Below are positions 1 through 64,000 of a stretch of 64,000 nucleotides of DNA, in pieces. Every line of letters starts with the position of its first letter. Position 1 is the first letter of the stretch. Under the pieces are notes generated by a model. That model was not told where the DNA came from, made no database searches, and saw only the letters and a program-made list of their open reading frames with translations. Location of the stretch: assembly GCA_000002445.1 (NCBI GenBank), contig CP000071.1:1632001-1696000 (forward strand), written 5' to 3'. Origin of the DNA: Trypanosoma brucei. Taxonomy: Eukaryota. The translations under genes were made by a program, and so were the position numbers.

Positions 1-795
1 TCGTTTGTTTTATTAGTTGTTTTTCCGATACATTTTTGCAGACGTTTACGTGGCGGCTGTACCCACAAAGGAGGAAAGAGGTCGTTGTGGTTTCACATGT
101 GATCGCGCCTGGGTGGGTGCCAGTGTCAGCATTTGCGTCTTTCACCAGTTTCCCTCCATTCACATACAAACGTAAACAAAAGCACAGACACACATTCACC
201 GCGAATAATCCACTATTCATGCATGATGTCCGGGAGAACTTATCTCCAGGTCAATCTCACAGTGTGATTGTGGAGCCCACGTCTGAACCAAGGCCTGCAA
301 GGGAGACCATTATTGTTGTAGCCCCACATCGACGGTTATAAGGTCGTCTAAGGAAAGGCAGGTTACGTATTGTTGTGGGAACGATTGTCCCCATATATCT
401 CTGGCTCATTCGTTCCTCCGGCGCCGATTACCGTGGAAATGTTCGTCAACGAAGGAGTGTCAAATGCTGTTTGTGTTGATGGTATGTGCTCGTGGTGCTG
501 ATATGTTGTTAGGGGAAGGTGCGCGCGATTATGTTACTACACGACATTTCATTTTATAACCGTGGTTGTACTCCGCTTTGTTGTTGCGGTCTGCAGTGAC
601 TACATATCGGTTGCTGCATACGCTTTGAGGCGTGTGAGCGAACACATTACGTGGCAGAGGCTCCAAAGAGAAAGAGATAGATGGCGGTTGAGGCTGCCAC
701 GCGCCGTGCGTATGCATCCGTTGTGCAGCCTCTTTTGTTTGTTTGGGTGGTAGTTTCTGGTGACGACTAGTAACATTTTTTCTTCAAATTCGATT

Positions 796-826
796 CCTCA
801 TTATTATTATTATCATTATTATTTTT
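796..826. repeat. (ATT)n-rich low-complexity tract followed by poly-T
   Basis: 'cattattattattatcattattatttttttt' read directly. Confidence 0.8.
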
Positions 827-1125
827 TTTAGGCCTGTGCTACTGCCGGCTAACACCAGCGCCTCTTCATCTTCCGCCGATTATTATGCCTCACGAAGACA
901 GTGACATTCCTATTCATGTCCGGTGCAATTTTTTTAAAAATGTTTTTTTTTCATTAATTTTTGAACTTGGGGCACACTTTTTCCACCCGTTTCGGGGTTC
1001 TTTCTGGTGGCGCCCTGCATATACATTTTCTTGGTTGTATAGAAACTAGCGTCTTCTCTTTCTTCTTTTTGCTGTGGCGGATGTTGTGAACGAAACCAAA
1101 ACATATGTGGTGAAAAGGGAGGGGC

Positions 1126-1680
1126 ATGCCGCATATTACTACGCCCTTTTTCGTGACATTGCGCAGTGGTGAGCGCCTCCGACTGAACTCGGGAGATGAC
1201 GGTCGGCTCCCACGTTTTCTCGCCGCTGTGAAAACGCTCGTGTTCACGCGACAGTTGCCTTCCAACGCGACTACTGCTGTTGGTGCAACCCCAACCACTG
1301 CGACTGTATCGGTCATTGCCCATAGCAACGGAGGCGAAGGACATTCCGACTCCTCCAGTTTTACCATCTTCAGCCACACCTTCGACGTGGTTATTGGCGT
1401 AAACTCTGGGAATGGGAAAAAGAGACCGAGGGAAGAGGAACCGAAGGGAGAGAGGGCAGGTGCCGCCTCCCACTCCGTCTCCACAACTGACACTTTTTCC
1501 GTCCGACTGCGCTCACCCGTTTGGCTGACGTCTGGGGACCTGGTTAACGAGTTGGAGGTGAAGAGCATGTTTGGTAAAGGTGCGGATGATGGTGGGATTT
1601 GTGCCGTGACACTCTGCGGTACACAACAGACGATTCTATCAAAACAACAAGTGTCGCTTTTGCGGTCTACCACCGAATGA
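1126..1680 (+). CDS. Hypothetical protein (184 aa); low-confidence ORF
   Basis: Only + strand ORF of appreciable size in this interval, co-oriented with the rest of the cluster. No recognisable motif, and a 239-aa ORF overlaps on the - strand (954..1673), so the strand cannot be settled from sequence. Confidence 0.25.
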   Translation: MPHITTPFFVTLRSGERLRLNSGDDGRLPRFLAAVKTLVFTRQLPSNATTAVGATPTTATVSVIAHSNGGEGHSDSSSFTIFSHTFDVVIGVNSGNGKKRPREEEPKGERAGAASHSVSTTDTFSVRLRSPVWLTSGDLVNELEVKSMFGKGADDGGICAVTLCGTQQTILSKQQVSLLRSTTE

Positions 1681-2068
1681 TGAACGACAACGAACTAAAG
1701 AAAAAAAACTTCTACTGCGTGTAACTAGCAATATCTATTGCGCATATTGCTGGCAAGGGAGAAGCAGTGAAAGCATCTAATGCCTCATACCTCGAGAAGA
1801 ACATAAACCTCAGGTTGAACTTTTGCATTGTTATTGTCATCGACTTTATTTATGGTCTTTGCTCTTCCTCATTTGATCAACATCTTCGTATTTTTGGCTG
1901 CCCCACCCGCTTGTCCGCCGTGCATCAGAAGTACAAGCACCTTGACGTGTAAAAAAAGGAAGTGCACATATACCAGCGGAAAGTTAAACATTTGGTGCGC
2001 TTGATTCGAACGATACCGGATCGCAAAGACCGACTAGGAGTGCGAGTCCTTTTACGTATAGAGACCGT

Positions 2069-3259
2069 GTGATGATAGATGATGTGGTAACCGATGATGA
2101 TTTCTTACGTCCTGATGCTGTGCTAATGGAGAATTTGCACAAGGCACAACCATGGAAGTCGGCACCGCGGTACTTCCGCAGTGTGCGAGTGTCAGTGCTT
2201 GCCGTGTTGCAAATGCTGAGCCACTCCGATCGAGGGAGGCCAAATGTGGTCCTCTCCGATGGCCAAGCAATTCTCTCGTCACCACAAACTACGACGGATA
2301 CCCAGCGGCGTGAGAATTGGTTTGAGGTGATGGGACTACTCCTTGGCCATTTCCGGGAAAATGAGTTAATCGTGACCTCCACCTTCGCCCTTCCTGTCGA
2401 TGCGTCAGAGGTGGAGTGCTCAATGAACGAAGCCTCGCAGATGTATATGTTGGAATATCTTCAGTACCACCAGCGTACGGGTTTCGGTGTAAAGTGTGGG
2501 TGGAACGCGGAGGAGGAAAAGGAAGTAGACGAGGAAATTGAAGAAGCGGAGTGTTGTGTTGGGTGGTACCACAGTCACCCCGGTTATACGTGCTTCCTTT
2601 CAGGCACCGATGTCGCGACGCAGAGGGTAGGGCAAGCAGCACAGGACCCCTGGTTGGCCATTGTTGTTGACCCCGTGCGAACGATTTCTACAGGAAGGGT
2701 GGACATGCGTGCATTCCGCACTTTTCCGGAGGGAGCTGTCGGGGACGGCACGGAGTCAACCTCAGCGGATTCAACCGGCATTGGGGCCGCACCCAGACAA
2801 TGTGGATTCCACGATCCGCTTGTAAGGGAATATGGAGCACATGGACACTGTTATTACGAACTTCCCATCACACTTGTGCGCAGCACGAACGACGAAAAAC
2901 TTTTGGAGCATATGTTGTCGCGCGACTGGGCAGCGCCCCTACGTGGAAGTCCCTCCTTAGGAAAGCGACACGATGCAGTTCAGCAAATTCAGCAAATAAC
3001 CGCCTTGCTGGAGGGCGTTTCTCCGAGTCATGAAGGGAAGGATGGCAGCGGAAGCAGGACACGTGAGTTGCATCGGCAGCAGAATAACCGGGAAGGTGGC
3101 CGCCGTGGTGCCACTGCAGTGACTGATGCCTCAGTTACGGATGTGGAGCAGTTGTGTCGACTGGCAGAAACATTGGCATTGGAGGCAAAATTAGGGGCCG
3201 TTGTGCAAGGGACGAAAAGGACGCTTTTTGCGCCCCAATACGGTGTCGATCCACTTTGA
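2069..3259 (+). CDS. CSN5: COP9 signalosome subunit 5 (CSN5/JAB1)-like MPN+/JAMM metalloprotease
   Basis: JAMM motif 'GWYHSHPGYTCFLSGTDVATQ' (H-x-H-x7-S-x2-D) with an upstream conserved Glu ('EVMGLLLG'). Flanking blocks resemble CSN5 rather than Rpn11 or BRCC36: 'IVVDPVRTISTGRVDMRAFRTFPEG', 'CYYELPITLVRSTNDEKLLEHM'. An acidic insertion (EEEKEVDEEIEEAE) lies just before the JAMM motif. Confidence 0.7.
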   Translation: MMIDDVVTDDDFLRPDAVLMENLHKAQPWKSAPRYFRSVRVSVLAVLQMLSHSDRGRPNVVLSDGQAILSSPQTTTDTQRRENWFEVMGLLLGHFRENELIVTSTFALPVDASEVECSMNEASQMYMLEYLQYHQRTGFGVKCGWNAEEEKEVDEEIEEAECCVGWYHSHPGYTCFLSGTDVATQRVGQAAQDPWLAIVVDPVRTISTGRVDMRAFRTFPEGAVGDGTESTSADSTGIGAAPRQCGFHDPLVREYGAHGHCYYELPITLVRSTNDEKLLEHMLSRDWAAPLRGSPSLGKRHDAVQQIQQITALLEGVSPSHEGKDGSGSRTRELHRQQNNREGGRRGATAVTDASVTDVEQLCRLAETLALEAKLGAVVQGTKRTLFAPQYGVDPL

Positions 3260-3646
3260 AGGCAACTCAATGAGGCGGTTTAGTCCAGTAGTTACGTTTT
3301 ATTACTGCTGTGGTGTTATTATTTTGCATCACGATACGTTTTGATTCCTGTATCGAAGATAAAAAAAGTTTCTTCCCCATTACCATCTCGGTTTTTGATC
3401 CACCCACATTATAGTCGCTGTCGCTGTTTCTATCTTTGCATCTTTCATTTACTTTCTCCCAAACATCTACGTCAAACCAAAGAAACTTTGTGTCGGCGCG
3501 GTTAAACAAGAAAAAAGGAGTGACCGCATTGATTGGTTTTGGTTGCCGAGCAAGTCGGGTGTCGTGTACGCACCATTCGAGAAAGGGTGGTAGTGAGGGC
3601 GCAGAGCGATCCTTCGAGGGGTGTCGACGTGCATATTAAGGAATAA

Positions 3647-4465
3647 ATGATGCGCTTCTTCGTATGGATAAGATGCCTGGGGCTGCCCTCCAGGCAATCG
3701 ATTTACCGCAGCGGCTGCGCACACGCGAGTACATCGGCAATAGCAGAGATGACAGCGAATGGGGTCGCTAATAGTCCCGTGATGCCGTACAAGTCTACAC
3801 ATAAAGGAAAAGGTGTTGGTGATCCCAACCGCAAAGGCTCATCGGTTGTTGGTGCGCCAAGCGGTGGTACCGATCAATGCCAGCAGAATCTCGCAGGCTC
3901 ACGTTCATCCTGTGCTGAAGATGGCAAAGCAGCTCCAAGTAGGCCCCTCTCACCCCTGCAGCGACGGCAACTCATGATGAGGCACAAAGCCGCTTTCACA
4001 CTTACCCCACAGGCGATTCGCCGCGTCAGATATTTACTGTCGCAGTATCAACAAAACAACGAGGGGGAGGGACCCATCCCGGATGGTATTCGCGTTAGCG
4101 TTCGTCGCCGTGGTTGTAGTGGTTACAGTTATACAGTTAACTATAACTATCCAAGCAAAGGTGACGAAACTGGCGCACCCGTGAATTGTAACAGCCAAAA
4201 TAAAAATAAAGACGAGGGGGGATCCTCCGAGGTGAGTTTTATGAGTGCCGTGGGCGGTATGGCGCCAGGCGGTGATGTGGTGGTCGTGCAAAATGGCATC
4301 AAGGTTGTTGTGGATAGCAATGCGCTTTTCTATGTTATCGGGACCGAGATGGACTATGTTGTGCGGAACGTGGAGGAGAAGTTCACATTTAGGAACCCCA
4401 ACCAAAAATATTCATGCGGGTGTGAAGAAAGTTTCATGCCCTTTGACGCTGACGAGCAGCTTTGA
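3647..4465 (+). CDS. ISA2: IscA/HesB-family iron-sulfur cluster assembly protein (Isa-like, probably mitochondrial)
   Basis: The three conserved Cys of the IscA fold are present: 'RRRGCSGYSY' and C-terminal 'YSCGCEESF' (the C-G-C-x-x-S-F signature). Typical 'ITPQAIRRVRYLL' helix. Long N-terminal extension with a basic, presequence-like start. Isa2 rather than Isa1 is a guess based on the long extension. Confidence 0.7.
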   Translation: MMRFFVWIRCLGLPSRQSIYRSGCAHASTSAIAEMTANGVANSPVMPYKSTHKGKGVGDPNRKGSSVVGAPSGGTDQCQQNLAGSRSSCAEDGKAAPSRPLSPLQRRQLMMRHKAAFTLTPQAIRRVRYLLSQYQQNNEGEGPIPDGIRVSVRRRGCSGYSYTVNYNYPSKGDETGAPVNCNSQNKNKDEGGSSEVSFMSAVGGMAPGGDVVVVQNGIKVVVDSNALFYVIGTEMDYVVRNVEEKFTFRNPNQKYSCGCEESFMPFDADEQL

Positions 4466-4479
4466 GCACAGTGTTACGT

Positions 4480-4790
4480 GTTACTTTTCTCACCCTCTCC
4501 TTGTTACCGTGTTTTTGCGTGTTGGCCCGCGGTGTGCTGCCGACTGGTTCTTCCATGATGTGCATTGTTTCTTCTTTTCCTCTGGTTGGTGTATCGTCTT
4601 TCTTTTGCGTCTTTGTACCAATTTTCTCATCTCTCCAGTTGAAGTACAATTGCCACAGTGGCTCCCCCCAATGCTCGATTTTTTTTGTTTTATATATTTA
4701 TTTGTCATTCTTTACTTTTCGCTTCACGCGTCATTGTCAACAGCATACTTTTTTGTTCATTCACGGTCATGCAACCTTCTGGTTGTACAA
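4480..4790 (+). promoter_or_regulatory. Extended pyrimidine-rich intergenic tract (putative 3' UTR / trans-splicing signal) between the Isa-like gene and the next ORF
   Basis: About 300 nt dominated by T/C ('ttttctcaccctctccttgttaccgtgtttttgcg', 'cttcttttcctctggttggtgtatcgtctttcttttgcgtctttgtaccaattttctcatctctcc'). Confidence 0.4.
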
Positions 4791-5125
4791 ATGTGGCGTC
4801 GTGAATAAGTAAATGTGTTACACCTGCGCCCACTTTGGGTGTACGCGACGGGACTGCAGCACCTGTAGACGGATACAGGTGAGGGAAAGAAGAGGCTATG
4901 AAGTGGAAGAGTTGACGTCCAAGTGTGTTTAAAGAAGCCTCCACACGTACGTTTCATATTACTGCCTATCGCTTTTTCTCTCCATGGACCTCGCTGATAC
5001 TCGTGAAGAGAAGAGCGGAATTATTCATTTCCCTAAGTCATTTTTATTCTTTACCCTTCTTCTTTGTTGAGAATATAGTACTACTAGCAGTGTTGAGAGG
5101 GGCCGTTCACCACGTTTGTTGGTGA

Positions 5126-5605
5126 ATGGTCTTCTTTGTGAGAGTCACAGGGAAGGATTTAAGTGGGAATACACAAAATATTAGACTTTTGTTCCCCTCG
5201 AAGCCGACGTTATATGACCTGACGTGTGCTATTGAACGTTACTTCACGACCGCTGCCGAGAAGGAACAAAAAGAGGAACCGAGTCAAGAGACCCCTTACA
5301 TGCTTGAGTTGTTACTATTACTTGATGAATACAGATCAAGGTGGGTAGAGTTATATAGCAGTGGTCAATTAACCACAGACTGCCTGGTACACGCCTTCAG
5401 CAAACAGACTGTAAAGGCTCTGCGTGGAAAGAAAGGTGTGATGTCGAGGTACGGCAGTAGTACCTCTGGAATAGTGACGTCGGCAACTACTGTTACCCCG
5501 TCTAATGCAGCACCCAGTGCTGCCCAGGGGAATTCTGCCAACATCACGCAAGATGTGGGATTGCATAATAGTACGAGTGTTGTTCACTACAACAATGCAA
5601 TGTAG
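5126..5605 (+). CDS. Hypothetical protein (159 aa)
   Basis: Co-oriented ORF preceded by a ~300-bp pyrimidine-rich tract (4480-4790). No recognisable catalytic motif; a possible beta-grasp-like N-terminal segment; Ser/Thr/Ala-rich C-terminus. Confidence 0.35.
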   Translation: MVFFVRVTGKDLSGNTQNIRLLFPSKPTLYDLTCAIERYFTTAAEKEQKEEPSQETPYMLELLLLLDEYRSRWVELYSSGQLTTDCLVHAFSKQTVKALRGKKGVMSRYGSSTSGIVTSATTVTPSNAAPSAAQGNSANITQDVGLHNSTSVVHYNNAM

Positions 5606-6559
5606 CATCGTCAGGGCTTCCGTACTGTAACTTCACGGTGTGTTAATGGACGGCTTCCGGAAGCACATAAACTACATCAATGATGGAAACGGGAGGGCGC
5701 GTGCGCGCGTTTTGAATACGTGGTAAAGGCTGTGAAACGCTGTTGGCGCCTCCTTCGGTTATTAAGAAGGATCATACTGTACTTGCGTGAGATGGGCCGC
5801 CGGCAATTGGCCCAATGCTCGGTGGTGGAGGTTGCGAGAGAAAAAAAATGAATTAGCCCACGAACTGGTGATATTCTGTCGTTAACACTACCCTTACCTC
5901 TGGAATGGAAAGTGTATTTCCAGAGAAGGATAGAACTTCAGCCACTAATTGGCTGCGTGTTTTACCAAAGCTGCGGTACACATTCATGATGTCCTTTTGG
6001 TACAATTTACTTTTTGAAGTTTTTTTTTTAAAGAAAAAAAACATATCTATTTTTTTTTTTACTGGCTACACTTTTGTTATGCACGAAAGAGAGAATTCAC
6101 GGTCCGGACTACTTAGCCTAAAGCAAGAGGAAGTTCTTTTCCCTTATTGGGCAAGTTAACACGGAGTTCCCTATTTTTGTGTGTGCGTCGGTGCCTGTGT
6201 GGGACCGGTGTTCGCAACCCACAGCGTGTTTGTAGCTTTTGATGGTCCCCGGGACTCAGTTATTCTCACGTTTTGTTGAATGGCATTGCCTTCGTCTGAG
6301 TTTTCGCCTTGTATATTAGTATTGTTTTCTCTGCAACCATCGCCATCGCGCAAGTTTTTTTTTTGTTGTTGTTGTGCGGGGGTAGTCGTGCTTTCTGTGT
6401 GTGTCTTTACTGACACTGCCGCTCAAATGTTTGCTTAATGTTCATGTACAATATCCCCGTGCACACACCCGTAAACGAAGGCGTACGGTGCGATACACAC
6501 ATTATGTTTTGAAGTTCCGTCGAAATTTCCAATTTTGACCTACTTGCCCGCTGCGATGC

Positions 6560-8353
6560 ATGCGCCACTTAATTTCTGCGTTTGCCCTCCTTGCTTATCA
6601 CTGTAATGTTGTGGCCACTCACTTACCAAAGGAATCAGAAGTACGGTGGAAAGGGGTGAATAAACATCGTGTAGAGGTGAAGCGCGCAGAAAAGTGTCGA
6701 ATCAAAAACAATTATATACCTATATATATTATTTTTTCTTTTCGGCATTACATGGCTTTTGCAACCTCCCCAGGACAGAGGCCTCAAAAACAGTACATTA
6801 ACAAGTTTACTGCCTTCTTCTTTCGTGAAGTTGATAGGGGCTTTTCCTCACCTTACGTTGTTTTTTCCACTGGAACTGTCCTCGCACTCGCCGGATGGAA
6901 GTTCTTCAAGCGCCGCGTAGAACCAGAGAGGCAGATAAATGCCGTTTTACGGCAGCCGCGGTCGCGGGTACCGCTTAGTGATGCACATAATGTTTTTTGG
7001 GGTTTCAGAACAAACAGTGGCACCGACAACACCTCCCCTCGTAGTCTTGGAGAGGCAATGTCCGAGGATATGGAAGAGGCATTGAGGCGGCCCAGGCTTC
7101 TGCATAGTGAACCGAGTGAATTACAAGATAGTAGGACGGAGAGCAGTGGCGGAACGCAAGCCAATGTAGCTTGCATGGAACTGCAGGAATACGATCCGCA
7201 GTATGGAGATGACGTAGTGTTTCGAAGCGTACATTACATTTACAGCGAGCGTGATGGAAGTACCTCTCAGGTCGACAACAAGACAGAGGAGGTTGTTGAA
7301 AAAGGGGAGGACTCATCTTATTTGTCTCGCATGCCCGGACATGGTTTGTCCGTTATACATGGCATGGTAAAATGCAAGTTTGTTACTGCACAAAACAACT
7401 GTGTGCCTTACGCCGGTCACCTTGAGAGTGAATACGCTCGCAAGATGATGCTTGCACTTGGACCTGTGCATATCTTGCGGGATATTGCACGAACATCGTT
7501 TCCCATCCGGTTCACCACAGTAAAGGAGACTCCGGTCTCCACATTGGTGTGCGGTTTGCACAGCGGGGAGGCACCGCGGTGGCTAAGCAACGCCTTTCCC
7601 AACTTTCAAATCGACGTGGTGGAGCGCGACGGCGCACTCGTACGCGTTTGTCGCCGCTTCATGGGCCTACAGGAGTCGAGTAATCTGCGCCTGTTTATTG
7701 CGGATCCGGTAGACTTTCTTCGACGCAATGCCCTCGTAGATGTCTCTTCTGGGAAGAGGTACGATCTCATTATGATTGACACCCTTGATGGCGCAGGGCG
7801 ACTAAGCACGCAATACGGACGACTCGAGTTCATCAATAGCGTGCGTAACAGTCTCTCGCCTGCCGGGTGCGTTGTCGCCGCCCTCCCAAACCGTGATGCG
7901 GCGTTTCTTTATCACATGGTACAAAACTGGCGTCTCGCTTTCGCCGGACGCACTGTGCTCCTTGTGCATTGCGTGACGTCACCGCACACAATGCTGATTA
8001 CATTTCAAGATGATGCGGAACGTGGTCGAGCGAATTTTGGGAGTGTGGGTGGCGTTGATGAGTTTAAAGACCTCCTGCGCACGAAGATATCGCATTACGG
8101 TGTGAAGCGGATTCCTTTCGATCTCCCCGCGGAGGTGTCACGCGATAACTTCCGTGTGCTGCACCCCGGTAAGACGTACCAGATGGATGCGTATCTTCCT
8201 AGTGGACACCCACAACTTCGAAGTATCGCGGAAGGTAATTTTGTTTTTGGCGGAGCGTCAAATGGAGGTTCGTGGACTGAGTGGCTTCGGCGGTTGGGCG
8301 GTTCCTGGCTGACACCGACGCAGCGCACTGATTTGAAGTGGATGGAAAAGTGA
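6560..8353 (+). CDS. Putative class I SAM-dependent methyltransferase / spermidine-synthase-fold protein
   Basis: Core resembles the aminopropyltransferase/MTase Rossmann fold: 'QIDVVERDGALVRVCRRFMGL', 'LRLFIADPVDFL', 'YDLIMIDTLDGAG...EFINSVRNSLSPAGCVV'. The canonical GGGDGG loop is not obvious. The ORF-track start probably over-extends through an AT-rich leader; a more likely start is the in-frame ATG at 6752 ('MAFATSPGQRP'). Confidence 0.45.
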   Translation: MRHLISAFALLAYHCNVVATHLPKESEVRWKGVNKHRVEVKRAEKCRIKNNYIPIYIIFSFRHYMAFATSPGQRPQKQYINKFTAFFFREVDRGFSSPYVVFSTGTVLALAGWKFFKRRVEPERQINAVLRQPRSRVPLSDAHNVFWGFRTNSGTDNTSPRSLGEAMSEDMEEALRRPRLLHSEPSELQDSRTESSGGTQANVACMELQEYDPQYGDDVVFRSVHYIYSERDGSTSQVDNKTEEVVEKGEDSSYLSRMPGHGLSVIHGMVKCKFVTAQNNCVPYAGHLESEYARKMMLALGPVHILRDIARTSFPIRFTTVKETPVSTLVCGLHSGEAPRWLSNAFPNFQIDVVERDGALVRVCRRFMGLQESSNLRLFIADPVDFLRRNALVDVSSGKRYDLIMIDTLDGAGRLSTQYGRLEFINSVRNSLSPAGCVVAALPNRDAAFLYHMVQNWRLAFAGRTVLLVHCVTSPHTMLITFQDDAERGRANFGSVGGVDEFKDLLRTKISHYGVKRIPFDLPAEVSRDNFRVLHPGKTYQMDAYLPSGHPQLRSIAEGNFVFGGASNGGSWTEWLRRLGGSWLTPTQRTDLKWMEK

Positions 8354-8986
8354 CCAGCTTGTTGTTACCCATCAGGTGTTCATTGCTTATTTTGGATCGC
8401 TTTGTCGCTCGTGGAAAAACAGTGATAACACATGGGGAATGGTGTTTTGTTTTTGTACGGAGAAAAGGTCTCTTTAGCGTCGCACGTTTTTTTTTTTCCG
8501 TGACGGTGAATGTGCGCCGAGTGTGGACGACATCGATGAGCCTCGCTGAGCCGCCGTCGTCACGGTCGTAGTAAATGGGGCAATGATTTTGTACCCTGCC
8601 TGTGCACGTTCTTTATCGATCCCTTTGGCACTCTGTCATCACTTCTTTTTCGTCAACCTTAACATTTACGGTGTTTGGATTCTATGTTTGTTGGTGTTAC
8701 CTAGTTTTGCATTGAGGGCCACGTTGTGTCGAAAACGGCAGCCCGAAACCTGGGACTAGAAGTTTGAGGGGCACGAGTGCCCTAATTATTCCTCACTCGG
8801 TGGAGAAAAGCAACGGGGACACGGGGATTTTAGACAAAAAAACAAAGGCAGAAGGAAAAGAATAAGTAACAAAGGTAAAACAAAACAGCGGAGAACGAAT
8901 TTGAAAAATACGCTTAATACAAGCAGAAGGGAGCACTGCACATATTTTAACGTAGGTGACTCAAGGAGCGGCACTGACAACCGAAG

Positions 8987-10936
8987 ATGATCGCCGACGC
9001 GGTGCCTGCTGTCACTCAGGTTGTCTTCGCTATATGCTTCTGCACCGGCGTTAGTACGTTTATTCCGAATTTAGTCGAAACTGCAAAGGATATGAGCGTT
9101 TTTGTATCCCATTTGCTGATCCCATCACTCACCTTTTACAACATCGCAACCCCCCTTAGTGTCGAACTTCTGAAGAAATGCTCCGTTTTGATCCTTTTCG
9201 CCGCTCTTATCGTGGTTCTTGGCGTGCTTATCGCGCAACTTGCCTCGTTCTTTCTCTTCAGGGTGAAAAATACCGGCATTCCACGCGATTTACAGCGTTC
9301 GGTACATTTTAAACTTTTGCGTCGGCGTGGAAGGCGAGAGAGCGATGACGGGGTTTCGGGGAAGTCGACGCACATCCTCAATATTGTTGTCAACGGAGAG
9401 AGGGAAGAGCTGCCTATTGAACCGCGGGATGTCCTTGAGCGCTTGGAGCCTCCGGAGGAAGAGTACGAAAATGAACCATTTTACTGTTGTGCTATGACGC
9501 TAGCACTTTGTGTGCAGAATGCCGTGACTATTCCACTGTCTCTTCTGCAGGCGCTCGCCGAGACGCTACCGTGGATTGATTTGGAAGCTGGAACGGCGTA
9601 TATATTCATGTACAGCATAGTTACCATTTGTGTCGTATGGGGGGTGGGGCCGGTGCTTGTCAGGAGAGCAAAGAAGACGACAGACAAGCGTCGCATAATT
9701 CGTGAGCTTATGGAACAACAACGTAGACTGCAGAACTGTCATGAGGCGACCACACAGACGGAAGTGTCCTGCACTACTTCCCGCTTAGCTTCACCTACGT
9801 TTCCTATGCTCAGCGACCCACCAGCAAATGTCGACGGGTCGAGTGGGGAGGCTAGGGCGGGAGGACCCGTTCACAGGTCAGGCGTGGCGCCAGAAAGCTC
9901 CACTAGTGATCGTGGTGCTGCGCGTTACTCAATAGGTGAAGTAAACCAGTCACATGATGCTGCAAGGTGCCCAATTGTCCTTCTTACCACGACACCAAGC
10001 ACTTGCCAAATATTCGGGTGTGACTTAGTGGAAACGGGTCAAATACGTGTCATTTCTCGCAGTCAATTCGCTCGCGAGGAAGCAGAAGCAAACGCTGGTG
10101 TCAGTTGCCTTGGCAGTAGTATGGCATGGCTCAAAAGGACGGTTGTTCAGCTGCTAAGAACACCTTCCTTTACCTCCGTAATTCTAGGCGTTTTTGTTGG
10201 CATTATTTCGCCGTTAAAGGGTTTGTTTGTTGGGGGAAATTTGTCTCCAGTTATGGATATTTTGAGCGCCCTGGCAAAGGGTTCGATTCCGTGTTCCCTG
10301 TTCTTATTGGCAGCAAATTTTATGAACCCCAAAGCAACGGTGCCAGCCCCGAAGCCGGTGCGGATGCGGGACGCCGAGCAGAACACTGATTTTCCGTTGG
10401 ATGACATTACAGTCAACCGTTCCTTTGCGGAGACCTACTACAGGGAACGCCAAGATATTACGTTTGACATTCACGCTTCCTTCACACCGGCCCATCTGTC
10501 CCAACCAGGTACCGGTTCCGCTGCGGGTGGTAGGGCTGATTTTGCGCCTTTTGCCACCTCTACTCCAGCCACTGATCCTCGAAAGGGTTTTTTAACCACG
10601 CTTTACGATATGTTTTCATTGAACGGTATAAACAAAAATTTTATGTTCGGCGTCATTGTCCTTCGTTTAATCGTGATGCCTGCTGTTGGGTACGGACTTG
10701 TGCTGGCAGTATTGTACATTTCACCCTCTATGCTCGGCGGTGGCAGCTCACAAAACGTCTTACTCCTTGTTTTACTGGGGCAGCTTGCCTCTCCGTCGGC
10801 GATAAACTGCAACATTCTTTTTGTCGCGGAGCGATATATGCCGCACGTTTGGGCGAAGATGCTTTTCTTCCAGTACGTGTGCTGCATTGTGACGCTGACG
10901 GGGTGGTACGGGTTGTCAATTTATATAGTTAGATGA
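8987..10936 (+). CDS. Polytopic membrane transporter, auxin-efflux-carrier (Mem_trans) family-like
   Basis: Hydrophobic N-terminal block ('VVFAICFCTGVSTFIPNLV...LLIPSLTFYNIA') and C-terminal block ('FMFGVIVLRLIVMPAVGYGLVLAV', 'LLLVLLGQLASPSAINCNILFV'), separated by a large hydrophilic central loop. This is the architecture of the PIN/auxin-efflux-carrier family seen in kinetoplastid 'transporter, putative' genes. Confidence 0.5.
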   Translation: MIADAVPAVTQVVFAICFCTGVSTFIPNLVETAKDMSVFVSHLLIPSLTFYNIATPLSVELLKKCSVLILFAALIVVLGVLIAQLASFFLFRVKNTGIPRDLQRSVHFKLLRRRGRRESDDGVSGKSTHILNIVVNGEREELPIEPRDVLERLEPPEEEYENEPFYCCAMTLALCVQNAVTIPLSLLQALAETLPWIDLEAGTAYIFMYSIVTICVVWGVGPVLVRRAKKTTDKRRIIRELMEQQRRLQNCHEATTQTEVSCTTSRLASPTFPMLSDPPANVDGSSGEARAGGPVHRSGVAPESSTSDRGAARYSIGEVNQSHDAARCPIVLLTTTPSTCQIFGCDLVETGQIRVISRSQFAREEAEANAGVSCLGSSMAWLKRTVVQLLRTPSFTSVILGVFVGIISPLKGLFVGGNLSPVMDILSALAKGSIPCSLFLLAANFMNPKATVPAPKPVRMRDAEQNTDFPLDDITVNRSFAETYYRERQDITFDIHASFTPAHLSQPGTGSAAGGRADFAPFATSTPATDPRKGFLTTLYDMFSLNGINKNFMFGVIVLRLIVMPAVGYGLVLAVLYISPSMLGGGSSQNVLLLVLLGQLASPSAINCNILFVAERYMPHVWAKMLFFQYVCCIVTLTGWYGLSIYIVR

Positions 10937-11698
10937 CTTACCTGCGAATTAAGATATACAGGAATACTTATGTGCTAACTATATGTAAAGAAAAAGAGCT
11001 TCGTATCGTTTCGTTTTCTTTCAATTTGTTTAGTCGTTTCTACACCATGCTGTTTGTTGCAGTGGTTGCCGCTAATGTCGCTTATCCCGCTGTCAATGAC
11101 AGAGACGGCAGTGGGAGTCGCGACTGGTGTTTCCCCATCGTTTACTTTGCAGTTAAGGTCAAGTGTTGCTTTTCCCCCAAATTCTCTTACCTTTCGATAA
11201 CGTTCGTTTTCGTTGTTGTGTGTACGACGTCAGGGATTAGTGGTTAGTCAAAAAACCAGTAAACGTTGTGAGCAAAAAAAAAAAATCGACTAATAGGCAG
11301 GGATAAAGTGGGGGAGGTAAGGAAGGAGGGAAGAGGACGAAACAGCAGAGTGAAGGACACAGACAAATAAAAAGCGAGAGGAGGGGAATATTCACGTGAA
11401 GACCAGACGCGTAAATTCCCAGGATCCGTTCAACGTATCGCGGTGCAGTGTGATACTTCCCCCTCAATCTCTCCCACTAGTGTGGTCGACCCTCACATAA
11501 GTGCCTTTTCGCCACGTTGTAATTACTATAATCACGGAAGGAGAGAAAGATAAAGGGAAGAGGAAGGGGAAGCACTGGAGGTACACTGGTGGGTGTTACG
11601 TCAGGGAGGTGGCGTAGAGTGTTGAAGTGGGCGTTGGGAAGGAGACGGAGCTTTGGTCTAGTGAGTAGGTAGTGTGAGGCGAGTGGAGGGGGGAAGTG

Positions 11699-11718
11699 CA
11701 TATATATATATATATATC
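11699..11718. repeat. (TA)n microsatellite
   Basis: 'atatatatatatatatat' read directly in the intergenic region upstream of VPS13. Confidence 0.85.
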
Positions 11719-12048
11719 TTTGAAGAGTCCGTAGAAGGGATCGAGGGGAGCAAAAGGAAAGGGTTCGTGCAATCCTCTGGAAGCACCATTAGCGCTTGTT
11801 GCAAAACGAAGGGGAAAGGGCCCTTACAGGTGCTGCAGTTTAGTGTAGAGCCACGATTCGGCAACACAGAGAGTGCAAGCACGCGGTCATTTACTTCCAT
11901 ACACACTTCCAATTACATCTGTGCCGCCGCTGAGTCACCTAGGTGGTGGAAAAGGAACTACAAAGGCGGTGAGTAGAGGGGAAGTGGACGTTGCCCCCGC
12001 TGCTTCCGTAACCCTTTAGGACCGTGCGCATCCACCACATTCCTTGCA

Positions 12049-15000
12049 ATGCTTGAAAAGTACCTCAGCTCCATTATTGTGCCCTACTTGTCACAGTTTG
12101 TGGAAAACTTGGATTCGAAACAACTAAATGTTGACTTGTGGAATGGCAATGTTGTGCTCAAGGATTTAATGCTGAAGAAGAGCGTGCTTGAGGCACTAAT
12201 CCAGGGCGATCCCATCGGTGATAACTTCTCTTTTGAGGGTGCAACGAAAGCAGCACCAACACCTGGTGTGAACCCGGCTCCGCGCCTTCCGTTAACGGTA
12301 CAACGTGGCATTTGTAAGAGGGTCAACCTGGTGGTACCGTACACACAATTGCGATCGAAGCCTGTAGTTATGGAAATAGGTGAGTTACTTATATGTGTCA
12401 AGGGTAATACGGAATGCCGTGACGTGGTGCTGAGTAAGGCGGCAAAGCTCGACGCCGCAGCAGCACGGAAGTCACGTGAGCTGGAACAATTTGAGGCAGA
12501 GCGAAGGCGTACGAGGGAGAACAACGCAAACAATAGCGCTGGCGCAGCTGCTGCCACCAGTGCAGGTGCTGCTGCGGACACTACAGAGAAGGCACCGGGA
12601 GCAACCACCGGGGCCTCGGTGACTTCTTCGGCTACGGAGAAGGGGAAGGGAAAGGACGGTTATCTCTCTCGTCTGGGGGAGCTTGTAGTAAATAACATAG
12701 TCATTAAAGTTCAGAGTGTGCATGTTCGTTACGAAGATGAGGCCACTAAGACTGTGGCTGGTGTGATACTCGGTGATGTCAGATTGTTTACGGTCGATCT
12801 TTTCACGGGAAATGAAAAATTTGTCGACCCTGTAGGGATGCGGCGCATGACAAAAAGGTTGGAGTTCGCCGGCTTGCAATGCTATTGCGACGACCCAGCG
12901 CGATACGAACTGAATCCCCATGGTTTCTTCATATCGAGGGTTAACGATATGTCAAAGTGGGTGATCGCGATGAGGGAACGTGTCGAGGAAGGTGATGTTG
13001 AACATTCAACCATCGTTGGACCCGTGAAGGGTCATGTGGATGTGAATTTGATCTTAAAAAACTTTATTAGGGACCTCATTTGGGAACCGTACTTAAAGGT
13101 GCGGATGAGGTTGGATAGTTTCCAGTCGAAGTTTAATCGTGCCCAATACCTTACACTAATCCGCACCATCTCTTTGTTAAGCAACTGGACCAGTCTAACA
13201 GAGGTTTTGTCGCGGCGGCCAAACGTACCAGTTACTGGAAATGCTTGTGCATGGTGGCGCTATGCAATTAAGGCAGTACGATCTGTAACGGCCGCCCCGA
13301 AACGTGAGAGATTGTTGCAGCGCATCTCCGAAGTCTGCATTGTGGACTACCACGTCCTCTACCGCGATGTTGTGAGGAAAACTGAGATGTCACCGGAGAA
13401 GCAGCGAGCATACCGCTTTATTACCCGTTTCATGACAGTACCTGACATGATTGCCGGTCGAAAGTATGTTTATGCACAACTGGCCAACGCCATTCAACTC
13501 AAGCGCAAGGACACCGAAGCAAAGAAGGCCGAAGCGCAACCTGCTGAGGAAGGACCCAAAAAGGGGGGATGGTTGTCTTGGATTCGTCGTCAGCATAATG
13601 ATCCGGAACCTCAGGAGGACGAGGAAGCCCGCGCGCTTGAGGAACTTGAGCGGGAATATGGTCTTGATCCTGGTGAAGCAAATGGAAGTGATACAGGAGA
13701 AGAAAATGAGGAGGAGAAGCTACCGGAATCGTACTGCTGGTTTGATGCTCAGTTCGAACTCTCTATGCACCACACCACTCTCTATTTGTCAAAGACTCAG
13801 AAACTTGACTTGGTACTTCATGATGTGGGTCTCTTAGTAAAAACTTTTAATGCCCCAAACTCCGTGCAGGTGCGAATAGTCACAGATAATCTCACATTGT
13901 CGAACCCAGTGGAGGATGAAACGCTACGAGAACGGTTGCCGTCGCTTGTTGAAGGTTTGCCCTTCCGTTGTGGCCCAAGCAGTGAGGATCTTGGCGTGGT
14001 TACTGAACGTTCCCGTTCGTGGAACAGTGTTCCACTACTGGAGTGTAGTGCTGCGCTTAACCCGGTAGAGCAACCCATTGAAGACACACACCTTGATTTT
14101 ACTATGAATATGCGTCTACTTCCGTTGCGCGTCGTTGCTGATCCGCCAACTATCGATGCTATTGTGCGCTTTTTTCATGTTCCCAAAGGGCTCGACGTTG
14201 GATATGTTGTGGGTAGGACAAAGGACTTTGCGCTTACGGTCGGTCAAGCTGCCTCCACCGAGTTGCGTCAGGCTATGACTAACACAAAGGGCTACAAAAT
14301 CTCTTTGGATGCTGCAGGACCTCACATAATTTTCCCCAAAACTCTGAGAGGGGCTTTGGATGAGCCAGCGCTGGCTGTGTCATTAGGGCATGCCATGTTT
14401 GACACGCAGCCCTTGACAGAGACTGAGAAACAGCAACGACTATTAGCGGCGCAGGCTGGTGGGCAAAATGAAGAGTGGCATTATTATTCTAGCACAGCTG
14501 ACTTCTCTAAATTCTTCATCGAACTCGGGACGCTGGGGTCAGTGTTGGAGCGACAAGGCAGTGGTTTCATGCTCGTACCGGAGATAGCGTACTCTGCTTC
14601 AGTATTACAGCTTATAGACAGAGATATGGCTAACAACCGGGAGTGGCTCATTGTGCGGATGGTAGTTCCCAAGTTGTGCATGGCGTGTTCGGTGGGTCAG
14701 GCCCATGTCCTGTCGAACATGGTAGAACAGTGGGTCGCGTACTTGGCCGCTGCTGGAACAGAAGATGACAACGATCCGGTCGCAATGCCGTCGGTAGACA
14801 CTGCAGTGCTCGGGGCTGAAAAACTTTTGGCGGCGGCGGGTTCCCCTGGAGGAATAGGTCCAACTGTTGGTGTAGGAGGTTCGACTTCAGCGGGCGCACC
14901 CTCCGCCGAGGGGTCATACTTCAACTCCTGTACAGGGAATGCATCACGGCCTCGGAAAGCGAAAAACTCGGAATCGGATTCGGATGACGCCCTCGCGAGC

Positions 15001-18000
15001 ACAACACCGGTAGTAGCCCTCCGGACGCAAGCAGACTTACCGTATGTTCGGTTACACGCCACAATCGAGGAGCTTGGTATTTCTATTTTTGAGGATGACT
15101 TGGAAACACGACAACCCCTTGTTGCGCCTCGCTTCACCATGGCCTTCAGGACAGCTCTTATGACACTACATGTGCGCACACAGAAGCAGCTTCTGGAGAT
15201 GGTACTCAACGATCCGTATTGCCTTGATGCTAGGGAACCGGATCACCTTGTAATTGCTGGTCCTTCAATCCACTGTAACGCAGAAATGGCAGCAGACATG
15301 CCCATGCATGTTGATATCGTAATGCAACCTCCACTAAAATTTTGCCTTAACACGTCGTGCATGGAACTCCTTGAGGCGGTGGTCGACATCACAAACCTCA
15401 TAGCCACTACTTCGGATGCCATTCCACAACTTACGAGGAGCGACGAAGGTGGTGTAGACACCGTAAAGTTTGAAAGGGGCGCAAAGATTCCCCTTGACGT
15501 TATGCAGGAGTTGCAAATTAAGCAAGTGCAGCATATGTTCGGAATGCCAGATACACCTGTGGTGCAGATGTCACTGCGCATTGCTGGCATCGCAACAGTG
15601 GAGTTGATGGAACGTTGTGTGGAGAGGCAACCTTCACAAGAGCAATCGGCAGGAAAGGGTGAGAGGCAACCAAGGGATTACCCCATAGCGTACGCAACCT
15701 TCAAGGAGGTGAACTTATTCTTGAGGAAAAACTCCGTCACGATGGAAGTCAACGGTAGCGTACAGCAGGTGGAGGTGTCACTCTCCGAAGTGCACGACGT
15801 TTCCCCATCAAATCGCGTTGTGCTGCAACGTCGAGTAGCACCACCTCATGCCTCGCCCATAAAGTCCAAGGTGACAGAACCGTTGGAAACTGGGGCAACG
15901 GTGGCAGTAGCCGCAATGTCACCAGGGTCTGGCAGCGGCCAGTTGGCTTCTTCGCAGGAAAACTTACCACCCAGACTTCAATCTTCAGAGAGTGAGCAAC
16001 GGCAACATCTTACGTTCACGTATCGCACCAGCCGCCCGGTGATGCCCATATTTCAAACTGGTGCCGATGGGAAGCGTAAATTAACCAATGTCTCAGAACT
16101 GCGGTTTTCCGGCTTTGCGGAGTTAGAATTCAGCTCCAGCGACATACATTTAGACATTCACAGCGTCATTGTTCTTTCGCAATATTTTTGTACAGGTCTC
16201 TTTGCGGAGTTGTCGGGTCTTTCGTTAAGGACGCGCTACGACGGTCGAGTTCCCGCTGGGCCGTCACTAATTGAACCACCGCAGCTGCTGACAAGCGTGC
16301 GAGTGTTTGCACAGGACCTGACATTCAACCTCCCTGTCGATGCGAGAGTGGAGAACGACATCGAGCGGTTTCGTGTTTCAGTGGATCATGTTGCGGTGCA
16401 AAGTAGCCTTCTTTCAGCTGAAGAAAAACAATCTATGAACATTTCCCTGCGCGAAATACGCCTTCTGCACGGGTTTCCCCACGGAGTCGACGCCGAGCGA
16501 ATGCAATCAGCGGCGGAGGGGAAGGTGTTAATGCCGACAACATCGCTCGATGTCTCCCTAAAAAGCCCACTTGATCAGTTGTCTGATGAACCGCTGCGTG
16601 TTGAATTGCGGGGAGATGAACTGGTGCTTGCCCTAACAGAGGGAGACATTGTGGATCTGTGCCGCCTTATTAGTGGGAACCTGACGCGCGCGCCTCCCCC
16701 ACCACCACCAGCGCCCCCGCGTTTGCAGTCGCTTACTGGAAGTCGCCGTGAATCCTCAGAGGTAGGCGAGGCACGACTGCCTTCCGTCGCCGCTTGCTCG
16801 CCGCAAGAGATAACCGAGGCGCAGAGTGGAGCTCATGTAGTGTGGCGAGCCGGGCGCTTAACACTGTCGCTGCTCGACACATCAAGTAGTGGCGCTCGTT
16901 TTCGTCTTGAGGGCAACGGCTTCACTTTTGATCAGAGGGCCCCTGGCGGTGAACTCAGTTTGCGATGGGATAAGCTTGAACTGCACGATGTTTATGAAGA
17001 AACGTGCCGGGCGACGATGTTACTATGTGGTTGTGGCCGCGTCGAACTGGGCAACCTTCCGGCCCCATGGTGTGATCCGTGCAAGGGAGCAAACAAAGAA
17101 GGAATGAATGACCAAGTTGACAAAATCAACGCGACGACAGGGGACGGTACTAGTTCCGTGGACTTTGAAGATCTCACACCAGAGCAATTACATCAATTAT
17201 TGCAAGAACAACTGAACCAGCCGCAAGATTCTGCATCCGCCGGTGGTCTTTCAAGAGACTTTGTCGATATTCAAACACTTGTCGTTGACTTCACGTTGGA
17301 GCGCTTTGCTGTTTCAGACCAGTGGCTTGCTGTGTACGATTTTGTTTGCAATCAGGCGGTAGTTGAGGCACTGCAACACGTAGCGTCGACGGATGATTCT
17401 GTTCCTCCGCGGAGGCTGTGCCAAGGGTTCAAGGAACCCTCTGAGGGTATGGAAGGGGCCAAACCATTTCGATGTATTGTGACAACGCGTGCGGTCAACG
17501 TGCCGTTCCTAACGATTTCGCGGGAGGAGTTTCTTGAAGCGGATATCACGTCGTTGCACGCCGACGTCATAACGTATCTTAATACCACGACGGTAACTGT
17601 TAGAATGCATGACTTGGTGGTACGGCATTCTGCCTCAGGTGAGCGTGTGCTGTTTAAGAAGCACGACACCGACGACTTGCATTTGTCCTCGTTTGACAAC
17701 ACCCAGGAAAATCTTCTTCTGACAGGCATAAACTCAGCGCGCTCTCCGCGTACGCCTGCGGGGGGGACGACAACAGCACCAGCTGCTGCATTAACCAATC
17801 CCACAACAACAACTGCTTCACCTAATCAACCCGTAGGGACAGCCACTCCAGATATTTTAAACCTGAGGTGCCATATTGGTGGAACACCTGAAAACCCACA
17901 ACAGCGTGTAAGAATTGCAGTAGGTGAATTGGCAACTCTCTTTTCCGCACCGCTTGTTGCACAGATTGTGGAATATTGCGCGCAGCCAGAGCAGCCAATA

Positions 18001-21000
18001 GCCAAAATATCGAATTTGGGAGTTATGCGGGAGCAACGCGAGCGGCTAGCTCGCGCTGCTGACCAGATGGTCAACAATGGTGCCATAAATGTTCAGGTGT
18101 TATGGCAGCAGCCCTGCATTATATTTGCGGGGAACGCGCAAGAGTTAGCGAACAAATCGCGCAATATTGAGGCTCATCTGGGTCTAATGGGATCGGAAAT
18201 ATTATTTGACAAGCGGAGCGGAAGCTGCACGGTCTCAACTAAAGTGGTTGGAGTGTCCATTCCGGAAATGTTGGAGGAAACAACAGTGCGCTTAAGATAC
18301 AAACTTGAAGAACGCAACGCAGACATCTCCGTGGTCGTAGACAAAGCAACGGCGCTGCTTCATCCAGTGGGTGTAGAGAAACTCCTTTGGGTTATTCAGT
18401 GGAATCTCATGGTGCCACCCGATGACAGTGGCAACAGTGTAGCTAATAATGTCACGCATTCCGGTGCAGTTGCGGGGGCTTGCGAAAAGGAAGGAATTAA
18501 AGAACCAAATGTTCTGAACGAGCGAAAGGAGCAGGTAGTCGGTGAGCGCTCAACTGATCTAGTGGAGGAACCCATTACCCAAAATATCCATGTAGAAGCC
18601 TCCTCTATTGTCCTTGCAATGCATGATGTTTTGGGTTTGCATGTGCACACAACCGCACTCGGTGGGCTCAAGATTCACGTCAACGCTGCTGGGGATGTGG
18701 ATATTGCCGTTAAGTCTGTGACAACAGTGGAGCACTTTACCAACCAGCGGCTCATGGAAGCCTGCGGTGAAGGGGCTCTCACGGTGCACGTGAAGAGTGC
18801 GGAGAAGACAACTTCTGTCTGCATGGCCGAGGTTAATTTTAGGGTGGTGCCGAAAGCGGTAGGAAGTCTTCTCAACATGTTATTGTCTGTACAGCTTCCG
18901 CCTCCCTTGCCGTCAGTATCAGGGGTCCCTACGACTGTTTTGCCATCAGAAACCGGTTGGGAGCATCGACTTTCTGTTAGATTAAATTGCTGCCGAACCC
19001 TAGCTCTTCATGACGGTCAAGAGGTATTTCTTGCCGAGTACAAGGATTTGAATGTTGATTTGTGCTCGTTTGCCGACGCGTCAAGTACACTCACCGTTTC
19101 GATTGGCTGGCTCGTCGTCCAGAACCTGTACTCTAAGAAAGTGAAGGGATCTGAATTAATGCTACCGATGGATGGGGAGGAGAATGGGTCCCCTGCCGTC
19201 ATTGATTTTGTGCTGACTACATCGCCCCCAAATAACAGAAGCGTCACTAGGGATTGTGATTGTGCTGCTGCACCCTGTTATGTACAGCAGCTGCGATGCC
19301 GAATTTCCTCTTTCTTGATTGTTTCGGTGCCGGATGTTACATATGCAGCTGTCCAGGTAACTGCAGATATATTGGGAAACATATCAGATGTAAACCGTGG
19401 GAAAGCGTACGACTATGTAGCGGAGAAAACGGCCCAGCAGATACGCGAGAGACAGCAACTAACCGAAGTGGAGGTGGCCATCGGACGTCCCTGCATTAAG
19501 CTTCTCGACGCTGTTGATTCACAAAATGTGGTTGAGGTGTTTCTGGGCGATTTTGTTGTAAGGAACAAATTGCGCTGTGCTGCTGCTCAGGGAAGTAACG
19601 TAGCAATGTGCGCCCCACATGCTGAGGTGTTTTCGCTCAGTATAAACCGCCTATCTCTTAACATTCTCGGTGGGTCTGCGTTCAACCATAGCAGCAGCAT
19701 CGAGGTGGAGTTCTCTCGGTTAATCACTGATGATGTCATCCCCACTGTGGCATCAGATGAATCTGTTGGGGTGCCAAATGATGAGATGATGAGCCTGAAT
19801 GTTTCCGTACCAATGCTGTCTGCGAGGTTAACGGAGGCACAGTTGAATACCTTACTTGACGTAGTGGGGGCCTTTAGCTCTTTTGGCTGTTCCCCACCTG
19901 TTTGGGGAGATAGTTGTGGGGCATTTCCATCTTCTCACTCACAGGGGGCGAGCGGTCATCACGACGGAAGCATGAGCGCCACGAGTTTCCACACCTCTAG
20001 TGTAGTTTCGCCTTCAGGGGGGGCTGCTGGAAAGAGGCGGGCGAAGGACCCCTTGCTAGGACTGCAGGTGCAGGGGGCTGCACATGGTTGTGGACTACCC
20101 ACGGGCGATGTGAACGTAACTGCCGCAACAGCTGATGGCACCATAACCAACTCTGAGTCTGTCACCAATGAAGTTAGCACCTCAATGAAGATAAGCGCTG
20201 TAATGCAACGTCTCGTCGCAAACATCGACGACAAATTTGAAATCACCGTTGACCATCTTACCGTGGAACAGGTTACCACGTCAAGGCTGAGTAGAACTGC
20301 AAACGGAAACGATAATTCGAACGCAGTTCCCGTCCCACCACTCACCAATAGCAACAGCAAATTATTCCTGGAAGGTCTGGTGATTCGGCACTGCTCTTGG
20401 GGTAGTTTCGATGACAATAACGAGAGGGCTTCTCTCTTTGCTTCGAGGGATGTTGAAGTTGCTTCTGTGACCGTCATGAGTGTCAACGGAAACAGCCGGG
20501 AAACTGATTCGAGCACCACTGTTCGTTTGGGATGCCTGCATACCACGATCACTCCACAGATCTTGGTCGATGCCAGGAACATATTGTACGGCCCGTTCTG
20601 CATGAAAGTTGCTCGAACCCCGCTTAGCCCCATTCCTATATGTCGTCTTACTGACGATGTTTATGTGCTAAAGAGCAACTTGTCACTCGACCCTACCCAC
20701 ATCCTCATAACAGGCAACAAGTCACGTTGCTCTTATGTTCTGGATCTCAACCAATATAAGTTGTGTATCTTGGGTCCGCCAGCCCCGCACATTGTGTTAG
20801 ATGACAACTGCGAACTTACAATTACTAATGGCTGCATAGTGGTTCCAGGCATGTACGCGCTCAGCTCCTTTGTTAGCTTTGGTGGTAACGCATCTGTGTT
20901 CACAACAAAATCGTGTGTGATTGAAAAAATAGCACACCACGACCGGGTTGTCGCAGCGGTCTTTCGCCCGGTCAGGCGTCGCAGCAGAGGCGGAGTTGAG

Positions 21001-24000
21001 TCAACTGCTGCACCTACTCATAAAAACATGGCGGCCCCATCTGTGGATCCCGCGAAGCAACCAGTTACTTCAATACAGCCGCCGCAGCAACAACCACAAG
21101 TGGGTGCCGTATCACTGAATAGCACATCAGTCATCCCTCAATGTCAATCAAACATCGTACCACGTCAGGCTAGTGGTGAAGAGGTGAGGTCAACGGTGAG
21201 TGTAGAGTGTAAGGATGTTATGCTACGCGTCATGGCTGAGGAAGCAGAAGACATAGGTGTTTGCATGTTTATGGCTCTGGATTTCACTACAACGCGTCAG
21301 CTGGATGATGGTGTACTGAAACAAAACTGTGCCAAAGTGACGTTGAGAGACATTCGCACATCCACAAGGGATGAAGTTGCGCTCCAACCCTCTACGTTTA
21401 CTGTGGCTGTCGCCGGAACCGACAGGGTGTCTGTCACGGGATCTTTAGCATCTCAGGGATTGTGTCTACGCGTGTCGTTGGTGCGTTCTCTCGTTGAGTT
21501 GGTTAAGGACACTATGAGTGCTTTCACTCATGAAGGGGAAGTTCCAGTGTACCCAGTTAATGTGGTGCTCGAGGACGAAAACTTAAAACCGCTTGTCGAT
21601 GTACCCGCACTGGGGGAGTGTCGTATATGCGAGATGCAGTGTGCCAAGCTTGCCACAAGTGAAGAGGGCCCTGGGGTATTGTGCTATCGTTGTTGCACAG
21701 GGAAAATGGCCCTACCAGAAACGAACGTGTGGTTTGCCGTCGACCCCGTTGACATTTTATTGCTGAGCGATAGCGGTGGTATGTTGCAGTTACGCTGTGT
21801 AGCCCCTTTTGAGACATGCTATACGGCGGATAAGGGTCTTCATACCCACATGAAGCTTCAGGTACGCAACCTCAATGACAACGCCGCTGTGTGGGAGCCG
21901 CTTGTGGAGCATATTACGATGACGTTTGGGGGCGATGTGCGGACGTCAGCATACTGGATTAAGGTGGAGAAATTCGACTATGTGTTGTCTCCGATGAACG
22001 TGAAATTACTAAGGAAGCTTTCAGAGGACTTCTCCCCCACATCAGAGCTGCAGAGACAACTTCGAAGGAAGTTCCGCGGGAACGGACACAGTTTACTTCA
22101 AACAGATGATGAGACCTTGGATGAGGTTGGTGGCCGAGGCACTAGTGCCGAAGTAGCAGAGGGGGTTTGTGATGATGGACATAAATATGTGGCGTATGTG
22201 GAGGTGCATAACTATTTCAGTGAATCTTTAGAGTTTGATGGACTACCGATAGAGCCACGCGGACGCTCCGTAGCAACGAATGTGAATAAAAATTATGGTA
22301 CTTTGCGTCGAACACACAGCGTCAGTTCCGTCGGTGTGACTATCAACTGGTTCCGATCGCCTCTGTACGTACGCTACCCCGATATGGTGGTGAGGGTGCA
22401 AACGACGCTTTCGCACAGAGAAGGCTCTAAACGCCTCTTCCGTGTTGTGTCCCTTCGGTGCTACCCGGTTCATCGCACCGACATGATTATTTGTCTGAAG
22501 AACAACGTCAGCACCCACGTGGAGGTCGTAAGCGGCGTGCCCGCTGTAGGCCCGCAGGAGAGTTTCTACTTTCACCCGGACTTCTCGCTTGACCGAAAAC
22601 TTCAGTTGCGACCTGTTCAGACCGTTGATGAAGAGTATACCGAGGCTCTTGCTGTAGGTACTGGTGCAGCCCCAACTTTGAGTTCACTATTGAGCGCCTC
22701 CTCCACCACGCTCCACTCCCGTGGCGTGAAACGGAGGGAGAAACTCTTTGTTTTTACGATACATGAACGGCAGGAGGACATCTGGGCCGGTACACCCATG
22801 TTTGTCATTTCCATTGAACCACATATTTGTATTGAGAACAACCTCCCATGCAGCGTTCGCTTCAGGATCCACAAGGACGGACCGGGAAAGCAGAACCTTT
22901 TCAGTTCTGTAGTGAAGGCAGCGGAGCGTGCTGATGTTATTCAGGGTGAGACAAGTGTGGACAGGGCGTGTTTTCACTTTGAGGTGCATCACGAAGACAA
23001 AGACAGCAATGGTGTGATATACTCGACACCGACACCAGTAAAACTCAAGCCGCGCACAACACATGTTGTTCTTAGGGCTCAACTAGGCGATTCACGCGAG
23101 CTTCGAATCAACGTGCGATGTAAGGACAATAAAATTGTGCTTAGCACGCCGTACTCTATCGTTAACTTTGCGCCGCTTCCGATAGAGCTACGGGAGTGTA
23201 GTTCTTCGGGCGTCGAGATACCATGCGCGGGGACAAATTTTCGCTTTTTACCAAAACAAATGAAAAGTGCGTATCCGGCGTCGCCCCAAAGTGCCGATGC
23301 GCGAGAGTTCTTTGTGAACGTTCACATCATGGACTACGAAGCGCGTGCTATTCCCCTTCACGTGCAAGACAGTAGTGCGATCGTGTTAGGGGAAAGGATG
23401 GATAAAGGATCGGCCGAGAGGGGCACCAGCAATCGCGGTCCTATACTCTTTCACCTAATGTGCACGATGCAAGTGGACATGTACGGCTCACGCTTTGTCA
23501 CCATCGTGCCACGGTGGACCATTGTCAACCGAACACCCCGGGACCTATACGTTGCCCAGGCTTTGTTGGATGCGGCCCCGCCTGGGTCATCTTCTAGTGG
23601 AAAGGACACTCGCACTGTCGGTGGAGTGCCAGATAAAGTTAGTGGAAGGTGTTTCCGTTGCCGTTATGACATCGCTCAACATATACCTCCAAATTCCTCC
23701 ACACCGCTCTTCGTAACGGCTAGGTGCTGCTCGGAGCTGGGCTACGCTGTTTTCGTGCTTGCGGATAAGGGTGCCCGGGTATATGGTAATCCCGTGAGTC
23801 TGGAAGAGGTCGCTAGTGAGTTAGTGGTGGCCCATGGGGTATGTGAGGGTGGGGAAGCTAAGCGGGCCAGTGTGGTTGTAGAAACATCTGTGGTAGTTGA
23901 CGGACCATACACCTTCTTCACTGTGCAAGACCTTCCCGTGTCACCCTATATCCTTCTTAACCGAACACCGCTGTCGTTGGAGTTGCACGGCGCGCATGGC

Positions 24001-26481
24001 CATCGGCTGGCGCGCGTCGGACCCGGTTGCTCAACGCCGTTCGTAATGAACCCGCGTGATAAACCAACCCGCACTCGCATCACCCTCGAGTCGGGAACCT
24101 GGGACACAACCGCTACCGCGGATGTTGGTGAAGAACCCCCCAAATGGGAAGGAGAGCACCCGACCCCCTTCGTCGAGTTCGACTTCGACAGACCCATGAG
24201 ACAGGAAGAAAGGTACAATGAACTAGATATTGAGTATGTTGTTGGCTTTGGGCCATTCGGGCAGCAGATTGTCGAACTTAAAGTCGCCACCAGCGCCGGT
24301 ATGTGTACAACTAGAGGCGCTGCTGGTGGTGGCGTGCTGAACCCCCTGGAATCAGACAGTATTTTGAACGAACGCTCCCTCCGCGTGTATCAGCCACCAC
24401 CCCCGACTCCATTAGATGTGGTTATGAACTTGTCCTATGTTACCTGTTCGCTTGTGACGATGGACCAAGAAATTCTTCTTGTTGCAATCGAAGATGTTCG
24501 TTGCCACGTTACCAGAAAGGATACTAAGGAAACGGTTAATTTCACTGTGAAGAATATTCAAATCGACAACCAATGTGAGGAGAAACCAGTATATGAGGTT
24601 TGCCTTGTGGCTATCCGCGCCGCTAACGATGTGCAGTGCATTTCTGCCTATGTGGAACGTGAGATAGTTCCCGCCCGGGCGCTGCTTTGTGTGAATCAAG
24701 TTTGTCTCAACGTTGTTCCGATTGCTGTTCGATTATCTGATAACGTGCTAGTCGCAATTGCCAGCTTTGGGGCGCAGCTCACTGTAGAGCAACCCATGCG
24801 CGCTCAAGCTCCGACGGAACAGGAGCTCTTTGATAACGCCCCAGTAACCGTGGGTGCCATGAACACACGTGTAATCCTTCGGTGCATGGTTGTAAACCCG
24901 TTGGAAGTGCGAGTATGGTTCGAACGCGAGGCCGGTGGGCATGACTTCATTCGGGAGCATGTGCGTGTTCGAACCGCAGCATTGCTGTCCATGATGATTC
25001 AGTCATGTGAAGATGTGCATATCAATTTGCCTGGCCTCAACATAGAGAGACGCTCCGGTAGTGCAGGTGTACTTTGGGAGTGGCTTCTGAAAGTATACTG
25101 GGATAAGTCCTATACGCTTATGGCAGGCTTGTTCTACCAATACGCTTCTTCTCTTCCGCTAATCGGAGCTCCTATCAAACTGTTCTCCGGTTTTGGCGCC
25201 GGTGCACTCAAGTTCTTCCAGGAGCCCGTCGCCGGTTTGCAGGAGTCACCAAAGGCGTTTGCCCGTGGCTTGGCAGCTGGCTCCGCCGCTTTGCTGAGGG
25301 AAACTGCCGGTGGAGGACTCGGCGCCGTATCAAACCTCGCAAAAACCGGTGCTAGCATTATAGATGTCTTTGGAGATGGTTCTCGTACCTCCTCGCGTAG
25401 TGGTGGAGCTGGAGCGTGTGTACTGCATGGCCTTGCCAGCGGTGTTAAAGGTGTTGTGAACGCGCCTGTGGAGGGAGCCACTCAGGGTGGTGCTCGCGGT
25501 TTGCTTTTTGGGATGGGTAAAGGAGCGCTTGGACTCGTGACTAAACCCGTTGCGGGTCTGTTGGCAGATGTTTCCCGACTGACAGGCACAGCGGCAAGGG
25601 CATGCGACTCCTCTCACCTTCCCAAGGTAAGGCGTCGAAGGGGGTTGCGTGAATTTCATGCGAATGGAGCGGTGGCCGAGCGCAACTCGCTGCTCACCGT
25701 CTTTGAGTACGAGCGCGGGGAGCATGACGGTTCGAAGTGGACGGTTGGGTCTGAGAGTTCGTGGTCTGATGACAAACCGCAGTGGTTGCCGTGTACAAAG
25801 GAACAGATGCAACGAAAGCAGGGAGGGGGACCGCGGCCAGATATGTGGCAGGTTCAACGCTATGGCACGAATTTTGAGGGGTGGAAGTACAGCAAAAATT
25901 ATCATGGTAAATATACCAGAGAACAGCTCCCGAGGTCGAAGGTCCGACGTCGACGTTGGGTGTCGGTAATCAGACCAATGCCCACCTCAGCCATACTCCG
26001 ACTTGTACACATTGCTACTAAAAACCCAACGTGCACCTCCTCTTCCGATTCCGTATCAGATGGCGTTTTCTGCTCTGCACAACTCAAACATGGATCCGTG
26101 TCGTCGGCAACAGCATCTTCTTTTAGGGGCTCGAGTGGTTCTCCCGCGGACGATTCATTTCCCGGAACAAAATTCAAACCCGAGAGCCCCAAGGAGGCCT
26201 TTCGTACGGTGGTGCTCTACGAATACGAGGCAAAGGTTGTGTTTGTTTGGTCAAGCAGGGTTTTACCGCAAGGTCGTTCCCCGTGGGAGGACTCTGAGGG
26301 TTGCCGTGTGCAGCGCAGATCCGACTACAACCCCCCACACGGTTGGTCGTGGGATTCCGATTGGTTCCTCTCCAGGGGTGCCGCCGGTCCTGACGGATGG
26401 GAATACGTTGGAAAAGAGAGTCACACCTCTACCGAGTTGAGGCGCCGTTGCTGGAAGCGAAGAATCCGAAAGGTGCTGTAG
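12049..26481 (+). CDS. VPS13: VPS13-family bridge-like lipid transfer protein (4810 aa)
   Basis: N-terminus is a textbook chorein-N domain: 'MLEKYLSSIIVPYLSQFVENLDSKQLNVDLWNGNVVLKDLMLKKSVLEAL' (compare VPS13 '[34 protein letters not shown]'). Uninterrupted 14.4-kb ORF. The C-terminus carries two DysF-like repeats (see findings). Confidence 0.8.
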   Translation: MLEKYLSSIIVPYLSQFVENLDSKQLNVDLWNGNVVLKDLMLKKSVLEALIQGDPIGDNFSFEGATKAAPTPGVNPAPRLPLTVQRGICKRVNLVVPYTQLRSKPVVMEIGELLICVKGNTECRDVVLSKAAKLDAAAARKSRELEQFEAERRRTRENNANNSAGAAAATSAGAAADTTEKAPGATTGASVTSSATEKGKGKDGYLSRLGELVVNNIVIKVQSVHVRYEDEATKTVAGVILGDVRLFTVDLFTGNEKFVDPVGMRRMTKRLEFAGLQCYCDDPARYELNPHGFFISRVNDMSKWVIAMRERVEEGDVEHSTIVGPVKGHVDVNLILKNFIRDLIWEPYLKVRMRLDSFQSKFNRAQYLTLIRTISLLSNWTSLTEVLSRRPNVPVTGNACAWWRYAIKAVRSVTAAPKRERLLQRISEVCIVDYHVLYRDVVRKTEMSPEKQRAYRFITRFMTVPDMIAGRKYVYAQLANAIQLKRKDTEAKKAEAQPAEEGPKKGGWLSWIRRQHNDPEPQEDEEARALEELEREYGLDPGEANGSDTGEENEEEKLPESYCWFDAQFELSMHHTTLYLSKTQKLDLVLHDVGLLVKTFNAPNSVQVRIVTDNLTLSNPVEDETLRERLPSLVEGLPFRCGPSSEDLGVVTERSRSWNSVPLLECSAALNPVEQPIEDTHLDFTMNMRLLPLRVVADPPTIDAIVRFFHVPKGLDVGYVVGRTKDFALTVGQAASTELRQAMTNTKGYKISLDAAGPHIIFPKTLRGALDEPALAVSLGHAMFDTQPLTETEKQQRLLAAQAGGQNEEWHYYSSTADFSKFFIELGTLGSVLERQGSGFMLVPEIAYSASVLQLIDRDMANNREWLIVRMVVPKLCMACSVGQAHVLSNMVEQWVAYLAAAGTEDDNDPVAMPSVDTAVLGAEKLLAAAGSPGGIGPTVGVGGSTSAGAPSAEGSYFNSCTGNASRPRKAKNSESDSDDALASTTPVVALRTQADLPYVRLHATIEELGISIFEDDLETRQPLVAPRFTMAFRTALMTLHVRTQKQLLEMVLNDPYCLDAREPDHLVIAGPSIHCNAEMAADMPMHVDIVMQPPLKFCLNTSCMELLEAVVDITNLIATTSDAIPQLTRSDEGGVDTVKFERGAKIPLDVMQELQIKQVQHMFGMPDTPVVQMSLRIAGIATVELMERCVERQPSQEQSAGKGERQPRDYPIAYATFKEVNLFLRKNSVTMEVNGSVQQVEVSLSEVHDVSPSNRVVLQRRVAPPHASPIKSKVTEPLETGATVAVAAMSPGSGSGQLASSQENLPPRLQSSESEQRQHLTFTYRTSRPVMPIFQTGADGKRKLTNVSELRFSGFAELEFSSSDIHLDIHSVIVLSQYFCTGLFAELSGLSLRTRYDGRVPAGPSLIEPPQLLTSVRVFAQDLTFNLPVDARVENDIERFRVSVDHVAVQSSLLSAEEKQSMNISLREIRLLHGFPHGVDAERMQSAAEGKVLMPTTSLDVSLKSPLDQLSDEPLRVELRGDELVLALTEGDIVDLCRLISGNLTRAPPPPPPAPPRLQSLTGSRRESSEVGEARLPSVAACSPQEITEAQSGAHVVWRAGRLTLSLLDTSSSGARFRLEGNGFTFDQRAPGGELSLRWDKLELHDVYEETCRATMLLCGCGRVELGNLPAPWCDPCKGANKEGMNDQVDKINATTGDGTSSVDFEDLTPEQLHQLLQEQLNQPQDSASAGGLSRDFVDIQTLVVDFTLERFAVSDQWLAVYDFVCNQAVVEALQHVASTDDSVPPRRLCQGFKEPSEGMEGAKPFRCIVTTRAVNVPFLTISREEFLEADITSLHADVITYLNTTTVTVRMHDLVVRHSASGERVLFKKHDTDDLHLSSFDNTQENLLLTGINSARSPRTPAGGTTTAPAAALTNPTTTTASPNQPVGTATPDILNLRCHIGGTPENPQQRVRIAVGELATLFSAPLVAQIVEYCAQPEQPIAKISNLGVMREQRERLARAADQMVNNGAINVQVLWQQPCIIFAGNAQELANKSRNIEAHLGLMGSEILFDKRSGSCTVSTKVVGVSIPEMLEETTVRLRYKLEERNADISVVVDKATALLHPVGVEKLLWVIQWNLMVPPDDSGNSVANNVTHSGAVAGACEKEGIKEPNVLNERKEQVVGERSTDLVEEPITQNIHVEASSIVLAMHDVLGLHVHTTALGGLKIHVNAAGDVDIAVKSVTTVEHFTNQRLMEACGEGALTVHVKSAEKTTSVCMAEVNFRVVPKAVGSLLNMLLSVQLPPPLPSVSGVPTTVLPSETGWEHRLSVRLNCCRTLALHDGQEVFLAEYKDLNVDLCSFADASSTLTVSIGWLVVQNLYSKKVKGSELMLPMDGEENGSPAVIDFVLTTSPPNNRSVTRDCDCAAAPCYVQQLRCRISSFLIVSVPDVTYAAVQVTADILGNISDVNRGKAYDYVAEKTAQQIRERQQLTEVEVAIGRPCIKLLDAVDSQNVVEVFLGDFVVRNKLRCAAAQGSNVAMCAPHAEVFSLSINRLSLNILGGSAFNHSSSIEVEFSRLITDDVIPTVASDESVGVPNDEMMSLNVSVPMLSARLTEAQLNTLLDVVGAFSSFGCSPPVWGDSCGAFPSSHSQGASGHHDGSMSATSFHTSSVVSPSGGAAGKRRAKDPLLGLQVQGAAHGCGLPTGDVNVTAATADGTITNSESVTNEVSTSMKISAVMQRLVANIDDKFEITVDHLTVEQVTTSRLSRTANGNDNSNAVPVPPLTNSNSKLFLEGLVIRHCSWGSFDDNNERASLFASRDVEVASVTVMSVNGNSRETDSSTTVRLGCLHTTITPQILVDARNILYGPFCMKVARTPLSPIPICRLTDDVYVLKSNLSLDPTHILITGNKSRCSYVLDLNQYKLCILGPPAPHIVLDDNCELTITNGCIVVPGMYALSSFVSFGGNASVFTTKSCVIEKIAHHDRVVAAVFRPVRRRSRGGVESTAAPTHKNMAAPSVDPAKQPVTSIQPPQQQPQVGAVSLNSTSVIPQCQSNIVPRQASGEEVRSTVSVECKDVMLRVMAEEAEDIGVCMFMALDFTTTRQLDDGVLKQNCAKVTLRDIRTSTRDEVALQPSTFTVAVAGTDRVSVTGSLASQGLCLRVSLVRSLVELVKDTMSAFTHEGEVPVYPVNVVLEDENLKPLVDVPALGECRICEMQCAKLATSEEGPGVLCYRCCTGKMALPETNVWFAVDPVDILLLSDSGGMLQLRCVAPFETCYTADKGLHTHMKLQVRNLNDNAAVWEPLVEHITMTFGGDVRTSAYWIKVEKFDYVLSPMNVKLLRKLSEDFSPTSELQRQLRRKFRGNGHSLLQTDDETLDEVGGRGTSAEVAEGVCDDGHKYVAYVEVHNYFSESLEFDGLPIEPRGRSVATNVNKNYGTLRRTHSVSSVGVTINWFRSPLYVRYPDMVVRVQTTLSHREGSKRLFRVVSLRCYPVHRTDMIICLKNNVSTHVEVVSGVPAVGPQESFYFHPDFSLDRKLQLRPVQTVDEEYTEALAVGTGAAPTLSSLLSASSTTLHSRGVKRREKLFVFTIHERQEDIWAGTPMFVISIEPHICIENNLPCSVRFRIHKDGPGKQNLFSSVVKAAERADVIQGETSVDRACFHFEVHHEDKDSNGVIYSTPTPVKLKPRTTHVVLRAQLGDSRELRINVRCKDNKIVLSTPYSIVNFAPLPIELRECSSSGVEIPCAGTNFRFLPKQMKSAYPASPQSADAREFFVNVHIMDYEARAIPLHVQDSSAIVLGERMDKGSAERGTSNRGPILFHLMCTMQVDMYGSRFVTIVPRWTIVNRTPRDLYVAQALLDAAPPGSSSSGKDTRTVGGVPDKVSGRCFRCRYDIAQHIPPNSSTPLFVTARCCSELGYAVFVLADKGARVYGNPVSLEEVASELVVAHGVCEGGEAKRASVVVETSVVVDGPYTFFTVQDLPVSPYILLNRTPLSLELHGAHGHRLARVGPGCSTPFVMNPRDKPTRTRITLESGTWDTTATADVGEEPPKWEGEHPTPFVEFDFDRPMRQEERYNELDIEYVVGFGPFGQQIVELKVATSAGMCTTRGAAGGGVLNPLESDSILNERSLRVYQPPPPTPLDVVMNLSYVTCSLVTMDQEILLVAIEDVRCHVTRKDTKETVNFTVKNIQIDNQCEEKPVYEVCLVAIRAANDVQCISAYVEREIVPARALLCVNQVCLNVVPIAVRLSDNVLVAIASFGAQLTVEQPMRAQAPTEQELFDNAPVTVGAMNTRVILRCMVVNPLEVRVWFEREAGGHDFIREHVRVRTAALLSMMIQSCEDVHINLPGLNIERRSGSAGVLWEWLLKVYWDKSYTLMAGLFYQYASSLPLIGAPIKLFSGFGAGALKFFQEPVAGLQESPKAFARGLAAGSAALLRETAGGGLGAVSNLAKTGASIIDVFGDGSRTSSRSGGAGACVLHGLASGVKGVVNAPVEGATQGGARGLLFGMGKGALGLVTKPVAGLLADVSRLTGTAARACDSSHLPKVRRRRGLREFHANGAVAERNSLLTVFEYERGEHDGSKWTVGSESSWSDDKPQWLPCTKEQMQRKQGGGPRPDMWQVQRYGTNFEGWKYSKNYHGKYTREQLPRSKVRRRRWVSVIRPMPTSAILRLVHIATKNPTCTSSSDSVSDGVFCSAQLKHGSVSSATASSFRGSSGSPADDSFPGTKFKPESPKEAFRTVVLYEYEAKVVFVWSSRVLPQGRSPWEDSEGCRVQRRSDYNPPHGWSWDSDWFLSRGAAGPDGWEYVGKESHTSTELRRRCWKRRIRKVL

Positions 26482-28695
26482 TGGTTTTTGGTTGCTTTGG
26501 TTTAAGCGGGTGAGGGTCTATTGGATGCTGAAGCAGTGTACGAAGGGGGGGGGACGTATAGTGGGGCGGGTATTTATATGTGAAACAGAGTACACTATGA
26601 TGGCAATGGCGGGAAGCAGATAGGAAACCAGGTAAAGGGGGAGGAACATCTGAGATAACAAAATGATGGATGATGTGGGTATGTATGTGTGTGTGTGGAG
26701 GGGGAAATGGTACAGTGGCGCTGCAAAACTAGAGCCCTCGTACCCTTCGTCGCTTCTTTTGTTATCGGTATTATTGTTAGTAGGTGAAGCTTTGATGCGT
26801 AGTATTGCGACTGTGGAGGAATAAAGCGTGTGAAGTAGCGGACAGCCAGAGAGACTGTATGGAAGCACGGAAGGACGTGATTAGCTGGTCGCAACTGCGC
26901 TTATATAAGTAGTATATATGCATTTATACACCCCCAACTGTTGTTGAGGGTGAATTAGGGCGGCCGCATTTAACGTTTTCTTTTTCCCGTTTCTCTCTCG
27001 TTTTTTTTTGCTTGCTATATGGTTAAAGCGTCTTTTACTGTTTTACTTCCCTTTTGAGTATGAACACTTTCCCCTTCTCAGCCCTTCACTTGTTTACCCT
27101 GTTTTTGCGTGCCGTGAAGTGGGGGCGTTCTGACGGGTTTTACTCAGTCGTTGCCTGCAAGTGTGATTTAGGCACGTGTCGTTCTCTTGTAACTATAACC
27201 GTGGGGGTTCAGGATCCTTTTTGTTCTTTTTCTTTTTCTGTCTATAATTAAGTGAATTCTTCACATAGTTCCTTCACTTTCTCCTCCTTTCACTCCCTGT
27301 TGCTTTGCTCTTTACACAGGGGAGAGGAGAAACCTTTCGCTTTCCTTTCCATGTGCTACCATTTTTGGTAACCGTAGCCTTCCCACACTTCTCCAAAAGG
27401 GAAAGGTTGTCAGCGAGGTCGGATTCCGCGAATATTTTGGAGTAATCGCTGATATGTTTAAAACGAAGGGGAGTGGGTGGGTGTAAAAGTAAAATAGTGA
27501 AGGCGGGTGGGGAAAGACTATCTGAGGGGGGAAGAACCTGAGACTAGTGTGATATCGTTGTTGTTGTTGCTTTAAAGTTGATTGGGAGGCTTTCACAATT
27601 TGTTTTCCATTTTCACTGCTATGCTTCGCCCCACGGTGTGGTTGCGGTAACACAATGAATTTCATTAACCAACTCGCTTGGTATTACTCTTCTATTTTTC
27701 TTTCGGAATGGTCCTTGCTTATCTCATTAACGCGAACCTCTGACTATAGCATTGTAGGAGGGGGGGGAAGGAAACAGAAGTAAAAGGAAAAGTAACGGAA
27801 GAGCACAAAGTAGGTACCACCAGATAAGGGTTTGTAAAGTGGGGAAAAGAATAGAGAATTACACGTATATATACATATCTATCAACATATATATATATAT
27901 TGATATATTCCCGCGTACGGGAGAAGTTGGAACGCGATTGCGCAGCATCGTCGGCTCCGGTAAGGGGGGGGGGAAATACTTCCGAACGGTGACTAGTTGA
28001 AGAAACAAATAAAACACTACACCTGGTGTAACTACTATCCCTTTCTTTTTCTTTTGAAGTGAGTAAAGGGTTTGGGCGGAGAATCTCTCGTCAAACAGCG
28101 GCAACCGAAGGGGAAAAAGGGGGACCAGGAACATATAACTGTTAACTCATTCGCCTGCCAACTCATGCCAAGTAGTACCACACGTGGCACAATGCCTCAA
28201 GAGCCAACACGGGGTGACAGGGCCCCGCCCCGCCGCCCCGCCGGTTCCTCTGACCACGATCACAAGGCCCCATCCGGCTTCCCAGTGCTTCAAGGAAATT
28301 CATCCAAACCGACGAATTAAACACCATGAGGTAGTGGTGGTATGAGCGTTGGTTGGTTTAGGTTTTCACCATCGTTGTACCAAGTGTATTAGTAAAAACG
28401 AACAGGGATAAACTGCATTATATAACGTATGAAAATACATTGTGCGCTGAAAGGAATGCATCGTGGAACAGTGAAGGGCTGTTCCGTTCACGAGCAGTTA
28501 TTGAGGGGCAAGGGGAAGAAAACTCGTGATACGCATTGTAGACAGCTAATGAACACTTAACACAAGTGTATTGAGCGGTGGCCACAGCTGAAACGAAAAC
28601 AAACATATTGGCACGCCAAAAACTTTCGGTAAAATGGGGAGGTAGTAGGAGGAAGTGGGGAGAGGCGGGCAAGCGCGACTTTTTCTCTTTCCCTC

Positions 28696-28719
28696 CCCAT
28701 CATCATCATCATCATCATT
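28696..28719. repeat. (CAT)n trinucleotide repeat
   Basis: 'catcatcatcatcatcatcat' in the long intergenic region upstream of the CUE/Grx-like gene. Confidence 0.85.
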
Positions 28720-29154
28720 TTAGTTCAATTAGTTTTCACAGTTTTACGTTTTGAATGCGTGGATGTGCCCATGATTTGTTGCCGTGGATCCCACGTGGGC
28801 GCGCATATAAACTACATGTTGATATGAAATTTGCTCTTTCCCTGTCCGTTAAACATAGCTAACCTGTTTGGCACCTTGCGTTCCCACCCGTGCACTAAGT
28901 TACTTGTACCCACTTTTTATTTTGTTTTATTCCTGACACAACCCCCGACTAGGAAGGTTAGCAGTACGTTTGAGAAACAGAAAAAAACAAAAGAGGGTGG
29001 TAACGTAGCCGGTCACTTAACCGGGGCTGGTAATACGCAGTGTTGCCCGGTAGAAAGCGCGAAGAGAAGTAATAAGGGTAAGGATTAAAAGATACGGGAG
29101 GGATATTCAAAAAAATAGTAATAGAAGAGCTATAAAAAGTATCACATAAATCGG

Positions 29155-30009
29155 TTGGAGGTGAGAGATAGCACTGGCAACATTTGCCTAACGATTATGG
29201 AAACGAGAAAAGTTACAGAGTGCACGCCCTCACCTGAGGAGGAATTTCGAAGCGGTACTTCACTCAAATACCCGGACGAGGAACGGACACGACAGCAGTT
29301 AACGTTGGCCTTTCCATCCATAGATGCAGACGTTATTGAGGAAATGGCCTTCCTCGTTGGTAGGAAACGGTACACCATTGATAAGGTTGTATATATGCTC
29401 CGCCTCATTGAAGAGAGTATGAAACTCGACAACCCCGCCAACAAGGGATTAGTAAATTCCGGGGAAAGTGAAGGTCAGGAGGTGCAAGTTCTCCAAGAGG
29501 GAACGGATGACACTTCAACGGGTCACAGCTTACCTTTGCAGAGTTCACAACCACAAGAGGGGCTGGATCAAACAACTATGAAACAGCAGCGTGACTTACC
29601 CGAAGGGAATCGAGGAGGTGTGGAAGAGCTGCAGCCATTCATGCTATCGTATTCCAATTCACATAGTGCAAACTTTGTTGGGGTGAAACTATTCTTCACA
29701 AGTATGACGGGTGATCGTCGCATTCGTGACCACTGTCGCCGGGCGGAGACGCTGTTGTACCTTAAGCGTATCACGTACGAACCTGTGAATGTTGCGGACA
29801 GTCCAACACTGCAACGAAATTTGCGTGAGATGTACGCGGCATGCACAGGGAAAAGGGGTGCACCACCACTACCGGCACTGTTTGTTGGCACCAGTTATGT
29901 AGGAAACTATGAGGAGATGCAAGAGATGGAAGATGATGGCACCCTTATGGACACTCTCGAGCACCTTGGTTACAAACACGAGATTCAATCAAGTGTGGTT
30001 ACGAGGTGA
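29155..30009 (+). CDS. Protein with N-terminal CUE-like motif and C-terminal glutaredoxin-like (thioredoxin-fold) domain
   Basis: C-terminal block 'KLFFTSMTGDRRIRDHCRRAETLLYLKRITYEPVNVADSPTLQRNLREMYAACTGKRGAPPLPALFVGTSYVGNYEEMQEMEDDGTLMDTLEHLG' follows the glutaredoxin-domain pattern (…hydrophobic-F-V-G-x-x-Y-V-G…). N-terminal 'LTLAFPSIDADVIEEMAFLVG…VVYML' resembles a CUE (FP … dileucine) ubiquitin-binding helix bundle. An internal start at 29197 (METRK) is possible. Confidence 0.4.
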   Translation: MEVRDSTGNICLTIMETRKVTECTPSPEEEFRSGTSLKYPDEERTRQQLTLAFPSIDADVIEEMAFLVGRKRYTIDKVVYMLRLIEESMKLDNPANKGLVNSGESEGQEVQVLQEGTDDTSTGHSLPLQSSQPQEGLDQTTMKQQRDLPEGNRGGVEELQPFMLSYSNSHSANFVGVKLFFTSMTGDRRIRDHCRRAETLLYLKRITYEPVNVADSPTLQRNLREMYAACTGKRGAPPLPALFVGTSYVGNYEEMQEMEDDGTLMDTLEHLGYKHEIQSSVVTR

Positions 30010-30340
30010 GGGGAGGGAAGCTGCGCAGGAAAAGGAGCGTGTGTGTCGTCCATAGCGTCAGGTTGGACAGTCAACCAGTATTAGTGGTAAGTGGTAGAGG
30101 GAGACACTTAGACTTCTAACATACTTTTTGTCGTTTTGAAACCTCTATTGACTTCTTCCATCGCGCAAAGGACCGAAGAGGACCGGGAGTTTTCTTTCCC
30201 TTTCCTATATCTTCCTCAGCGTTGCAACGCTTCCCCTTCTAGTTGTGTAATATGTAATGCTCTCTTTGCTTCCGGATCGTGGTTATACCATGGAAGGAAT
30301 ATCTTTTAAGTTTCTTCTATCTAGCGACCACCTATCGATT

Positions 30341-30585
30341 TGTCGCCCACAGATCCCTTTCCCCCCTCTGCTCTTTCGTTTTAATCTTTCTCTTTTAGTC
30401 CGTCTGTTCTTGTACTGTATGTCTGTACCGCAATATTAAAAAAAAAACCTGTCCGTTTTTTTTTACCTGTTTTCCCCCCTCCCGCACTGCATATTTGCAA
30501 TGCCCTTCCCCCCGTAGCCACTACAGGTATGCGGGTTGCGTTCGCGTTTTTATTTCCGTTCCCTTTTCTTTTTTTAATTAACGCA
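30341..30585 (+). promoter_or_regulatory. Pyrimidine-rich tract(s): putative trans-splicing/polyadenylation signal region upstream of the transaldolase gene
   Basis: Long runs of C/T on the coding strand ('tccctttcccccctctgctctttcgttttaatctttctcttttagtccgtctgttc', 'ttttttttacctgttttcccccctcccgc', 'ttcccttttctttttttaatt') followed by AG dinucleotides. In kinetoplastids such tracts direct SL addition and upstream poly(A) site choice. Confidence 0.45.
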
Positions 30586-30967
30586 GTGGTATCCTACTGT
30601 CAAGTATTACCGAACTGCGGAATGGAGAGAGCGCAGAAGTGAGACATCTATTTCGCAATTTGCTATTTTGTATCTCTGTTTTCTTTTGTGCCGGTGCACG
30701 TGTGTTGTTGTGATCATTAGCGCTGTTTTATTTTTTAGTGTGCGCATTTGAAAAAAAACAAAAAAAAACACTGTACCCTCTCATTGTATTTTCATAATGT
30801 CGCTTTTCGAATATACTGCATCTCTGTTTTGTCACCCCCGATCTTAAACTTATACATTCCCTCACGAGTGGAACATCACAGTCTCAACATCCAAACAAAA
30901 AGAGGGCAGACGACGGGGAAAATTTGTAGGAGACAAAGAAGATAACTTTACCAAGGAATATAAAGAA

Positions 30968-32002
30968 TTGTTCGCCGGCTTAGAAGGGGGAAGGCAACAA
31001 GACATGAATCAACTGGAGAGCCTCAAGAAACACACATGTGTTGTAATCGACACAGCAGATTTCTCTCTTCTGAAAGAATTTTCTGCTGAAGATGCCACAA
31101 CTAACCCATCGTTGGTCCTAGCTGGCAGTCAGGTCCCGCAACACGCTCACCTCGTCAATAGTGCCGTAGAGTTTGCACGCTCTAATGTCTCTCGGCTACG
31201 TGATGGCCTCCTCTCCAGCGCTGATGATGAGCGCGCCCAGTTGCTGGAGCTCGCAGTTGACAAACTAACAGTGAGTTTCGGTGTGGAAATCCTAAAGGCC
31301 ATTCCTGGTCGGGTGAGCTCAGAGGTAGATGCTCGCCTCTCCTACGACGCTGACAAGATGGTCAAGAAGGCGCAACATATCGTACAATTGTATGCGGAGG
31401 CTGGTGTACCAAAGGAAAGGTTGTATATAAAGCTGGCTTCCACGTGGGAGGGCATTCGCGCCGCGGAGCGCCTGGAACGTGAGGGCATCAACTGCAACCT
31501 CACATTACTATTCTCATTCGATCAGGCCGTGGCCTGTGCTCAAGCAGGCGTTGCCCTCATCTCTCCCTTCGTTGGTCGAGTATTGGATTGGTATAAAGCA
31601 AAGTACCCGGAGCAGGCCGACACATTCATTGGAGCACAAGATCCAGGCGTCATTGCTGTAACGAAAATTTACAACTACTACAAGCGGCATGGTTACAAAA
31701 CCGTTGTGATGGGAGCATCGTTCCGCAACACTGGTGAAGTACTAGAGTTGGCTGGTTGTGATAAACTTACCATTTCTCCTAAGCTACTGCAAGAACTCGC
31801 CAGCACACCTGGTGAAGTCGTGCGGAAATTGGACCCGGCACGACTCACCCAATCCATACCGAAGCTTTCTGAATTGACAAGACCGGAATCTCTCTTTGAG
31901 AGGGAGACAAACAACATGGCAGTTGAGAAGTTGGAAGAAGGTATCCGAAACTTTGCAAAGGATACAGAAAAGTTGGAAGCACTCATCGCTACACTTTTGT
32001 AA
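30968..32002 (+). CDS. TAL: Transaldolase
   Basis: 'LESLKKHTCVVIDTADFSLLKEFSAEDATTNPSLVLAG' matches the bacterial/eukaryotic TalB N-terminus ('LRQYTTVVADTGDI…DATTNPSLIL'). 'KLASTWEG', 'INCNLTLLFS', 'ISPFVGRVLDWY' match the catalytic Lys and barrel strands. The true start is probably the in-frame ATG at 31004 (MNQLESL). Confidence 0.9.
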   Translation: MFAGLEGGRQQDMNQLESLKKHTCVVIDTADFSLLKEFSAEDATTNPSLVLAGSQVPQHAHLVNSAVEFARSNVSRLRDGLLSSADDERAQLLELAVDKLTVSFGVEILKAIPGRVSSEVDARLSYDADKMVKKAQHIVQLYAEAGVPKERLYIKLASTWEGIRAAERLEREGINCNLTLLFSFDQAVACAQAGVALISPFVGRVLDWYKAKYPEQADTFIGAQDPGVIAVTKIYNYYKRHGYKTVVMGASFRNTGEVLELAGCDKLTISPKLLQELASTPGEVVRKLDPARLTQSIPKLSELTRPESLFERETNNMAVEKLEEGIRNFAKDTEKLEALIATLL

Positions 32003-32700
32003 GGGAGGGTACCCACCATCAAGTAACTTTCAGATATATTCATCTTTGGCGACATGGTAAAGTAGATACGTTTTTACGGGTTTGATTGGTACCCGGCTGT
32101 TGGTTGAAGTGCGAGTATTGTGTTGCGACTGAGATTGTTATAGTAGACTATAATGGTCACTCCATCCATACACAATGCTGTAGCGGAGACGAGGCTAAGT
32201 GAATCGAATTAATAAGAAGCCTCAATGGAAATACACTATTGGTGACATTCCACGGGTAAACACTATGTTGCTTTTCGGATGTGGCGCAGGTGGCTAAGTG
32301 GAATGAAGAGGGGAAACTAGAAAAAAGGAAGGTTTGTAATGACAGAAGCAACATTAATGTTTGACAGTACCGTTCCCCGTAGGGAGACAAAAATTTGCCC
32401 ACACAAACTTGCGTGCGACGGTAAGTGATAATATGCATGCTCTTTCCGTCACTGTGGCGTCGACGCTTCTATTACTGTTAGTCGTTGTTCGGCTGAACTC
32501 GGAAACGATTTCCCTCGGTTGTTCGGCTTGTTCCCACTGCCTTATGTACGTTTATGTTATCATCTTCGCTGTATTTCAGTTCTCACTGATGGTCCAGCCG
32601 AGTTTGTTCAACGTTTGATGGAAAGCAAGAGCAGGTGATTAATAGCCCCTTATCGCGTCAAGTTTAACTTTTAAAACTTGTCGAACGTCGAGTGTTATTG

Positions 32701-32870
32701 AACGCTCCTTTTCCTTTACCTTTTGTTTTCATATTTTTATATTTTTCGTCAACGGTACTTTCTCTGTCTTTCCATATCTTTTTCGTCTTTGTTTTGCTGA
32801 AATAGCGAGTGTAATTCTTTCCTCCCCCCCCCCACACGCACACGCACCTCTTCCTGTGTGACTTTAAGTC
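32701..32870 (+). promoter_or_regulatory. Pyrimidine-rich tract upstream of the ORF at 33038 (putative SL acceptor region)
   Basis: 'cgctccttttcctttaccttttgttttcatatttttatatttttcgtc…tttccatatctttttcgtctttgttttgctg…tcctcccccccccc'. Confidence 0.4.
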
Positions 32871-33037
32871 GCGCACGAAAGGGATAAGGATGGCAGAAAA
32901 GGGGAATACAAGTAATGAGCGAACGAATGAAAGATAATGGGAGGGGAGTAGCAAAGCATCGTTTGCTCACAATTTCATTCATCAATACAAAAATGTGGAA
33001 GCGCACTAAGTTTATGGAATCGTACTTTCCAACTTGA

Positions 33038-34534
33038 ATGCCCTTCTCCCTTTTTAAACCACCGAGTTTTATTACCTCCCGTACTTTCTCTCTTGTTTCT
33101 TTTAAATTTTACATAGATATGCATGCGTATCATTTCCAGCACTACCGACAAATACGCCGCCACCCTGTTGCGCGGCCTCACACGCCACTGGCCGTTTGGG
33201 GACCTTCAGCGACGCGGGCAACAGCTGCCCGAATGGCTTCGACGGCACCGGCCCTCTCACTTCTCTCATGGTCCGTGGACGCAGCGGGTCAAACGCATCA
33301 CCGCTGCAAGCGCCGACTGACGTTGGCTGAGAGGATCCCTCTCCTCCAGCGCACCATTTCAGAGGCGGCTCCAGACATCGTTGCTTTGCAGGATTCCTCT
33401 CTGGAGGTGGCGGAAGCCCTCTGCTCTCCACAGTCATCATCTACCGTAGAAGGTGATCATATCGGACCAGGCCGCAGCGCCCTTCTTGAGGGAACTGAAA
33501 CCGAACAACTCCCACTCAACAAAGGGCGGGGTGAGTGTAGGTACCAATGTATAGGAAGCACACGCAACGGGCGATGTGGCCACATCCAGTTGTTCAGACG
33601 CATCGACTCCTTGTGGGACGGACGGTTGCTTCCCACTAGCCCTTGCCTTACAGCTGAATTCGTGTCAAATGCGTCGGGGTCTGATGGTGGCCTGCGTTTT
33701 GTACTGAGCAACGTTGATCTTACTTATCGTGGAAAAAGTCTGGGGTTAGGGGGGAGGCCACTTGCTCCACTGGAGGTGAGTTCGGGCGGAAGTCCATTTA
33801 CACTGCAGGTTGGTAGAGATGAAGCAACACCTGGGCGGCAACCGCAACTGCAAAGGGTCAGGGGGAGACTTGATCCTCATCGTGAAATAGCACTTGAATT
33901 TATTTCCAAGGTGGCAAAGCCCGACATTCTACTTGGGAACTTCTTCATGGGCCAAAGTGAGACTATGCCCGGTTACGAAGACGCATGGGTGCTTGCGGGA
34001 GCCCCAGCGGGGCATGAACGTACGGCAAATACATTTGCTCACCACAAACATGATGCTCAGACAAACTTCTTTTACTTCGTATCGGATGATGCACTAAAGA
34101 CCGTACCTGAGGGATCTTCCAGCACGAGGCTGCCACCACCAACATCCATTGCTGGAACCCCTGCTGACACGGGAATCGAACCTCCAGCAAATGACTGCCG
34201 TTTAAGCATCGAAAATACTGACTGCATCGACGGTAAACACAAAAGCATGGTGAGTTGGCCGGACACAGAAACAGTTGGAGAAGCGAGTGGTTGCGTGACA
34301 CCGCAAATAGCAGGCAGGTTTCAACGCTGCTTCTTCCGTTCTTTGCCATCGAAGCACCATAAGCGGGAGCATCCGCTTGTGCGACGGTATGGAAGGCGGC
34401 AGCTGCTTGTTCTAAAGCCCTTCACAGATGCGCGTCTGACGGAAAATGAAGCACGGCGCCTGGGTAGTGACCCTGAGAAGTTGGTGCGCTGCTCAGCATC
34501 CGATACGTACCCTATCTTAGTACTCCTTTCTTGA
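33038..34534 (+). CDS. Hypothetical protein, possibly a degenerate endonuclease/exonuclease/phosphatase (EEP)-fold protein
   Basis: 'AAPDIVALQDSS' resembles the EEP/TDP2-type 'PDV(I/V)xLQE' strand, and 'ILLGNFFMG' resembles the 'GDFN' strand, but the key acidic and His residues are not clearly preserved. The start is uncertain: the ORF begins in pyrimidine-rich leader sequence. Confidence 0.3.
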   Translation: MPFSLFKPPSFITSRTFSLVSFKFYIDMHAYHFQHYRQIRRHPVARPHTPLAVWGPSATRATAARMASTAPALSLLSWSVDAAGQTHHRCKRRLTLAERIPLLQRTISEAAPDIVALQDSSLEVAEALCSPQSSSTVEGDHIGPGRSALLEGTETEQLPLNKGRGECRYQCIGSTRNGRCGHIQLFRRIDSLWDGRLLPTSPCLTAEFVSNASGSDGGLRFVLSNVDLTYRGKSLGLGGRPLAPLEVSSGGSPFTLQVGRDEATPGRQPQLQRVRGRLDPHREIALEFISKVAKPDILLGNFFMGQSETMPGYEDAWVLAGAPAGHERTANTFAHHKHDAQTNFFYFVSDDALKTVPEGSSSTRLPPPTSIAGTPADTGIEPPANDCRLSIENTDCIDGKHKSMVSWPDTETVGEASGCVTPQIAGRFQRCFFRSLPSKHHKREHPLVRRYGRRQLLVLKPFTDARLTENEARRLGSDPEKLVRCSASDTYPILVLLS

Positions 34535-34730
34535 TTGTGGAGTTGCATTTGCTAGGTGATTTGGACGAGACAGTGCGGGGGTGCCCAATTCTTCCTCTTC
34601 TGAAAAAGGGAGAGCTTTTGTGGAACACGCGAGGACATTTCTTCCTGTTATTGTTGTGTTCGATGTGGAGGGCTAGTTTCCGTTGCTGAGCGCTGTCGCA
34701 GCATGTGAAGTGAAGGTGGGATACCTCTGT

Positions 34731-34845
34731 TGCGTCTTCTCTTTCTTTGACAAAGTTCCCCAGAAGAACAACGACGATTCTTTACCTGTTTTAATTGGTT
34801 TCCCTCCCCCCTTTCTCTTTATCTTTTACCCGCCGTTCGACTTGA
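34731..34845 (+). promoter_or_regulatory. Pyrimidine-rich tract upstream of the USP gene (putative SL acceptor region)
   Basis: 'tgcgtcttctctttctttgac … ttacctgttttaattggtttccctcccccctttctctttatcttttacccgccgttcgac', immediately 5' of the first in-frame ATG codons. Confidence 0.4.
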
Positions 34846-34848
34846 AGG

Positions 34849-37800
34849 GTGAGTCCACCTCTTTGTTGCGCACGAGGTATGCTTGATCTAGATAGCTGGG
34901 TGGATGAATTTCATGCCGGAAATGAACAGAAAGCGGTGAATCAAGACACCTGTAACGCCGCTGCGGGATCTTCACCCTCTCCGTTGAGTGTTGATGTCAT
35001 CACGTTGGCATATCGTCTGCGTACACCCTGCTGTGTCCGACACACCTTACCGTCCGATTGTCCGGTGGGGTGCGTGGCGTCACCATGGTGTCTCGCTGGA
35101 CTCAGCACCTTGTCAACAAATAACACTACACTACAAGATTTTGTAGCGGACCTTTTGGGTGATGATACGTCCCTTGCATCGTCGCATCAACCGCAGCTGC
35201 AACGGGGTGAACATGGGCCAAATGACGGTGATTCTCCTGCAGACACCTCCTCAGTAGACGTCTACAAATACCCTATTCGGAGAGGCATACGTGACTTGGG
35301 TAACACCTGTTATTTGAACGCTGTGCTGCAGATGCTCTTCCACATCCCTGCAGTACGGGATGAAGTGTTACGGGCGTCTGCTTCGTTCCCTGTCGCTGCC
35401 CACAACTCTGCAAAGAAGATTACGCCCCTTCTGGCATCAGGCTTAGGTGAGTTGTTCGCTGAGATGGCGTACAGTCGCGATGAGAGAGGTGTGGATGCCG
35501 AACGCTTTGCGACTTTCCTTTCCATCGATAAGGGGATCCAGCAGGATGCCCAAGAGTTCTTCGTGTTACTAATTAACTGGCTTCAGCGAGAGGTAGGAGA
35601 TGCTGTAAGACACGTCTTTGAGGGCACCATTTTGCATGATCGAGAGTGCAGCAAGTGTGGTCGATCGTGTAAGCGAGCCGAGCCCTTCTCCTTCCTTTCG
35701 CTCCCGGTGAGGCAGAGCATCGAGGAGTCGCTGGAGGAGTTACTCCGCGTCCATGAAGTGCAAGGTTTTAAATGCGAGGAATGTGGTGCTGTAACGAGTG
35801 CATTTTCGCGTCTGCATATTCGAACGTTACCTGACGTTCTTGTGGTTCATTTTAACCGGTTTAGTTTCAGTCTGCAGGAGAAGAGGCGGGAAAAAATAAC
35901 ACGATCAGTTAGTTTTCCGATTGAGTGGGATCTTACACCGTACAAAGATAGGTGGAGGCAAGTGCAAAAGCAAACGGCGAGTAATAATAGTGGTGTCGCC
36001 GATTCTGTAGTAGAAGCCCGTTCGAACGCTGCACAGCTTTACAGGCTTGTCGGCGTTGTCAACCATCACGGTGAGGCTGCAGTGTGTGGACACTACACCT
36101 ACCACGGGAAAATGGACGGCCACGGTGGATGGTATCAATTTGATAATGCAGTAGTGACGAGGCTACAGCGCTTTCATGGGACGCGGGCTTCGTCCAAAGA
36201 GGCCTATATGTTAGTGTACGAACGGCATGCGCATCCAACAAACAACCCATTGACTTCTGCTGAAGAAGACGTTGAGAGGGCGGGGTCACTGGACACAACT
36301 ATCATCTTGCCCCCTCATCTGCAAAATCATATCGAACGCCTAAATCACGAAGTGGAGAAGGTCCGACAGGCTAGGCAGTTGCAGCGGTCGGTTGTGATGA
36401 ATTTCCTGAAGCAGTGGAAAGATGTGGCCGATGATATCTTTTACCGCAGCGCGCGACGTAAGGGTCATCCAATAGCCGTTATGGAGGAGTGTGAAGATCT
36501 TACACAGTACGTAGCATTTCCCACTCGATGGATGAAGCTCTTCGGTCGCTGTTTCATTCCCTCTTATATTGATACAAATCGTTATTGTAGTTTCGAGAGA
36601 GGAATGAAGCGCCATCGCCGGAACTCGAGCAAATCGGCGGTTGAATTAAGTAATGAGTTGCCGGCGGCTGGTAGCGATAGCAAAGAAGTTGAAGACAATG
36701 CACCACTGGTGGCCGCGGAGATGGTTCTTGACACCACAAAAGGAGCGATGCCAGGGGACTGCGTTCTGATCAAGAGCATTTATAAGTCTACACTAACAGA
36801 CTACTTGGAGGACGTGCGTTGCCCTCACGGAAAATTAGCACCATGGGGTCAGTACAAACTTCTGTCAGGAGCTTCGGCCAGGAGATTGAATAGTTTTCTC
36901 AACAGCGTACCCTCGTTGCTCACTTCTCTAACTACTGTTGGTGAGTTTACTCCCTTCAAGGGGTGGAAACTTAGTGAGTACATTTGCGAGGAATGCGTCA
37001 AACGCATGTCGAAGGAGGTCCAGCGGATAAAGACGTCATGGAATGAGGACATGGAGATTCAGACCGCTGTCACCCCTACGTCCAAGTTTGCTGAACGTGA
37101 AGACGCCGACGAGTTGGTATACGTGAGTGTGGAAGCGGTGGAACACTGGGAACAGATGCTAAAGGTGACTGAAAAGTATCGGTACATTGTGAAGCAACAG
37201 GGATTCACGGGTCTTGTAGTTGCGATGAAAGCAAGAAGCGAGGATGTGGACACCGAAGTGATACCACTGCCGTCTCCGTCGAAGCTTCTGTGTGAACACC
37301 AACTTCTTTCCTCAGTTGCGGCAGTTCGCGAGGTTCCAGCATCTGTTTGGCATCTCCTCAAGAAGCGTATCTTGCAACTGTTCTATGGTGACAGTGTCAG
37401 CGTCAAGCATACCCTCACCCCTTCAGTGAAGGCACATATGGAAATGTTACTTCCCTACCTCCCTGTCAGTCGCACAGGCAAGTGCCTGGAATGCATTCAA
37501 AACAAAATGAGGATGATGATGGAGCGCCACAGTGCTAAGATGGAAAAGTTAAACGAAGGAAAGCGTTTTTCTACGCTTGTAGAGGCTAGTCGGGTGATGG
37601 CACTTCCTTCTGTGGAGGTTCGTATTCGACATCCCAACACGCTCGTGTGGAAACGAGATATTAAGCGCTCGTATCGTCGCTGTTACCGCACGTGGGAAAG
37701 GGAGCAAGAGGACAAGATCACGGCAGTTGAAGCTCGAATTAAGAGTCTGAAGGAGGTGGGGGGACAACGGGAGAAAAAACAGAGGACCCTCCCCACGCCG

Positions 37801-39138
37801 CCTGTAAGGTGCGACAGAAAGCAGTCACAAGAACCGTCGGACAGTCAACAAGTCTGTGAAGTGACCTGTGAAAACTCCCAATCTATCCCTGATGTTATGG
37901 AAGTTCCCTCACCTTTGCAATCGGCCTGTGACGAACTCGCTGCACTCCGTGCAGCGACACCCCCAGATGTTTCCGCTGTGTATGGTTGTATCCCAACATG
38001 GTGGGTAGCGCGGTGGTACAAATGGTATACAAATGATGCCGATACGGGTGTTGGCCCACCACCTTGTGTCGACTATTCTGCGTTTTTTTGCCAACACGGA
38101 GGCACGGTGCTGCCACCGAGTTCACTCAACCCCACAGACGCCCATTGGAGCAAAACATTTACCCTTGGCCCTATTATACGGGCATGGAAAAGTTGGCTGA
38201 AGGATCCATCGGCGCTTGATGTCGTTGAAGAGAGTGGGTCGGTCCACTTCCCTCCAATCGTGCTAGTACCGCTAAAGGAGATGATTGCCGTGCTCGAAAG
38301 GTATGGGGGCGAGGGACAGCTACTACCGGAGGTAACTGACTCAAAGGATCTTGTCACCCGCTTGAACAATGGCAGAGTTGTGTTGTTTGTGGAGCGAAGG
38401 GGGGAGCGCATGCTTGACCCGCCGACATGTGAGATCTGCTCGACTGCTGTACTTGACGGGGTTACAGAGTTGTCTCGGGGCTTCATAGATGGCAGTTTAC
38501 GGTTGCGTCTCCACCTTCGCCGCAGTAAGAGACAACACTACGATGCTAATGATGTGCTCTCTGGTGTTAGTTACAACATGACTGTGGGCAAACTGAAGGT
38601 TGAAATTTCTCAGCGAGTGCTTGAATATCACGGCTACATCCTACCTGTGAATGACATGAAATTGCTCCTCGGGCGAAAGCCGCTTGGACCCAATAGGATC
38701 TGCAAGGAGAACACATGTGCAAACAGCGATGGAAATGCTCCTGATGGCGCAGCTTCCCCTTCTGTAGCATCCGACGATCGCAATGAGGAGTCGACAACGG
38801 GAGCACTCTCCACGGTTGATGTGGACACATGTACGTTGTTTGAGTGCGGCCTTCGTGATGGCGATGAAGTAACAGTTGACGCCTCGAACACACCTTTAGA
38901 AAAGGTGCTAGTAAATGACAGCCTCTGTATTCGAGTGCCGGGGGCTCCAACATCCTCCTCAGAAACGCCAACTGCAGAAGACGTTGCGGCATTCGGAGCG
39001 ACTCGACTGTACGGAGTGCTGGATAACGTACAAAACGGGCGCGAGAGGAAGGCTCCAGGGCAGAAGGCATGTGCAGTTTGCACTTACCTGAACGTTCGCG
39101 AAGCGGAGCGCTGTGAAATGTGTGAAGCGGCACTGTAG
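34849..39138 (+). CDS. Ubiquitin carboxyl-terminal hydrolase (USP family) with C-terminal ubiquitin-like domain and RanBP2/NZF zinc finger
   Basis: Cys box 'GIRDLGNTCYLNAVLQMLFHIP', QQD box 'QQDAQEF', His box 'GHYTYHGKMDGHGGWYQFDNAVV'. A zinc ribbon inside the catalytic domain ('CSKCGRSCKR…FKCEECGAV'). C-terminal 'CAVCTYLNVREAERCEMCEA' fits the RanBP2 ZnF pattern C-x2-C-x3-N-x6-C-x2-C, with the T-Y…M spacing of ubiquitin-binding NZFs. Confidence 0.85.
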   Translation: MSPPLCCARGMLDLDSWVDEFHAGNEQKAVNQDTCNAAAGSSPSPLSVDVITLAYRLRTPCCVRHTLPSDCPVGCVASPWCLAGLSTLSTNNTTLQDFVADLLGDDTSLASSHQPQLQRGEHGPNDGDSPADTSSVDVYKYPIRRGIRDLGNTCYLNAVLQMLFHIPAVRDEVLRASASFPVAAHNSAKKITPLLASGLGELFAEMAYSRDERGVDAERFATFLSIDKGIQQDAQEFFVLLINWLQREVGDAVRHVFEGTILHDRECSKCGRSCKRAEPFSFLSLPVRQSIEESLEELLRVHEVQGFKCEECGAVTSAFSRLHIRTLPDVLVVHFNRFSFSLQEKRREKITRSVSFPIEWDLTPYKDRWRQVQKQTASNNSGVADSVVEARSNAAQLYRLVGVVNHHGEAAVCGHYTYHGKMDGHGGWYQFDNAVVTRLQRFHGTRASSKEAYMLVYERHAHPTNNPLTSAEEDVERAGSLDTTIILPPHLQNHIERLNHEVEKVRQARQLQRSVVMNFLKQWKDVADDIFYRSARRKGHPIAVMEECEDLTQYVAFPTRWMKLFGRCFIPSYIDTNRYCSFERGMKRHRRNSSKSAVELSNELPAAGSDSKEVEDNAPLVAAEMVLDTTKGAMPGDCVLIKSIYKSTLTDYLEDVRCPHGKLAPWGQYKLLSGASARRLNSFLNSVPSLLTSLTTVGEFTPFKGWKLSEYICEECVKRMSKEVQRIKTSWNEDMEIQTAVTPTSKFAEREDADELVYVSVEAVEHWEQMLKVTEKYRYIVKQQGFTGLVVAMKARSEDVDTEVIPLPSPSKLLCEHQLLSSVAAVREVPASVWHLLKKRILQLFYGDSVSVKHTLTPSVKAHMEMLLPYLPVSRTGKCLECIQNKMRMMMERHSAKMEKLNEGKRFSTLVEASRVMALPSVEVRIRHPNTLVWKRDIKRSYRRCYRTWEREQEDKITAVEARIKSLKEVGGQREKKQRTLPTPPVRCDRKQSQEPSDSQQVCEVTCENSQSIPDVMEVPSPLQSACDELAALRAATPPDVSAVYGCIPTWWVARWYKWYTNDADTGVGPPPCVDYSAFFCQHGGTVLPPSSLNPTDAHWSKTFTLGPIIRAWKSWLKDPSALDVVEESGSVHFPPIVLVPLKEMIAVLERYGGEGQLLPEVTDSKDLVTRLNNGRVVLFVERRGERMLDPPTCEICSTAVLDGVTELSRGFIDGSLRLRLHLRRSKRQHYDANDVLSGVSYNMTVGKLKVEISQRVLEYHGYILPVNDMKLLLGRKPLGPNRICKENTCANSDGNAPDGAASPSVASDDRNEESTTGALSTVDVDTCTLFECGLRDGDEVTVDASNTPLEKVLVNDSLCIRVPGAPTSSSETPTAEDVAAFGATRLYGVLDNVQNGRERKAPGQKACAVCTYLNVREAERCEMCEAAL

Positions 39139-41092
39139 GAAAGAAGGGCCGATTTGAGTTCCGAGCTGGAAGCCGCAGCCGGTGTGCCTGCCGGAGGCGA
39201 AGTTTGTTCAAAATATACGTATATATGTTTGTGAAGCGTGACGTGTGTTAGTGGCTAAGGAGGGGCCTATATTCGAATGTTGGGCTTTCCCTCTCCCTCC
39301 CTCGTGTCCGCGTGTATGCGGAATGACAACTTCATTTTAATGCATGCGCCGTTTTCACTTACTTAATTCTGGCGGTGCCACACTCCCCGTCGTGCCACCG
39401 GTAGCCGGTGGGTTGTCTTCGTTTCGTTGGAAATCCCCTCTCTTCCCCTTTCACCTTTGTTGTTTTGTTTTTCTGCGCACATACCACTGCATTGCAGGAC
39501 TCCTGTGTTTTCTCTTTTTCTGTTTTGTGGTTTTCCTACCCATATTAGCAGCTGGGGACGGTGGTGCTTACCGGGAGCGGTTGTGAGATATGCGAGCCCT
39601 GTACTTCAAAGCGAGCCGTTGCACCTGTAATACATTTGCTTGGGGGAGGTGGAGAAATTGTTTTCAGTTGCATATCATTTGAAGCGATCATAATGCTGTG
39701 TAGGGGATTGATGATCGGGATTGGTTAACGATCTGTACGTTTGTTGTACTTACCTTCTCTGCTTGTTGTGCTCCCTTCGTCAGATTTGTTTTTGCATTCG
39801 AATTGCTTTTCTTTTGTATCTTTTCCTTTCAGGGAGGAGGAGAGAACCTCTCTCACTTGGAGACCCAATACTTTGAATTTTAAAGGTATTGGGAACATAG
39901 AGTGGAAGCATGGGAAAATAGAGAGGCAAAGGGAAAAGGTATGGGAGAGTTGTTCGTTGTGAACGAGGATTTCCTGAAGGTGCGGCCTCTTCCCTTGTTG
40001 CTACTCAGTTCTTCACTTTACTTTATCGGCCTCATGCCTCGCTATTTCGGCTCGTGCTTTATTTTTTCTCTTTCCCAATCCATTATTTGTCAAAATATTT
40101 CCCATCATTACCCATCGGCAGCCTCACTACACACACACATATTTTTTTTTTTATAACCTCGTGCAAAAGGGAAGTGTGGGGCTGCCATGCTACGTGAGAG
40201 TTAATGGTGGTGAAAAAGGAAGGTAAGTTAGGCGGCGCGGAGGCGGGCTAATTTTTTTTTTTAATGATTTGAGGGGAGGAGCTCCTATTCCTTTTTGTTT
40301 TTTCTGTTATTGCTTCCTCTCCATAGAGAGAAGGGGGGTACATTTGCGTGTTTGTTACAATCGCGGTGCTTTGGGATGTGCCGCGGGAAGGCCACTGATT
40401 TACTGGATGGAAGAAGCGTTGCAGAATATGATGTTGCTTCCGTTGATTCCTTCATGGTGGCTTACTTCTTCGCCCCTTCATTCCTTCACAAGTTCTACAT
40501 TTATATTAATGAGTTGATGTCTCTGGGCGAGTGCCGTCGGAATGTGCCTGTATTCTTCGTATAAACTTTTGTGGATGCAGTCGCATTGCAGAAAAGGGGC
40601 GCAAATTAAATAATCTTTGAGTAAGCAGGGTAAACAGCGAAGGATGAAATAATATGAAAGTTTTGGCTTAATGTGTTCCGCTGCCTCTTGGTGCGTCTTC
40701 GTTCCTCTCTGGAACGCTCACGGGATTGCAAGCCTGTGCTTGGCCTGTGAGCTGCATGAAGCATATCGAGGGCATTTGCGAAAACGGGAACCATATGAAT
40801 CAGAAAAGAAATTTACTTCGGACTCTTCGGTCCGCGGCATGCCGCGGATGACCTAACAGTTGACAGTTTTCATGATGCGGCGCATCCCTGTCTATGATTT
40901 TCTCCTTTTCTTATACCTTCTTCTTAGGTGTTTCTAGTCCAAAAAAGTTCCGGTAGCATCTGACAAGGGAAGGCGAGGCAAGGGGGAAAAAAAGAAAAAG
41001 AAGCATCATTTATATACATTTTACTGCGTACAGTATCAATATCGGTAATAATAAAAGTAGTCTGTGGGGAATCTAAGAGCACATTATACATT

Positions 41093-42265
41093 ATGGCGCG
41101 CGTTGAACTGCCCGCGTTGATCGACTGCCATGTGCACTTTCGCGAGCCTGGTCTTGAATACAAGGGCGATATGCAGAGCGAAGCCGCTGCCGCATACGCT
41201 GGTGGCATTAATGTAGTGTGTGATATGCCCAATACCCAGCCGCCTACGCAGACAATTGAAGCTTTCGCGGACAAGGTGCTACGCGCCAGTAGAGTGAAGT
41301 CACGATGTGACATGCGGTTCTTCTTTGGTGCTACGGCACACGAACATATAGAGCAACTGGAGTTGATGTGGACGCAACCGCAACACGCTGAGTTGCGGAG
41401 GCGTTGCGCAGGCCTCAAATTGTACTTGGACAATTCCACTGGTAACATGAAGAGCAGTGGAGAGGTCGTTGAGGCGGCGTTTGCACTGTGCGGAAGACTT
41501 GGAATTCCACTTGTAGCGCACTGTGAGCATGCCGAGCACAATGAGGCGGCTTCCGCGGCCCATGCGTACACGGGACCGGCTTCCCACTCCAGGCGGCGAC
41601 CCGCCGAGTCGGAGGTTGCATCAATATCCCAAGCAATTGAGCTTGCGGGTCGCTATTCCACACAGTTACATATTGCACACTTGTCGACCGCCGGCGGTGT
41701 TGAGTGCTTGCGGCGGGCGCGGGCTGCGAGTGCTGCCGGCAAAAAAGGTGTTCCGCGTATTACAGCGGAGGTGACGCCGCACCACTTATTTCTAACGGAG
41801 GGTGACTATTGCGGTTGTGGAAGCCGGGTGAAGGTGAATCCGCCTGTGCGGCAGTGGAGCGACGTGGAGCAGCTGTGGGAGGCGGTGTTAGACGGAACGG
41901 TAGATTGTATCGCCACCGATCACGCGCCACACACGCTGCAAGACAAAAGTGATGAGTCGAACCCGCCGAGTGGAATGCCGTCTATTGAGCTGGTCGTGCC
42001 ACTCCTGCTGACAGTGTGCGCCGGACGGTGGCCGCACCCAACAACATCCATGCCAAAGGCCTTGCAAGAGCGTAAGTTGACGGTGGATGACATTGTGCGG
42101 CTCATGCATACAAACCCAAATCGAATATTCGGTTTGGATGTGACGGAAGAGAAGAAGCGGACATTTGACACAAGTGTGGAATGGGTTGTAGAGGAATCAC
42201 AGCTACATTCCAAGTGCAAGTGGTCACCGTATGCAAACTGGAAGCTTGTGGGGAAAGTAATGTGA
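41093..42265 (+). CDS. PYR3: Dihydroorotase (cyclic amidohydrolase superfamily)
   Basis: Metal-binding 'LIDCHVHFREPG' (D-x-H-x-H), 'VVCDMPNT', Asp-bearing 'IATDHAPH' and overall ~390-aa length match type I dihydroorotases. The PYR3 symbol follows trypanosomatid pyrimidine-pathway naming and is tentative. Confidence 0.75.
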   Translation: MARVELPALIDCHVHFREPGLEYKGDMQSEAAAAYAGGINVVCDMPNTQPPTQTIEAFADKVLRASRVKSRCDMRFFFGATAHEHIEQLELMWTQPQHAELRRRCAGLKLYLDNSTGNMKSSGEVVEAAFALCGRLGIPLVAHCEHAEHNEAASAAHAYTGPASHSRRRPAESEVASISQAIELAGRYSTQLHIAHLSTAGGVECLRRARAASAAGKKGVPRITAEVTPHHLFLTEGDYCGCGSRVKVNPPVRQWSDVEQLWEAVLDGTVDCIATDHAPHTLQDKSDESNPPSGMPSIELVVPLLLTVCAGRWPHPTTSMPKALQERKLTVDDIVRLMHTNPNRIFGLDVTEEKKRTFDTSVEWVVEESQLHSKCKWSPYANWKLVGKVM

Positions 42266-43395
42266 ATGCGCCTGATCGGTTCAGCAGGAGCAGGGAGGTT
42301 GTTGGTGAAGGGAACATATTTGTGTTAGGTGCATTTGTTTTTGAAGGAGAGGGCAAGGGCGATGTTTCATTTTGTTTTAGCATCTGAATGGAGAAGCTGA
42401 GCGTTGCGAAGGATTAACCCCTTTTCAGACAGACGTAAGCGCGCAGGCACGTGCTCACTTCGCGCTGAGATCGCTTTTGGTCGGCGAGGAGGACGATCGA
42501 TTAAGTTTTTTTTTGTCATTTATTTAACTTTCTACCATCATGGGAAGCGCAACAAAAATGGGCGTTTAAGGAATGGTAAACCAGGAATGACTTAGTGCGA
42601 GCTGTGTATGTGGATACAACCAAGGTCCCACTGAATGTATTCTTGCCCGGGTTGCAAAATGAACACTTCCCGGTACCGTAGATGCCAGTGAACATCTTAG
42701 TGAACATTATTCCTTCAGTACATTTTGTGCGATAAGGGGCGCGGTGGTAGGCAGATGGCTGTGAGTTTGCTGTCACTCGTTATGACTGTGTATTGTGTTT
42801 TGGTACACAGCCACATTCAACCAGATGGTGAAACATTTAATGAGCGCTTTTCCTGCAGCGCCCGCACTGATTCGCATGTTAACACGGCGAAATAACGGTG
42901 AATGAAACGTTGCACCGGTTGTCAACTAAACAGTGGAGACTCGGAAAGGATAACTCAAATGGGGGGAGAAAAAGGTAGACACAGGGAGACGTGTCATTTT
43001 ATTTTTCAAGTTTGGGAAGCAAACTGAATTACTGCCCGTGAAACAACGACTGAAATGTTGGGAATTCTTCACCACATGCAGGCGTATTAGGCACCCTCTA
43101 CGCTTTATTTTTCAATTATGTTTAATGTTTTTTTTTTACAGCTGACATTTTGAATCACATGATGACGCGCGTACATATGTTTAATATTGGCGAGATGGTT
43201 CTGTATGTTGTGGCAATGTGCTGCCGGCGAATAAATTCATAACGTCTAGTTTTTATTTTCTCCCCATTCAATATGCACACAACCTTCAGAGAGTGTAGGT
43301 GCTGTAGACATTGACTGTACTACCTTACACTGAAGGAAAAAGGATATTCAACATCATCTTAGTTATTTAACATCAGCCCTCCTTATTACGTATCA

Positions 43396-54434: not shown

Positions 54435-55631
54435 ATGATGTACCGGTGGAGCCCCCCGTCACTCTCCAAAAAGGTGAAGGGAGATACATTTCTCTCTTCG
54501 CTGGCACAAAGGGTCGACAGTGTTGCTGCTACATCATCTTCTCGGCAGGAACCGGGAGGGACGCTGAGTAACTTGCGTTTGGGGTTGCGCGGAAGCAGTA
54601 CGATGTGCCGGAGCGCCTTTTCACTTCACTCCAACCAGAGTTTGGTGGGAAATCGTATATTTGAATGTCCAAACAAACATATTTTCTTGGATACTAATGC
54701 TTCCTATTGCCATTTGTGCCGCGAGCCGCTCGGAGTTTCTTCATTCACACATCTCTCTGACCGGGAGCATCACAATGTCCAGTTATTTCTCTTTCTATCC
54801 GCAGCATTCCCCCGCGGTACACTTCGTGACGCAACCGATCTATCAACGACTTTTGCAAAAACCACCTGGAGGGCGATTGGCAGAGGCGACAACACGGCAG
54901 GGGAATCAATCCTGTATCATCCGGATGAGGTGATGGATGACGCTGCCCGGTTCTGTCCTCGTCTTTTGGCCGCCGTGAAGGGTGGTTATGCACATACAGA
55001 ACAGGAGGCCCTACGCCGCGCCAGTCTGCAATCCATGCTTATTCTACTCAGTAGCGGGTCGATCACCTCGGACGGTGCCACTCGACGGGAACCGGCGGTA
55101 CTAGGAGTATTTCATGGTGATGTTTTACCTGAGTTGGCGCACAGCGGTGAACGACTTTTCAAGGGGGAGGTGTCACGTCTCATTGTGGAATGGTTCCCCG
55201 CGTTAAGTGCAGGAGTGGGCACACAGATAGCACACAAGTGCTGGGGCCGCTCTAATCTGGAGAGTGTTTTTGATGCCCTTCAGTTACAAACCCTAATAAA
55301 TCAGCGGTGCAACAGGGCAGCGGTGCGGGGGTCGGGGTCGGGGTGGAAAAGCACCTTGATGAAGGGACTTACAACTAAAACGGAGAAGGCAACATTTATG
55401 CGACTTCTGATGTGGGAGCTAACCACACGAAATGAAGATGTAGGTGGAGATACCAACGATGGCGTGTCTTTAAATAAAGTGGACCGCTTGCTTCTGGAGC
55501 TGACGAGGAAGCGACTTGCATTCGAGATGGTTTATCTCCAATCACTGAAGTACATGCATTTGGCGGATGCCCTTCTACAGGAGATGTCTTACCCATCCTT
55601 GGAAGATTTGGTATTAATAGGCGCAGCGTGA
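54435..55631 (+). CDS. U1/matrin-type C2H2 zinc-finger protein, tandem paralog 2
   Basis: 'YCHLCREPLGVSSFTHLSDREHHNVQ' has the same finger spacing. Collinear blocks 'LFLFLSAA', 'KCWGRSNLES', 'LTRKRLAFEMVYLQSLKYMH' match paralog 1 at roughly 30-35% identity by eye. Confidence 0.55.
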   Translation: MMYRWSPPSLSKKVKGDTFLSSLAQRVDSVAATSSSRQEPGGTLSNLRLGLRGSSTMCRSAFSLHSNQSLVGNRIFECPNKHIFLDTNASYCHLCREPLGVSSFTHLSDREHHNVQLFLFLSAAFPRGTLRDATDLSTTFAKTTWRAIGRGDNTAGESILYHPDEVMDDAARFCPRLLAAVKGGYAHTEQEALRRASLQSMLILLSSGSITSDGATRREPAVLGVFHGDVLPELAHSGERLFKGEVSRLIVEWFPALSAGVGTQIAHKCWGRSNLESVFDALQLQTLINQRCNRAAVRGSGSGWKSTLMKGLTTKTEKATFMRLLMWELTTRNEDVGGDTNDGVSLNKVDRLLLELTRKRLAFEMVYLQSLKYMHLADALLQEMSYPSLEDLVLIGAA

Positions 55632-56457
55632 TCCTGCTCCACGCGAAATTCTTATTGAGGGTTGTTGGTGATGTCGTGCGTATGATTGGAAAGGGGAGGT
55701 GTGAAGTGGTTTCTCACGTAGGTTGCTAAACTTTCCTTCTGATATCTACCCTTTGCTTTCACACCCCCATAGTAGCGGTCCATTGGGGAATTCGCATGTC
55801 TGGACTCTGACTAAATTAACGCAACTCCGTTCCCGCTATTTTTCCTTTTGCTACCACCATTGCTGTTATTACTATCATTATTTTTCTCCCATTCTGCATT
55901 CTTTTCTTTTTTTTTCTTTGACACAGTAACAACATCAGTTGTCACCTAAAAAAAAAAAGTGAAGAAGAGATGTAGGAATGTACATGAGAATACATCAACA
56001 AGCTTTGAGGGCGTGGTTTCAAATATGGTGAAAAGAGGTAAGCTTTGGAGGTGTGCAAAGGGGTAAGGAGTTTCTTTCGGTGCTTGCACAAGAAGTGGGA
56101 AAGAAAAACAGCAGGAAAAGTCACTTGGGTGATCATAATTTTTGTTTTTTAATCTCAAGAAATGGGGAGCGAAGGGGGAAGGCAGAAGGTGGACTTTATG
56201 GAACCTCAGTTACAGTTGATGATGGCGTTGAGCAGCAAATGAAGACGAGGAAATGATTCCACGCGTATCTACTTATTTTTATAAAGCGGAGAGGTGCCAC
56301 ATCAGCGATGCGAAGATTTATTAGTATCGGAAACTTCACACGCTGATCATTATCACCTTCATCTTTACTTAATAGTCAAGAGAAAAAACACAGTCGGAGA
56401 AAAAAATTTTTGGATGTAGGAGTTTGTTTATTTGCGTTCCTTTTTTCTTTTATGTAT

Positions 56458-56482
56458 GTGTGTGTGTGTGTGTGTGTCTGTG
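56458..56482. repeat. (TG)n dinucleotide microsatellite
   Basis: 'tgtgtgtgtgtgtgtgtgtctgtgtg' read directly. It lies in the leader of the NBS1-like gene and is followed by long T and T/G homopolymers (56500-56580). Confidence 0.9.
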
Positions 56483-56592
56483 TGTTTCTCCTTCACGAGG
56501 GGGAAAAAAAAATTCTTTTTGTATTGTTTTTTTTTCCATCATTTTTTCTGTTTTTTTTTTTTTGGGGGGTCTTCGTTAGCTCCACGAGGGTT

Positions 56593-59349
56593 ATGCACAT
56601 TATTGAAGTGAACCACGGGGCCGGTGAGTTGCATCGTTACCTTCTCCTTCCCGATGCCGCATACACTGTGGGGAGGAAGGAATGTCATATTTTGTTACCC
56701 ACAGGCGATCCATCAATTTCACGACACCACGCGAATATTCAAGTAGGCGTCATGCAATCTCGAGCACTGACTGATCCATCAGTACTCACAGCAGAGGTCA
56801 GTTTGCAAGACAATTCTAAGCATGGCACCCTTGTAAACGATGAACACGTCGGACGCGGCAACTGTAGATATATTTACACCGAAGATAGTATCAAGTTTGG
56901 GAAAAAAGTTACTGCACGTGTAGTGTCTGTCAGGATTGTGCTTGTGGAATCTTCGCAACTGCTTCATGATGAGCGTAAGGCACTGCGCAATGTGGCCCTG
57001 CTCCTGGGAGCTCTAATTGTGCAGGAACCCGCTCCGCTGCTGCTTGATTTCTTCGACATGCGCCTTTGCTGTACTGCGTTCCTGTACATTACACACAATG
57101 GTTACACTGTGACTCCAGAAACCCTTCTTGCACAACAACGAGGGTATCATATCACGACGGTGAAATATCTTCAGTCTTTGGAAAATGCGTTGTCGGAGGA
57201 CTGTGCGAGGGGAATGGAGGAGTTACCGCAACCCACAGCTGCACAACCCGGTGACACCAGTTTTCAAGTAACGGAGTATATGCGACCTGCTAAGGTATTC
57301 TACGATATACACGAGTTTCTCCTTTCGAAACCACTCCCCAATAAACTACTACGAAGTTACACCTTTGTGTTTCCGGACGTAGAAATCATGGAAAAATATG
57401 AGGTGCTATTAAAACACTGTGGCGCGGTGGTGGCGCACCAACCGGGGGAGTGCCCTTCAGAGTGGCAGTCACTTGACCCAGACAGTACTTCAGTCATAGT
57501 TGCTGGTGATGATATGTTTTTCAAGGTAAAGCGGGTGGCACTAACGAAACCAGAAAGAAATGGAACTCCCGAGTCTGAGGAAACTAACGGTGGAAACCGC
57601 CGCGCCTCAGCACTGGGCGAGGACCCAAAAACATCGGTGTATGTTTCCCTTTATGAAAATGGATTCGTTATTATACCAGAAAAAAACATCATGCGGGCGG
57701 CCTTCACAGGAAATCCGCTGGAGATCAACGGTAGGCCCTCTGCACCTTACCTCGCGCGTTCGGAAAGGGACACATTCCGTTCCCCTTCACCTATGGTGCG
57801 CGCCCCATCTCACGGCAGAACGAGCAATAATCATGTAGGAACTCTTCCATGTCGAGGAGCGTCCGCCGACCCGGTGGTAATGGCAGCGGAAGGAGATGAA
57901 AAGCCTCCACGCTTTACAGTGTCACCTCCGCCTCGAAGGGCCTCATCAGTGAGTGACGGGGCAGCTAAGAGTACCGGAGTCCGGGTGCTGCAGGAGTTGG
58001 AGGGAAATATTCTCAGGGTAGTTGACGTTAATAGACTCGGGGGAGAAGGGGAGAATGATGGAAATGCGTGTTTGTCCAAAAGTACAAGTAGTTTCGGTGG
58101 TGGTGGTGGTGGTACCTCAGAGGTCACCCCAACATCAAGGAAAAAGCACAAGCGTAAACCGTCTGCGAGCCGCGCGTCGGAGGAGGGGTCGCAGGTTAGA
58201 GCAGCCAGTGTTGACAGTAGTAGTGCGAGGTCGCAAGGGCAATACCGAGATAAATCTCCAGAGGGATTGTGCCCATCTTGGGAAAAACAAGGGGCCGTTG
58301 TTGTTCATACCGCGGAACAACTTTGGAAGACTGAGGGGGGTAGAATTTCCTCTTCGCGCGCGCGGATGTCGGCGTACAAAATGTCAAGACAATCCTCTTT
58401 TCTTACATCTGCTACCCCTTCTTCTGTGGGAGCCAAACCGCATGTCTCCACCGAAAAGCATGGCAGTGAGGACGGACAGCCATCGCAACCCCGATCCACG
58501 CCTTCGAGATCGATGAGAAGTGTGAGCCCACTGACAAAACGATCTGTAGTTGGACAGTCAGCTTCACGCAGGTTGGCACCAAGGCAAGCCTTAACCAAAC
58601 TATTCCCATGTGACGAGTTAGGGAGTCACAGCACATTGGGGGGCACGAGCATTTTTGATGTCACCTTCTGTCACACAGCACGCTGTGAGTCGTCTGGTAG
58701 ACATGCGAAGCGACAACTTCTTACCCACTGGCATAGAACTGTGGCAAAGGACAAGGTACGGGAAACGAAAAGCGCGCGCCTACCAGCCTCCCCACTCCGC
58801 AGCTTCTCCCCACTATTCCAGCGGTACAACAGCGGTACGGGAAGCAGTAGGCGTGGTGCTGGAAGCAGGGGAAGTAGTGCTCAGAAGGCAGACGGTGGCC
58901 GTGGAGAGCGCTACGCAGGATTGTTTTCGTCTAGTGTATCGTCAAGTAATGGAGCAAGCGCTGCGCTCCTTGCTCAACAGCAGGATGTCACCATCCGAAA
59001 ACGTTGCGAGGAGTTCTTGCGAAAGGTCCTCACGCCTTTAAATACCGAGGTGGATACAATCTGCAAGTTGATAATGAAACAGGGATACCTGGACGCAGAG
59101 AGCAAGAAAAAGTTGGAGATTGGCACCGAGTCACTCATCAAGTTTCTTACTTACATCCAGCGCGTGGAAACAAGCATACCACCGGCTCAAAGCACAGAGA
59201 GTACGCGGACTGTTACGAATCAAGTGCGACAGAAGTCACTCCTTCTTCGTCGACGAATTAAAGGAGCATACGAATCTGTGAAAGCAGAGATTCCCCCGTG
59301 GATGAACCAGCTACGTGAGGTACTTAGTGTCCGACCATTGGTCGTCTAA
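56593..59349 (+). CDS. NBS1: NBS1 (nibrin)-like DNA-damage response protein with N-terminal FHA domain
   Basis: 'GELHRYLLLPDAAYTVGRKECHILLPTGDPSISRHHANI … VSLQDNSKHGTLVNDEHV' parallels human NBS1 '[36 protein letters not shown] … LTLKDNSKYGTFVNEEKM'. A BRCT-like block follows ('SYTFVFPDVEIMEKYEVLLKHCGAVVAHQ'). Long Ser/Arg-rich disordered C-terminal half. The ORF-track start at 56410 translates a (TG)n microsatellite and a poly-T tract, so the in-frame ATG at 56593 (MHIIEVNHG) is used instead. Confidence 0.7.
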   Translation: MHIIEVNHGAGELHRYLLLPDAAYTVGRKECHILLPTGDPSISRHHANIQVGVMQSRALTDPSVLTAEVSLQDNSKHGTLVNDEHVGRGNCRYIYTEDSIKFGKKVTARVVSVRIVLVESSQLLHDERKALRNVALLLGALIVQEPAPLLLDFFDMRLCCTAFLYITHNGYTVTPETLLAQQRGYHITTVKYLQSLENALSEDCARGMEELPQPTAAQPGDTSFQVTEYMRPAKVFYDIHEFLLSKPLPNKLLRSYTFVFPDVEIMEKYEVLLKHCGAVVAHQPGECPSEWQSLDPDSTSVIVAGDDMFFKVKRVALTKPERNGTPESEETNGGNRRASALGEDPKTSVYVSLYENGFVIIPEKNIMRAAFTGNPLEINGRPSAPYLARSERDTFRSPSPMVRAPSHGRTSNNHVGTLPCRGASADPVVMAAEGDEKPPRFTVSPPPRRASSVSDGAAKSTGVRVLQELEGNILRVVDVNRLGGEGENDGNACLSKSTSSFGGGGGGTSEVTPTSRKKHKRKPSASRASEEGSQVRAASVDSSSARSQGQYRDKSPEGLCPSWEKQGAVVVHTAEQLWKTEGGRISSSRARMSAYKMSRQSSFLTSATPSSVGAKPHVSTEKHGSEDGQPSQPRSTPSRSMRSVSPLTKRSVVGQSASRRLAPRQALTKLFPCDELGSHSTLGGTSIFDVTFCHTARCESSGRHAKRQLLTHWHRTVAKDKVRETKSARLPASPLRSFSPLFQRYNSGTGSSRRGAGSRGSSAQKADGGRGERYAGLFSSSVSSSNGASAALLAQQQDVTIRKRCEEFLRKVLTPLNTEVDTICKLIMKQGYLDAESKKKLEIGTESLIKFLTYIQRVETSIPPAQSTESTRTVTNQVRQKSLLLRRRIKGAYESVKAEIPPWMNQLREVLSVRPLVV

Positions 59350-59568
59350 TACCCAACTACCGGATGTTATACACTAGCAAAGTGTGAAACAAAAGGAAAG
59401 TGGCGGCGGTGGGCGAATCACGATACGCCCGTCGTGGATTTATAAGAAGGTTTTAGTATGCATTCGTGCCGCGTTTTTTTATTTTTGCATTCCTCCCTTT
59501 CATATACGCGTGGCAATGACTTACACGAGGGGAGGAGGGGGGTGAACATGCTGGAGCCCCTCATGTTT

Positions 59569-59590
59569 CTGTGTGTGTGTGGGTGGGTGT
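59569..59590. repeat. (GT)n / (GTGG)n-type microsatellite
   Basis: 'tgtgtgtgtgtgggtgggtg' in the 3' intergenic region after the NBS1-like gene. Confidence 0.8.
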
Positions 59591-59795
59591 TTTAACGGCT
59601 CTGTTGTTGTCTATTGTTCTTATGATCCTCAATAACGCTGCCAGTCCATGAACGTGCGGTCGCAGTGTTCTTTATTTAGAGGGAGGGGAAGAGAAAAGGT
59701 GTGGCTTTGCACGGCGTGAAGAAGCCGACCGGCATGCGGATGAGAAAAATAGAGAGTGTGAAGAAGGGAACCTTAAAAACTTTCGGGAGCACTGT

Positions 59796-59812
59796 GTGTG
59801 TGTGTGTGTGTT
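59796..59812. repeat. (GT)n microsatellite
   Basis: 'gtgtgtgtgtgtgtgtg' read directly. Confidence 0.85.
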
Positions 59813-61430
59813 GGGTTACTCAGCGTTGTTTTACCATTGTTAGTGCATACATGTGCCAATGAAATACTGATTTTGTGGTGCTGTTTTCTTTTATTTTATT
59901 TTCATAATTAACAGGTTGAGTTTGTGCCTTTACCGTTAGGGTCCAGGGTTGGGAAAGAGGAGAAAAAACAGGGGGGGAGCAGCGTGGGCGCAAGAGAGTG
60001 GAGTGCAGTAACGCATGCAAGCAGTGACTTCATTCCTCCATCCTATTTATATTGCTCTCGCTCGCATTATTTATCATCGTTTTGTTTGTTAAAACTTCCC
60101 CCCCCCGTTCTCCGCGTTTTTTTCTTTCCAGGGTATGTCTGTTGCATTTATGCATATACTCTTTAACCCCCTCACCTTCTTTTCTGCTGATCGGGATGTT
60201 ATGCGGAACCGCATTCCTCAGGCCCAGCACTATTACATCGATTCTTTTTGTTTTTTTTTTAGGTGAGAAGAGCAAAAGCTGGTGTGTTTTCAAATGTTTT
60301 CTCATTACATCGCTTTGTGCCCCATTCCTTTCCTCGTCGATGCTTTTTTTACCTGTCGGGGTGTTACACCACATACATTCACTGTTCACTACCACCTGGG
60401 GGGAATGGGAGAGATGGTGCAGAGCATTCTGCGATTTAAAAAATATATATTATTATTATTATTTAAGGATGTATATGTATGCTTGTTTATTTACTTGTGT
60501 CGTGACACCTAAATGCAAACCCCGTATATGCGTTTCTCCTACCTCCCGGAGGACAGGTGGGGGAAATTACACGACATGCAAAAACCTCACGAGGGTGTCA
60601 TTTTGTTGTTAGTGTTCTTCGTGTTTTACTTCTCTTCTCTCGGCCATGCGTGCCCTCCTCCACTCTTTATGCACGTTTAAAGCGGAAATATATATATATA
60701 TATTCTTTGTTCCACCCTCCCCATCACGCAGTTCGGCATCTAGCACATAATATTTTTCTAGTGCGTATGAGTGTGGCCACGTGCTTACGTGTGTATGTTT
60801 TCTTTTTTTTTGGGGGGGGGGGGCTGCGTGAGTGGAATTCTGTTGTCGTTGTTGCGTTACTCCAAAAGGAGGGAATGAAGGAGAGAAGGAGGGGGGGGGG
60901 CATATCTCTTGTGCACACCGGGAAGTAGCTGTCACATCCTCTTACTACTGAAATCCCATCGAAAGCGAGGTGATAAGGGACGCACCCCCGTCTGTGTTAA
61001 AGGAGATTCGGTCAATGGATCAAAAGGCGGAAGAACAGGAAGAGGAATATGTAGAGACAAAAAGAGAAGTGGAGAGAATGGGAAAAAAAAGGGATGGAAA
61101 AGAAAATATAGGGGTTTATATGAGGGTTGTGTGGACTCGGCACCATAAACTGCGAAAAAGTGAGAAATGAAAACAACCAGTGGATCATATCTAAGGTGGA
61201 GGGAGTGAAGAAGTAAAAGGTTGGAAAAGCCGCAAACCAGGAAGCGGAAGGAGGAAACGAGGGAGATTCTTTTTTCACGAAGAGAGGGGGTAAATTGATG
61301 ATCCCCTTGACTTCCCCCTAATCCTTCTTCTTATTGCTGGTGGTGCTGCTTCCACCTTACCCTTCTGTGCCTGGAAAGCGATAGTGTAAAAACTAGCTTA
61401 TACTTCTGCAATATCACTGAGGGAGTGTTT

Positions 61431-61545
61431 ACTCTTGTTAGAAACAAACGAAGCTTATTTACTCTTTTTCCATTCTTTCTTCCACTTGCGTCTTTTTTTC
61501 TTTCGTGTTTCCCCCTTCCTTGGTGTTGTTTTGTCCCCAACGCCC
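61431..61545 (+). promoter_or_regulatory. Pyrimidine-rich tract upstream of TRM5 (putative SL acceptor region)
   Basis: 'ctctttttccattctttcttccacttgcgtctttttttctttcgtgtttcccccttccttggtgttgttttgtcccc', ending ~40 nt before the TRM5 ATG. Confidence 0.45.
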
Positions 61546-61581
61546 AGCTACGGGCATTTCGTACGTTGTTGAAGCTGTGCC

Positions 61582-63138
61582 ATGGAAGAGGCAGCAACCA
61601 TTGGTCAAGATACCGGGAACAGTACTGTCAGTGAGCCAATGGAATGTCCACGGTTGCTGCAGTCCATTGAGGTTGCGTCACTGCTGGTGCGCCCAATTCA
61701 TATAGTGGGTGATGTGTTGAAGGTCCTACGGGGCTGCTTGTTTAGCATGCGCGGGGTAAAAAATGTAGTGAATGGAGCTGCGGCAGACACGGCGGCTGGT
61801 GATGCGCAGGCGTGCAGAAAATTCCTTCTTGACCCAACTTTCCTTTCGCCCATCAGTATCCCCCAGCTTTCATCATCGTGCACTCTTGTATGGATGAGGG
61901 CAGATGATGTGTCGCTTCCCGCGGTTCTGCGTGACAAGTTAGTGCTCGTATCACAGGGTGCAGAGTCCCGAGCCGAACCTCTTCAAGTTGCACTTACCAC
62001 ACACACCGTGGATGTGACCTCTAAGAACTTCACCATGCCCGAATTGTTGCAAATGCTGCTTCCTCCAGGCATTACGGCATTAAGTGGATTCGAACAAATT
62101 GGGCACATCGCCCATGTGAACCTATCGGCTGAGCATCTGCCGTACAAAATGGCAATTGGTGCTGTTATCCTCAGCTGCAATCCAACGGTAAGTGTTGTCG
62201 TGAATAAGGTTAACTCAATATCCAGTGTGTTCCGCGAGTTCAAGATGGAAATCGTAGCCCATCGCCACTGCGGTGGGAACAGTAAAGGTAACAGTAGCAC
62301 TCACCGAGGCGGAGGGGGAAGCGTCGGCGTAGCAGGGAGCGGCGACCACAATCCAAGGACTAACGCTGAGGAAGAGGAAGCTCAACAACAACAACAACAA
62401 CTGCTTCTAGCTACTGTCCGGCAACACGGCTGCACCTTTCGTGTTCCATATGATCGCGTGTACTGGAATTCACGTCTGAGCCACGAGCACACACGCATTG
62501 TAGAACTCATGCAAAGGGGTGATGTTCTCTATGACGTTATGGCGGGTGTTGGTCCCTTTGCTGTTCCTGCCGCATCCGCCGGCGTCACTGTTTACGCAAA
62601 TGATCTCAACCCTGTAGCGGCCGAGTACCTGCGCATTAACGCGGATATAAATCACATACGAAAGGACTCCTTTCATATTTTCAACATAGATGGGCGTGAG
62701 TTCATGAACACAATCCTTTACAACGATGTCATAGCCAACAGCTCTCGGTGCGGCAGACGGCACGTAACAATGAATTTGCCCGCCATAGCTGTGGAATTTC
62801 TTGACGTCTTCGCTAAGAGGCCATGGATTCCGGAACCTGGAATGAAGGTGCGGGAGTCAAAGGAGAACCCCGACAAACGGGTGCTCTTTCATGTTTACTG
62901 TTTCTCAAAGAATGTGGAGGATTTCACCGGTGACGCAGTAAGACAGGTGACACGTTGGCTTTCTTTCGAGCTGAGAAAAGAGAATCTGGAGTTGGTTCAT
63001 GTGGTGCGGGACGTGGCACCCAAGAAGCGCATGGTGTGTGTGAGCTTCACTCTTCCTGATGCTTTCTGGCGCTGTCGATATGACAATATGGGGACGGAAA
63101 AGCAGATGCAGACTCTGAAGCGAGCGCGCGAGGGCTGA
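61582..63138 (+). CDS. TRM5: tRNA (guanine37-N1)-methyltransferase TRM5
   Basis: '[15 protein letters not shown]', '[52 protein letters not shown]', '[14 protein letters not shown]', '[19 protein letters not shown]' match Trm5/TRMT5 blocks (GHIAHLNL; DVFAGVGPFAIP; NDLNP; NLPA). A Gly/Gln-rich insertion lies between D1 and the MTase core. Confidence 0.85.
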
Positions 63139-63646
63139 GTTGAGTTGAGCTCCATCAACGGGACGTAATTCCGGGATGGTGCCTTCGTTGCGTTAGGTGT
63201 CTGATTTGTAGTCGTGGGCGGCATGTTAGCACCACAGGAGGTAAAGAGCTGATTTACCTTTGTGAGTAGCTGTAACCGCAGCGGGAGAACCCCTTTGATT
63301 GGGTAGTCAACGATAAACAACATTGTTTTCCCGTTTTGTGTAAGCAAATGAAAGGGTGTGTGCTTCTTTACGTGCGGCGTCATGAGAAATGATTGCTATT
63401 CGTATTCGGTTGCACAGAATGATATGTTGTGTTGAACCTTTGTGTCTCTGTTTTTGATCTTGATTTATATTGCTACGTTCCTTCTTCTTCCCTTCCCAAC
63501 ACTTCTGTGCCGCCGGTGACCGCATAAGTCTCTAATAGTCGGCCCCCAGCGACGTACCTCTCCTCCTCTTCCCGCAACTGTACATCGGGACAGGGGTGAA
63601 AGTAAATACACATCAAACCTGTGCCCAACGAAGGCTCGTGGAAAGC

Positions 63647-64000
63647 ATGAGCGACGAGGGGTTTGAAGATCTCTTTATATTGGACACCGACCCGGAGGAG
63701 TTGTACGAAGAGTTGGGCCCCATTGGTGTAGGGAACTATGGATCTGTTATAAAGGCACGGAACCGTCATACGCAGGAAATCACTGCCATCAAGCTCGTGT
63801 TGTTGGTTGACAAAGATGAGCGGGACTTCGTGCAGCGGGAGATTAGCATATTAAAGCATTGTAGGCACCCGAACATTGTGCACTACTATGGTGCTCACAA
63901 GTCTCTTAGTAAGTTATGGATTGTAATGGAGTACTGTGAAGGTGGATCCATTGATATGGTTTATAAGGTGTTGCGGCACCCCTTGCCAGAGCCACTGATT
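63647..64000 (+). CDS. STE20-like serine/threonine protein kinase, 5' partial (runs off the window end)
   Basis: Open frame from the ATG at 63647 to the window end. Gly-loop 'IGVGNYGSVIKA', VAIK-equivalent 'ITAIKLV', 'EISILKHCRHPNIVHYYGAH' and 'LWIVMEYCEGGS' are typical kinase subdomains I-V of the GCK/STE20 type. Confidence 0.7.
   Translation, partial: MSDEGFEDLFILDTDPEELYEELGPIGVGNYGSVIKARNRHTQEITAIKLVLLVDKDERDFVQREISILKHCRHPNIVHYYGAHKSLSKLWIVMEYCEGGSIDMVYKVLRHPLPEPLI

What the first reader, a model, noticed from the sequence alone, without database searches (positions are those of the whole stretch)
25860..26481. VPS13-family giant protein ends in two DysF (dysferlin-domain)-like repeats
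The last ~200 residues of the 4810-aa chorein-N protein contain two units with the hallmark aromatic/poly-Arg pattern of DysFN/DysFC motifs: 'FEGWKYSKNYHGKYTREQLPRSKVRRRRWVSVIR', then 'PHGWSWDSDWFLS…GWEYVGKESHTSTELRRRCWKRRIRK'. Compare dysferlin 'GWEYS…RRRRWVRLRRR'. Canonical VPS13 proteins end in ATG2_C/PH modules, not DysF. As I recall, a dysferlin-domain-only protein in budding yeast (Spo73) acts together with Vps13 during prospore-membrane growth. A natural VPS13-DysF fusion would be 'Rosetta-stone' evidence for that partnership and an unusual domain architecture for a bridge-like lipid transfer protein.
Basis: partly seen in the sequence, partly recalled or inferred. Interest (0 to 1): 0.65.

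Follow-up and report, generated by a model that had tools for sequence, protein, structure and literature searches.

The report
Trypanosome VPS13 ending in two DysF domains
The giant lipid-bridge protein VPS13 of Trypanosoma brucei (gene Tb927.8.5580) really does end in two dysferlin-type (DysF) domains where other VPS13 proteins have a PH domain; this arrangement is shared by kinetoplastids and diplonemids, is already flagged by automatic database annotation, and has not been studied.

Summary
ORF 12049..26481 (+) encodes a 4810-aa VPS13 and is an exact match to T. brucei TREU927 XP_847388.1 / Q57X24. A published tagging primer proves it is Tb927.8.5580.

After the ATG_C helices the protein carries two complete DysF domains:
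- **DysF1:** aa 4548-4642, divergent.
- **Linker:** about 74 aa, disordered.
- **DysF2:** aa 4717-4808, canonical.

Only 6 residues separate the ATG_C alignment end from DysF1, so the canonical C-terminal PH domain is absent. The same VPS13-DysF-DysF ending occurs in T. vivax, T. congolense, Leishmania, Phytomonas, Bodo, Papus and diplonemids.

Novelty is limited. UniProt already names the protein "Peroxin/Ferlin domain-containing", and plant VPS13M is published with a DysF inside its VAB domain. The C-terminal tandem that replaces PH in Euglenozoa appears undescribed.

The likely role is a basic, lipid-binding membrane anchor at the acceptor end of the bridge. This is inferred, not shown.

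The parts
12049..26481 (+). Complete ORF of the VPS13 homologue Tb927.8.5580 (4810 aa, 526.4 kDa), including the stop codon
   Evidence: ORF list and translation. Exact sequence match to T. brucei TREU927 XP_847388.1/Q57X24. Molecular weight 526.4 kDa equals the '526 kDa Vps13 orthologue' of PMC5256885. That paper's Tb927.8.5580 tagging primer matches 26395-26478 exactly.
12049..14454 (+). N-terminal chorein / VPS13_N region (best Pfam stretch aa 80-802)
   Evidence: PF12624 VPS13_N, E 2e-57, 195 bits. Homologues align from residue 1.
22546..23202 (+). VAB (VPS13 adaptor-binding) domain, best-scoring Pfam stretch aa 3500-3718
   Evidence: PF25036 VPS13_VAB, E 3.1e-12, 46.2 bits, cut-off 22.6.
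25135..25671 (+). ATG_C-type amphipathic-helix region (aa 4363-4541), ending in the conserved R-x-R..R-x-F motif
   Evidence: phmmer against PDB aligns it to human VPS13C residues 3414-3605 and to VPS13A (E 1.8e-13). The alignment stops where the VPS13C PH domain would follow.
25690..25974 (+). DysF1: divergent DysF domain (aa 4548-4642, pI 9.9, 6 Trp) at the position of the canonical PH domain
   Evidence: A kinetoplastid-only unit-1 profile against the unit-2 profile gives hhalign 98.8%, E 5.7e-17. The same profile matches PF06398-annotated proteins from the list end to end. The TECPR1 DysF C-half aligns to FEGWKY...RRRRWV. In the two-unit model there are long N- and C-terminal strands, with 10-residue-block mean pLDDT 83 over model residues 11-20 and 88-89 over 61-100. 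Weak points: Pfam alone gives E 0.47, and the stand-alone model failed.
25975..26196 (+). Ser-rich linker between the two DysF domains (aa 4643-4716), length-variable and not conserved; a helix is predicted at its start
   Evidence: pLDDT below 50 for model residues 122-170; helix at model residues 107-119. Unalignable and of very different length in homologues, with roughly 270 aa between the two matched units in L. major.
26197..26472 (+). DysF2: canonical DysF domain (aa 4717-4808, pI 9.6, 7 Trp); the protein ends 2 residues later

Best explanation
**Shown.** The gene is T. brucei Tb927.8.5580, a bona fide VPS13 bridge-like lipid transfer protein. Its C-terminal module order is VAB, ATG_C helices, DysF1, disordered linker, DysF2, stop. 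The canonical C-terminal PH domain is missing, and DysF1 sits exactly where it would be. This ending is conserved in kinetoplastids (Trypanosoma, Leishmania, Phytomonas, Bodo, Papus). Diplonemid homologues also carry the tandem DysF, so it is an old, selected feature of a euglenozoan VPS13 and not an annotation accident.

**Inferred mechanism.** In canonical VPS13 the ATG_C helices and the PH domain hold the C-terminal (acceptor-membrane) end of the lipid groove on its target membrane. Here two strongly basic, Trp-rich DysF 'fingers' on a flexible tether take over the PH role. They would bind the cytosolic leaflet of the target membrane directly, as shown for other DysF domains: Pex30 and dysferlin bind phosphatidic acid, TECPR1 binds sphingomyelin, and Spo73 needs a basic loop for prospore-membrane binding. 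Two domains in tandem would give avidity or coincidence detection.

**Likely target membrane.** The target probably lies in the post-Golgi / endosomal / flagellar-pocket region. The tagged protein localises between kinetoplast and nucleus and co-purified with the exocyst subunit Exo99.

**Lipid specificity is unknown.** The TECPR1 sphingomyelin-binding residues are not conserved.

**Wider reading.** The fusion puts in cis what yeast does in trans, where the DysF-only protein Spo73 is part of the Vps13 adaptor complex.
For: **Identity**
- Exact protein match to XP_847388.1/Q57X24.
- Exact primer match at 26395-26478.
- Molecular weight 526.4 kDa against the 526 kDa stated in PMC5256885.

**VPS13 membership**
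- VPS13_N and VAB Pfam hits.
- ATG_C aligned to solved human VPS13C/A.

**DysF2**
- Pfam hit above the cut-off.
- Foldseek top 13 PDB hits are all DysF domains, then E jumps above 4.

**DysF1**
- Profile-profile comparison and hmmsearch hits to unrelated PF06398 proteins.

**Family-level profile**
- The profile of both units retrieves 59 proteins, most of them annotated PF06398, including TECPR1.

**No PH domain**
- The alignment to VPS13C ends at aa 4541 (VPS13C residue 3605 of 3777).
- DysF1's first strand starts at aa 4548.
- The linker is disordered and the protein ends 2 aa after DysF2.

**Conservation**
- 12 giant proteins have the match at their extreme C-terminus and VPS13 homology along their length.
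- Named taxa: T. vivax, T. congolense, L. major, Bodo saltans, Phytomonas, Papus, Diplonema and Sulcionema.
- The Diplonema papillatum homologue scores VPS13_N 3e-106, VAB 3e-36 and Pex24p 4e-22 with 2 stretches.

**Basic character**
- pI 9.9 for DysF1 and 9.6 for DysF2.

**Lipid binding by DysF domains elsewhere**
- PMC12101078, PMC10476172, PMC4863634.

**Localisation and Exo99 pull-out**
- PMC5256885.
Against: - No experiment or computation here shows lipid binding by these two domains.
- DysF1 is degenerate. It keeps 2 of 4 stacking Trp and 2 of 4 stacking Arg, Pfam gives E 0.47, and it could not be modelled alone (mean pLDDT 46).
- In trypanosomatids the loop between GWEY and RRRCW in DysF2 is shortened by 8 alignment positions relative to most other homologues in A1. 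In TECPR1 the equivalent loop carries the sphingomyelin-binding K152/K153/W154, so the tip may not bind lipid in the known way.
- In yeast, Vps13 localisation does not depend on Spo73, so DysF need not be a targeting device.
- The published localisation used a C-terminal HA tag placed directly after DysF2 (primer). The tag could itself disturb this module.
- Whether T. brucei has other VPS13 paralogues that keep a PH domain was not tested.
Confidence: 0.6

Rival explanations
1. The tandem DysF is mainly a protein-docking module, for example for the exocyst subunit Exo99, a Rab, or a Spo71-like PH protein. On this view it is a built-in adaptor and not a lipid binder.
For: - Tb927.8.5580 was recovered in Exo99 immunoisolations (PMC5256885).
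- In yeast the DysF protein Spo73 works through protein contacts with Spo71 (PMC8372973).
- The canonical VPS13 PH domain that DysF1 replaces is listed among partner-binding sites (Levine 2022).
Against: - No interaction has been mapped to the C-terminus.
- Every DysF domain with a defined biochemical activity in the papers read binds lipid.
- The high pI and exposed Trp fit membrane binding.
Confidence: 0.22
2. The DysF pair is a regulatory lipid sensor that gates or relieves inhibition of lipid flow through the groove. The model is the Spo71-Spo73 complex, which lets yeast Vps13 work on PI4P-rich membrane. On this view it is not the primary anchor.
For: - Lowering PI4P bypasses loss of Spo73 but not loss of Vps13 (PMC8372973).
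- Vps13 still reaches the prospore membrane without Spo73 (PMC4863634).
- The ATG_C helices, which can anchor the C-terminus on their own, are retained here.
Against: This is purely an analogy. There are no data on PI4P or any other lipid for the trypanosome protein, and loss of the PH domain suggests that an anchoring function had to be replaced.
Confidence: 0.15
3. The W/R-rich segments are not DysF domains. They are either compositional chance or part of the ordinary VPS13 ATG_C/PH module. Alternatively, the fusion is an assembly or annotation artefact that joins VPS13 to a neighbouring DysF-only gene.
For: - The whole-protein Pfam score is marginal: 26.1 against a cut-off of 26.8.
- In T. 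congolense IL3000 the DysF2 part is a separate 122-aa database entry.
Against: - The reading frame is continuous in the window.
- The same sequence (4810 aa) is recorded for T. b. brucei, and 4810-aa cluster members come from T. b. gambiense, T. b. equiperdum and T. equiperdum.
- The fusion recurs in T. vivax, Leishmania, Bodo, Papus and diplonemids.
- The T. congolense split is a frameshift inside DysF1.
- The gene was tagged at this exact C-terminus and gave a product localising as a discrete signal.
Confidence: 0.02

Closest known systems
Viridiplantae VPS13M (Leterme et al. 2023, PMC10683392)
   Same: A VPS13 lipid-bridge protein carrying a DysF/Pex24 (IPR010482) accessory domain in cis. 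It is interpreted there as a possible new localisation determinant.
   Different: The plant protein has a single DysF inserted inside VAB module 2, and it keeps ATG_C, PH and many other extra domains. The trypanosome protein has two DysF in tandem at the extreme C-terminus in place of the PH domain. The different insertion sites suggest independent acquisitions; this is my inference and no phylogeny was done.
[quoted passage not shown]
   Same: It has the same two components, VPS13 plus a DysF domain, acting at the acceptor membrane during membrane expansion. Spo73 needs a basic loop for membrane binding.
   Different: In yeast the components are separate polypeptides. Spo73 interacts with Spo71, and Spo71 is the subunit reported to contact Vps13 directly. 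Yeast Vps13 keeps its PH domain. Spo73 was not among the relatives retrieved by the DysF profile at E <= 1e-5, so no specific orthology is shown.
Canonical VPS13A/C C-terminus (VAB, ATG_C, PH)
   Same: The VAB and ATG_C parts are present and alignable to solved human VPS13C and VPS13A.
   Different: The PH domain is absent. DysF1 starts 7 residues after the point where the alignment to VPS13C ends.
TECPR1 (two DysF domains plus PH; sphingomyelin sensor), PDB 8p5p
   Different: The TECPR1 DysF domains are separated by other folded domains. Its sphingomyelin-binding K152/K153/W154 correspond to Q-L-P in DysF1 and fall in a shortened loop in DysF2. TECPR1 is also not a lipid transfer protein.
Pex30/Pex23-family DysF domains and ferlin DysF domains
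   Different: Those DysF domains sit on membrane-anchored proteins (reticulon-homology domain or C-terminal TM). In ferlins they are nested, one inside the other. Here they are tandem, on a soluble bridge protein.

Membership tests
VPS13 family (bridge-like lipid transfer proteins) | N-terminal chorein / VPS13_N region | tested here: met
   PF12624, E 2e-57, 195 bits against a cut-off of 80.
VPS13 family (bridge-like lipid transfer proteins) | VAB (adaptor-binding) repeat domain, specific to VPS13 among RBG proteins | tested here: met
   PF25036, E 3.1e-12, 46.2 bits against a cut-off of 22.6.
VPS13 family (bridge-like lipid transfer proteins) | ATG_C amphipathic helices after the VAB | tested here: met
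   aa 4363-4541 align to human VPS13C 3414-3605 and to VPS13A, E 1.8e-13. No Pfam ATG_C hit was reported.
VPS13 family (bridge-like lipid transfer proteins) | C-terminal PH domain | tested here: not met
VPS13 family (bridge-like lipid transfer proteins) | Continuous hydrophobic RBG groove and lipid transfer activity | not tested
   The protein's length and its homology along the whole length to other VPS13s imply a groove.
DysF domain (Pfam PF06398 Pex24p / InterPro IPR010482 / SMART DysFN+DysFC) | Significant match to the family HMM | tested here: met
   DysF2 scores 29.9 bits, E 4e-7, against a cut-off of 26.8, and the last 300 aa score 33.6 bits. DysF1 alone is not significant (9.9 bits, E 0.47). 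It is met for DysF1 only at profile level (hhalign 98.8%, E 5.7e-17, and hmmsearch hits to PF06398 proteins).
DysF domain (Pfam PF06398 Pex24p / InterPro IPR010482 / SMART DysFN+DysFC) | Fold: two long antiparallel beta-strands joined by a long loop that wraps the sheet | tested here: met
DysF domain (Pfam PF06398 Pex24p / InterPro IPR010482 / SMART DysFN+DysFC) | Trp/Arg stacking ladder (TECPR1 W116, W118, W122, W138; R159, R161, R165, R167) | tested here: met
   Read from the sequence against PMC10476172 and the alignments. DysF2 keeps 4 of 4 Trp (GWSWDSDW, GWEY) and 3 of 4 Arg (RRRCWKR). DysF1 keeps 2 of 4 Trp (DMW, EGW) and 2 of 4 Arg (RRRRW). W61, W73, R94-96, W98, W207, W229, W233, R259-261 and W263 are at least 90% conserved in the family.
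DysF domain (Pfam PF06398 Pex24p / InterPro IPR010482 / SMART DysFN+DysFC) | Direct membrane-lipid binding | not testable with these tools
   Known for Pex30, dysferlin (phosphatidic acid) and TECPR1 (sphingomyelin). The TECPR1 binding residues are not conserved here.
Rosetta-stone (gene-fusion) pair VPS13 + Spo73-type DysF protein | The two components are fused in one lineage, and are separate but functionally linked in another | tested here: inconclusive
   The fusion is shown in Euglenozoa and published for plants. The yeast functional link is published. However, specific relatedness of these DysF domains to Spo73 was not shown (Spo73 is absent), and Spo73's reported interaction is with Spo71.

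The most novel reading that the evidence does not exclude
DysF would be a recurrent, ancient partner module of the acceptor end of VPS13 bridges. It is supplied in trans in fungi (Spo73, perhaps Pex30-family proteins) and captured in cis at least twice: inside the VAB in green plants, and as a C-terminal tandem that displaced the PH domain in the common ancestor of kinetoplastids and diplonemids. In trypanosomes this DysF pair would read a specific lipid of post-Golgi / flagellar-pocket membranes and thereby couple bulk lipid supply to exocyst-dependent membrane traffic. That would give the first direct handle on what DysF domains do for VPS13.
Probability: 0.3. Interest if true: 0.6.

Novelty: new variant of a known kind. 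Interest (0 to 1): 0.42.

Why it matters
How VPS13 bridges choose and engage their acceptor membrane is an open question, and so is what DysF domains do. A VPS13 in which a DysF pair has replaced the PH domain is a natural experiment on both. It is conserved across a deep eukaryotic clade that includes major parasites. It strengthens the view that the yeast Vps13-Spo73 and plant VPS13M-DysF associations reflect a general functional coupling.

It also offers a tractable system. T. brucei allows endogenous tagging and RNAi, and the protein already has a known localisation and a candidate link to the exocyst. Truncation and lipid-binding tests are therefore feasible.

The value is limited because the domain co-occurrence is already visible in automatic annotation, and accessory-domain swapping in VPS13 is a known theme.

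Tried and rejected
- **Single-sequence homologue searches** of the C-terminus with the word-indexed tool found nothing. The first was probably swamped by Gly/Ala-rich low complexity; the second shared too few exact words. The exhaustive HMMER search solved this.
- **Stand-alone structure prediction of DysF1** with a 15-sequence alignment gave mean pLDDT 46. Its fold search gave only noise. DysF1 therefore has no independent structural confirmation.
- **The afdb50 fold library** was unavailable.
- **A PH domain in diplonemids.** I tried to show that the ~125-aa conserved segment between ATG_C and DysF1 in diplonemid homologues is the retained PH domain. A profile search against PDB sequences gave only insignificant hits (E >= 0.5), so this stays a guess.
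- **The high-GC metagenomic homologue P0026.** I tried to learn whether it belongs to a full VPS13 outside Euglenozoa. No VPS13 body was detectable within 10 kb upstream by tblastn or Pfam.
- **The glycosome idea.** I considered an ER-glycosome contact role because PF06398 is named after peroxins. I rejected it as the leading idea because the tagged protein localises to the region between kinetoplast and nucleus, and no paper links VPS13 with glycosomes.
- **Literature searches** for VPS13 with kinetoplastid and dysferlin found no paper. Levine 2022 does not mention DysF.

Full report
**1. The observation**

The window has one very long ORF, 12049..26481 on the + strand, 4810 codons. The stated start (25860) is one base out of frame; codon 4605 begins at 25861.

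All 17 ORFs of 250 aa or more in the window lie on the + strand. The eight flanking ORFs scanned against Pfam encode eukaryotic housekeeping domains (JAB/MPN, Fe-S assembly, transaldolase, UCH and others). GC content is about 50%. This is what a kinetoplastid polycistronic unit looks like.

**2. Identity of the gene**

- An exact-sequence look-up finds the protein as T. brucei brucei TREU927 XP_847388.1 / UniProt Q57X24, on a 2.48-Mb record. Further 4810-aa members of the same 90%-identity cluster come from T. b. gambiense, T. b. equiperdum and T. equiperdum.
- The calculated mass is 526.4 kDa.
- Boehm et al. 2017 (PMC5256885) describe "Tb927.8.5580 ... a 526 kDa protein orthologous to Vps13". 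They recovered it in Exo99 (exocyst) immunoisolations and localised it to the membrane-trafficking region between kinetoplast and nucleus.
- Their C-terminal tagging primer for Tb927.8.5580 matches window 26395-26478 exactly. These are the last 28 codons of the ORF.

The gene is therefore Tb927.8.5580. That paper mentions neither dysferlin nor peroxin domains.

**3. It is a VPS13**

Pfam on the whole protein gives VPS13_N (E 2e-57) and the VPS13-specific VAB domain (E 3e-12). Residues 4363-4541 align to the ATG_C helices of the solved human VPS13C (residues 3414-3605 of 3777) and of VPS13A.

**4. The C-terminus is DysF**

The same Pfam run gives PF06398 (Pex24p) at aa 4716-4804 with 26.1 bits, just under the 26.8 cut-off. 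This model is the DysF/Pex24 domain, IPR010482 (Leterme et al. 2023). Scored on the last 300 aa it reaches 33.6 bits with two stretches. Unit 2 alone reaches 29.9 bits, E 4e-7. Unit 1 alone is not significant, at 9.9 bits, E 0.47.

phmmer against PDB sequences returns only four weak matches, all of them DysF-containing proteins: the TECPR1 N-terminal DysF, myoferlin and dysferlin.

**5. Homologues**

The word-indexed search failed with single sequences. The exhaustive HMMER search with aa 4556-4810 found 39 proteins. Twelve of them are 2700-5600 aa long and carry the match at their very C-terminus.

A local phmmer of the whole window protein shows these giants are VPS13 homologues along their length. 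Source names identify the following taxa:
- T. congolense (59% identity)
- T. vivax
- Leishmania major Q4QEU1
- Phytomonas
- Bodo saltans A0A0S4IMT3
- the prokinetoplastid Papus
- the diplonemids Diplonema papillatum, D. ambulator and Sulcionema

The Diplonema protein scores VPS13_N 3e-106, VAB 3e-36 and Pex24p 4e-22 in two stretches. The fusion is thus conserved across kinetoplastids and is also present in diplonemids.

**6. Two complete DysF domains**

The alignment of C-termini (A1) shows two full units. Each has the N-terminal YE(N/Y)(Q/E)R strand, the LLPxD..W loop, GWxY, and the RRRxW strand.

- **Unit 1 (aa 4548-4642):** it lacks the P-x-GW-x-W motif in kinetoplastids.
- **Unit 2 (aa 4717-4808):** it is canonical.

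Evidence that unit 1 is also DysF:
- A profile of unit 1 from kinetoplastid-type sequences only matches the unit-2 profile with 98.8% probability, E 5.7e-17 over 89 columns.
- The same profile matches proteins annotated PF06398, end to end. These are a TECPR1-type protein and oomycete VASt-DysF proteins, drawn from the hit list.

The profile of both units retrieves 59 proteins, most of them PF06398 and including TECPR1.

**7. Structure**

AlphaFold2 on aa 4540-4810 with A1 gives mean pLDDT 72. DysF2 has 10-residue-block means of 80-96. DysF1 has block means of 83 over the first long strand and 88-89 over model residues 61-100, but 52-62 in its central loop. The linker is below 50.

Each unit has one long N-terminal and one long C-terminal strand.

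- **Foldseek against PDB:** the top 13 hits are all DysF domains (myoferlin, TECPR1 8p5p with TM 0.65, dysferlin 4cah with TM 0.68, myoferlin 2k2o). E then jumps above 4.
- No PH or ATG_C-like hit appears.

A stand-alone model of DysF1 failed (pLDDT 46) and gave no fold matches. DysF1 therefore rests on profile evidence and partial modelling.

**8. The PH domain is gone**

The alignment to VPS13C ends at window aa 4541, which corresponds to VPS13C residue 3605. This is where the human PH domain follows.

DysF1's first strand begins at aa 4548. The 74-aa linker is disordered and unconserved. The protein stops 2 residues after DysF2. Papus and the bodonid-type sequences show the same direct ATG_C-to-DysF1 junction.

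Diplonemid homologues have an extra conserved ~125 aa at this junction. I could not establish its fold.

**9. What is already known**

- UniProt names Q57X24 and the Bodo orthologue "Peroxin/Ferlin domain-containing protein".
- The T. equiperdum product name lists both "N-terminal region of Chorein" and "Integral peroxisomal membrane ...". Automatic annotation therefore already records both domains.
- Leterme et al. 2023 describe a DysF inserted in VAB module 2 of green-plant VPS13M.
- Levine 2022, the survey of VPS13 accessory domains, does not mention DysF.
- No paper in the library combines VPS13, kinetoplastids and dysferlin.

The C-terminal tandem DysF that replaces PH in Euglenozoa therefore seems undescribed. 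It is a variant of a known theme.

**10. Mechanism**

Shown: the architecture, its conservation, the basic and Trp-rich character (pI 9.9 and 9.6), and the published localisation and Exo99 association.

Inferred: the DysF pair substitutes for the PH domain as the membrane-engaging module at the acceptor end. The basis is the following set of published findings:
- Pex30 and dysferlin DysF bind phosphatidic acid.
- TECPR1 DysF binds sphingomyelin through residues at the tip of the finger.
- Spo73 needs a basic loop to reach the prospore membrane.

The TECPR1 sphingomyelin residues K152/K153/W154 correspond to Q-L-P in DysF1. In DysF2 they lie in a loop that trypanosomatids have shortened, so lipid specificity cannot be predicted.

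The rivals are a protein-docking role and a regulatory sensor role modelled on Spo71-Spo73 and PI4P. Artefact and chance explanations are excluded.

**11. The Rosetta-stone argument**

[quoted passage not shown] The cis fusions in Euglenozoa and plants are consistent with a general VPS13-DysF functional coupling.

Two caveats apply. Spo73 is reported to interact with Spo71, which is the subunit that contacts Vps13 directly. No specific relationship between these DysF domains and Spo73 was found. The argument is supportive, not decisive.

**12. Verdict**

The finding is real and correctly interpreted, and I have refined it: two whole DysF domains, PH lost, ATG_C kept, gene Tb927.8.5580, Euglenozoa-wide. 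Novelty is moderate because of existing automatic annotation and the plant precedent. Interest 0.42.

Noticed in passing
window 21619-21696 (aa 3191-3216 of the VPS13 ORF): There is a CxxC-x18-CxxCC motif, 'CRICEMQCAKLATSEEGPGVLCYRCC'. It is conserved in T. congolense, T. vivax, L. major, Bodo saltans and one metagenomic homologue. A regex search did not find it in the Diplonema, Papus or P0009 homologues. It looks like a small zinc-ribbon insert upstream of the VAB. UniRef calls the T. congolense orthologue 'SWIM-type domain-containing protein'.
   Followed up: partly
window 26395-26478: The published endogenous HA-tagging primer for Tb927.8.5580 (PMC5256885) ends at the last codon, two residues after the final DysF2 strand. 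The only published localisation therefore used a tag that abuts the domain in question.
   Followed up: yes
window ~26380-26440 (DysF2 loop between GWEY and RRRCW): The Trypanosoma sequences in A1 (window, T. vivax, T. congolense) lack the 'DFPxxF' segment present in this loop in most other A1 homologues, leaving 8 gap columns. The L. major and Phytomonas sequences read directly also look short here. In TECPR1 the equivalent loop carries the sphingomyelin-binding K152/K153/W154.
   Followed up: partly
P0025 / P0003 (T. congolense IL3000 orthologue): The T. congolense gene model is split. The 4655-aa entry frameshifts inside DysF1 after '...LHRYG'. DysF2 is a separate 122-aa entry named 'TECPR1-like DysF domain-containing protein'. 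This is probably a sequencing or assembly error, not biology.
   Followed up: partly
L001 10001-11884 (ENA metagenome assembly ERZ25074135, 1.4-Mb contig, 61% GC): A 627-aa ORF (P0026) has ATG_C-like helices, then DysF, a long linker and a second DysF, in the same order as the window protein. No VPS13 body was detectable within 10 kb upstream, and the organism is unknown. It could be a non-euglenozoan example, or a gene with introns.
   Followed up: partly
P0010 (EukProt 'Colpodella angusta' transcriptome): This is a kinetoplastid-type VPS13 C-terminus (ATG_C end, DysF1, DysF2) filed under an apicomplexan-related predator. It closely resembles the P0015 sequence from a Logan assembly of unknown origin. 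It is probably prey (bodonid) contamination of that transcriptome. This is my inference and was not tested.
   Followed up: no
diplonemid homologues P0012, P0021, P0028 (about 125 aa before their first DysF): A conserved segment lies between the ATG_C end and DysF1 that kinetoplastids lack. It sits where the canonical PH domain would be. A profile search against PDB sequences gave nothing significant.
   Followed up: partly
P0018 (255 aa): A small protein with what look like MORN-type repeats, followed by a single canonical DysF domain (sequence). This is another DysF architecture I did not pursue.
   Followed up: no
window 25330-25905 (- strand): A 191-aa antisense ORF overlaps the ATG_C/DysF1 coding region. 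It is most likely a chance ORF in a GC-balanced coding region.
   Followed up: no
window 53081-54187 and 41093-42265: Neighbouring genes are exact matches to T. brucei entries named KREPB8 (an RNA-editing complex protein) and dihydroorotase. Together with the other exact matches, this confirms the window as a T. brucei TREU927 chromosomal segment.
   Followed up: yes
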